Positions 1 to 64,000 of a stretch of DNA of 64,000 bases are shown here, piece after piece. The position numbers and the translations under genes were made by a program. The stretch covers positions 1,024,001 through 1,088,000 of the forward strand of contig OZ241889.1 of NCBI GenBank assembly GCA_965203355.1, written 5' to 3'. Below the pieces are notes generated by a model. It ran no database searches and was not told the DNA's origin. It saw nothing but the letters and a program-made list of their open reading frames with translations. The stretch's first letter is position 1; the number at the start of each line of letters is the position of its first letter. Source of the DNA: Candidatus Latescibacterota bacterium. GTDB taxonomy: Bacteria > Latescibacterota > UBA2968 > UBA8231.

Positions 1-20300: not shown

Positions 20301-20366
20301 GCGGCCTATTCGCCGCGTCTTTTTTGCCCGCTGTTAAACCCGTTCAAAAAGGAGTATCCACGGAAG

Positions 20367-21449
20367 ATGAAAGCGCTCGTTGCGCTCGCAGACGGCACCG
20401 TCTTTGAGGGCCGTGCCCTGGGTCGAGGGGGTGAGTGCCTCGGCGAAATGGTCTTCAATACCAGCATGACCGGCTATCAGGAAATTCTCACGGACCCTTC
20501 CTATGCCGGTCAGATCGTCACCATGACGTACCCACTCATAGGCAACTACGGGGTCACACCGGAAGACGACGAATCGGTGCGGCCCCAAGTTCGCGGCTTC
20601 CTGATGAAAGAATGCGCTCGCCTGCCGAGTAGCTGGCGGGCGCGCCAGAGCTTGCCTGACTATCTCGAAGAGCACGGCGTACTCGGCATCGAGGGCATCG
20701 ATACCCGCGAGTTGACGCGCAGAGTGCGCATTGAGGGCGTGATGGACGCTGCCATTTCCACCACCGATCTCGACCCGGACAGCTTGGTCGAAAAGGCGCG
20801 CACTTGGCCGGGGCTTGTCGGTGTGGACATGGTCGCCGCCGTTAGCTGCTCGGTGCCCTACGTCGAAAGCCCCGAAGCCCCGCGCTTCCACGTCGTCGCC
20901 CTCGACTACGGGATCAAGCGCAATATCGTCCGCTGCTTGGTCGCCGCAGGATGCAAGGTAACGGTCGTGCCAGCTAAAACCACGGCCGACGAGGTCTTGG
21001 CCTTGGAGCCGGACGGCGTCTTTCTCTCCAACGGCCCGGGCGATCCCCGGCCCCTCGACTACGCGATCGCGACTTGCCAGGGCCTCATTGGCAAGAAGCC
21101 GATCTTCGGCATCTGCTTGGGCCATGAGATTGTCGGCTTGGCCTTTGGCGCGGAAATTTACCGCCTCAAGTTCGGGCACCGTGGAGCCAATCAGCCGATC
21201 AAGGAACGCGCCAGCGACCGGATTCTAATCACCGCTGAAAACCACGGCTGGGGCCTTGCGGCCGGCTCGCTGCCCGATTGTCTCGAAATCACTCGCCTCA
21301 ACCTCAACGACAACTGCGTCGAGGGCCTGCACCACAAGGAGTTACCCATTTTTTCCATCCAGTGCCACCCAGAAGCCTCGCCGGGTCCACGCGACAGCTT
21401 CCATTTGTTTAGCTACTTCGTCGAGCTGATGGAAAAGCACGCCTCGTAA
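20367..21449 (+). CDS. carA: Carbamoyl-phosphate synthase small subunit
   Basis: GEMVFNTSMTGYQEILTDPSY, LSNGPGDP, FGICLGH, HPEASPGP. Confidence 0.96.
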   Translation: MKALVALADGTVFEGRALGRGGECLGEMVFNTSMTGYQEILTDPSYAGQIVTMTYPLIGNYGVTPEDDESVRPQVRGFLMKECARLPSSWRARQSLPDYLEEHGVLGIEGIDTRELTRRVRIEGVMDAAISTTDLDPDSLVEKARTWPGLVGVDMVAAVSCSVPYVESPEAPRFHVVALDYGIKRNIVRCLVAAGCKVTVVPAKTTADEVLALEPDGVFLSNGPGDPRPLDYAIATCQGLIGKKPIFGICLGHEIVGLAFGAEIYRLKFGHRGANQPIKERASDRILITAENHGWGLAAGSLPDCLEITRLNLNDNCVEGLHHKELPIFSIQCHPEASPGPRDSFHLFSYFVELMEKHAS

Positions 21450-21490
21450 GCCCTGCCCGTTCACTACAACTAAATCCAAGGAAGCGTTCC

Positions 21491-22537
21491 ATGCCCGTAG
21501 TCCAACACGACGTCCTCAAAGACCTCTGCCACCGCATTTTTGCCGCTACTGGCATCCCGGCTGATGACGCCCGCATCGTCGCCGACCACGTCGTCGAAAG
21601 CCACCTCCACGGCCACGACTCGCACGGCACTTGGCTAGTCTCCGGCTATGCCCGCGGGATGCAAAACAACTACGTCCGCTGGGAAGAGACCCAAGTCGTG
21701 CGCGACACGCCTGTGCTGAGGATCATCAACGGCAAGGGAGCCAACGGCATCGTCGCGGTCAATCGCGCCCTCGACATTGCCGTTGAAAAAGCCCAAAACT
21801 CCACCTTCGGCTTTGTCGGCCTCAACCACATCACCCATATCTGCCGACTCGGCGACTATCCGCCACGGATCGCCGCGCAGGGCATGATTGGCATGGTTTG
21901 GCTCAATGGCGGCGGCTTGTTTCTCGCGCCCTTCGGCTCGGCTGACCGCCGTCTGCGCCCTGAGCCGATCGCTTTTTCCGCCCCGCGCCAGCATGGTCCG
22001 CCGTTCATGCTCGATATGACCATGACCGTCGTGGCCGGTGGCAAAATCGTCCAGAAGAACATCCGCCAAGAGCCGATGCCCGAGGGTTGGGTTATAGATC
22101 GGGAAGGCCAGCCCGTCACCGATGCCCAGCGCTATTTAGACGACGCCGAAGGCACCGGCGTCTTGCCGTTGGGCGGCCTACAGTTTGGACACAAGGGCAG
22201 CGGACTGGCGATGATGGTGGAAATGTTGGTGGGGCCGCTCTCCCATGCTGGTTGCACGAAAGAAGGTGGCCGCGGCGGTAACGGGATCATGGTCTTGGCG
22301 ATCAATATCGAGGACTTTATCGCTTTGGATTCATACGAGCGCGAAGTCGAAGCGATGGCCGAGTGGGTGTGCTCGGCTCGCCCTTTGCCTGGGTTTGAAA
22401 AAGTCTATGCGCCCGGCGAAATCGAACAGCAGACTAGAGCGCGGCTGCTAGTCGAAGGCATTGATTTGCCCCAACCTACTTGGGATGAAATCGGCAAAGT
22501 GGCGGCGGAACTGGGCGTAGAGATGCCCGCGTTGTGA
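21491..22537 (+). CDS. Ldh_2 (malate/L-lactate/ureidoglycolate-type) NAD(P)-dependent dehydrogenase
   Basis: GHDSHG, HICRLGDY, LDMTMT, LPLGG..GHKGSGLA, PGEIE. Confidence 0.85.
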   Translation: MPVVQHDVLKDLCHRIFAATGIPADDARIVADHVVESHLHGHDSHGTWLVSGYARGMQNNYVRWEETQVVRDTPVLRIINGKGANGIVAVNRALDIAVEKAQNSTFGFVGLNHITHICRLGDYPPRIAAQGMIGMVWLNGGGLFLAPFGSADRRLRPEPIAFSAPRQHGPPFMLDMTMTVVAGGKIVQKNIRQEPMPEGWVIDREGQPVTDAQRYLDDAEGTGVLPLGGLQFGHKGSGLAMMVEMLVGPLSHAGCTKEGGRGGNGIMVLAINIEDFIALDSYEREVEAMAEWVCSARPLPGFEKVYAPGEIEQQTRARLLVEGIDLPQPTWDEIGKVAAELGVEMPAL

Positions 22538-22556
22538 GCTGTAGAGGCTGAAAGAA

Positions 22557-23798
22557 TCAGAAGAGTTTGAAGTTTTCCGCATCCATGCTGCGCGCTTGGT
22601 GCATGAGTACGGCGTTCATCAGCTCGATGGCCAGCCGCGACTCTAGGGTCGCGCCAGCGCGTACGCCCACGCAGGGGTCGTGGCGGCCCTTGGCGAGTTG
22701 GAACTCGATTTCTTCGAGGTCCTTGCGCACGGAATCTTGGGGCTGGGCGATGGTGGCCGTGGGCTTGAAACTCAAGCGGCAGACGAGCGGCATACCCGTG
22801 GTCACGCCGCCGAGCAAGCCGCCGTGGCTGTTGCGCTGGTAGCCGTTTTGGCGGATGGGATCGTTGTTTTGGCTACCACGCCGCGCTGAGACGGAGCACC
22901 CCGCACCTATTTCGCAGGCTTGTACGGCGTGTAGTCCGCCGAGGCTGCCCATCAGGCGCAACTTCAAGCTCTGATACAGAGGCTCGCCGACGAGGGGCGG
23001 CACGTTGACGGCCACTACTTCGAGTGCCGCGCCGACGGAGTCTTGCTCTTTGCGGGTTTTGGCAATCAGCTTGGCTGCTCGATGAGCGAAATCCGCATCC
23101 ACCGCGTGGAGCGGCCCGCGCTCCAATTCGCTTTCGAGGGCGGCACATGTTGCGGGCGACAGAGGCTGCCCCCCGGCTTCGACTAGCTCGGCGACTCGCG
23201 CCGCTAGGGAAATGCCCGTCTCCAACGACCCAACTTGGCAGATCGAAGACAAAATGGCGGTGCCAAAGTGCTCGGCTAGATAGAGGCGAGCAATGGTGCC
23301 GCCGATGACGTCGGAGATGGTCGAGCGATAGCTGGAACGCCCACCGCCGCGCACATCGACAAAGCCCCGCGATTGGTAGTGCTTGACTAAGTCGGTATGC
23401 CCGGGCCGGACGTGGCCGTGTGGCCCGGCGAACTGCTGGTAGTCGCCCGAGCGTTTGGCAACCGAAAGCACGGCCGCAGCAATCGGCTCGCCCGTAGTAA
23501 AGCCCGCGCTATAGGTGGGCACCGGCGTCTCGCTCTCGCTTAGGCGCAGTGCTGGGCCGGATAGGAGCTGGTCGTGGTCGTCTGAGTAGAGCCCGGACAG
23601 CAGAGCCACTTGGTCGTCTTCCCGCCGGGGAGTGCCCAGCTTGTTGCCGCCGGGGCGGCGGCGGTCGAGGTAGTGCTGGATCTGGGCACGCTCCACCCAC
23701 AGACCGGGGGGACAACCGAAGACCGTGGTGACAATCGCCGGCCCGTGCGATTCTCCTGCTCCGGCAACGCCAAAAAGCGGCCCGCCGAGTATTTCCAT
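22557..23798 (-). CDS. aroC: Chorismate synthase (divergent)
   Basis: GESHG, RRPGG, RPGHTD, GGGRSS.R, GG..TG, FKPT, GRHDPCV. Confidence 0.88.
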   Translation of the reverse strand: MEILGGPLFGVAGAGESHGPAIVTTVFGCPPGLWVERAQIQHYLDRRRPGGNKLGTPRREDDQVALLSGLYSDDHDQLLSGPALRLSESETPVPTYSAGFTTGEPIAAAVLSVAKRSGDYQQFAGPHGHVRPGHTDLVKHYQSRGFVDVRGGGRSSYRSTISDVIGGTIARLYLAEHFGTAILSSICQVGSLETGISLAARVAELVEAGGQPLSPATCAALESELERGPLHAVDADFAHRAAKLIAKTRKEQDSVGAALEVVAVNVPPLVGEPLYQSLKLRLMGSLGGLHAVQACEIGAGCSVSARRGSQNNDPIRQNGYQRNSHGGLLGGVTTGMPLVCRLSFKPTATIAQPQDSVRKDLEEIEFQLAKGRHDPCVGVRAGATLESRLAIELMNAVLMHQARSMDAENFKLF

Positions 23799-23942
23799 GC
23801 CAAAGGCTCCTTTGCCAAGGGATGCAAAAATCTACGGCTTTGCTAGGTGGGCGGCAATCGGCGCGTTGCCGGTTGCGGGCTAACCATAAGAGGCGTGGAA
23901 GCGATTTTTTTATTACTTTTGAGCAACGCAAAAAGGCGATCA

Positions 23943-25409
23943 ATGGCAACCAACGAATTGGAGCCCGGCGTTTCAAACAGCCGATACAAGAAGCTCGAAA
24001 CCGAGCTGCGCACGGAACTGATCGCGGCTCAAGAGCGGTTGCAGCAAGCTCCGTTCCCAACGCTCATCGTCTTGGGTGGTTTTGCCGGCGCAGGTACGAG
24101 CGCGGCGCACAACGCGCTCAGGCAGTGGATGGACTCCCACGGCATCGCGGTGTGCGCTTTTGACCCACCGTCCGCAGAAGAGCGCGACCGCCCGGAGTAC
24201 TGGCGCTATTGGCTTTCCTTGCCGCCGAAGGGCACCATTGGCATCTACTTAAACGGCTGGTACGCCCGCCCGCTGCGCGACTTGGCGCGTGGCCGCCGCG
24301 ATGAGGAGGCTTTTGACCGCGCTGCCGACCGCATTGCGGCCTTTGAAAACGCGCTCGTCGTCGATGGTGCGCTGCTGATCAAGTTGTGGATTCACTTGGG
24401 CAAAGAGGCGCGACAGCAACGCATTGCGGCCTTGGAGCAAAATCCGCTGAATCGCTGGCGGGTGACTGCGGGCGCAAGAGAGGGCTTGCAGTACTACGAC
24501 GAGTTCAAACGCGCCGCCGACCGCTTGCTGCACAAGACCGACATCAGCGGTGCTCACTGGCAGCTCGTTGAAGGCCGCGACCCTCACTACACATTGGCGG
24601 TGGCCCGCGCCGTGTGCGCCGCCATCCGCCAGCGTCTAGTCCCCCAAAAGAGCCGTTCCAAGCACGTTGGCTCAGACTGGCCGCCCGCCCCCAATGCGTT
24701 GACTCAGTTGGACATGGAAAAGCGGGTGCTCAAGAAAGAGTATCAAGCCCTGCTTGAGCGATACCAAGGTCGGCTCTATCGCTTGACTCAGCAGACGCGC
24801 CGCAAAGGCGTTTCAACCGTCTTGGTTTTCGAGGGGGTCGATGCCGCGGGCAAGGGCGGGATCATCCAGCGGCTGACGGCTGCTCTCAATCCCTGTATCT
24901 ATAAAATTATCCCGATCGCCGCCCCCACCGACGAAGAACACGCCCAACACTATCTCTGGCGTTTTTGGCGCCATCTGCCGCGGGCAGGTCGGATGGCGAT
25001 TTTCGACCGCAGTTGGTATGGCCGGGTGCTGGTCGAGCGCGTCGAGGGGTTTGCCGACAAAGCCGCTTGGCAGCGGGCATACGGCGAAATCAACGATTTC
25101 GAGCAGCAGCTAACAGACCACGGCATGGTGGTGGCCAAGTACTGGATTCACATCGACAAGGACGAGCAACTGCGGCGCTTTAAGTCGCGGCAGGTGACGC
25201 CGCACAAGCGCTGGAAGATCACCGATGAGGACTGGCGCAACCGCGAGAAATGGGACGAGTACGAGGCCGCTGTTGACGACATGGTAGCGCGCACCCACAC
25301 GCCCGCCGCTCCTTGGACCTTGGTGGAGGGCAACGACAAACGCTTTGCCCGCCTCAAGGTCATCGAGGCGTTTTGCCAGCAGCTAGAGCAGTCGCTTGCC
25401 AGCGGTTAG
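23943..25409 (+). CDS. pap: Two-domain PPK2 (polyphosphate:AMP phosphotransferase, class II)
   Basis: Degenerate N-terminal PPK2 domain plus a C-terminal one with FEGVDAAGKGG, FDRSWYGRVLVERVE, WKITDEDWRNR. Confidence 0.88.
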   Translation: MATNELEPGVSNSRYKKLETELRTELIAAQERLQQAPFPTLIVLGGFAGAGTSAAHNALRQWMDSHGIAVCAFDPPSAEERDRPEYWRYWLSLPPKGTIGIYLNGWYARPLRDLARGRRDEEAFDRAADRIAAFENALVVDGALLIKLWIHLGKEARQQRIAALEQNPLNRWRVTAGAREGLQYYDEFKRAADRLLHKTDISGAHWQLVEGRDPHYTLAVARAVCAAIRQRLVPQKSRSKHVGSDWPPAPNALTQLDMEKRVLKKEYQALLERYQGRLYRLTQQTRRKGVSTVLVFEGVDAAGKGGIIQRLTAALNPCIYKIIPIAAPTDEEHAQHYLWRFWRHLPRAGRMAIFDRSWYGRVLVERVEGFADKAAWQRAYGEINDFEQQLTDHGMVVAKYWIHIDKDEQLRRFKSRQVTPHKRWKITDEDWRNREKWDEYEAAVDDMVARTHTPAAPWTLVEGNDKRFARLKVIEAFCQQLEQSLASG

Positions 25410-25410
25410 T

Positions 25411-27756
25411 TTACTCCTCCCGCATCCGCACTGGCGAGGCCGCTAGCCCGTCGGTCTTTATCACCTTGCCGCTTTTGTCGATCTGACCAAACTCCAGCAC
25501 GCCCGTCGGGCAAGACTGTACACACGCGCTACAGCGCACGCACTGCGGGTCGGCCATGGGCAACCCCTTGTTGGCAAAGTTCATAATGTCGATGCCTTGG
25601 TGGCACACCGAGGTGCAGACATTGCAGGAGATGCACTTTTTTTTGTCGGCGAGGATGCGGAAGCGGCTGAAGCGGGCGTAGAGGTGCATCAGGGCGGCCA
25701 GCGGGCAGGCGAAGCGGCACCACACCCGGCCGCTGAAATGCCAGTACAGGCCCACGCCTAAGATACCGGCCAGCAGCAAGTCAACCGACCACACGTAGTT
25801 GAGAAAAGTCAGCGGGAAGGGCAGGTTGCCGCCTTTGCCCGAGAATAGCCCCATGTAAATCCCGTTGATCCAGTGGTCGTGCGGCAAGACCCAGCCCACT
25901 AGGCGCAAGATGAGCAGTACGCTGGCTAGCAGCAGTACAACTTGCCCCACGATGTTCACCTTATTCCAGACCATGCCGTGCGGCATTTTGTGCCGATGCG
26001 CGTCGCCCATGGTTTCGGCTAGTGCGCCGCATGAGCAGATCCAGCCGCAGTAAGCCCCTTTGCCCCAGAAGTAGATGATCAGCGGTATGATGACAAAGGT
26101 CTGCACTAGGCTAATGGCCAGCCACCACCACAGCGGCTCGCTGGTGAAGACGTTCCAAAAGAACAGCGGCCAAGCGAGGATCAGCCCCAAAGAGCGCCAG
26201 TATTCGCGCCCGTGTTCGGCCCATTGCGACTCGGGGAACAAGGCGTCGGCCATAGGCTGGAGCCAAGCCCCCTCGTCGAACCAGCCATGGTACCCAGCCC
26301 AAGGCAAAAACACATAGGGCAGCAGAAAGAGTGGAATGCACTGAACCGCCATCAGCGTCAGCGTCTGCACCTTGATGTACGGTGTGCGCCGTCGCTTTAT
26401 GCGCTGTATGCCGAATAGGACGACGCACAGGCAATAGGCCAGCGAGTAGTAGAAACTCGGCTGGGTCATCGACACTTGCGCCGTGTCCCACAGAGTATGA
26501 GCGGCCGATGGTGACGCTAGGTTGAAGGGGAAGAGCTTGGCTTCTTGGAACCAGTGCTTGATGGGAATGCCCGCGTCGGTCTTCCAGTGGTAGATGAAAA
26601 CCGCCGCTAGCAGGATGAACCCCAAAGACAGCCAACGGCCCGGGCGCCATTCGCCGTTGATCTCCACGCGGCTGCGTCTGAAAAAGTCGAGCGGAGCCTC
26701 GCGCCCGATCATGGAAAACACCGCGTCGTTGGGCAGGCTCAGTTCCTGGCCCTCGGCGTCTTTGAGCGCGACCGCGTCTTCCTCGATGCGCAGCACTTGG
26801 CTGGCCATCAGCAGGCGGATCGATCCGGCTTGGCGGCCCTGCTCCACAAAGGCTCCGCTGCTGGTCGTCACCCGCTCGGAAGAAGGGGTATCGACGGCCA
26901 CGTCGGCCATTGGATCGGCCGCGAGCCTGTTCAGCTTTTCGACGTTTTCGGGCTTGGGGCGGGAAAACGCGGGCTTGCGGTAGGAGATGGTCACGCGCCC
27001 GCCGCATTGGGCGATGGCAATGGCCGCCTCTAAGGCGCTGTCGCCGCCACCAACGACCAACACGTCTTTGTCGCAGAAGTCAACCGGATCGTGCAAACGG
27101 TTGAAGACCTTGGCCAGATTCTCGCCCGGCACCCTTAGCTTGCGGAAGTTGCCCGAGCGCCCGATCCCGACGATCGCGCGGCGCGCCTTGATGTTCTCTT
27201 GGCCCGGGATCGCCAATTCAAAGAGGTCTCCCCGCTTTTTTATTTGCTCGACCCGCGCCAGGGTCGGCTCAATGCCTTGGGCGAGCGTCTGCGCGTGCAG
27301 TTCCTCAATTAGCGGCTCCTTGATCTCGGCCTTAAAGCGGATTTGCCCGGCCGGCTCCATCTCGGTGGGATACGTGTAAATGGGCTTGCCCTTGGGGAAA
27401 TTGACCAGCGTGGAAAACGGCTCGGTCGCCTCCAAAAGCACAAACGACAACCCGGCCGCCCGCGCCTCTAAGGCCGCGCTCATGCCGGAAACGCCCGCGC
27501 CGATAATCGCCAAGTCCAAGGCATCTTCCGCCCCCTTGCTGCGCTGGAATGCCGCGTCGGCTGCGATGTGCTGCACGGCTCGTGCGCCCGTATCGGCCGA
27601 GAACTTCAACAGCGGAATCCCGGTTAGGTCGCCGACGATGTACAGCCCGGGGACATTGCTCTGCCCGTGCTCATCCACGCGCGGCAACTTCTCGACCGCG
27701 CCGGCGGGCCACCGCAGGTGCAACCAGTGTAGATAGCGACTGAGAAAATTGCTCAT
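25411..27756 (-). CDS. TrxB-like FAD/NAD(P) oxidoreductase fused to a polytopic membrane 4Fe-4S domain
   Basis: IIGAGVSG and VVGGGDSALE Rossmann motifs; several TM helices; YCGWICSCG and WCRFACP; CISCNVCTSVCH and CVRCSACVQSCP. Confidence 0.8.
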   Translation of the reverse strand: MSNFLSRYLHWLHLRWPAGAVEKLPRVDEHGQSNVPGLYIVGDLTGIPLLKFSADTGARAVQHIAADAAFQRSKGAEDALDLAIIGAGVSGMSAALEARAAGLSFVLLEATEPFSTLVNFPKGKPIYTYPTEMEPAGQIRFKAEIKEPLIEELHAQTLAQGIEPTLARVEQIKKRGDLFELAIPGQENIKARRAIVGIGRSGNFRKLRVPGENLAKVFNRLHDPVDFCDKDVLVVGGGDSALEAAIAIAQCGGRVTISYRKPAFSRPKPENVEKLNRLAADPMADVAVDTPSSERVTTSSGAFVEQGRQAGSIRLLMASQVLRIEEDAVALKDAEGQELSLPNDAVFSMIGREAPLDFFRRSRVEINGEWRPGRWLSLGFILLAAVFIYHWKTDAGIPIKHWFQEAKLFPFNLASPSAAHTLWDTAQVSMTQPSFYYSLAYCLCVVLFGIQRIKRRRTPYIKVQTLTLMAVQCIPLFLLPYVFLPWAGYHGWFDEGAWLQPMADALFPESQWAEHGREYWRSLGLILAWPLFFWNVFTSEPLWWWLAISLVQTFVIIPLIIYFWGKGAYCGWICSCGALAETMGDAHRHKMPHGMVWNKVNIVGQVVLLLASVLLILRLVGWVLPHDHWINGIYMGLFSGKGGNLPFPLTFLNYVWSVDLLLAGILGVGLYWHFSGRVWCRFACPLAALMHLYARFSRFRILADKKKCISCNVCTSVCHQGIDIMNFANKGLPMADPQCVRCSACVQSCPTGVLEFGQIDKSGKVIKTDGLAASPVRMREE

Positions 27757-27850
27757 GGTCTCCTCCTGAATCCGCTCGGTTGTATATCCTGTTGGGAGTT
27801 CTCTACGAGGTTTCCACCTAATTAAAGCGTCTAATCACCGCGCACAACAA

Positions 27851-27880
27851 GGCCCCACGACAAAACATCGCCGTGGGGCC
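27851..27880 (-). terminator. Hairpin / probable terminator
   Basis: ggccccacg...cgtggggcc inverted repeat downstream of the FlgD-domain remnant. Confidence 0.5.
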
Positions 27881-27919
27881 ATTTGGGGGGACCTAAAGTT
27901 TTGCGTTTGTTTCATTCCC

Positions 27920-28520
27920 TCAAGGTAGCTTGGTCATCTTCTTGGTTTTCACGCTGCCATCTACCTCAACCTGATAGATATACACCCCGGCCGCCACTAC
28001 CTTGTCGGCCTCGTCGCGGCCATTCCACATAAACCGATGGCTCCCCGCCCCAAGCGGCCCCTGCCACACCTGCCGCACCCGACGACCCAACACGTCGTAC
28101 ACCCGCAGCGACACTCGCGCCGCGTCCTGTGCCAAATCGAGGGGAAGCACGACCGCCGGGTTGAACGGATTGGGGTAGCTATGGCCGAGGCGATGGTGCG
28201 CTGGCTGCGCTGCTAGCGCGGTAACGCGCCCTGTAACAACTCCTCGACTCCAGTCAGTTCAATCCAATCCACTTCCAAGCCCGCTGGCTTAGCCGAAGCT
28301 GGCCTGTCGGTCATATCCTCCAAGCCAAACACGAGTCGAATATCATCTAACAGCCCCTCCCACAAGGGATAATACCCCCAGTAACTCTTCTCCATGTCAA
28401 CCAACGAAAACTCGAACTCTTGCCATTCGGTCGTATATACAAACTCGCCGTAGGTGCCGTTTGAGGGAAGGGAGAACCGCGCCCTACGCGGAATGAGGAA
28501 AAAGGCTTGACAACCAGTTC
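27920..28520 (-). pseudogene. Internally deleted remnant of a large secreted protein with a C-terminal FlgD-Ig/'PNPFN' domain
   Basis: One fragment (..YTTEWQEFEF..WEGLLDDIRL..EVDWIELTGVEELLQG, stop at 28213) is joined out of frame to HRLGHSYPNPFNPAVVLPLDL..VYDVLGRRVR..WNGRD..GVYIY; no start codon or signal peptide seen. Confidence 0.65.
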
Positions 28521-28525
28521 AAAAA

Positions 28526-29974
28526 TCAACGCACCAACGTCATCCTTTGCGTCTGGCTAAACCCTGCCGCGGGCATCTCCAATCTATACAGGTACGTCCC
28601 GCTGGCTGTCGGCTGCCCGGCCGCGTCGCGCCCGTCCCAAGGCCGTAAGTACAGCCCGGCTGCTTGGTGTTCTTCTACCAGCAAGCGCACCCGCTGCCCG
28701 GCCGCGTTGAACACGCCGAGCCGCACCGGTCCGGCCACGGGCAATTCGTACTGGATCAGGGTCTGCGCGTTGAACGGATTGGGAAAATTTTGGTTCAATG
28801 CGAAACTCGTCGGCGTCGAGTCAAACGCCTCCTCAACAGCCGTTGCGGCTTGCTCGATGTCCTCGGCACTGAGAATCCCCTCACCCGGCTGCCAAACCGC
28901 CGTGTCGGGCCAGTAAGCGGTCCAAGCAAACCACATGGCATTGTACGCCGGGACTTGCGCCAGCCGTCGCCCGGCGAGCGGCCCGGCGATGGCTTCGCCG
29001 AGCATGTTCCAGCGCGAGCCTGTCTCCGCATCCACGAACTCCAGCGGCAACGGCCCTTCGGACTCCACGCCGTAAAAGCTCAATGGCCGGTCGTCGAGTT
29101 GGCGGAAGTAGGCCAAGGCCGTGCGCGAGGCCGCGTCGAATAGGACGACTACGGGATCGCTGCCGACGAGATCGTTGATCACCGCCCCGTCGGGCATCCG
29201 CGCGAAGGGAAAGGCTTTGGTCTGGTCGTTGCGGCACAACCCCAATACAAGGTCCTTGGTCTCAAAGCGATGGTCGAGTGCGCCGCCATTGGTAGTAGGC
29301 CGGAAGATCAGGTACTCGTTGCTGGTGCGGTAGTTGCCGTAAGGGTAGAAGGTGTATTGTCCTTCGTTGTAAGCGGGGCGCGAGTTGTAATGCTCCCAGC
29401 CCGTAGCGGCTTTTACTACGGTGGTATTTGGGTACATCCGCTGCCACAGGGCCCACGTCGTCTCGATCACGGGCATCAGCACTAGGCGGTCGCCGGCTCG
29501 GTCGCCGTTGATGGCCGTGTAAATCATCTGCGGGTAGAGCGTTTCGCCGTCGCGCCGGTCGTACATGACCAAGTTGCTGTTGATCAGCAGCCCGGAGACC
29601 CCGAATTCGATTTGCGCGCCGTCGTCATCCGTGGCGTTAAAGACTTGGCCGGTACCTGTGAGCGGGCACAAAGACACGGCGACCGACTGATCGCCGACGC
29701 GATCGTTGATGATCTCGTTCCACCAGCCAATGTTGTGCGGGTACGCGCGTGGTGTGCCGTTGATGACGATCCCCATGACCACGTCGTTTTCTTGGACGTA
29801 ACTTACTTCGTGCGGCGACGCGAAGGTGGGATTGGTTAGAGCGGGAATGCCGTCTTTGGGCACCCCGCCGGAGACGAGGTGGCTGGTGAGAAAGCGCGGA
29901 TCGTCGTAGCGGCCAGCTTCAGCCGGATGGGTCGCCGCTAGCAGCAGCAGAGCAGAAATAACGCCATGTCGCAT
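28526..29974 (-). CDS. Secreted DUF3179-domain protein with C-terminal FlgD-Ig/'PNPFN' domain
   Basis: Signal peptide; GGVPKDGIPAL, EIIND, CPLTGTG, FGVSGLL.NSNLVMYDR, WFAW; C-terminal QNFPNPFN..WDGRD..SGTYLY. Confidence 0.85.
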   Translation of the reverse strand: MRHGVISALLLLAATHPAEAGRYDDPRFLTSHLVSGGVPKDGIPALTNPTFASPHEVSYVQENDVVMGIVINGTPRAYPHNIGWWNEIINDRVGDQSVAVSLCPLTGTGQVFNATDDDGAQIEFGVSGLLINSNLVMYDRRDGETLYPQMIYTAINGDRAGDRLVLMPVIETTWALWQRMYPNTTVVKAATGWEHYNSRPAYNEGQYTFYPYGNYRTSNEYLIFRPTTNGGALDHRFETKDLVLGLCRNDQTKAFPFARMPDGAVINDLVGSDPVVVLFDAASRTALAYFRQLDDRPLSFYGVESEGPLPLEFVDAETGSRWNMLGEAIAGPLAGRRLAQVPAYNAMWFAWTAYWPDTAVWQPGEGILSAEDIEQAATAVEEAFDSTPTSFALNQNFPNPFNAQTLIQYELPVAGPVRLGVFNAAGQRVRLLVEEHQAAGLYLRPWDGRDAAGQPTASGTYLYRLEMPAAGFSQTQRMTLVR

Positions 29975-30112
29975 CGGATGCTCCTTTCGCTTCTCAACTT
30001 GTACCCATCGTAAAAGTTCCGCTCCCGTCAAGGCCCATGTTTTGCGGAACTGGCGATTTTGCCCGGGTTAGCGTATAGTCTTGATTGAAGCCTTGTCAAA
30101 GGAGCATTGATC

Positions 30113-30379
30113 ATGACCGAGACCTCTTCGCCGTCAGAGCGGCCCTATCCGTTAGATCACGAAGGACGCATCGCCCGCCTTGAAGGCATTGTCGAGCAAG
30201 TCGATGTCCGCCTAGGCCGCGTCGAAACCAAGATTGACGCCAATGGCCAAGCCATCCACGATATGCGCAAGGAACTTGAGGCCAAGTTCGAAGCCAAGAC
30301 CGATCGCCTCTTGCGGTGGGTCATTGCCTTACACGCGGCGACGTGGGGCCTAATCGGTGCCCTCAAGCTATTCGGCTAG
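30113..30379 (+). CDS. Small coiled-coil protein with C-terminal TM helix (CCDC90/DUF1640-like)
   Basis: RBS AAGGAG; heptads RIARLEGIVEQVDVRLGRVETKID; hydrophobic tail LLRWVIALHAATWGLIGAL. Confidence 0.65.
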   Translation: MTETSSPSERPYPLDHEGRIARLEGIVEQVDVRLGRVETKIDANGQAIHDMRKELEAKFEAKTDRLLRWVIALHAATWGLIGALKLFG

Positions 30380-32398
30380 CGGGTGCTGCGGAGGCAAGCC
30401 GAACCTTCCATACCGCTCCCGCAAGACTCGCCGCATCACCTTGTTCGACGCGGTCCGCGGCAGCGATTCTACCCCTACTACCTCGTGAATCTTGAACAGC
30501 GGGTTGAGTTCCCGGCGGATGGTCTGCTGCATGGCATCTTGCAAGTGTTCGTCCGCTTCATCCAGCACTGCGAAGATCACCAGCAAGCTCGGCCCACCCC
30601 CTAGCGGTGGCACTGCAATCGCCGCGGTCTCGACCACGCCCGGCATCGCATTCAAGGCGCGCTCGATCTCGGCGGAACTCACCATAATTCCGCCGAGGTT
30701 CATCGCGTCGTCGGCTCGGCCATGGACTCGGTAGATGCCCGGGGCCAGCCGCTCGACTTGGTCGCCGTGGCGACGCAGTGGCACTTCGTCTCGTTTGGGT
30801 ACGCCCGCGTAGTACACCTCGTGGTGGTCGCGGTTGAGCACCCGCGTTGACATGCCAATGGCGGGCGGCACCAGAAAGCCCTCGCCGCTTGCACCCTCCT
30901 GTCCGTCTTCGTCCAAAATCACCAGATCCGTTCCCAGTGCTGCCGAATTGAAGGTCGCGGGGGCGACCGGCTCGACCAGCGTGCTGAGCAAGTAGCCGCC
31001 CGCCAGCTCGGTGCCGCCGCAGTATTCGAGGATGGGCCGATACCCCGCCAGCGCCATCAGATAGTGCATGTCCTCGGGATTGGAGCACTCTCCGGTAGTA
31101 CTGAAAGCTCGAATCGCCGAAAAATCGATTCCCTCCATGCAGCCCGTACTGCGCCAAGTCCGCACCATGCTCGGAATGACGCCGAGCATGGTAACGCCCG
31201 CCGCCTGTACGAATTCCCCAAAGCCCCGCTCGGTCGGCGTACCGTAGTAGAGTGCCATCGTTGCCCGGTTTAAAAAGGCCGCGTAAATCAGCCACGGCCC
31301 CATCATCCAGCCCAAATTGGTCGGCCAAGCAACCACATCGCCTCGGTGGACATCTTGGTGATAATGCGCGTCTGCTCCGCACTTGATCGGGTTGACATGC
31401 GTCCAGGGGAGGGCCTTGGGCTCGCCGGTAGTGCCCGATGAAAACAGGACATTGGTCGTCTCGTCGGGGCCGCAGGCTGCGGCCGCCGATATAGCGTCAG
31501 CTTGCAAGAATTGGTCCCAGCGCAGATCCCCGGGACGCAACGCTCCGGCCAACCCTTCCACGCGCCCCGGCAATACAATTGCCAACGGAGCCTCCGCGGC
31601 GACCAAGCGCGAATACAGCGGCAACTCGCGCCCACCGCGCAAAATCGCGTCTTGGGTAAAAACGGCCTTGGCCTCCCCAATCCGCAGCCGAGCGGCCATC
31701 TGGGGGGCGGCGAAACTGTCGGCAATCGCCACCACCGCGCAACCAACCTTGATGATCCCCAGATAGATCGCCACCGACTCGGCCGTCATCGGCATGGCCA
31801 CGGCAATCCGGTCGCCGGGGCCAAATCCCAATGCGAGCAACCCTCCGCCGACCCGGTCGCACAGGGCTTCTAATTGGCCGAAGCTCATCCGCTCAGGCAG
31901 GCCCCCTTCGCGCTGGAAGATAATGGCCGTCTGAGCGGCCGGCTCCTGAAAGCAACTCTCGGCGATGTTCATTTCGGATCCGACAAACCACTGCGGTGCT
32001 TCGACGCCTTGAGACAGATCGAGAAGCCGGGCGTATGGCTTGCGGAAGCGGATTCCCAAGCGGGCGACCGTCCGCTGCCAAAACGCCTCTCGCTCTGCAA
32101 CCGACCACGCAAAGAGTGCGGCGTGGGAATCCAAACCGAGCTCGCGCCGCAGGGCTGTCATATGCGCGTGCTCAATGTCTGCTGGCTCGGGGAAAAACAC
32201 CGGGCCGCCCGCGCTGCCGTAGATTGCCCGATAGAGCAATTGGTGCAGCGCAAAGGGATGATCGGGCCGGAGAATGCAGCGGGCGGCCTCCCGCCAGCGT
32301 GCTTCCGGCGCGCCGGAGAGGGCTTCGATTTGGGCGAGGAGCTTGGCGGCTTCGGGCTCGCCTATCCCGCAGCCGATGATGTCTGCGCGTTGGATCAT
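30368..32398 (-). CDS. AMP-dependent acyl-CoA synthetase (acetyl-CoA synthetase-like)
   Basis: FSSGTTGEPK, WPTNLGWMMGP, YCGGTE, GRADD, LPRTASNK. Confidence 0.9.
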   Translation of the reverse strand: MIQRADIIGCGIGEPEAAKLLAQIEALSGAPEARWREAARCILRPDHPFALHQLLYRAIYGSAGGPVFFPEPADIEHAHMTALRRELGLDSHAALFAWSVAEREAFWQRTVARLGIRFRKPYARLLDLSQGVEAPQWFVGSEMNIAESCFQEPAAQTAIIFQREGGLPERMSFGQLEALCDRVGGGLLALGFGPGDRIAVAMPMTAESVAIYLGIIKVGCAVVAIADSFAAPQMAARLRIGEAKAVFTQDAILRGGRELPLYSRLVAAEAPLAIVLPGRVEGLAGALRPGDLRWDQFLQADAISAAAACGPDETTNVLFSSGTTGEPKALPWTHVNPIKCGADAHYHQDVHRGDVVAWPTNLGWMMGPWLIYAAFLNRATMALYYGTPTERGFGEFVQAAGVTMLGVIPSMVRTWRSTGCMEGIDFSAIRAFSTTGECSNPEDMHYLMALAGYRPILEYCGGTELAGGYLLSTLVEPVAPATFNSAALGTDLVILDEDGQEGASGEGFLVPPAIGMSTRVLNRDHHEVYYAGVPKRDEVPLRRHGDQVERLAPGIYRVHGRADDAMNLGGIMVSSAEIERALNAMPGVVETAAIAVPPLGGGPSLLVIFAVLDEADEHLQDAMQQTIRRELNPLFKIHEVVGVESLPRTASNKVMRRVLRERYGRFGLPPQHPLAE

Positions 32399-32690
32399 GA
32401 TGCCACGGCCGCTAGCACGCTCCAGCTCAATTCCGCCGGAGGAAGGCAGCGAATCTCGTCACATGCCTGATATTGGATCAAGAAGCGCAAATAGCCCGTC
32501 GTCCCAGCCAAGTCCGCCCACAGCGCGACCTCATCCTCGTACACTGAGAGCGTCTCGCGGGCCAAGTCTAGCGGCCAATCCGCATTGAGCGTCAGCGAGG
32601 TGGGAATGAGCAAGTCTCCCGAGGGAGGTTGGCGTTGATGTGCCAGCCCGGGCGGACGGCCATGGCAAAAGCCTCGCCCGCCACGGGCTG
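32395..32690 (-). pseudogene. Frameshifted remnant of a DsbD N-terminal (nDsbD-like) domain
   Basis: AGEAFAMAVRPGWHINAN in one frame, then (PPSG)DLLIPTSL..YQACDEIRCLPP in another; 1-nt deletion near 32627; in-frame stop immediately upstream. Confidence 0.65.
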
Positions 32691-32710
32691 TTAGCGAATC
32701 GGCTTAGGGG

Positions 32711-33748
32711 CTATCCGACCATTTCTTGGGTCGTCTCCACCACGTATTTGACGTCTGCTAACTTCACGTGTCGGTTGGCCACCAGCCGCGCCCCGTGCGG
32801 CGGACGCGGATTGCACAACACGCCCCGCGCCTTCCATCGGGCCACCAGATCGGCCGCCGACCAGCCCAAGGCCGCAAAATCCACCTTGAGGATGTTGGTC
32901 GGTCGCGGTGGGAAAATCACCTCCACGCCCTCGATTGCGCCCAGCCCCTCGGCCAATGCCCGCGCCACTGCGTGATCTTCGGCCAGCCGATCTACCATCT
33001 GCTCTAGGGCTACGACGCCAGCCGCGGCCACGACTCCGGCTTGGCGCATGGCGCCGCCGAGCCGCTTGCGCATCCGATAGGCCCGATCGATAAAGTCCCG
33101 GCTACCGCACAGCAGCGAGCCGACCGGTGCGCTCAGCCCCTTGGAGATGCAGAACATCACCGAGTCAACGTGCTGAGTGTATTCTGGTACCGTCGTCCCG
33201 GTGGCGATGGCGGCGTTAAAAATGCGCGCCCCATCTACGTGTAGTTTTAGCCCATGTTCGCGGCAGGCGGTACTCACCGCAGCCACCTCGGCGACCGACC
33301 AAGCGTGGCCGGCGTGGTTGTTGTGGGTGTTTTCGATGCAGACGACCTTGAGCGGGGCAAAGTGCGGGTTGTCGGCGCGGATGGCTTCGCGTACTTGGTC
33401 GGCGGCGATAACGCCGTGCTCGCCAGCCACGATGCGGGCGGATAGCCCGGCGAGCGAGGCGTAGGTTCCGGCCTCCCAGTAGTACAAGTGAGCCTGCTGC
33501 TCAAAGAGCACTTCGTCGCCCCAGTGGGTGTGGGTCATCAAGGCGCAGGCATTGCCCATAGTACCCGAAGGCACGTAGAGTGCGGCTTCCATGCCCACCT
33601 TTTCGGCCGCCAATTCTTGCAGGCGGTTGACCGATGGATCTTCGCCGTACACATCGTCGCCCAATGGCGCGCAGGCCATGGCCTCTCGCATGGCCTCAGT
33701 CGGCAGGGTAATCGTGTCGCTGCGCAGGTCTATTGTCTTGTCGCTCAT
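32711..33748 (-). CDS. ltaE: Low-specificity L-threonine aldolase
   Basis: [48 protein letters not shown]. Confidence 0.93.
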
Positions 33749-33835
33749 GCGAATAGGCTCCTCAATTGACGCTGTATTGTACGCGCCCTACATTAGGCGG
33801 TCGCAAAATCTACAAACCACAAGGAGTTGCGTCCA

Positions 33836-35470
33836 ATGGCCTTTTCCTCTAAGGGCACCACGCACCGCAGCACCGCCACGGGCCGGCGCGGCATGATCGC
33901 TTCGGCGCATCCACTCGCTTCTCTGGCGGGTATGCGCATTCTGATGGAGGGGGGCAATGCCATTGACGCGGCCATTGCCACAGCCGCCGCGCTCAACGTG
34001 GTTGAGCCGTACATGTCGGGCATTGGCGGCGTCGGCTATCTACACATTTACAGTGCCCGCGAAAAAGAGCACAAGATCGTCGATTACGTTGGTCTCACGC
34101 CACGGGCCGCCGCGCTGAGCCTGTACGACAGCAACGACAAACAGGGGATCGGCCCCCTTTCGCCGCTGGTGCCTGGTGCTTGCGGCGGGTGGCTGGCCGC
34201 GCTGGATCGCTACGGCTCGATGGACGCGGCGCGCGTTTTTGCTCCGGCCATTGAGTACGCCGAGCAGGGCTATGCCCTCACGGTCAAGAACGCCTATTTC
34301 TACGCGGGTGCGGCCCCAAGCCTGCGCCGCTTCAAGACCGGTGCCGACACCTACCTGCTCGATGGCGCGGCCCCCGAGCCTGGCGAAGTGGTGAGGCAAA
34401 AGGCCCTCGCCGAGACCTTCCGCCAAGTGGCGGCCGAGGGCGCGGATGTCTTTTACCAAGGCGCGATTGCCGACCACATCGTTCGCTGTATGGAGGAGAC
34501 CGGCGGCCTGATTACAAAAGAAGACCTCGCTGATTTTGCGCCGGCATTCATCGACCCGATCTCCATCCACTATCGCGGTCGTGAGGTTTTTGCGCCGCCG
34601 CCGCCCTGCCAGGCTGTGCAGTACTTGGAGACGCTGGCCATCATGGAGGGCTTTGACGTGGCCGACCTCGGCCACAACACCGCCTCGACCTTGCACCGCT
34701 TTATCGAAACGACCAAGCTGGCCATGGCCGACCGCATTGCCTATGCGGCCATTGGCAATCCACCGACCGCCGGTCTGCTGTCGAAGGAATACGCAGCCGA
34801 GCGGCGCGTGCTCATCGGCGATAAAGCCCAGTTTACTGCGGGTGACCACCTCGTGCCCGGCGGCCCGGTTGGGGAGGTCAAAGCGGGTGACCCGCGCGGG
34901 TGGATGAGCGAATGCACGACCCACTTCGACACCATTGACGCCGATGGAAATGCCGTTGCCTGTACCCAGAGCTTGGGCGGCGCCTTTGGTTCGTCCATGG
35001 TAGTGCCGGAAACTGGCATTGCGCTCAACAACTTCATGCGCTGGTTTGACCGCGAGCCGACCAGCCCCAATGTCATTGGTCCGGCCAAGAAAAACGAAAT
35101 GTGCGTCTCGCCGGCCCAGGTTTGGGACGCCGCCGGCCTGCGTCTGCTCATCGGCACTCCGGGGAGCTATGGCATTCTCCAGACGACGCCGCAAATGATT
35201 ATGAACATCCTCGACCACCAGATGAACGTCCAAGCCGCCATTGAGGCCCCGCGCGTCAAGACCGGGAGCGCGGGCTTTATCGTCGATGCTGAAAACCGCA
35301 TTGACCGCGAGGTGGTCGCCGAGTTGGAACGCCGCGGGCACCAGTTCAATTTTCTCGGCGACTGGTCGCCCGGAGTCGGCTGTGGCCAAGGCATCATGGT
35401 CGATGCCGACACGGGTTCCTTTATGGGCGGGGCCGACCCGCGCCGCGACGGCTATGCCCTCGGTTGGTAA
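33836..35470 (+). CDS. ggt: Gamma-glutamyltransferase family protein (no signal peptide)
   Basis: [17 protein letters not shown], nucleophile [16 protein letters not shown]. Confidence 0.92.
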
Positions 35471-36607
35471 GTGGTGAGCGCAAACGGTCCCTACCACGTC
35501 GAATTCTCCGGCGTCAGCAAAACCTACGATGGCCGCAACTGGGTCGTGCGGGACCTCGATCTCGACGTGCATAAGGGCGAATTCCTGACCATGCTCGGGC
35601 CGTCTGGCTCCGGCAAGACGACCTGCTTGATGATGCTCGCCGGGTTTGAGACGCCAGCTTCCGGCACCATTCACATCCACGGCGTACCGGTCGGCGATTT
35701 GCCGCCCCACAAGCGCGACATCGGCGTCGTATTTCAAAACTACGCGCTCTTCCCGCACATGACGGTGGGCGGCAACTTGGCGTTTCCACTCGAAGTGCGG
35801 GGCCTAGATCCCAGCGAGCAGCGAGAGCGGGTGGATCGCACCCTGCGCCTCGTGCGCCTCGAAGGCTTGGCGGATCGCCGCCCAGGGCAGCTATCCGGTG
35901 GCCAGCAACAGCGCGTGGCCATCGCGCGCGCCTTGGTCTTCGATCCGGAGCTCGTGTTGATGGACGAGCCACTCGGCGCACTCGACCGCCGCCTGCGCGA
36001 GGAAATGCAATACGAAATCCGCCGCATTCAGCGCACCTTGGGCATAACGGTTGTCTATGTCACGCACGATCAGCAAGAGGCGATGGTCATGTCGGATCGG
36101 GTCGCTGTCTTTCGCGGCGGCGCGATCGAGCAGGTCGCGTCCCCAGAGGTGCTGTACGAAGAGCCGGAGCGCGCTTTTGTAGCCCATTTCATCGGCGAGA
36201 ACAATCGCCTAAACGGCGTGGTGCGCACGGTTGGCGATGGCGTGTGCGAAGTAGAGGTCGGCGATGCGCTCGTCAAGGCCGTGAGCTTGGGGCAATGTCC
36301 GCCGGAGGCTACCGCGACGGTCGTCGTGCGCCCGGAGCGCGTGAAGCTCTCGCCGAGCGAGGGCCAGCACTCATACGCCAACGAGTTTGACGCTGATGTC
36401 GAGGATATAGCATTTCTCGGCGATCACATACGTCTGCGCCTAAAGCTGTGCGGGCACTCGGGCTTCATCGTCAAGATTGCCAACGTCATGGGCCACGGAG
36501 CGGTGTTGGAAGGAGATAGCATCCGCGTCGGTTGGTCCGTGCTGGACTGCCGGGCGCTGCAACCCGATGCGGTGGCCGACCAGGAGGACCCAGCGGCAAG
36601 TGGTTGA
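35471..36607 (+). CDS. ABC transporter ATP-binding protein (PotA family)
   Basis: GPSGSGKT, FQNYALFPHM, LSGGQQQR, LMDEPL, TOBE-like tail. Confidence 0.92.
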   Translation: MVSANGPYHVEFSGVSKTYDGRNWVVRDLDLDVHKGEFLTMLGPSGSGKTTCLMMLAGFETPASGTIHIHGVPVGDLPPHKRDIGVVFQNYALFPHMTVGGNLAFPLEVRGLDPSEQRERVDRTLRLVRLEGLADRRPGQLSGGQQQRVAIARALVFDPELVLMDEPLGALDRRLREEMQYEIRRIQRTLGITVVYVTHDQQEAMVMSDRVAVFRGGAIEQVASPEVLYEEPERAFVAHFIGENNRLNGVVRTVGDGVCEVEVGDALVKAVSLGQCPPEATATVVVRPERVKLSPSEGQHSYANEFDADVEDIAFLGDHIRLRLKLCGHSGFIVKIANVMGHGAVLEGDSIRVGWSVLDCRALQPDAVADQEDPAASG

Positions 36608-37832
36608 CCGAGTAACAGCACCCACAGGTGAGGCCGCGGCCAAACAGCAGGCGTGGCAGCGGCGCCGCGCCGTCGGATTAACGCTGCCGCTGATCGCCTT
36701 TGTCCTAGTGAGCTTTGTCGCGCCGCTCGGGACCTTACTGGTGCGTAGCGCGTATGATCCGCTAGTCGCGGATGCGTTGCCGGAAACGCTTGCCCTTTTG
36801 CGGACCTGGGACGGGACCAGTGCCTTGGCAGAACCTGTGTATGCCGCGGCCGCACGCGAGTTGTTGCAGGCGCGGGAAGAGCGCACCCTCGGCCAAATTG
36901 CCACGCGCGTCAACCGCATCAAGAGCGGTTTGCGCAGCGTTGTCACGCGCAGTGCGCGCAAGTTGCGCAACGCCAGCGGCGACTCTTGGCGCGAAACCAT
37001 GGTCGGCATCAACGCCGCTTGGGGCGCGCCGGATGTGTGGCTGGCGATTCGCAGTGCTGGAGAGCGGTTCACGTTCCGCCATTATATCAATGCGCTCGAT
37101 CTCATGCGCCAGCCCGATGGCAGCATCGCCCCGCAGCCCGAGGAACGGCGCATTTATCTGCCGCTTTTGTGGCGCACCTTGGCCATTAGCTTGGGTATTT
37201 CCGCGCTGTGCTTGGCCATTGGCTACCCGATTGCCCACCTGATCGCTCACGCACCGCCGCGCCGCGCCAGTCTGCTGTTGTTGCTGGTGTTGGTGCCGTT
37301 TTGGACCTCGCTGCTGGTGCGGACGACAGCTTGGATCGTGCTGCTCCAGACCCAGGGCGTAATCAACAATTTGCTGGTGGCGAGCGGACTGGTCGCGGAC
37401 GACGGTCGCATCCCCATGATATACAACATGACCGGCACGTTTGTGGCGATGACCCACGTGTTGTTGCCCTTCATGGTGCTGCCGCTGTACTCGGTGATGC
37501 GTTCGATTCCGCGTTCGCACCTACGGGCCGCGTCCTCTCTCGGCGCGACTCCCTTTCAGGCGTTCTGGCGCGTCTATTGGCCGCAAACCTTGCCCGGGGT
37601 TGGCGCTGGATCGCTGATGGTGTTCATCCTCGCCATTGGCTACTACATCACGCCGGCGCTGGTCGGTGGGAGCAAGGGCCAGCTTATTTCCAATATGATC
37701 GCCTATCACATGCAGACCTCGCTCAACTGGGGGCTCGCCGCCGCGCTCGCCGCCATCTTGCTCGTGGGCATCATCGCGCTGTACGTGCTCTACGACCGCG
37801 TGGTGGGCCTTGACCGCATGAGGCTGGGCTGA
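36600..37832 (+). CDS. ABC transporter permease (PotB family, extended periplasmic loop)
   Basis: PFWTSLLVR, HVLLPFM.LP.YS, LGATP..AFWRVYWPQTLPG; GTG start 36600. Confidence 0.88.
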   Translation: MVDRVTAPTGEAAAKQQAWQRRRAVGLTLPLIAFVLVSFVAPLGTLLVRSAYDPLVADALPETLALLRTWDGTSALAEPVYAAAARELLQAREERTLGQIATRVNRIKSGLRSVVTRSARKLRNASGDSWRETMVGINAAWGAPDVWLAIRSAGERFTFRHYINALDLMRQPDGSIAPQPEERRIYLPLLWRTLAISLGISALCLAIGYPIAHLIAHAPPRRASLLLLLVLVPFWTSLLVRTTAWIVLLQTQGVINNLLVASGLVADDGRIPMIYNMTGTFVAMTHVLLPFMVLPLYSVMRSIPRSHLRAASSLGATPFQAFWRVYWPQTLPGVGAGSLMVFILAIGYYITPALVGGSKGQLISNMIAYHMQTSLNWGLAAALAAILLVGIIALYVLYDRVVGLDRMRLG

Positions 37833-38641
37833 TGTTGGGGCGGTGGGTCTATCTCGCGTTCTGCACGGCGGCGTTTGTCTTCTTGGTCGCGCCGATTTTG
37901 GTGATCGTGCCGCTCAGCTTCAATGCGGAGCCGTATTTTACGTTTACCGAGGGCATGTTGCGACTCGACCCAGCGGCCTATTCGCTGCGTTGGTACCGCA
38001 GCATCTTTGAAGATGGCGTATGGACCCGTGCCTTAGTCAACAGCTTGGTCATCGGCGTCTCGGCGACGCTACTGGCGACCTCGCTTGGCACCCTTGCGGC
38101 CCTCGGACTAGCGAATTCCGCCATGCCCGCTCGGCGGGCGGTGATGGGGCTGTTGATCTCGCCGATGATCACGCCGGTCATCATCGCCGCGGTGGGGATG
38201 TTCTTCTTTTACTCCAGGCTTGGCTTGGCTCAGACTCACCTCGGCATAATCCTCGCCCATGCCGTGCTCGGGGTGCCGTTTGTGGTGATTACCGTAACCG
38301 CCACGCTGTCGAGCTTTGACCGGAACTTGATGCGGGCCGCCGCCAGCCTCGGCGCGGGGCCGCTGTGCAGCTTCTGGCGCGTACAGTTGCCGCTCATCGC
38401 ACCTGGCGTGGCTTCGGGCGGGCTGTTCGCTTTTGCCGCTTCCTTTGACGAGGTCGTGGTGGTGCTGTTCATGGGCGGCCTAGAGCAGCGCACCATCCCG
38501 CGGCAGATGTGGGCGGGCATTCGCGAGCAAATCAGCCCTACCATCCTCGCGGTGGCGACCTTTCTCATTGCCTTTGCCGTGTTGGTTCTGTTTACGGTGG
38601 AATGGCTGCGCCGCCGCGGAGGCCAAACGCCCGCAAGCTGA
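37832..38641 (+). CDS. ABC transporter permease (PotC family)
   Basis: SLRWY, AAASLGA, SFDEVVV, TIPRQMW. Confidence 0.9.
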   Translation: MLGRWVYLAFCTAAFVFLVAPILVIVPLSFNAEPYFTFTEGMLRLDPAAYSLRWYRSIFEDGVWTRALVNSLVIGVSATLLATSLGTLAALGLANSAMPARRAVMGLLISPMITPVIIAAVGMFFFYSRLGLAQTHLGIILAHAVLGVPFVVITVTATLSSFDRNLMRAAASLGAGPLCSFWRVQLPLIAPGVASGGLFAFAASFDEVVVVLFMGGLEQRTIPRQMWAGIREQISPTILAVATFLIAFAVLVLFTVEWLRRRGGQTPAS

Positions 38642-38725
38642 GCGTGGTTGGCTGCTTGCTTAGCGGAATGAGCGGTCTATATTTTTCGTCAGACGCAGAC
38701 GCAAAACTAGTAAACGAGGTAATCC

Positions 38726-39379
38726 ATGCTGAGATTCGCCGAAGAAATCATGCTTCTTTTACTCGACGATGAAGATGGGAGCTTCGCCCGAGTTCCCGAC
38801 CGGGTGGTGCGCTACGCCTTGGGTGGTGGAGTGCTGATGGAACTGGCGCTGGCAGACCGCATCGACACGGATTTGGACAAGCTGGTCCTCGTCGATGGTA
38901 CTCCCTTGCAAGACAGCCTGATTGACCCGACGCTGAGCGACATTGCCGCGGCGACCGAAACGCACGATACGCGCTACTGGCTGGAACGCACGGCCGCCCG
39001 CGCCGACGAGATTCGCGAGGGTGCGCTCCGTCGGCTGGTGCAAAAGGGCATTCTCGCGCGCGAGGAAGGGCGCTTCCTGTGGGTGTTTCGCTCGCGGCGC
39101 TATCCGGCCCTCGATGGCAAGGCCGAGCAAGAGGTCAAGCTGCGCATCATGGAGGTGCTGTTTAGCGATAAAATCCCCGACCCCCGCGACGTGGTCTTTA
39201 TCTGCCTGGCGGACGCTTGCGGAATCTTCGAAAACCTCTTGGCCAGCCGCGAGTTGGCCCGCGCAACGGGCCGCATCGAACAGGTGCGCAAGCTGGACTT
39301 GATTGGCCAAGAGATGACCAAGGCCATTTGGGACATTGAAGCGTCGCTGGCCCTCGCCATGCCGCCGCACATGTATTAA
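38726..39379 (+). CDS. GPP34 (GOLPH3/Vps74-like) family protein
   Basis: EEIMLLLLDD..G, ALGGGVLMELAL..RI, LVQKGIL..EE.RFLWVF..RRYP. Confidence 0.85.
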   Translation: MLRFAEEIMLLLLDDEDGSFARVPDRVVRYALGGGVLMELALADRIDTDLDKLVLVDGTPLQDSLIDPTLSDIAAATETHDTRYWLERTAARADEIREGALRRLVQKGILAREEGRFLWVFRSRRYPALDGKAEQEVKLRIMEVLFSDKIPDPRDVVFICLADACGIFENLLASRELARATGRIEQVRKLDLIGQEMTKAIWDIEASLALAMPPHMY

Positions 39380-39400
39380 ACGCTTGTCATATTCAAAATA

Positions 39401-39445
39401 AAAAAGGCGCGGGAAGCACAGAATGTGTGCTCTTCGCGCCTTTTT
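39401..39445. terminator. Bidirectional Rho-independent terminator
   Basis: aaaaaggcgcg..gcaca/tgtgc..cgcgccttttt between convergent genes. Confidence 0.75.
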
Positions 39446-39461
39446 CGTGCCGTGCGATACG

Positions 39462-40841
39462 TCAATCTTCGTAGTAAACCCCAAATAGAATCATCATCTC
39501 GTCTGTTGAAAACAAACCGAAGTTAATCTCTCGGTCGGTCGTGTTGTCATAGGTGGTTTCTAACTTGAAGCCCGCTCCTCGCTCTAGGACGAGCGGCGGA
39601 TCGAATCTCAGGATCGGCGGGTGTTCCCAGTCGTAAGCGACATAGATAAGCTCGCCATCGCGCGCGCCGCCGATCATTTCGACCCGGAATTCCACCATGA
39701 GCTGATGCGCGTGCGAGACTAGCTGCACAATGTGAGTCCGCTCGGAAAAGGTAAAATCCTTCGTTAGGGTCGTCACCTTCCTCGCCGGCAGGGAAATATC
39801 GAGGTTGTTCAAAGAAAAAAGACGCGCCTCGTGCTCGACTTCAGCAGGGTCGGCAAAGTGCAAGTTGGCATAGACCTCGCCGGTAACGGGCCGACTGGTG
39901 CGATTGACGTAGTGCGAGTTGAGGTCGAGCAGGGTGTTCTTGGGTAGCCGCATCGCCACGCCGGGCGGCAGGGAGAAGTCGAAGAAAGGCCATTGGCTAC
40001 CGGCGATTGGCAGGTGGTAAAATTGCGTGAGTACCGTTGTAACGACGTACTGCCCGGTCCCATCGTGCAACTCGCGATATTCGTAGGGTTCGGGCATGCG
40101 CTCGGGGGGTATGTCGTCTTGGAAGGTGTAGAGCAGGAAGTGGTGCGAGCCGGACTTCATGGAGATTTGGACGCGCTCTACGAATACATCGTCTTGGTTG
40201 TTCAGCGGATGCACGACGAAAATTTCGCGCTCAGTGTTGGGCTGGACTTCAAAGGGCGGCAAGTGTAGCTGGATCCCGTTTTCCGGCTTGGCTAGCGGTT
40301 CAAACGCCGGCACTTCATAGCGCGACTCGTCCGCCAAGAGGGCGGGGTCGGCCACGTGCCCGGTCTCTGGTGCGCCAGCCTCGATCCACGCGCGGATAAA
40401 AGCCAACTCGCCGTTGGTCAGCGGCTTGCCGCCAAAGGGCATAAGCTCCCCGTAGTAGGGATGGTCGCCGTAGAAATGCTGCTGGTCGAGCGCGTTGATT
40501 TTCTCCCACAAATAGCTCTTGAGGAGCCCGGGCATGCCTTGCCCGAGATCGCTGACCCGCATCAGCCCATCGGCGGCCGCCGCCGCATTGGTCGGAGTGG
40601 CTCCCACGAGCTGTTCGTAGGCCACATCCGGGGTGAGCACCAGGCCCGACTGACGCCCAAACGAGGTCCCGGCCGCGTGGCAACTGACGCATTGGCCAGC
40701 GAAAATGTCCGTTTGGATAATGTCCCAAGTCGAATCGGCCGCGTACCTGGTCGTTTGCACCGGCCCTGGACCGTCGGCACTACAGCCGACAAAAATCGAG
40801 CCTATGAGCAAGCAGCGGCGGATTGCGCTAGATGCGGACAT
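39462..40841 (-). CDS. Lipoprotein: c-type cytochrome domain plus PHM/DBH-type copper monooxygenase-like domain
   Basis: Lipobox FVG-C; CVSCH heme motif and MP..G; SHH, LNSHY, SHAH, DEMM candidate Cu ligands. Confidence 0.7.
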   Translation of the reverse strand: MSASSAIRRCLLIGSIFVGCSADGPGPVQTTRYAADSTWDIIQTDIFAGQCVSCHAAGTSFGRQSGLVLTPDVAYEQLVGATPTNAAAAADGLMRVSDLGQGMPGLLKSYLWEKINALDQQHFYGDHPYYGELMPFGGKPLTNGELAFIRAWIEAGAPETGHVADPALLADESRYEVPAFEPLAKPENGIQLHLPPFEVQPNTEREIFVVHPLNNQDDVFVERVQISMKSGSHHFLLYTFQDDIPPERMPEPYEYRELHDGTGQYVVTTVLTQFYHLPIAGSQWPFFDFSLPPGVAMRLPKNTLLDLNSHYVNRTSRPVTGEVYANLHFADPAEVEHEARLFSLNNLDISLPARKVTTLTKDFTFSERTHIVQLVSHAHQLMVEFRVEMIGGARDGELIYVAYDWEHPPILRFDPPLVLERGAGFKLETTYDNTTDREINFGLFSTDEMMILFGVYYED

Positions 40842-40844
40842 CGG

Positions 40845-41687
40845 TCAAGTGCCAGCTTGGTCGAGCAGGTCGGCCAAGTTCTGGCCCAAGATCAGGCGCT
40901 TGTGCTCGTCTGGAACGAACGTGCAGTGCGTGCGGAATGCTTCGAGTGCCTGCTGGTAGGTCATGTTGAATCGCACGACCGGGTAGTCCGAGCCCCAGCA
41001 CAATCGGTGGGGGCCGAAGTGTTCGTAAAGCTGGCGCACGATGTGATGCGTATCCGAGTAGGGGTAATCCCACGAGACGTGTGAAGCGTAGTGAAAACCC
41101 GAGAGCTTGATGTAAATGTTGGGCACCTCGGCCGAGCGCAGAATCTCCTGTAGGTTGGGGTGCGGCGTTTCTTCGCGTGCGTTGGCCCCGGCCATGTGGT
41201 GACAGAGAAAAGTCACCGATGGAAAGCGCCGCGCCAGTTCGCGCAACGCTGGCTGCCACGGCGGCCCCAAAGCTAGGCTGGCGATCAGGTTCAGATCGGC
41301 TGTCGCGCTGAAAAACGCGCGCCCTTCCTCAGACGCAAACCACTCGGTGTCGCCTTTTACGTAGTGCGTATAGCCCTTGAGCTGGTACTTTTCTGCGGCC
41401 GCTTTGAGCCGCTCGGCCGCGCCCGGCGTGTGATATTCTGCCGACCACGAGCAATCCACGTCGGCAAATTGCACCAAGCGATTTGGATAGGCGCGGATTT
41501 GTTCGGCGACGTAGTCGTTGTTGTGGGGATTGTGCTCGATGCGCGCGCAGACCAACACGGCCTTATCGACGCCGTGGCGGTCCATTTCCCACAGCAGTTG
41601 CTCGACCCGGCCGCGGCTGTTGTGATCGGGCACGGGCGGCTCGTAGGGCCAGTATTCCCAAGCGTGCGTATGCGAGTCGATTATCAT
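40845..41687 (-). CDS. Amidohydrolase_2 family metal-dependent hydrolase
   Basis: IIDSHTH, CHHMA, IKLSG, WGSDYP. Confidence 0.88.
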   Translation of the reverse strand: MIIDSHTHAWEYWPYEPPVPDHNSRGRVEQLLWEMDRHGVDKAVLVCARIEHNPHNNDYVAEQIRAYPNRLVQFADVDCSWSAEYHTPGAAERLKAAAEKYQLKGYTHYVKGDTEWFASEEGRAFFSATADLNLIASLALGPPWQPALRELARRFPSVTFLCHHMAGANAREETPHPNLQEILRSAEVPNIYIKLSGFHYASHVSWDYPYSDTHHIVRQLYEHFGPHRLCWGSDYPVVRFNMTYQQALEAFRTHCTFVPDEHKRLILGQNLADLLDQAGT

Positions 41688-41832
41688 AGGAAGCCCCAAT
41701 AGGTTTGGTTGTTAAGCGTTGGCGACTTATGGCAAAAGATACTTAAAAAAGGGGCCGTCTGCCAAACTGGCTACTGGACGTTGCCCGAGCATGTGAATAG
41801 GCAGATAGGTGCTTTTTTGAGCCGTAGTGAGC

Positions 41833-41865
41833 AAAAAAACGCGGAGCAGACGAGCCGCTCCGCGT
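41833..41865 (-). terminator. Rho-independent terminator of the ECF sigma operon
   Basis: Minus strand acgcggagc-loop-gctccgcg followed by T7. Confidence 0.7.
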
Positions 41866-41890
41866 CGTGAAGGAAAATGGGAATCGCTGC

Positions 41891-42065
41891 TTACCGCTTG
41901 CCGCGCCAGAGTCGGCCACTGCCGTAAAACGCCTCGTCTTTCATCTCTTTGAGCTTTTCGCGCTGCTCGCCGGTCAAGACGTTTTCCAAAGCCGTGCGGT
42001 GCTTTTGGCGCATTCCGCGCATCTCTGTGCGGTGCTTTTGGCGCAATTCCTTGAGCTTTTTGATG
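41891..42065 (-). pseudogene. C-terminal fragment of a Spy/CpxP (LTXXQ) family protein
   Basis: Unannotated frame IKKLKELRQKHRTEMRGMRQKHRTALENVLTGEQREKLKEMK..stop at 41891; no signal peptide or start upstream. Confidence 0.55.
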
Positions 42066-42470
42066 CTATTTATTCCGGTGCGTTTTGATTTTTTGGTGCC
42101 GCTCGCGCCAAGGTCCCATCAACTCCCCAAAGCGTCGCTGCCGCCGATCTAGCCGCCTGAGTTGCTCCTCAGACAACAAGGGGGCCAGCTCGGCCCGCGA
42201 CGCATCCAACTGTTCCTTTAATTCTTCCCGATGCTTGGCGTTGAGTTCGCGGAGCGCGGCGGCGTATCGCCGCAGCACGGCCCGCATGGCTTGGCGTTGC
42301 TCTTCGTCCTGCGGCGCGAGCAACCGCTCGGTGCTGCGGACAAAATGGCGGGGATGCGGAATGGGCCGCAGGCGGTCGCGAACGAACCACCCGGAGAGCA
42401 GCGTCCCGATCAGTACGCCGATGAGCAGGGTACTGAAGAGAATGAGTGCGCCTTTAGTTTTCCCTCGCAT
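42066..42470 (-). CDS. Periplasmic helical protein (Spy/CpxP/heavy-metal sensor-like)
   Basis: N-terminal TM/signal; LAPQDEEQ and LLSEEQ (LTXXQ-like) motifs; follows the anti-sigma gene. Confidence 0.65.
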   Translation of the reverse strand: MRGKTKGALILFSTLLIGVLIGTLLSGWFVRDRLRPIPHPRHFVRSTERLLAPQDEEQRQAMRAVLRRYAAALRELNAKHREELKEQLDASRAELAPLLSEEQLRRLDRRQRRFGELMGPWRERHQKIKTHRNK

Positions 42471-42471
42471 A

Positions 42472-42882
42472 TCACCTGTCCAAGACGTATGCCGCTTCGG
42501 GTGTGGCCGGCACGGCGGCGAAAATTGCGGCGAGGAACGAGGGGTCGTCGCCGATGAGTTCGCGCTCGTTCCAGTTGCTCAGCGCCAAAAAGGCGACCAC
42601 GGCGATGGCGACTGGGGCCAAGGGGCGAAAGAGCCACACGAGGGCATCGGTTAGGCTTTCTTCGCGCTGGCTTTTGACGCGCTGCGCAACGCGCATGGCA
42701 AAGAACGGCCGGAACGAGTCGGCGCGGCTTTCGCGCAGGAGGCCGCTGACTTTTTGCAGGTGTTCCCATTCGGCGCGGAACGCGTCGTCGGTAGCTAGGG
42801 CACGCTCGAATGCCGCGTGCTCGCTCGCGCTCAATTCGCCGGCCAGCGCCCGTAGCATTTTGCTGCGATAGCTGTCAGTCAT
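42472..42882 (-). CDS. Anti-sigma factor (single TM)
   Basis: GELSASEHAAFERALA motif, central TM; overlaps the ECF sigma stop. Confidence 0.75.
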   Translation of the reverse strand: MTDSYRSKMLRALAGELSASEHAAFERALATDDAFRAEWEHLQKVSGLLRESRADSFRPFFAMRVAQRVKSQREESLTDALVWLFRPLAPVAIAVVAFLALSNWNERELIGDDPSFLAAIFAAVPATPEAAYVLDR

Positions 42883-43444
42883 ATAGGTCCTCGTCTTTGA
42901 GGAGGGTCGCTAGTTTTTTCATGCCGCGTGCGAGCCGCGAGAGCACCGTGCCCTCGGCGATCTCCAACAGCGCGGCCGTTTCCTTGGTCGAATAGCCCTC
43001 GATCATCCGCAGCACTACCACCGCCCGGAAAGCTGGTTTGAGTTGGTTGAGGGCCGCTTGTACTGCTTGCGCTCGCTCGTGCGTGGTCTGTTCGTCGCGG
43101 CCATCGACGCTCGGCTCGGCGGGCCGGGCCTGTTCGTCGTCGCGGCTCCAGAAGCGCAAACGCTGTCGCTTGCGGCGCGCTAGCGCGTTGAGCGAGAGGT
43201 TGATGGCAATGCGCGTCAAATAGGTGCCCAGTGCTGCGTCGCCGCGAAACTTGTCCAGCGATTGGTAGAAGCGGACAAAGGTTTCCTGCCCCACGTCGTC
43301 GGCCTCGTCGCCCCGCCCCAACATGCCCACGACCACGGCGGCCACTTGCGGCTCATAGCGCTCGATTAGGATGCGCCAGGCCGCTTCGTCGCCAGTGCGC
43401 GCTCGGTCGATCAGGGCGCGGTCTGTGCCCGCTTGCTCTGCCAT
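42875..43444 (-). CDS. ECF RNA polymerase sigma factor
   Basis: ADDVGQETF, YLTRIAIN, EGYSTKETA..GTVLSRLARG; likely ATG 43444. Confidence 0.93.
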   Translation of the reverse strand: MAEQAGTDRALIDRARTGDEAAWRILIERYEPQVAAVVVGMLGRGDEADDVGQETFVRFYQSLDKFRGDAALGTYLTRIAINLSLNALARRKRQRLRFWSRDDEQARPAEPSVDGRDEQTTHERAQAVQAALNQLKPAFRAVVVLRMIEGYSTKETAALLEIAEGTVLSRLARGMKKLATLLKDEDLYD

Positions 43445-43543
43445 ATTGTTAGACAATGTAAGGGGCAAAGTCATTCCCCACCTAATAAAAATGCGAAAGC
43501 CGACAGTCTTGCCGTCCGTGCCCAATATGCGTTTTCTTTTTGC

Positions 43544-44092
43544 ATGGTCTTAGCTATGCTCGCGTCCCTGCTGTTGGTGGGCTGCCGTCCCGATCCCCCC
43601 AAAGCCCTCGACTTGGCTGGCAATCCGGTCGATCCTTTTGCCAACCGCGCGCCCGTTGCGGTTTTGCTCTTCGTCCAGACCGATTGCCCCATCTCCAACC
43701 GCTACGCCCCCACTATCGCGCGGCTCCACGCCCGCTTCCAGCCGCAAGGCGTTGCGTTCTACTTGGTGTATCCCGACCGCCGCGAGGATGCGGACGCCAT
43801 CCGCCGTCACCGCGAGGAATACGATTTGCCGGGCCAAGCCCTGCGGGATGTGCAACACGCCCTTGTCGACCGAGTCGGCGCGAGGGTGACCCCAGAAGCT
43901 GTGGTGTTGGGGGAGCGCGGCAACATCGTCTATCGGGGCCGCATTGACGACCGCTACATGGCCTTGGACCAGATGCGTCCACAGCCGACCCGCAACGACC
44001 TTGCCAACGCCCTAGCGACGGCCCTTGCGGGTCGTCCACCAGACCCGAGCGCCACCGAGGCGATTGGCTGTTTTATCGCCGACCTGCAATGA
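43544..44092 (+). CDS. Redoxin (AhpC/TSA-like) lipoprotein
   Basis: Lipobox LVG-C; FVQTDCP, TPE, YRGRIDD, C-terminal GC. Confidence 0.82.
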   Translation: MVLAMLASLLLVGCRPDPPKALDLAGNPVDPFANRAPVAVLLFVQTDCPISNRYAPTIARLHARFQPQGVAFYLVYPDRREDADAIRRHREEYDLPGQALRDVQHALVDRVGARVTPEAVVLGERGNIVYRGRIDDRYMALDQMRPQPTRNDLANALATALAGRPPDPSATEAIGCFIADLQ

Positions 44093-45756
44093 CGCGCTAT
44101 TGGGGCTTCTTTGTTGCCGCCTGTTTTGGGTGTAGTGGAGGAGAGGCTCCGACCTTCAACCGCGACATTGCGCCGATTGTCTTTCACAACTGCGCCCCTT
44201 GCCACCGGCCCGCTGGCCCGGCCCCTTTTGACTTGCTCAGCTATGCGAATGTGAAGGCACGCGCCGAGCAAATCGCCTTTGTCGCGGAGACGCGCTACAT
44301 GCCGCCGTGGAAGCCCAAGCGCGGCTACGGCCGCTTTGCTGGCGAGCGCGGATTGAGTGCGGCGCAGATCGCCACCATCGGCCGCTGGGTCGAGCGCGGC
44401 AAGCTGGAGGGTAGCGCCGTGGATCTGCCGCCGCTGCCCCAGTGGGCGAGTGAGTGGGAACTAGGCCAGCCCGACTTAATCGCCGCCATGCCATCGGCCT
44501 ATACCCTGCGGGCCGATGGCCCAGATGTCTTCCGCAACTTCGCCATCCCGCTGCCCGTTGACTCGACCCGCTATGTCAAGGCCCTAGAGTTCAGGCCGGG
44601 CAACGCGCGCATCGTCCACCACGCTACCATGATGATCGACCGCAGCGGCGCGGCGCGGCGGCGGGATGGGCGCGACGGTGCCCCGGGATTTGACGGCATG
44701 AGCTTTGGCGAGGCCGAGGACGCCGATGGGCACTTCCTCGGCTGGACCCAAGGCAAAACCCCCTATCCCGGTAGCGACAGCTTGGCTTGGCGGCTCGAAC
44801 CGGGCACGGACTTACTGCTCCAGTTGCACCTGTTGCCGACCGGCAAAGAAGAATCCATCCAGGCCCGCGTTGGCCTGTTTTTCGCGGATGCGCCGCCCAA
44901 GAGACGCCCGGCCATGCTGCGCTTGGGCCGCAAGGACCTAGATATACCGCCCGGCGCGCGCGACCATTGGATCCGCGATGCGTACCGGCTGCCCGTGGAT
45001 GTCGAGGTCTTGACCATCTACCCGCACGCGCACTACCTCGGCCGAGAAATCCGCGCGTATGCCGAATTGCCCGACGGAGAGCGGGAGTGGCTCATCTGGA
45101 TTGAGGACTGGGACTTTAACTGGCAGGACGACTACCGATTTTCCGCGCCCGTCTTCTTGCCGGCTGGCGCGACGCTGGTCATGGAATACGCGTACGACAA
45201 CTCCGCGCAAAACCCCCGCCAGCCCCGAGACCCCCCCGTGCGGGTGCGCTACGGGCTGCAATCGACCGACGAGATGGGCGACCTGACGCTACAGATTTTG
45301 CCGCGCCGCCCCGAGGATCTAGAGCGCCTCCGCCGCGACTTCTACCGCAAGTGGCTGGGGCAGGAAATCGACGGCTACAAGAAGTTGCTCGAAGCCGCTC
45401 CTCAAGACTGGGACATCCACCATACCTTGGCCATGTTCTACATGCGCTCCGGCCAGCGTCCGTTGGCGCTGGCGCATTTCGAGTTGGCCTTGGAATACAA
45501 CCCGGAGTACCCGGAGGCTCACGTGAACTTTGGGATTGCGCTGGCTCAAAGTCGCCAATGGGAGCAGGCCGTCGTGCACTTTGAACGCGCTTTGCAGCGC
45601 AACCCGGATTTTGCCGAAGCTCATTTCAATTTGGGATTGGTACTGGAGATGCAGGGCCGCTCGGCCGAAGCCAAGCCCCACTTCGCCGCTGTCGTTCGCC
45701 TGCGGCCGGACATGGCTGCGGCCATTGAACAGCGCGTGGCCAAGCTGCGCCGCTAG
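44089..45756 (+). CDS. Lipoprotein: cytochrome c plus PHM-type copper monooxygenase-like domain plus TPR repeats
   Basis: CAPCH and MPPW; VHH, LQLH, PHAH, DEMG; C-terminal TPRs (PEYPEAHVNFG, PDFAEAHFNLG); overlaps the redoxin stop (ATGA). Confidence 0.75.
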   Translation: MTRYWGFFVAACFGCSGGEAPTFNRDIAPIVFHNCAPCHRPAGPAPFDLLSYANVKARAEQIAFVAETRYMPPWKPKRGYGRFAGERGLSAAQIATIGRWVERGKLEGSAVDLPPLPQWASEWELGQPDLIAAMPSAYTLRADGPDVFRNFAIPLPVDSTRYVKALEFRPGNARIVHHATMMIDRSGAARRRDGRDGAPGFDGMSFGEAEDADGHFLGWTQGKTPYPGSDSLAWRLEPGTDLLLQLHLLPTGKEESIQARVGLFFADAPPKRRPAMLRLGRKDLDIPPGARDHWIRDAYRLPVDVEVLTIYPHAHYLGREIRAYAELPDGEREWLIWIEDWDFNWQDDYRFSAPVFLPAGATLVMEYAYDNSAQNPRQPRDPPVRVRYGLQSTDEMGDLTLQILPRRPEDLERLRRDFYRKWLGQEIDGYKKLLEAAPQDWDIHHTLAMFYMRSGQRPLALAHFELALEYNPEYPEAHVNFGIALAQSRQWEQAVVHFERALQRNPDFAEAHFNLGLVLEMQGRSAEAKPHFAAVVRLRPDMAAAIEQRVAKLRR

Positions 45757-46613
45757 CCGCCTTTTCCCAACGTCGTCGCTAATCCCAAGACGAACTGTCG
45801 GCCGGCCGGAAAGTTGCGCCCGTTGAGCGAGAAGCGCACCGCCACCTCGGCCGTTGTGCGCTGGCCGATGGCGTAGAGCAAGGCCGGCGTCAGGAAGGTG
45901 ATGCGTTTGATCTCGGCTTCAATGCCGCCGAAGACGAGCGCCGGCTTGCTGCGGAGCACCTCGCATTTGCCCAACAGCACGAGTTGGCGCACGATCCGAT
46001 AGCCCAGCTCGGCGTTGAGGAACCACTCGTCGCCGGGGTCGCGGTCGATCTGTTGGTTGCGGGTGCGCACGCGATAGCCGAGGTCGATGTTGCCGTACAA
46101 GGGCAGCGGCCAAAAGGAACGCCCCACCTGCCCGACAAAGTCGAAATCCCACTGCCCCTCACCCACCGGGATTAGCCCGTCTTCGTTTTTGAACTCGCCC
46201 GTTGGCACCTTGACGCTGGCTTTGAACGCGAGAACCAATGGTCTGGCTAAAAGGCGCAACTTGACCAAGGCGCGGATGTCGCTCAGGCCGGTATCGGTGC
46301 GGGGTTTGGCGAAGGCGGCGTTGGCAAAGGATTGATCGAAATAGGGAACCTGCAAACCGAAGTCTAGGCGGTCGGTGACGCCGTACAGGCCCTCGAAAAA
46401 GACGGCCCGCGATTCGTATCGCCCGTCAAAATCGTAGTGGGCGCGGGTGCCGGGCGCGCCAGAGCGACCCTGGCCGACGTACCATTCCTCGGTTTGCTGC
46501 TGGAAGTACGTGAGCTTGCTCCAGAACTGGCCTCGCGGCAAAGTCCAAGCTCCGGCATCCACATCGGTTGCCGCACTGAGGAGTATTAAGCCGACCCGCA
46601 GATATTGGACCAT
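45753..46613 (-). CDS. Putative outer-membrane beta-barrel (MetA-pathway/'transporter'-like)
   Basis: Signal peptide ending AGAW; YGVTDRL, GLSDI, KVPTG, GEGQWD; alternating beta-strand pattern. Confidence 0.6.
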   Translation of the reverse strand: MVQYLRVGLILLSAATDVDAGAWTLPRGQFWSKLTYFQQQTEEWYVGQGRSGAPGTRAHYDFDGRYESRAVFFEGLYGVTDRLDFGLQVPYFDQSFANAAFAKPRTDTGLSDIRALVKLRLLARPLVLAFKASVKVPTGEFKNEDGLIPVGEGQWDFDFVGQVGRSFWPLPLYGNIDLGYRVRTRNQQIDRDPGDEWFLNAELGYRIVRQLVLLGKCEVLRSKPALVFGGIEAEIKRITFLTPALLYAIGQRTTAEVAVRFSLNGRNFPAGRQFVLGLATTLGKGG

Positions 46614-46675
46614 GGCCGCCTTCCTTTCGCGTGTTGGGTTCGCGGTTTCCCCGTAGAATAAGTACTTTTGAGCTT

Positions 46676-47959
46676 GTGCATATACTGACGCTGGGAATCA
46701 ATCACCGCACCGCGCCGGTGGAAATCCGCGAGCGGCTGGCCTTCCTCGAAAGCGACCAGCCTTCGGCCTTGGCTCGGCTTGTCGGCGACTACGGGCTGCA
46801 CGAGGCCGCGATTCTCTCAACTTGCAACCGCTCTGAGCTGTACTTGGCGGCCGATGGCGACAGCGGGCCGGCCCAAGTGCGCCGCTTCCTCGCCGAGTGC
46901 CAAGGCGTAGATGTCGCGACGCTTGAATCCCACTTCTACCAACTCAACGACTCAGACGCGGCCGTTCATCTTTTTCGCGTTGCCAGTGGCATTGACTCCC
47001 TCGTCGTCGGCGAGTCCCAGATTCTCGGGCAAGTGCGCCGCGCATTGGAAATGGCCCAGCAAAACGGCTCGGCGCGTCTGTTGCTCAACGAGCTTTTTCA
47101 GCGCTCGTTGCGCGTGGGCAAGCGCGCGCGCGCCGAAACCGATATTGGCCGCGGCCGGCTGTCGATTAGCACGGCTGCGGTCGCGCTGGCGGGCCAGGTT
47201 TTTGAAAACATGACGGGTTGCTGCGTACTCTTGGTCGGCGCGGGCGAGATAGGTGCGCTCACGGCCCAGTACTTGGTTGACTATGGCGTTGAGCGGCTCT
47301 TGGTCAGCAGCCGCACTTTTGCCCGCTCCGAGTCGCTGGCCAGCCAGTTGAGCGGCGAGGCCGTGCCTTTTGCGGAATTAGCTACCCAGCTCGCCGCGGT
47401 TGACATCGTCATATCGGCGACCGCGGCCACGGATTACGTCATTCGGTCCGCTGACTTGCGTCGGGCTATGGAGCAACGCCGAGGACGCCCGCTGTTTCTC
47501 ATCGATATTGCGGTGCCGCGCGACATTGACCCGGCCGCGCGCGACCTCGACAACGTCTTCCTGTTTGACGTGGACGATCTCGAACAAGTGGTTGCTGCCA
47601 ACCGCCAAGAGCGCGAGGGGGAAATCCGCTGTGTGCAAGCCATTATCGACCACGAGCTAAAGGAGTTTTTGCACTGGTTTAATGCCTTGGGAACTGGCCC
47701 GCTAATCCGCGCTTTGCGCGCGCGCGCCGCGCACCTCCAAGAACAGGAACTCGCGCGCTGGGCCGCCCAACTCGGTCCGCTCTCGGCGGCCGAGCGCCAG
47801 CTCGTGGAGGGCATTTTGCGCGGTTACGCCAATAAGCTCCTGCACGATCCGCTCGTGCAGATCCGCGAATTCGCCAACGATGACGAAGGCTACATCCGCC
47901 TCGATACGGTGCGCCGTCTCTTCCGGCTCGACGACGAGGCCGGGAAAAAAGACTCGTGA
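46676..47959 (+). CDS. hemA: Glutamyl-tRNA reductase
   Basis: GINHRTAPVEIRE, LSTCNR.E, SGIDSLVVGESQILGQV, IDIAVPRDI. Confidence 0.96.
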   Translation: MHILTLGINHRTAPVEIRERLAFLESDQPSALARLVGDYGLHEAAILSTCNRSELYLAADGDSGPAQVRRFLAECQGVDVATLESHFYQLNDSDAAVHLFRVASGIDSLVVGESQILGQVRRALEMAQQNGSARLLLNELFQRSLRVGKRARAETDIGRGRLSISTAAVALAGQVFENMTGCCVLLVGAGEIGALTAQYLVDYGVERLLVSSRTFARSESLASQLSGEAVPFAELATQLAAVDIVISATAATDYVIRSADLRRAMEQRRGRPLFLIDIAVPRDIDPAARDLDNVFLFDVDDLEQVVAANRQEREGEIRCVQAIIDHELKEFLHWFNALGTGPLIRALRARAAHLQEQELARWAAQLGPLSAAERQLVEGILRGYANKLLHDPLVQIREFANDDEGYIRLDTVRRLFRLDDEAGKKDS

Positions 47960-48768
47960 CGACGTTCTGCATTGTCTCCCTCGTCATGGCCTTGGCTTTT
48001 TACTTGGCCGCCGCCCTGCTGTATCAAGGGCACTTCCTCTGGCATAAGGGCAACTGGGACGCGCTGGGGCGCAAGAGCCTGAAGTTGGGCTTGGCCGTAC
48101 ACGCGATCAGTATCGCGCTGCACTTCGCGCTTTCCGGCCAAGCCCTCTTCGCCAATATGATGGTGATTATCGCCTCGCTGGTCATGGCTTTAGTCGTAGC
48201 CGGCTTGCTCGGCGAGCGCTATGCGCGCATTCGCCACTTTGGCTTGCTGACCGCGCCCCTTGCCTTTCTCGGCTTGCTCTATCCGCTGCTGCTGCCCGTC
48301 CGCTTTGCGGAGGCCGAATCGATCCTCGTGGAGTATCCCTTCCTCGGCATCCACGTGGTGCTAACGCTGCTGGGGCACGTGGGTTTCGCCTTGGCGTTCT
48401 GCTCGGCGGTCGGCTACCTCGTCCAACATCAAGCCTTGAAAAAGGGTCGGCTCAACAGCTATCTGCCCGCACTCGACACGGCGGCGGCGGCGACCTTTCG
48501 CTTTGCGGGCGGCGGTTTTTCGCTCTTTACCTTGGGGCTGGGCATGGGTGCGATTTGGTTTTTTGGTGCGCCGGGCGCACACCTCGCGGGCGGAGATACC
48601 AAAATCTGGCTCGCCCTGCCGACGTGGTTCGTCTTTGGTACCTATCTCTATTTGCGCGGCATTGGCCGCCGGCACGGTCGCCGTCTCAAGTGGTTGGTGA
48701 TTGCCGGGTTTGTGCTGGGTCTGATCAATCTGCTGTGGGTGCGCCACGATTTCGTCAATTTTGTCTAG
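47956..48768 (+). CDS. ccsA: Cytochrome c assembly protein (CcsA/HemX family)
   Basis: About 8 TM helices, conserved His (GIHV), LPALD, D.K motif, terminal H.F; coupled to hemA. Confidence 0.75.
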   Translation: MTTFCIVSLVMALAFYLAAALLYQGHFLWHKGNWDALGRKSLKLGLAVHAISIALHFALSGQALFANMMVIIASLVMALVVAGLLGERYARIRHFGLLTAPLAFLGLLYPLLLPVRFAEAESILVEYPFLGIHVVLTLLGHVGFALAFCSAVGYLVQHQALKKGRLNSYLPALDTAAAATFRFAGGGFSLFTLGLGMGAIWFFGAPGAHLAGGDTKIWLALPTWFVFGTYLYLRGIGRRHGRRLKWLVIAGFVLGLINLLWVRHDFVNFV

Positions 48769-48947
48769 TGTGCCGCACCTTCTGCATGTACCGATCCATG
48801 TAACGCAATCGCAACACGGCTGTTTCTCTCATACTACATCGCGGCACCCCGCCAGGCACCGTTGTTCAGTGTGCAAGATGATTTAAGCGATTGGCCTGCA
48901 TTTTGCATGCGCCATGTAGCCGATTATCTTTAACCCAATGCGAAAGG

Positions 48948-49313
48948 ATGCCCACCATGTCCACTCCACAATCCGCTCCCGAAATCTCCATCCGCGATGT
49001 TTTGCAGCAGATCGACCATCGCCTGAGTCTCATCGAGATGGATGTGCGCGAAAACAATGCCAAGATCGATGCGCTCAATAGCGAGCTCACAGGCAAGATC
49101 GTTGCGCTCGACCGCGAAAATAATGCCAAGATCGATGCACTCAATAGCGAGGTCACAGGTAAGATCGATGCGCTCGACCGCGAAGTCGCCGGCAAAATTG
49201 AAGTTGAAATACGCGAGCTGCGCCGCGAGTTCAACAACAAGTTTAGCTTGGTTATCGGTTTGGTCATCACTTCTTGGCTATCGATGATGGCTACGCTGCT
49301 CTTCAAATTGTAG
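48948..49313 (+). CDS. Coiled-coil repeat protein with C-terminal TM (CCDC90/DUF1640-like)
   Basis: 11-aa repeats RENNAKIDALN/SELTGKIVALD; C-terminal hydrophobic helix. Confidence 0.7.
   Translation: MPTMSTPQSAPEISIRDVLQQIDHRLSLIEMDVRENNAKIDALNSELTGKIVALDRENNAKIDALNSEVTGKIDALDREVAGKIEVEIRELRREFNNKFSLVIGLVITSWLSMMATLLFKL
49047..49200. repeat. 33/66-bp intragenic tandem repeat
   Basis: cgcgaaaa(c/t)aatgccaagatcgatgc..caatagcgag..cacagg.aagatcg.tgcgctcgac at 49047 and 49113, partial third copy at 49179. Confidence 0.85.
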
Positions 49314-49474
49314 ATGCGGTTACGCTCCTTGTGCGCGAACCCCGCCTGATTCATCCACAAGCAACAAATGACGTAGAATGACTCCGCCCGCCGCGCCGCC
49401 GTGCGGGATTTGTATCGCCATCGTTCTGCCATATCTTCTGTCGCCTACACAAATAAGGAGTCACAGATACCCCT

Positions 49475-50713
49475 ATGCCCCGAGACCAGATGCTCACCCC
49501 GGAGGAAGCCCGCGCCATCGTTCTCAATCACGTACAAGTCCTCGGCCCGGAACGCGTCTCGCTGCTCGACGCCACGGGCCGCGTACTCGCCCAAGACGTG
49601 TTGGCGCGCCGCGACAATCCGCCCTGCGACAACTCGGCCATGGACGGCTATGCCGTGCGCCATGCAGACGTAGCCGCCGCAAGCAACGACGCACCCATAG
49701 CTTTGGCCGTCATCGAAGACATACCGGCCGGTACGGTGCCGCAAAAGGCCGTTGGCCCCGGTCAAGCCAGTCGCATTATGACGGGCGCGGCCGTGCCCGC
49801 TGGAGCCGATACCATCGCCCCGGTAGAAGACACTCGCCTTGCTGAGCAAGGGGTCGAGATTTTCGCCATTGAAGAGTGCGGCGCACACATTCGCCGCCGC
49901 GGCGAGGACATGCGCGGCGGCGAGCCGATCATCAAGGCCGGTACCGAGTGTGGCCCCGGCGAGTTGGCCGTGCTCGCCGCCGTGCAGCAGAGCTTCGTCT
50001 CGGTGTATCGTCGGCCGCGCGTCGCCATCCTCTCCACCGGCGACGAATTGGTCGAGATTGAGGAGACGCCCGGAGAAGGCCAAATCGTCAATAGCAATAC
50101 GTGCGCCCTGGCCGCCTTTTGCCGCGCTCACGGAGCCGAGCCGGTGATGCTGCCCACTGTGCCGGACGACGAGGCTGCCATCCGCGCCACCATTGAGGCC
50201 GCGCTCGCCGCTGACTTCGCCGTCTCCTCGGGAGGGGTATCGGTTGGCGAATACGACTTCGTCAAAAAGGTTCTCGACGGCTTGGGAGCCGAGACGATCT
50301 TCTGGCGCGTGGCCATGAAACCGGGCAAGCCGCTGGTCTTTTGCAGGGTCGGCGGTGTGCCGTATTTCGGCCTGCCCGGCAACCCGGTGTCGAGCATGAT
50401 GTCCTTTCTCCAGTTCGTGCGCCCGGCCATCCGCAAGGCCGCCGGCCATCCGCAATCGGCGTGGTTTTTGCCCGAGGCCCACGCCCGGGTGGAAAGCCCC
50501 TGCGACAACGACGGCGACCGCCGCCAGTACATGCGTGCCACCTTGCGCTACCAAGATGGCCAGTTCTGGGTGCGCCCCGCCCACAGCCAAGGCTCCCACA
50601 TAATCAGCTCCATGCTCAACGCCAACAGCTTCGTCGTCCTCGAACCTCGCCAACGCGCCGAAATCGGCGACCCAGTACTGGTGCAGGTCGTTGGAAAGTT
50701 CGCGATGAGATAG
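49475..50713 (+). CDS. moeA: Molybdopterin molybdenumtransferase
   Basis: SAMDGYA, IMTGA, STGDEL, SGGVSVG, KPGKP, GLPGNP. Confidence 0.96.
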   Translation: MPRDQMLTPEEARAIVLNHVQVLGPERVSLLDATGRVLAQDVLARRDNPPCDNSAMDGYAVRHADVAAASNDAPIALAVIEDIPAGTVPQKAVGPGQASRIMTGAAVPAGADTIAPVEDTRLAEQGVEIFAIEECGAHIRRRGEDMRGGEPIIKAGTECGPGELAVLAAVQQSFVSVYRRPRVAILSTGDELVEIEETPGEGQIVNSNTCALAAFCRAHGAEPVMLPTVPDDEAAIRATIEAALAADFAVSSGGVSVGEYDFVKKVLDGLGAETIFWRVAMKPGKPLVFCRVGGVPYFGLPGNPVSSMMSFLQFVRPAIRKAAGHPQSAWFLPEAHARVESPCDNDGDRRQYMRATLRYQDGQFWVRPAHSQGSHIISSMLNANSFVVLEPRQRAEIGDPVLVQVVGKFAMR

Positions 50714-50770
50714 CGGCGAAAAATCGCGCCCTTTAGCACCACCGAGGTGCTTCATCATCAAGGATCCGTT

Positions 50771-51835
50771 ATGGCCTCCAAAGTACTCGACAATCGCGCG
50801 CTAAAACCGCTGCAACCGGCGACCTCGCTGTGGAAGCAGTACGATCCGGCGACCGCGCCTCGCGCCTTTAAGGCCGAAGATCCGGCCCAAGCGCGACGCT
50901 GGCAAAAGACGACGCGACGCGCGCTAGCCAAGCATCTGGGCCTAGAAGCTGACAACGAAACAGACTGGGCACCGCGCACCGTAGAAGCAATTGACAAAGG
51001 CGATTACACGCGGCAAAAAATAATCCTGCACACTGGTCCTCACGCGCAGATGCCGGTGTACATCTTGCTGCCCAAAGGCGTGGAAGGCCCCCTCCCTACG
51101 GTTGTAGCCTTCCACGGCCACGGCTACGGTGTCAAGGACATCGTCGGTTTGTGGGAAGATGGCGGCGAGCGCGACGCGCCCGACGGGTACCACAAGGACT
51201 TTGGCGTGGCTTTGTGCCGCGCTGGTTTTGCCGTGGTCGCGCCAGAAATTTCGGGCTTTGGCGAGCGTCAGACCGATTTCTCCTATCTGGAACGCGGCCA
51301 AGGATCCCCTTCGACTTGTACCCACATGGCCATGCTCGCCTTTCACTTGGGCCTCTCAGTGGTCGGCATCCGCGTCCGCGATGGGCTGTGCTTGGTCGAT
51401 TACTTGGAAACCCGCCCCGAGTTCGACACCAGTCGCCTCGGGGCCATGGGCATTTCAGGCGGTGGCATGCACACCTTCTTCTCCGCCTGCGTGGACGAGC
51501 GCATCCGCGCCTGCGTGATCAGCGGCTACTACTCGACTTTCCAGCACAGCATCCTCGCCATGGCGCACTGTCCCTGTAACTACGTGCCGGGCTTGGCCGA
51601 ATTCGGCGAGATGTACGATCTGGTCGGCCTCATTGCCCCGCGCCCCCTGCTGGTGGAAGCCGGCACGCACGACCCCATCTTCCCCATTGCTGCCGTGCGC
51701 TCCAGCCTGACGAAAGCCCGCCGGGTGTACGGCGTGTTCTCAGCCCGCCAGCGGGTAGAAGCCGATGTTTTTTCGGGTCGCCACCAAATCAGCGGGGCCC
51801 GCGCCTACGACTTTCTGCGCGAAGCCCTCGTCTGA
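50771..51835 (+). CDS. Alpha/beta hydrolase (dienelactone hydrolase / acetylxylan esterase-like)
   Basis: HGHG, FGER, nucleophile GISGGG, HCPCNYVPG, D and terminal H of the catalytic triad. Confidence 0.85.
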   Translation: MASKVLDNRALKPLQPATSLWKQYDPATAPRAFKAEDPAQARRWQKTTRRALAKHLGLEADNETDWAPRTVEAIDKGDYTRQKIILHTGPHAQMPVYILLPKGVEGPLPTVVAFHGHGYGVKDIVGLWEDGGERDAPDGYHKDFGVALCRAGFAVVAPEISGFGERQTDFSYLERGQGSPSTCTHMAMLAFHLGLSVVGIRVRDGLCLVDYLETRPEFDTSRLGAMGISGGGMHTFFSACVDERIRACVISGYYSTFQHSILAMAHCPCNYVPGLAEFGEMYDLVGLIAPRPLLVEAGTHDPIFPIAAVRSSLTKARRVYGVFSARQRVEADVFSGRHQISGARAYDFLREALV

Positions 51836-51900
51836 CGGCCTCAAGCAAGGCCGCTGGACTGGACTTGCGCGGCTTGGCGGGGCCGTTGGTTTGTCGCCGC

Positions 51901-51930
51901 AAAAAAAAACCGGCCCGCAGACCGGTTTTT
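51901..51930. terminator. Bidirectional terminator
   Basis: aaaaaccgg-loop-ccggttttt between convergent genes. Confidence 0.6.
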
Positions 51931-51948
51931 CGTCCGACAAATACCATG

Positions 51949-52851
51949 CTATTTCGCTTGGAACTGCTCGATTAGTCGGCGCACGTCTGAGTGCCCGTCA
52001 ACGCCGCGACCGGGATGGATGATCAGCCGGTAGCAGAAGACGGCTTTGTCGCCGCCGGGGATGGTCAGGCTCGCGTCTAGGCTTTTGTCGCCCTTGAAAT
52101 CGCGGACTCCAAAGGGATTGGCGGTGAATAACCCGTAGCCGCGCACATGCCAGTAGGTCGGGTGGCGGGGATTGTCGCGGTGATCGACGACGGTGTGGCC
52201 CCACTCCTCGCCGTCGGCTACCGGCCCGGAATAATCCACCCAAGCCGCCGGCTGGCCCCAAGTGACTTCCGCGCCTTGGCCATTTTCAAAGACTTGGCCG
52301 GCGGCATTTTCAATCCGTCCCGCCCCCTTGGCATCCATGGAAGTCGGCACCCGGATCGCAAACAGCCCGCCTTCTTTGGTGTCGCCAAAGGTCGCGTCGC
52401 CGTAGCGGGCCCGGAATTCGCTGCGCTGGTCCAAGATGCGCAACGCACCTTGGGCGCGGATGGCGATGGTGCGCCGCTCCTCCAACAGCTTCTCGCCCTC
52501 TGGCCCGAACCAATCGACGATTCCGTCGATCTGCGCGGTGCCGTCGGCTGTGCCTACGACCGGCTCGCCCCGTTGCAGCATGGCTCCGTGGCCGGTGCCT
52601 TCGGACCAGAGGTCGTGGCCGTTGACGAGGCCGTGAGCGGTGTAGATGCCGCGATGGTGGTAGTGGTCCTGCGTTTCGCCTGCGACATCTTCCATTGGAT
52701 AGGCGCGGGTAAGGCCGGTGCCGCTGGGCGTCAGCACGGGATAGAAGTACGGGCGGCACACGTAGTGGCCGTAGCGGTATTCGGTAAAAAGCTGGCCGTC
52801 GATGGTGACGACGGCCTTGCAGTCGGCGGGAATTAGCTCGATAGCGATCAT
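51949..52851 (-). CDS. DUF6807/'PmoA family' protein (probably carbohydrate-active; not a methane monooxygenase)
   Basis: RPYFYPV, DHYHHRG, FGDTKEGG, WVDYSG, WHVRGYGLF.ANPFG. Confidence 0.75.
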   Translation of the reverse strand: MIAIELIPADCKAVVTIDGQLFTEYRYGHYVCRPYFYPVLTPSGTGLTRAYPMEDVAGETQDHYHHRGIYTAHGLVNGHDLWSEGTGHGAMLQRGEPVVGTADGTAQIDGIVDWFGPEGEKLLEERRTIAIRAQGALRILDQRSEFRARYGDATFGDTKEGGLFAIRVPTSMDAKGAGRIENAAGQVFENGQGAEVTWGQPAAWVDYSGPVADGEEWGHTVVDHRDNPRHPTYWHVRGYGLFTANPFGVRDFKGDKSLDASLTIPGGDKAVFCYRLIIHPGRGVDGHSDVRRLIEQFQAK

Positions 52852-52864
52852 CGCTTCCTTTCGG

Positions 52865-54205
52865 TTATGCGGCTCGGCCACAGCAGTGCTTGTACTTCTT
52901 GCCGCTGCCGCAGGCGCACGGGTCGTTGCGGCCCGGGGCCTTTTGGTGCAGAGCCGCCTTGACCGCGTCCCTTTTTCTGGCCCATTCCATCACGCCGACA
53001 GCCGGTCGGCCTTGCCGCAGTTCATTGGCCATAAAGCGCATGTAGGGATCGACGTGCCCGAAGTACATTTTGTACCCCTTGCACAAGTAGTTGAGGCCGT
53101 CTTCGCCACGCGGGGTTTTGGTAAAGCGGTGCTTGGGGCAGCCGCCGTTGCAGGCGAAGCGATACGCGCATTCGACGCAGTACTGGGGCAGCGCGTCCTT
53201 TTTGTCCTGCCCGAACTTGGTTTGCCGTGGGCTGGCGACCATGTCGCGGATGCTTTCCTCGTGGACATTGCCTAGCCGATAATCCGAATAGACGAAATGG
53301 TCGCAGGAGTACAAGTCGCCGTTGTGCTCGATGATCAGGGCCTTGCCGCAGGTCTCGGCGAAGATGCACAGGCTCGCATTTTGGCCGAGCCACGAGCCGA
53401 GCGTCACGTCAAAAAGCTGCACAAAGACTTGGCCGACGTCGTTGCGCACCCATTCGTCGAATATCGCGCAGAGGAACTTGCCGTACTGCCCTGACCCCAC
53501 CGACCATTTGGAGACCGGCGCCCGGCCCTCGTATTCGGGATCGACTAAGGACAGCCCGTCCGCGTCTGGCTGGTGCGCGACGCGCTCGACGATGGGGATA
53601 AACTGCATAAACCCCGAGCCTACTTCGCGCAGGAAGCGGTAGATTTCGAGCGGATGATCGGCGTTGTGGTTTTGCAGTACGGTCAGAGTGTTGAATTCCA
53701 CCCCGTGCTTTTTGAGCGTTTGCAGACCGGCGGACACGCGGTCGTAGGTCGGCTTCTGGCCCTTGTCAACTCGGTAGTGGTCGTGGTATTGGCGCGGCCC
53801 ATCGATCGACAGCCCGATTAGGAATTTGTTTTCGGCGAGGAACGCGCCCCACTCGTCATTGAGGAGGATGCCGTTGGTTTGGAAGGCATTGGTTACTAGC
53901 TTGCCGTTGGCGTATTGCTGCTGTAGCTCGACTGCGCGGCGGAAAAAGTTTAAGCCCATCAGGGTTGGCTCGCCGCCCTGCCAAGCGAATTCTACCTGCT
54001 GCACATCTTGGGCCTCGATGTACTGCTTGACGTATAGCTCAAGCGTCTCGTCGGACATGCGCCAATTTTTGTGCGCGTCTGGGTAGAGCTTTTCTTTTTC
54101 GAGGTAGAAGCAGTACTTGCAGTCGATGTTGCAGACCGAGCCCGAGGGCTTGGCCATCACGTGGCAAGACGCCGGAGCAGCAGTCGGTATGGTCGCAGTT
54201 TCCAT
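52865..54205 (-). CDS. Anaerobic sulfatase maturase (radical SAM/SPASM) with C-terminal SEC-C motif
   Basis: CNIDCKYCFY, WQGGEP, QTNG, YSCDHFV, CNGGCPK, GRNDPCACGSGKKYKHCC. Confidence 0.93.
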   Translation of the reverse strand: METATIPTAAPASCHVMAKPSGSVCNIDCKYCFYLEKEKLYPDAHKNWRMSDETLELYVKQYIEAQDVQQVEFAWQGGEPTLMGLNFFRRAVELQQQYANGKLVTNAFQTNGILLNDEWGAFLAENKFLIGLSIDGPRQYHDHYRVDKGQKPTYDRVSAGLQTLKKHGVEFNTLTVLQNHNADHPLEIYRFLREVGSGFMQFIPIVERVAHQPDADGLSLVDPEYEGRAPVSKWSVGSGQYGKFLCAIFDEWVRNDVGQVFVQLFDVTLGSWLGQNASLCIFAETCGKALIIEHNGDLYSCDHFVYSDYRLGNVHEESIRDMVASPRQTKFGQDKKDALPQYCVECAYRFACNGGCPKHRFTKTPRGEDGLNYLCKGYKMYFGHVDPYMRFMANELRQGRPAVGVMEWARKRDAVKAALHQKAPGRNDPCACGSGKKYKHCCGRAA

Positions 54206-54274
54206 CAGGGCCTATCTTGAAGCGGTGAGTATGATAGCGTTTGCCCTTCCGCAATGCAAATATAGGAAAATCTA

Positions 54275-54958
54275 ATGCGCACCATTTTCGTCGGCGATGT
54301 CCACGGCTGCGCCGCTGAGTTTGCCGCCTTCTTGGCAAAGATACGTTACGACCGATCTCAAGATCGCCTGTTGCTGACCGGCGATGCCTTTGCTCGCGGC
54401 CCGGACCCGCTGGCCGTGTGGCAGTTGATCCAAGATACCCACGCCGAAATGGTTTTGGGCAACCACGACGCGCGCCTCTTGAAGCAACTAAATGCCTTAG
54501 GGAAGGGCCGCCAGCCCAAAGTGAAGTTCCCCGACCAGCGCTATACCCTCGCCCAGCTTCAGCCGGCCCACGAAGAAATCCTCGCTTGGCTTCGGCTGTG
54601 TCCGCTCTACATGGCCGAAGACGCTTTCTTGCTGGTCCACGCCGGTGTCCACCCGAAAAAGGGCTTACAAGGCACCCGCCGCAAAGAATTCCTCAAGATC
54701 CGCACTTGGCCGCCCTCGGACGATCTCGCCAGCCCGCGCTGGCACGATTTCTACGAGCCGGAGTACCCCCTGATCGTCTTTGGCCACGACGCGCCCGGCG
54801 GCTTGGTGGTCAAAAAGCGCGCGGGCCGTCCCTACCTTATCGGCCTTGACTCGGGCTGCATTTACGGCGGCCAGCTCAGTGGTTATGTGCTTGAAGAAGC
54901 GCGGCTCGTGCAGGTGGAGAGCCAGCAAGCGGCGCAGGTGTGGAAGCGGCTTGCTTAG
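54275..54958 (+). CDS. Metallophosphoesterase (ApaH/PrpA-like)
   Basis: GDVHG, GD..ARGP, GNHD, HAG, FGH, LDSGC. Confidence 0.9.
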   Translation: MRTIFVGDVHGCAAEFAAFLAKIRYDRSQDRLLLTGDAFARGPDPLAVWQLIQDTHAEMVLGNHDARLLKQLNALGKGRQPKVKFPDQRYTLAQLQPAHEEILAWLRLCPLYMAEDAFLLVHAGVHPKKGLQGTRRKEFLKIRTWPPSDDLASPRWHDFYEPEYPLIVFGHDAPGGLVVKKRAGRPYLIGLDSGCIYGGQLSGYVLEEARLVQVESQQAAQVWKRLA

Positions 54959-56109
54959 GCGAGGTCGCCGTTCCAGAGCATTTGGACGAAGGTGGCTGCG
55001 GGCAGGATGTCGATGCCGTCGTCCGTGCGGTGCGCCCGGGGTTCGAGGCACGCGACCACTCGTCGGCTGACGCTCGGATGATCTGCTACTAGGCTGCGCA
55101 GCCCTTTCAAGTGGTTGCCAACGATGTGATTGCTCGCCTTGGCCTCGACCGCTATCCGCATGTCGCCCAAGATAAAATCGACCTCGGTGCCGCCGGCTAG
55201 ACGCCAATAAGTCAGTTCGCCGTCGAACGCTTGATAGTCGGCAAACGCGGTCAATTCGTGGAACACCCAGTTTTCAAATGCCTTGCCGTATAGCTCCGAT
55301 CCCGGTAGCAGTTGGCCCCGGTGGGCGAGTCGGTTGGCTACGCCAACATCCGCAAAATAGAACTTCGGCGCGGCAACCACTCTGCGCTTGGGACGCCGGC
55401 GGAAGGCGGGCAACCAGCGCCCGAGCAGCGCGTCTTCGAGAATCTCGTAGTAGCTCCGCGCCGTGTGACTGGTGACGCCGCACGCCGGGGCGATATTAGA
55501 GAAGTTGACCATTTCGGTATCGCCTAGCGCGGCGGCGGCTAAAAATCCAGCAAACGCCGGCAAACTGCGGACCAGCCCTTCGGCCGCGACTTCCTCCTTG
55601 AGATAGTCGGCGACATAAGCGTCGAGCAACCGCGCCGGCCGGGTGTTGGCGTAGATTCGGGGCAGGTAGCCGTGGTTGAGGAGGCGGGTGAGATCAAAGT
55701 CGGCGCCGAGTTCCCGCGCGGTCAGCCCGTGTAGTTGGTGTCGCACGGCCCGTCCGCCGAGCAGGTTGGCACCTCCGCGCCGCACCTTGCGGGCACTGGA
55801 ACCGCACAGAGCGAAACACAACCCTCGGTTTTCGATCAGCCAATGCACCTCGTCGAGCAGCGCAGGTACCTTCTGAATCTCATCAATGACGATCTGGCGC
55901 TTGGGATCGAATCCTGTGGCCTCGATTTCATGACGCAAAAACTCTGGATTGGCGACGTACCGCCTGAACTCGTCTGCCTTTAGGAGGTCGAGCCACAGGC
56001 CGTCGGCGTACTGGTGTTTTAGCAGGGTGCTTTTGCCCGCCTGTCGCGGCCCCCAAAGGAAAAACGTCTCGGTGCCGGACGCGGGTAGGTTCAGAGCTCG
56101 CTCGTACAT
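54955..56109 (-). CDS. AAA_14 ATPase with DUF4143 and C-terminal PD-(D/E)XK-like domain
   Basis: GPRQAGKST, IDEIQK, GSSA, LLGGRA, PKFYFADVG, EVDF..AVEAK. Confidence 0.9.
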   Translation of the reverse strand: MYERALNLPASGTETFFLWGPRQAGKSTLLKHQYADGLWLDLLKADEFRRYVANPEFLRHEIEATGFDPKRQIVIDEIQKVPALLDEVHWLIENRGLCFALCGSSARKVRRGGANLLGGRAVRHQLHGLTARELGADFDLTRLLNHGYLPRIYANTRPARLLDAYVADYLKEEVAAEGLVRSLPAFAGFLAAAALGDTEMVNFSNIAPACGVTSHTARSYYEILEDALLGRWLPAFRRRPKRRVVAAPKFYFADVGVANRLAHRGQLLPGSELYGKAFENWVFHELTAFADYQAFDGELTYWRLAGGTEVDFILGDMRIAVEAKASNHIVGNHLKGLRSLVADHPSVSRRVVACLEPRAHRTDDGIDILPAATFVQMLWNGDLA

Positions 56110-56113
56110 GAAC

Positions 56114-56185
56114 TTAAAATTAACGTGTAAATTTGAAATAGCTATTCAAAATTGCATGATAATTTGAAGTAGCGGTTCAAAATTA
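56114..56185. promoter_or_regulatory. Array of imperfect palindromes with 31-bp period upstream of the DUF4143 ATPase
   Basis: ttaaaattaacgtgtaaatttgaa (56114), ttcaaaattgcatgataatttgaa (56145), half-site ttcaaaatt (56176). Confidence 0.55.
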
Positions 56186-56238
56186 CAGAAAAATAAAGGC
56201 ACCCGGACGCGCCTTCAGGAAGCGATCTATTGCCTCAA

Positions 56239-56436
56239 ACGTAGTACATGACTTCGTGCGCTTGTGCCTGCGCGATGTCGTAGGCTGCTTGCAGCCGTAT
56301 CCAAGTAGCCGAAGGTTTTGGCGAGGCGGATGGCCATATCGGCCGACATGTGTGCGCGACGATTCACCAAATTCGAGAGGGCTTGGCGACTGACGCCGAG
56401 GCTCTTCGCGCCTTCGGCGACGTCCTTTCTGGGCAC
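56239..56436 (-). pseudogene. HigA-family antitoxin remnant
   Basis: VAEGAKSLGVSRQALSNLVN....SADMAIRLAKTFG, then after a frameshift/deletion TWIRLQAAYDIAQA; N-terminal HPG motif lost. Confidence 0.75.
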
Positions 56437-56531
56437 TGGTTATCAATAGAGTGGAGTAAAACACTATGGGGCGATCTAGACATTGCCCTTGACTTTTTTT
56501 GGTCTATATTTGGTCCGAAAAGGAGGTGCCT

Positions 56532-56807
56532 ATGAAACTGTCCAGCCAGATTAAGCCGATCAGCTATCTCAAGGCCCACGCCGCTGAGATCGTGCGCACA
56601 CTTGGAGATCAACCAGAACCCTTGATTATCACTCAAAATGGCGAAGCCAAAGCGGTCATGCAGGATATAGACAGCTACGAGCAGATGCAGGAAACAGTTG
56701 CATTGCTCAAGATTCTCGCGCTGGGTAGCCGGCAGATCGAAGCAGGTCAGGTGCAGCCCGCCGCCGATGTCGTCGCCCGGCTCCGGGAGCGGCCACGGGA
56801 TCGCTGA
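56532..56807 (+). CDS. Phd/YefM family antitoxin
   Basis: RBS AGGAGG; IKPISYLKAHAAEI, IITQNGEAKAV; overlaps the toxin start (TGATG). Confidence 0.92.
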   Translation: MKLSSQIKPISYLKAHAAEIVRTLGDQPEPLIITQNGEAKAVMQDIDSYEQMQETVALLKILALGSRQIEAGQVQPAADVVARLRERPRDR

Positions 56808-57133
56808 TGGCTTGCTTGGTTCAGTTGACTGCTGACGCAACGCGCGATTTGGAGGAAATATGCGATTCCATCGATCGGCATGATGTGCCGGGTCGGGCGG
56901 CTTATGTGCTGGAGCAGATTGAGCAGGCTTTCGGCCGCCTTTCTGAATATCCCGAGCGGGGAAACTACCTGATGGAACTGCTGGACATTGGCATTCGGGA
57001 ATACCGCGAGATATTCTCCAAACCCTACCGCATCATCTATCGGATAATAAAAAATAACGTCTATGTGCTCTTGATCGCCGATGGACGACGCGACATGCAG
57101 ACGTTGCTACAGCGGCGCTTGCTGTGGGCGTAA
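56807..57133 (+). CDS. RelE/ParE family toxin
   Basis: TADATRDLEEI, YPERG, PYRIIYR, IADGRRDM; translationally coupled to the antitoxin. Confidence 0.9.
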   Translation: MACLVQLTADATRDLEEICDSIDRHDVPGRAAYVLEQIEQAFGRLSEYPERGNYLMELLDIGIREYREIFSKPYRIIYRIIKNNVYVLLIADGRRDMQTLLQRRLLWA

Positions 57134-57344
57134 TTTTCATGATCTCCGACTGGGGCACAGCGGCTCATAAGTCGCGCTCCCGACCGATCCCGTTCAGATC
57201 GTCGAGGCTGTAGTTGAATACGACTTACTGGGCGTAGAGGTAGCCTCAGCTAAAAGTGCTCATGTACTGGGCGACGGCGAAGGATAAGGCCAAGCAGCAA
57301 GCGAAGATGATGCGGATTATGTGGGGTGAGATGAGTTTTTACTC

Positions 57345-57378
57345 AACTTAGCCCACAGGTGCGACAGATCGCGTCGCA
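57345..57378 (-). promoter_or_regulatory. Putative WYL-regulator operator/promoter, copy 2
   Basis: Palindrome TGCGAC-agatcgc-GTCGCA at 57360-57378; on the minus strand followed by 9 nt and TAAGTT, as in copy 1. Confidence 0.65.
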
Positions 57379-57390
57379 GGCGGAAAATTT

Positions 57391-58338
57391 TTATGGCCGA
57401 ATCAAGTGCTCGACAAGTTCTAGTGCATCCACCGGCCAATAGCACGCTGGGCGAGGTTGATGGACATTGGGGTCTCCTTCCCTTGGTCGGCAGTTCAAGA
57501 GCCGGTCCACCCACCGCTCGGGGATGGCTTCTCGTCCATGCAGTGCGCCCAGCAGTGCGCCGCAGATGGCGGCGTTGGTGTCGGTGTCGCCGCCCCTGTG
57601 GACGGTATCTACGACAGCTTCCTCGAGATTCTCGGCGTGGAGCAGTTGCCATAGCGCGTTTTGGAACGCCGTCAGAACCAAGCCCTGTTCGTGCATATAA
57701 TCCGGCGGTGAAGTGATCGCGCTGTCGATGGCCGACATGAGCGTCGGTGCCGCTGGAATATCCGCGGCCCAGATCTTTATCTGTTTGTACAGCTCTTGGG
57801 GGCCGCATCCGGTGCGGACCGCGCAGGCAATGGCCGAAGCATAGAGCGAGTTGGCTTGCTGGCAGACCGGATGGGGATGCGTGAGTGCCGCGTCCTCGCA
57901 CGCCCATGATGCCACTTGCTCTAATTCGTAGTTAGCGCCGAAGATGCCCAGCGGGCTGATCCGCATCATGGCTCCGTTCGCTTGGCTACACTGATCGCGT
58001 TCACCTTGGAGGCCGCGGCGAATGGTGGTGCCGTAGTCGAACGGCTCAGAGTTGAACCAGCCGACATAAGCATCACGGGCAAGTGTTGGATCGTATCTGT
58101 TGTGTTGCGCCAGCACTCGGGCTAGGGCTAGCGCCATTTCGGAATCGTCCGTTGGTTGCCCGGCGATCGTGTTCCAAACCTCGCTGCCCTCGAGGTCGCG
58201 GACTCCGGCGGGGTGCTCGAACTGAATATCCTCGGGGCTTTGAAATTCCACTTGGCTGCCCAGCGCATCCCCGGCAAGTTGGCCCAGCAAGCAACCTTGA
58301 GCGCGCGCGAGGGTGTGGTCTCTTTCGCATATAGTCAT
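57391..58338 (-). CDS. ADP-ribosylglycohydrolase (DraG/ARH family)
   Basis: GQLAGDALG, GQPTDDSEMA, NGAMMRISP, LTHPHP, GGDTDTNAAICGALLGA. Confidence 0.93.
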   Translation of the reverse strand: MTICERDHTLARAQGCLLGQLAGDALGSQVEFQSPEDIQFEHPAGVRDLEGSEVWNTIAGQPTDDSEMALALARVLAQHNRYDPTLARDAYVGWFNSEPFDYGTTIRRGLQGERDQCSQANGAMMRISPLGIFGANYELEQVASWACEDAALTHPHPVCQQANSLYASAIACAVRTGCGPQELYKQIKIWAADIPAAPTLMSAIDSAITSPPDYMHEQGLVLTAFQNALWQLLHAENLEEAVVDTVHRGGDTDTNAAICGALLGALHGREAIPERWVDRLLNCRPREGDPNVHQPRPACYWPVDALELVEHLIRP

Positions 58339-58341
58339 TTA

Positions 58342-60411
58342 TCAAAAACCCATTTTGCGTGAATGATTCGGCTTAGCTTCGCACTCGGCGCACAGCAATT
58401 CTGCGAGCGCCTTGGCGTCTTGCAGGTGGCCGAGGATTTCGGCTTTGCGGCGGACTACGGCGAAATCACCTGGGGTCAGAGTGGAGAGGTCGCCGATTGC
58501 AGGCGGAGCTTCGAGCGCGAAATAGGTGTGGAACGCCGCTTGCGACTGGTCGGGGGTGAGATAGTCGAGCGCGATTTTGAAGGTGAAGCGGCGCAAGGTG
58601 GCCGGGTCGAGGTTTTCGCCGAAGTTGGTCGTACAGGCAAACGGCAGGGGGTGGCTCTCCATCCAAGTCAGCATTTCGTTGACTTGGCTGACTTCCCAGG
58701 AACGCACGGCACCGCGGCGGTCGGCGAGCAGGGAGTCGGCCTCGTCAAAGACGAGAATAGACTTTTCGGCACGTGCTTCGGCAAAGGCCGCGGCGATTCG
58801 CTGTTCGGTTTCGCCGACCCACTTGGACAAGAGGTCAGAAGCCCGCTTGTGGGTGACTTGGAGGCCGAGGCGTTCGGCTAGGTAGCGGACGAATGCGCTC
58901 TTGCCGGTGCCGGGCGGACCTTGCAGGCAAAGAGAGAAGTTCTGGCCGCTGGTTTTTGCGAGGCGATCCGCGAGTTGGACCGGGTCGGTATCGGCTTGGA
59001 CTAGGGCGAGGTCGAATCGCTCAGGAGGCCCCTGATTTGCGGGGGGCTTCTCGCCCACAATCACTTTGGCCAAACTGCGGACGCCGAGGCGCACTGCGGT
59101 GAGGTCGCCGCCGCAGAGGCCGGCCGCGGCGATGGCCCCAGACGCTACGCCAGGTGTCACATCGAATTCCTTGGCGAGGGCGTGCGTATCCGCGTCTGTC
59201 GCCTTGATGTTGCGGCGCGCCAACTCCCGTTTCCAGATACGCGCCCTAACTTGGGGCGGCGGCTTGCGCAACTCTAGGGCAAAGGTCATGCGGCGTAGGA
59301 GGGTGGCACAGGTTTGCCTAGCGGAGTTTGAGGTCCACAGCGTGGGCACGGGTGCGCGTTCTAGCACCCGGTTTAGGAATACCTTGGAACCGCCGGAGTG
59401 GAGCGTGGAGTAGCGGCTTGGGGCAAAGGGTATCCAGCCTGGATCTGAAAGTAAGTCCTCCATTTCGTCGAAGAGCAGGATTGACCCACGGCCCGACGCT
59501 AGCAAGCGCTGGGTGAGCCGAAGTTCTCGAAGACGCTCTTCCCGGTCGAGCTCGCGAATTCGCTCGTTCTCTTCGCCGACAGTATAGAGGTTCGCTTCGA
59601 GCCGGGCGGCCAGCGTCTTGCAAAACTCGGTCTTGCCGGTTCCCGGCGGGCCGTACACCAAGATATTTACGCCCGGTGTGCCTGCATCCAGTGCGCCTTT
59701 GAGCATTTTTTCGATATGATTGCGTTCCTCTGCTACGTGATCGAAATCCGCCCACGCTAGCTCGCCCGGGGCCGCCGTGTCGAGCAGTAGGCGACACACG
59801 TCGAGATCGCTATCGCCTGGGGCGGAGACCAGCCGTAGCAGTCGCTTGGCGAAGCCGATATCTCCGTCGTTATCGACTGACACAAGCCCGAATTCCACAA
59901 GCGGTGCATCAGCCGCGAAGCGGGCGCGGAATGCACTGCCCGATAGGCCGAGCAGGCAGGGTAGGACCGGCTCCATGACATTGAAGAGTCGATGTCTGCG
60001 TATAGCTCGCAAAGAATCGCCCAAATCCTCAAAGATCGGCTGGGTTTCGCAGCGAATCCACAGCTCTACGAGCGCGAGGTCGGTCGGCGCGAGGTCCATT
60101 TCCCGCTCAAGCCGCTGGATTTGTCGCGCTATGCGGTCTTTTCGCGTCTTTTTACGAGCCGCTACGCACTTTTTGTACTCTTTTTCGATAACCTCCCGCA
60201 GGACCTTCCAATCCCGGGCGGACAATCTCTTTTTGTCACGGCAGTGCTTCCATAGGTCGCTCAGCACCTCGTTCCCGTCACCGAGCGCGAGGATGTTTTG
60301 GTTCTGGGCGAGCCAACTAGCTAATGCCGTCTGTTCGGGGATGTGGTGGAAGCGCGAGACGGCGTTGGAAAGGTAAAAGAGAAGAAGCTGTCGTTCGTAG
60401 GCGTTGAGCAT
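58342..60411 (-). CDS. Tandem double AAA+ ATPase (COG0464 SpoVK/Ycf46/Vps4-like) with uncharacterised N-terminal domain
   Basis: Walker A GPPGTGKT and GPPGTGKS; Walker B LLFDEMED and LVFDEADS; pore loop SKWVGETE; LRRF Arg finger; C-terminal MGF. Confidence 0.9.
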   Translation of the reverse strand: MLNAYERQLLLFYLSNAVSRFHHIPEQTALASWLAQNQNILALGDGNEVLSDLWKHCRDKKRLSARDWKVLREVIEKEYKKCVAARKKTRKDRIARQIQRLEREMDLAPTDLALVELWIRCETQPIFEDLGDSLRAIRRHRLFNVMEPVLPCLLGLSGSAFRARFAADAPLVEFGLVSVDNDGDIGFAKRLLRLVSAPGDSDLDVCRLLLDTAAPGELAWADFDHVAEERNHIEKMLKGALDAGTPGVNILVYGPPGTGKTEFCKTLAARLEANLYTVGEENERIRELDREERLRELRLTQRLLASGRGSILLFDEMEDLLSDPGWIPFAPSRYSTLHSGGSKVFLNRVLERAPVPTLWTSNSARQTCATLLRRMTFALELRKPPPQVRARIWKRELARRNIKATDADTHALAKEFDVTPGVASGAIAAAGLCGGDLTAVRLGVRSLAKVIVGEKPPANQGPPERFDLALVQADTDPVQLADRLAKTSGQNFSLCLQGPPGTGKSAFVRYLAERLGLQVTHKRASDLLSKWVGETEQRIAAAFAEARAEKSILVFDEADSLLADRRGAVRSWEVSQVNEMLTWMESHPLPFACTTNFGENLDPATLRRFTFKIALDYLTPDQSQAAFHTYFALEAPPAIGDLSTLTPGDFAVVRRKAEILGHLQDAKALAELLCAECEAKPNHSRKMGF

Positions 60412-60438
60412 GGTTTCTCCCTCGAAATGACGCGGTGC

Positions 60439-60909
60439 TTACTGCGATACTAAAATCGCTAGATCGACATCTACTCCATCAAAAAGCGACTCTATCGCAA
60501 TACTTAAGAGAACCCTGTTAGAATCTACGATTAGGAGAGAGCCTTCGCCGACGACGAGGAACGGCGTCTCCAACTCGTCCTGTTCGGGTATGATCGATAC
60601 CGCAGATATTATGAGATAGTCTAGCGGCATGTATGCTACTGCGTCCGGTCCGAGGTGGGTGAGTGCTGTCTTGAGATAAAGGGCTTGGAAGGTTGTGGGC
60701 GTTATCCGTTCATCCTCAATGAAAATATCGCCGTCCTCGTCATAGAGGGAACGGGATAGTTGCCGCTCGATGATGATTCCTCCTCTGGGCGGCCCGGTTT
60801 CTCCCTGTGGCCCTTGCGGTCCGGCTGGTCCCATCGGTCCGGCGGGACCTTCGCAGGCGACAAGGCCGAAGGCCAACATAGCTGCTAAAAAAGAAAAGCG
60901 AGTAAGCAT
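60439..60909 (-). CDS. Collagen-like lipoprotein
   Basis: RBS AAGGAGG; lipobox LVA-C; GPAGPMGPAGPQGPQGETGPP (7 Gly-X-Y triplets). Confidence 0.8.
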   Translation of the reverse strand: MLTRFSFLAAMLAFGLVACEGPAGPMGPAGPQGPQGETGPPRGGIIIERQLSRSLYDEDGDIFIEDERITPTTFQALYLKTALTHLGPDAVAYMPLDYLIISAVSIIPEQDELETPFLVVGEGSLLIVDSNRVLLSIAIESLFDGVDVDLAILVSQ

Positions 60910-60939
60910 TGCACACCTCCTTTTAGTTGTGGTAAAGGA

Positions 60940-60973
60940 AACTTATTTAGGAGGTGCGACAGATCACGTCGCA
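60940..60973 (-). promoter_or_regulatory. Putative WYL-regulator operator/promoter, copy 1
   Basis: Palindrome TGCGAC-agatcac-GTCGCA at 60955-60973, then 9 nt and TAAGTT (-10-like) on the minus strand, about 45 nt upstream of the operon's first ATG. Confidence 0.7.
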
Positions 60974-61262
60974 GACAGAAGTTTTTTTAGAAAAAGATCA
61001 ATTTTCGTCAAAATCGTCCGCCTGACTGCGCTTGCGGCACGGCAAGGGATTACCGGACGAATTTGCCGAGAGGAGGGGGCTTGGGGTGCGCTTTTGAGAA
61101 GCAGGTTGATAGGGCGGAATAAAGAAGAGCCGTACTCGTCGAGGCTACGGAGTTGGGGTTTTTGGGGCGGGCATGTTGTGCCACTGATACGTCTATATGC
61201 GATCGGTGGGGACTTCTTGGCTATGATGTATGCAAAGGATGAGTCATAGAGTCTCACCGCCA

Positions 61263-61448
61263 CTATTTGTCGAATGCCGTATCGAGCCCCTCGATTCCTG
61301 CGTGGATCAGCATGCGTACAAATTCTTGGCCATTAATCAAAGTGACGCCGTGTAAGTTGGCCTTCTTCTGGCAACACTCGGTAAAGTCTTTGCATGTCGA
61401 AACGACCCAAGAGACCTTGGAATATCCGTCGCTCTGTAATCCACTTAA
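61263..61448 (-). pseudogene. C-terminal remnant of an Mrr-like (type IV) restriction endonuclease
   Basis: Unannotated frame ..KVSWVVSTCKDFTECCQKKANLHGVTLINGQEFVRMLIHAGIEG..stop resembles the Mrr_cat C-terminus (T.s.FT..A....v.LI.G..l..l); an in-frame stop lies upstream and no catalytic N-half is present. Confidence 0.55.
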
Positions 61449-61479
61449 TTAAACGCAATCCGTCATCCATCTGACAGGA

Positions 61480-62469
61480 TCACGTCGCTCCTTCATCCAA
61501 TCCCAGCACCGCTCGCATCTCCTCCCGCACCGCCTCCCGCAATTCCTCCGGCTCCAGTACCTCAGCCACCGCCCCAAAGCTCAACACCCAACTCTTGATT
61601 TCGTAGAACCCCCCGGCCCGCAGTCGCAGCACCACCCGCCCGTCGTCCAACTCTTCCAATTCTTGGCTCGGATGCCAAATCCGTTCCCGTATGTACGGTG
61701 CTTGCTGCTCGGTGAACCGAATTGCCACATCCATTGGCTCCTCAAGCGAGACGCCGAACGCATTGCTTACCTGCTCATCAACCGACAGGTGATCCTGCGG
61801 CTCAAACTTCTCCTCGGTCACTTCTACCGACTCAAAGCGATCCACCGCCTGCGTGATGAGCTGGTCGTAGTAAGGCACCCGTGAGATTGCGTATAGACCG
61901 CCTCGGTGAGGCATGAGGCGCAGTGGTTCTATATGGTACTGCCGGGCACTCTCGGCCCGTGGCGCGCGGTAGCTCACCCAACAAACGCGGCGTTCCAATA
62001 TGGCGTCGTGCAGGTTCTCGAGTATCTCGCATACATCTTCATAAGGCTTGTACCCGCGGGTGAGTGGCACATACGCCTCTGCCGCACGCTCTAGGAATCG
62101 CCGCATTTCCGAGGGCATGGCCTGAGTCAGCCTGCGAATCGCCGACCGCAGGTGCGCGCCAAATGGGGTGCCTACCAACCCCATGCCCGCCTGCTCGGCG
62201 AAGATCATCGCCGTGATTTCCATGATCGGAAAGTTTAGTGGCAGCTCGGGGTCTTTCAGCAGTTGGTAATAGATGCGCCGATCGACTGGCAACTTTTTCA
62301 TCAGAAACCCTATCGCGCGCAGGTCTTCCAAATCGCGTTGTATGGTGCGTCTATTTACTTTGTACTCGTCCGCCAGCTCGGGAACGCTTATTCCGTAATG
62401 ACGCGCTTGCATCGTCCGCAGGATGTCCAGTTGTCGCACAATCTGCTTCATCGAATCAGCCTTTATCAT
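61480..62469 (-). CDS. WYL-domain transcriptional regulator (wHTH-WYL-WCX; PafB/C/DriD/BrxR-like)
   Basis: HTH ELADEYKVNRRTIQRDLEDL; WYL-like IEPLRL..GLYA..AVDRF; WCX IRERIWHPSQ..EIKSWVLSFG..EVLEPEELR. Confidence 0.92.
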   Translation of the reverse strand: MIKADSMKQIVRQLDILRTMQARHYGISVPELADEYKVNRRTIQRDLEDLRAIGFLMKKLPVDRRIYYQLLKDPELPLNFPIMEITAMIFAEQAGMGLVGTPFGAHLRSAIRRLTQAMPSEMRRFLERAAEAYVPLTRGYKPYEDVCEILENLHDAILERRVCWVSYRAPRAESARQYHIEPLRLMPHRGGLYAISRVPYYDQLITQAVDRFESVEVTEEKFEPQDHLSVDEQVSNAFGVSLEEPMDVAIRFTEQQAPYIRERIWHPSQELEELDDGRVVLRLRAGGFYEIKSWVLSFGAVAEVLEPEELREAVREEMRAVLGLDEGAT

Positions 62470-62552
62470 AGATGCGAAACTACATGTAGTTCGGGGCGAT
62501 GATTATGGCTTGACTAGCGTTTTCTAAGAAACCTTTTTGTCGCCTAAATCTC

Positions 62553-63245
62553 CTATCCCGCCGCCCGCGTCACCAAGTGCTCAAAGAGCTTCGACCAAAT
62601 CGTCCGCGGCATCCGCTCCGGGTGAAACTGCACGCCGATTAAGCGACCATCCGCGCTCTCAACCGCCTCCACGACGCCATCGCCGCTGCGCCCGCTGATG
62701 TCCAAGCCCGCGCCGGGCTGATCAATGGCTTGCAAGTGATACGAGTTGACCCGCGAAAGCCCGGCCTGGCCCAGCGCGGCCAGTATCGTGCCCGGCTCTA
62801 CTTGGAGATCGTGTTCGATGCGCTCGGCCTTGGCTCGTTGCGGCGAATGCGGCTCAACCCCGAGTTGGGCTTCCACGTCGGCCCAAATCGTACCGCCCAA
62901 CTCGGCGCTGATAAACTGCATTCCGTAGCAGATGCCCAAAACCGGCAACTGACGCTCTTGCGCGGCCGCAAAGCTCCAGCGGTCGGCTTGGGCGCGCTGG
63001 GCTGCCACGGGCGGTAGATCGCCGGGCAGGGTGCCGATCAGGCCGCGCTCAATGCCCGGGCCGCCGGTGATCAATAGACCGTCGATGCGCTCGAGGACCG
63101 CCTGTAGTGCCGTGCGCTCTGTCGTCATCGGCAGCACGAGCGGCGCACCGCCGGCCTGTGCAACCGCTTCTACGTAGTGATGATCGAGGGTTTGCTGGCC
63201 GTTGGCGTTTAGGCTGCTGGTGATGCCGATGAGCGGGCGGGGCAT
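62553..63245 (-). CDS. Peptidase C26 / gamma-glutamyl-GABA hydrolase (PuuD-like)
   Basis: PLIGIT, LLITGG, LGICYGMQ, VNSYHLQ, GVQFHPE. Confidence 0.9.
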   Translation of the reverse strand: MPRPLIGITSSLNANGQQTLDHHYVEAVAQAGGAPLVLPMTTERTALQAVLERIDGLLITGGPGIERGLIGTLPGDLPPVAAQRAQADRWSFAAAQERQLPVLGICYGMQFISAELGGTIWADVEAQLGVEPHSPQRAKAERIEHDLQVEPGTILAALGQAGLSRVNSYHLQAIDQPGAGLDISGRSGDGVVEAVESADGRLIGVQFHPERMPRTIWSKLFEHLVTRAAG

Positions 63246-64000
63246 CAGACGCCGGCCTTGAGCCTGGCGAAGGAGACTGTGTCGTCGAGCAGGGTCAAGG
63301 CCGCAAAGCTCTCGATGTCGGTGCGCGAGGCGTCGAGCCGGGCGATGGCCTTGAGCAAGAAGTTCTGCTGCCGATCGTTGCGCGGACTGGCGGTCAGGAG
63401 CCGTTGGTTAAATTCGGCCTGGTCTTCCACGCTCTTGTTGGCTAGCCGCTCGCCTAGCCATGCCACCATCGCTTCGTCGGTCCCGTTGGCCGCGATCGCT
63501 GCGGCAAAGGCGGCTTGGTCGAGGCCGAGAAAATCCAGCACGGCGCGGTCAAAACCCGAATCCTCGCCGCACCAGTACTCGCCTAGGCAATGGCAGTGCG
63601 CGGCGCGGAATTTGTCGATCATCCGCGCTAGGCAGGCCAAGCCGCCGACGCTCAGATCAAACGGGCTACGCGGCGGGTGTCGGCGCAAGTCCGTCAGCCC
63701 AAAGCTCAATTCGTCGTCGAGGTCTTGCAGGTCGAAAAAGCTCTGGATATCGGTACGCTCGGGCGCGATTTCGGCGCGGCGGGCGGCGAGCCGTTCGCGC
63801 ATCGGGTCGTAGTCGCCGGTGCTGGCATGAGCGGCGTCGAATAGGTCCGGGTGATATGAGTGATGGAGCGGGTGGGCCGGGTGGCGACCGACGTTAGCGC
63901 GGCAGGCGCTGAAGACGCTTTTTTCCGCGGCCGATTTCTGGCAGCGTTGGGCGATCCACTCGCTCAGCTCGTCGTCGTTGGGGTTTTCATAGGCCGCTTG
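63245..64000 (-). CDS. DUF5069-domain protein (multi-repeat; 5' end lies beyond the window)
   Basis: DLRRHPPRSP..GGLACLARMIDKFRA...LGEY..DSGFD..L.FLG; the frame stays open to the window edge and includes the end of a preceding repeat (NPNDDELSEW). Confidence 0.75.
   Translation of the reverse strand, partial: QAAYENPNDDELSEWIAQRCQKSAAEKSVFSACRANVGRHPAHPLHHSYHPDLFDAAHASTGDYDPMRERLAARRAEIAPERTDIQSFFDLQDLDDELSFGLTDLRRHPPRSPFDLSVGGLACLARMIDKFRAAHCHCLGEYWCGEDSGFDRAVLDFLGLDQAAFAAAIAANGTDEAMVAWLGERLANKSVEDQAEFNQRLLTASPRNDRQQNFLLKAIARLDASRTDIESFAALTLLDDTVSFARLKAGV

Follow-up and report, generated by a model that had tools for sequence, protein, structure and literature searches.

A DriD-like operator and −10 module repeated in a variable gene island downstream of a WYL-family regulator gene

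Two minus-strand sites in the 64-kb stretch of DNA that we analysed (the window) are probably copies of a conserved promoter module dependent on the WYL regulator encoded at 62451..61480. In the mechanism that we propose, a dimer of the regulator would bind a 19-bp palindrome lying at about −40 to −22, covering the place of the −35 element, and the bound regulator would recruit RNA polymerase to a −10 hexamer located exactly 9 nt downstream, as does Caulobacter DriD. What the analysis establishes is how the sites are built, how they are conserved, that they are linked to the regulator gene, and that the gene behind copy 2 has decayed. As judged from sequence, it is most likely the neighbouring DriD-like regulator that binds the palindrome.

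Architecture of the two sites

An earlier note had described the two sites as a duplicated TGCGAC-N7-GTCGCA-N9-TAAGTT module. The palindrome TGCGACNNNNNNNGTCGCA occurs exactly at 57360-57378 and 60955-60973, with no other exact match in the window. Across 100 dinucleotide shuffles, exact TGCGAC-N7-GTCGCA was found 0.01 times on average and two or more times in 0/100, as against the 2 observed. Read on the minus strand, copy 1 consists of an A-tract (60988-60982), the palindrome TGCGAC-GTGATCT-GTCGCA (60973-60955), a 9-nt spacer (60954-60946) and TAAGTT (60945-60940). AAGGAGG (60922-60916) and an ATG at 60909, 30 nt after the −10, come next, and transcription is predicted to start near 60933. 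In copy 2, the A-tract (57392-57388) overlaps the stop codon of the upstream glycohydrolase gene, and is followed by TGCGAC-GCGATCT-GTCGCA (57378-57360), the spacer cctgtgggc (57359-57351) and TAAGTT (57350-57345). In a repeat search, the two copies came out as a direct repeat of 36 nt, 86% identical and 3595 nt apart, and pairwise alignment limited the likeness to ~50 nt.

Looser versions of the motif were not exceptional. With up to 3 mismatches, the palindrome was not enriched in the window (49 matches vs 52.6 expected), and the bare core CGAC-N7-GTCG had 3 matches vs 1.83 expected; the third, at 28083, is probably fortuitous. Scanning by script for the palindrome (≤3 mismatches) with NAnnnT at 9 nt, we found 5 window sites, and only copies 1 and 2 had fewer than 2 mismatches. 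A sigma-70 scan found no minus-strand promoter with both −35 and −10 at either copy, the best −35 candidate by direct reading being GTGATC (3/6).

While the two exact palindromes and the 9-nt spacing of the earlier description stood, the TAAGTT common to both copies is partly a coincidence: relatives of copy 2 carry GAATGT or TAATGT as hexamer, and the TAAGTT of the window arises from a 1-nt deletion. The conserved bases of the hexamer are the A in second and the T in sixth position, and the 9-nt spacing is kept too. The copies are not a local duplication but represent two promoter classes, each conserved across genomes.

Table 1. Coordinates of the features discussed, with the evidence for each
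Feature	Position	Strand	Evidence
Phd/YefM-ParE toxin-antitoxin pair, convergent, bounding the island	56499..57133	+	Pfam PhdYeFM_antitox 2e-18, ParE_toxin 1e-14
Truncated pseudogene of outer-membrane beta-barrel gene	57183..57320	−	tblastn and DNA alignment
Copy 2 promoter module	57345..57392	−	Exact palindrome match and direct reading
Copy-1 operon gene 3, ADP-ribosylglycohydrolase, 315 aa	57391..58338	−	Pfam ADP_ribosyl_GH 1.4e-63
Copy-1 operon gene 2, Cdc48/VCP-like, two AAA+ domains, 689 aa	58342..60411	−	Pfam AAA 3e-34, two stretches
Copy-1 operon gene 1, predicted lipoprotein, 156 aa	60439..60909	−	ORF reading
Copy 1 promoter module	60940..60988	−	Exact palindrome match and direct reading
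Longer conserved stretch preceding copy 1	60990..61077	−	Multiple alignment
Decayed operator over regulator stop codon, no −10 behind	61471..61489	−	Direct reading and relatives
WYL-family regulator gene (wHTH, three-helix bundle, WYL, WCX)	61480..62451	−	Pfam, PDB sequence search, AF2 model, Foldseek

The adjoining regulator

The idea that the adjoining WYL protein is DriD-like was borne out. Counted from the ATG at 62451, the regulator has 323 aa, as does its database copy (the open frame itself reaches back to 62469), and it matches HTH_11 (1e-9), WYL (6e-12) and WCX (1.6e-22) in Pfam. DriD was the best match both in the PDB sequence search (entries 9pfq and 8tp8, E 2e-12, residues 9-320) and in Foldseek (8tp8, E 3e-18, with 22% identity over the Foldseek alignment); next in Foldseek came PafBC (~1e-15 to 1e-14), with BrxR/CapW, which are repressors, at 1e-7 to 1e-6. 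In the AF2 model (pLDDT 77.8), helices 76-87, 96-111 and 114-127 lie between the HTH and WYL domains and are predicted to occupy the place of the DriD three-helix bundle. The base-reading arginines are kept: Arg37 and Arg41, which read the guanines of CGAC/GTCG in DriD (PMC10853764), correspond in the alignment to R41 and R45 of the 329-aa regulator ORF, and these positions are nearly invariant and invariant, respectively, among 45 homologs. Of the 7 named ssDNA-contact residues of DriD, only the two tyrosines are identical in the regulator (PDB-search alignment, by eye), and its effector may differ from that of DriD.

Exact, core and degenerate motif searches of the window found no operator in front of the regulator gene, whereas 68/69 alphaproteobacterial DriD homologs have one upstream of their own gene (PMC10853764). 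A decayed operator, with AGCGAC, an 8-nt centre and GTCAGA in place of GTCGCA, lies over the regulator stop codon. At that place, 15 related loci have an intact TGCGAC-GTGATCT-GTCGCA, followed at 9 nt by a TAATAT-like hexamer and then by a gene. Homology of the regulator block to relatives stops at ~61473-61478 in 10/12 loci compared.

Genes behind the two copies

Beyond the regulator gene lies an island of variable gene content to which both copies belong, and in related genomes nearly every cassette of this island has its own module copy. Copy 1 is most likely the working promoter of a three-gene operon for a lipoprotein, a Cdc48-like AAA protein and an ADP-ribosylglycohydrolase. The predicted lipoprotein has a signal peptide ending in LVAC and a short collagen-like G-P-x repeat. 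It matched no Pfam family, its ortholog in related locus L023 gave a weak Collagen match (3e-4), and homologs stand behind a module in L003, L007, L011, L012, L015 and others. The top PDB matches of the AAA+ protein were VCP-like ATPases and Cdc48 (2e-23), and its matches to IteA/IetA (NCBIfam, PADLOC) were partial and far below cut-off. Its gene lies downstream of the regulator in 14/23 ortholog loci (those with fragments, L017 and L021, included); among the paralog loci listed, 16/19 have it, at ~40% identity. The glycohydrolase matched DraG-like at 1e-40, which is below cut-off.

Copy 2 reads as an intact but orphaned promoter, because the outer-membrane beta-barrel gene that would have been its target is truncated and has lost its start. 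By tblastn, the remnant is 74% identical to residues 15-64 of a 212-aa protein of L002/L004 (E 1e-17), with 2 in-frame stops. The DNA alignment showed loss of both the RBS and the GTG start, with a further 12 nt missing from the signal peptide and homology stopping at ~57184. Any transcript from copy 2 would, given this layout, run antisense into the Phd/YefM-ParE pair. This pair also marks the island boundary in L002, L003, L004, L012, L014 and L017; in L016, only ParE was detected.

Conservation of the module across relatives

We assembled a footprint set of the window and 23 loci with orthologous regulators (68-86% identical), mostly labelled Latescibacterota. It held 58 distinct CGAC-N7-GTCG sites, and NAnnnT stood exactly 9 nt after the half-site in 48/58. 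All 48 modules were on the regulator strand, no core site having NAnnnT at the 9-nt spacing on the other strand, and 43/48 carried exact TGCGAC..GTCGCA. With about equal sequence sampled on each side of the regulator gene, 47/48 lay at the stop codon of the nearest regulator gene or beyond it, and the one exception was downstream of a second, neighbouring regulator copy. In 45/48 cases the next 300 nt contained an RBS and an ORF of ≥50 aa, at a median distance of 48 nt. The commonest class, to which copy 1 belongs, has a spacer starting with cctcc (22/48). Copy 2 belongs to the cctgtgggc class (7/48), which in relatives precedes the beta-barrel gene (L002, L004, L006, L014) or a DnaB helicase gene (L003, L008). 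The earlier note had preferred promoter selection to passive duplication, and 48 co-oriented modules in related genomes, with palindrome and −10 fixed and flanks varying, bear this out.

The centre of the modules was nearly invariant, G(C/T)GATCT, with GATC in 44/48, as against the variable, AT-rich centre (66/68) of published DriD-type sites (PMC10853764); it is therefore constrained by something beyond DriD-like half-site reading. Conservation also extended upstream. The 60990..61077 sequence recurred in 9 relatives, at 13 modules belonging to several classes, and RNAalifold found no supported structure there (0/13 predicted pairs compensatory in the alignment). Up to ~170 nt of upstream sequence were common to 14 modules, so part of the module similarity reflects common descent by duplication. 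A paralogous regulator group (~45% identity) had [A/G]CGAC-N7-GTC[A/G]T directly after the regulator gene in 18/21 loci, with the exact DriD consensus ATACGAC-N7-GTCGTAT in 3 of them and with TATCTT or TAACTT again 9 nt away. The operator half-site thus co-varies with the regulator subfamily.

Comparison with characterised WYL regulators

The CGAC-N7-GTCG site that the earlier note had given for DriD matches the operator published in PMC10853764 and PMC13004042, ATACGAC-N7-GTCGTAT with CGAC/GTCG as conserved core. Likewise, the proposal that the palindrome substitutes for the −35 element agrees with the 2026 cryo-EM geometry of DriD (PMC13004042): there, DriD sites lie across the −35 position, their distance to the −10 is always the same, and the promoters have no −35. 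In three Caulobacter promoters printed in the Methods of that paper, we counted by eye 9 nt from the downstream half-site to the start of CAAGGT, CAATCT and CAAGCC, all with AA at positions 2-3; the distance is, by our own count, the same in the window. DriD of Caulobacter crescentus (didA, bapE, CCNA_03891/01149, recJ and dnaG promoters) has the same wHTH, three-helix bundle, WYL and WCX, and one Caulobacter half-site in the published text is TTGCGAC. Two DNA-metabolism targets in relatives, DnaB and a protein with weak DEDDh-exonuclease matches, recall those of DriD. The window regulator nevertheless comes from another phylum, its operator flanks are TG/CA and not TA/TA, and the ssDNA-contact residues are only partly conserved. 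Its targets are clustered directly downstream of its gene whereas those of DriD are scattered, and the main one, the Cdc48-like ATPase with the glycohydrolase, is not among known DriD targets.

Other WYL activators share some of these traits. DdaA of Acinetobacter baylyi, a homodimeric activator of the DNA-damage response, has a CGAC-N7-GTCG-type motif and requires the equivalent arginines R47 and R51 for activity, but its aciT site lies ~160 bp upstream of the gene and its regulon is classical (recA, ssb, uvrA) (PMC13010146). SiwR of Mycobacterium smegmatis is a homodimeric activator that controls the operon adjoining its own gene from an imperfect palindrome of 19 bp located between −35 and −10, but it uses the −26 region, as PafBC does, and has DinB-like targets (PMC10693628). 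The actinobacterial PafBC (sigma adaptation, RecA-NDp promoters), second-best fold match, also replaces the −35 and responds to ssDNA. It is a heterodimer or fusion, binds a non-palindromic −26 element only with RNA polymerase and contacts sigma, whereas the window has a single regulator gene and a perfect palindrome. The phage-defence repressors BrxR/CapW resemble the window in having the regulator gene directly upstream of the controlled genes and an inverted-repeat operator.

Activator, repressor or repeat

The same protein and site could work with the opposite sign, a CapW/BrxR-like repressor blocking a constitutive promoter and leaving it upon ssDNA binding. We consider this unlikely, although WYL repressors of defence systems do bind promoter inverted repeats and sense ssDNA (PMC11662680 and PMC9122601), repressors also use promoter-overlapping operators, and BrxR and CapW, beside defence genes, are repressors. 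The island, too, has defence-flavoured genes (the partial IetA-like AAA matches, a PDC-S01-like DUF4143 ATPase and the ParE/Phd pair), and the sign of regulation is not readable from sequence alone. However, the fold scores of BrxR/CapW lie at least 10 orders of magnitude behind those of DriD and PafBC, and their chains are shorter (266-290 residues) than the 323-aa regulator with its predicted helical segment at the place of the DriD bundle. Moreover, the module promoters have no −35 by direct reading and sigma-70 scan, and one exact operator-to-−10 distance, as kept in 48/58 sites, is needed by a polymerase-docking activator and not by a repressor.

It is very improbable that the module is mainly a cassette-junction repeat, REP/MITE-like or att-like, with an incidental palindrome and no WYL binding. 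The repeated unit does exceed promoter length, synteny blocks between window and relatives break at modules (~61473 and ~57395), gene content between modules differs from genome to genome, and an IS1595 transposase lies behind one module in L008. Yet the window has just 2 copies, no recombinase is consistently near modules, and the module had no match in plasmid or phage collections. All 48 modules are co-oriented with downstream ORFs, with RBS and start at short distance, the half-site shifts along with the regulator subfamily, and the closest characterised relatives of the regulator have an operator core that the palindrome matches. Chance or a recent passive duplication without function has nothing in its favour except that the window holds only two copies; we give it next to no credence and rejected it on the shuffle expectation of 0.01 per window and on the class-specific counterparts of each copy in other genomes, their flanks having diverged. 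We infer that the WYL regulator acts by activation rather than repression, and its inducing signal would be ssDNA (DNA damage or infection).

Two copies of the module in the window

The 64-kb window contains just two exact matches to the palindrome TGCGAC-N7-GTCGCA, and the earlier note was correct both in placing and in describing a duplicated module there. Dinucleotide shuffles of the window gave a mean of 0.01 palindrome matches, and none of 100 shuffles gave two. On the minus strand, both copies share the same order, that is, an A-tract, about 8 nt, the palindrome, CCT, six variable bases and the -10-like hexamer TAAGTT. This likeness spans ~50 nt, with unrelated sequence on either side. 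With up to three mismatches allowed, a palindrome followed at 9 nt by a -10-like hexamer occurred at five sites in the window. Only copies 1 and 2 had fewer than two mismatches; the other three, with 2-3 mismatches each, look like chance and were set aside. Degenerate versions of the palindrome showed no enrichment in the window (49 matches vs 52.6 expected). By direct reading, the best -35 candidate at the window modules reached 3/6. No operator was found in the window upstream of the regulator gene (62452-62552), and the reading of autoregulation was dropped. At gathering thresholds, Rfam returned no RNA match in the whole window apart from one tRNA.

The genes relevant to the modules, namely the regulator and the copy-1 operon, all lie on the minus strand. 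A gap of 570 nt separates the regulator gene from copy 1. The ATG of a lipoprotein gene, preceded by AAGGAGG, lies 30 nt after the -10 of copy 1 and is followed by genes for a double AAA+ protein and an ADP-ribosylglycohydrolase (table). On this operon, PADLOC gave partial IetA-like matches to one AAA domain only (1.6e-26, residues 488-623), far under the cut-off, and the identification of the AAA+ protein as IteA/IetA was rejected; PADLOC gave nothing for the lipoprotein or the glycohydrolase. The copy 2 operator begins 12 nt past the glycohydrolase stop codon. The neighbourhood beyond it (54955-57133), with Phd/YefM-ParE, HTH_3 and AAA_14-DUF4143 genes, has a defence or addiction flavour.

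Features of the window and of loci from other genomes (L001, L002 and so on, retrieved by homology to the window's regulator)
Feature	Position	Strand	Remarks
Regulator, 323 aa	62451..61480	(-)	HTH_11 + WYL + WCX (Pfam)
Decayed stop-codon operator	window 61489-61471	(-)	synteny with relatives breaks inside
Extended conserved upstream sequence	window 60990-61077	(-)	also at 13 modules in L002, L003, L004, L006, L008, L011, L014, L017, L020
Copy 1, module	60940..60988	(-)
Copy 1, exact palindrome	60955-60973
Copy 1, palindrome centre	60961-60967
Lipoprotein, 156 aa	60909..60439	(-)	short collagen-like repeat
Double AAA+ protein, 689 aa	60411..58342	(-)	Cdc48/VCP-like (PDB matches)
ADP-ribosylglycohydrolase	58338..57391	(-)
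Copy 2, module	57345..57392	(-)
Copy 2, exact palindrome	57360-57378
Copy 2, palindrome centre	57366-57372
Phd/YefM-ParE pair	56499-57133	(+)	convergent on copy 2
HTH_3 protein, 69 aa	56436..56227	(-)
AAA_14-DUF4143 ATPase	56109..54955	(-)	match to PADLOC candidate family PDC-S01 (7e-50)
tRNA gene	12637-12720	(-)	sole Rfam match at gathering threshold in window
Stop-codon operators	~6969-6995 (L014 5205-5223)		L001-L006, L008, L011, L013-L016, L020, L022
Extra TGCGAC half-site	775, 9539, 9802		some lipoprotein-class modules (L002, L015)
3' fragment of second regulator copy	L016 11754-11996		with operator, without -10
Frameshifted regulator	L021 6001-6953		no modules
Frameshifted regulator	L017 2850-3799		modules intact
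Modules with hairpin + T-run	~20-110 nt past WYL gene		L024-L033, L035-L039, L042, L049, L051
Treponema module	L063 875-920		~40 nt past WYL homolog

The regulator resembles DriD

The regulator has the DriD architecture of wHTH, three-helix bundle, WYL and WCX domains. In an AlphaFold2 model built on 45 homologs (mean pLDDT 77.8), helices 76-87, 96-111 and 114-127 lie between the HTH and WYL domains. Searched against the PDB with phmmer, the protein matched DriD at 2e-12 over residues 9-320 and PafBC at 0.0096. The top Foldseek matches of the model were all DriD entries (3e-18, ~320 columns aligned), PafBC came at ~1e-15 to 1e-14 (best 4e-15), and BrxR/CapW ranked 18th or lower (1e-7 to 1e-6). 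The regulator is thus nearer to DriD than to PafBC in both searches, and by fold nearer than to BrxR/CapW. The low global TM-scores (0.27) reflect a different arrangement of the domains in the model, which is not surprising for a flexible protein of several domains.

In DriD, the half-site guanines are described as read by Arg37 and Arg41 and a cytosine by Glu40 (PMC10853764). In the phmmer alignment, read by eye, R-R-T-I-Q-R of the regulator falls on DriD R36-R37-T38-A39-E40-R41, so that Arg37 and Arg41 are arginines in the regulator as well and Glu40 is a glutamine. The positions of this motif (RRTIQRD) are invariant or nearly so in the 45 homologs. DriD binds ssDNA through the WYL residues Y168, S172, R178, Y192, K202, R204 and W206 (PMC9186387); two of these seven, the tyrosines, were identical in the regulator when that alignment was read by eye in a region of low identity.

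The module recurs in relatives, with its spacing

A profile of the 45 homologs retrieved 79 loci: 23 ortholog loci (regulators 68-86% identical), 21 paralog loci (~45% identity) and the remainder from other phyla. Most ortholog loci bear the label Latescibacterota; in four it is Gemmatimonadetes or Gemmatimonadaceae. Together with the window, the ortholog loci held 58 distinct CGAC-N7-GTCG sites, one duplicate from overlapping loci having been removed. NAnnnT stood exactly 9 nt past GTCGCA, on the regulator's strand, at 48 of them; at the same spacing on the other strand there was none. As a control, the 35 distant loci contained 13 core sites, two with NAnnnT at the 9-nt spacing. Among the 10 core sites that failed the NAnnnT filter, two look like chance and eight are variant or decayed modules.

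Module positions that the search pattern and the filter fix in advance are uninformative; conservation is telling only at the outer T/A, in the centre and in the spacing. The exact TGCGAC..GTCGCA was present in 43/48 modules. The palindrome centre was nearly invariant, G(C/T)GATCT, with GATC in 44/48 modules and positions 9-13 identical in 45-48 of the 48. With ~125 kb sampled on each side, 47 modules lay at or past the stop codon of the nearest regulator gene; the 48th stands behind another copy of the regulator gene that the contig carries. In 45/48 cases, a ribosome-binding site and an ORF (50 aa or longer) followed within 300 nt, at a median distance of 48 nt.

Modules were sorted into classes by the sequence 3' of the palindrome. 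Copy 1 belongs to the commonest class, with spacers starting cctcc; many of its members carry TAAGTT or TAAATT, and it often stands in front of the lipoprotein-AAA operon. Copy 2 falls in the cctgtgggc class. An upstream sequence of up to ~170 nt is common to 14 modules (alignment A4), which fall in different classes. RNAalifold found a weak hairpin in this extended element and the operator palindrome itself, with 0/13 pairs compensatory, leaving a structure unsupported. The 186-nt copy-1 region had no match in plasmid and phage collections, which gave no support for a mobile-element origin. In some lipoprotein-class modules, we also noted that one more half-site, TGCGAC, precedes the complete palindrome by 4 nt.

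An operator within the regulator's stop codon

At 15 loci, an operator overlaps the stop codon of the regulator gene, the last codons (...GGT GCG ACG TGA) supplying a half-site and part of the centre. Through this overlap, a conserved C-terminal tail, ...EGAT*, is encoded by half-site and centre, that is, by sequence of dual use. TAATAT or a similar hexamer stands 9 nt away, followed mostly by a gene of unassigned function. The A-tract is absent from this class and is thus not essential. Such a placement of the operator is unusual, as is the central GATC, which might offer a second input such as methylation state or a sigma-4 contact, although these are guesses only.

Copy 2 faces a gene remnant

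No minus-strand ORF of at least 20 aa starts behind copy 2, nor is there an Rfam match. The comparison with relatives was informative here. Modules of the copy-2 class precede an outer-membrane beta-barrel gene (212-214 aa) in L002, L004, L006 and L014, and a DnaB helicase gene in L003 and L008 (TIGR00665 cut-off passed). Behind copy 2, the window keeps ~210 nt of homology (~80%) to the beta-barrel gene region. Eleven nucleotides with the ribosome-binding site and GTG start have been deleted, a further 12 nt are gone from the signal peptide, two codons are now stops, and the homology stops at ~57184, just short of the ParE gene. Copy 2 is thus an intact predicted promoter on a dead gene fragment, and the candidates of a small ORF or a known RNA were dropped. 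If copy 2 still fires, one may speculate that its transcript runs antisense into parE-phd.

Modules head the units of a variable gene island

The conserved genes on the upstream side of the regulator are three of the DUF5069 family and one for a peptidase C26. Genes that recur on the far side of the island encode a ParE/Phd pair, a DUF4143 ATPase, a metallophosphatase and a radical-SAM protein. Between these conserved ends the content varies, and nearly each unit starts with a module. The most constant cargo is the double AAA+ gene, which is also found behind paralogous regulators at ~40% identity. Other cargo includes DnaB, a protein with weak DEDDh-exonuclease matches, an IS1595 transposase, a bacterial PH-domain protein and many proteins without family. 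Pfam, NCBIfam, PADLOC and PHROGs assigned no family to most cassette proteins, and PADLOC gave no convincing match for those of the relatives.

L002 and L005 lie on one contig with their regulators 8.8 kb apart, the unit of regulator, cassettes and ParE/Phd being tandemly duplicated. L016 retains the 3' part of a second copy of the regulator gene, with an operator and no -10. L021 has a frameshifted regulator, lacks precisely the 19-bp stop-codon operator, is devoid of modules and keeps the AAA+ gene in fragments only; L017, whose regulator is frameshifted too, has intact modules. Because the two cases point in opposite directions and assembly errors are possible in both, co-loss of regulator and operators was set aside as evidence. 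It is conceivable, though we hold it to be rather unlikely, that the regulator heads a recombining cassette array in which each junction is a portable regulator-dependent promoter of ~60-190 nt, placing incoming genes under one damage- or infection-sensing switch.

Paralogous regulators and a third phylum

In 18/21 paralog loci, the regulator gene is directly followed by an A-tract, (A/G)CGAC-N7-GTC(A/G)T, one base, 9 nt and TATCTT or TAACTT. In L033, L035 and L038, the site agrees in every base with the published DriD consensus, ATACGAC-N7-GTCGTAT. Flanks of the half-sites vary with the regulator subfamily and the geometry stays constant, which is the best available evidence that the regulator reads the site. 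A Treponema assembly carries ATACGAC-N7-GTCGGA, 9 nt and TATAAT behind a distant WYL homolog (38% identity), a single case of the same geometry in a third phylum.

In paralog modules, we noticed by eye a GC-rich hairpin and a T-run directly 3' of the operator and -10. A transcript starting 6-8 nt past the -10 would begin within the 5' arm of this hairpin. The hairpin could block read-through from the regulator gene while the regulated promoter escapes termination, or a very short RNA could be made.

Discussion

The modules are most likely promoters of the DriD type, which depend on an activator. The palindrome, spanning roughly -40 to -22, would be occupied by a dimer of the regulator, there is no -35 element, and the -10 hexamer would lie 9 nt beyond the operator; the A-tract, near -54 to -50, may serve as an UP-like element. 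Both the activating role and ssDNA as the signal are inferred from the regulator's relatives.

This kind of system is already known. The DriD operator is given as ATACGAC(X)7GTCGTAT (PMC10853764, PMC13004042), Acinetobacter DdaA is reported to have a CGAC-N7-GTCG core too (PMC13010146), and the 2026 cryo-EM study describes DriD sites as overlapping the would-be -35 position, always equally far from the -10, in promoters devoid of a -35 (PMC13004042). Likewise, inverted CGAC/GTCG half-sites 7 nt apart make up the window-type operators, which cover the -35 position, keep a constant distance to the -10 and have no -35 hexamer. In three Caulobacter promoters from the Methods of PMC13004042, the hexamers CAAGGT, CAATCT and CAAGCC begin, by our own count, 9 nt past the downstream half-site, which suggests that the operator-to-hexamer spacing is equal in Caulobacter and in the window modules.

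Differences from DriD were also found. The window-type centre is fixed, whereas the DriD-type centre is variable and AT-rich, as described for 66/68 alphaproteobacterial sites (PMC10853764). Unlike DriD, the window's regulator has no operator in its own promoter, and in relatives the site is at the regulator stop codon. PafBC, a heterodimer with a non-palindromic -26 element, differs from the window's single 323-aa gene and perfect 6+7+6 palindrome. BrxR/CapW chains have 266-290 residues, whereas the window's longer regulator has a predicted helical segment between HTH and WYL.

Could the WYL protein instead be a repressor that binds the module palindrome? This fits less well, both with the fold ranking, in which the BrxR/CapW proteins come far below DriD, and with the rigid spacing between operator and -10. 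Another possibility was that the module is a dispersed repeat of the REP or MITE kind. The window and the related loci contradict it: a 64-kb stretch holds two palindromes rather than many, 48/48 modules are co-oriented, and nearly all of them stand in front of a gene start. An activator-dependent promoter of the DriD type thus accounts best for the modules.

New are the phylum, the exact promoter geometry kept across phyla, a regulon apparently clustered as cassettes behind its regulator, the operator within the stop codon and the fixed GATC centre. A text search of the literature on Latescibacter and WYL returned nothing relevant by title or abstract.

The finding names the genes under a putative switch, foremost a Cdc48-like double AAA+ ATPase linked to both regulator subfamilies, and offers a compact, presumably inducible promoter-regulator pair suited to a surrogate host. 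It would carry the Caulobacter DriD mechanism, worked out in 2022-2026, into a phylum represented here by metagenome-assembled genomes alone, and this extension would cover the operator core and the exact operator-to-(-10) geometry. It lends support to the view that homodimeric WYL regulators generally activate in this way.
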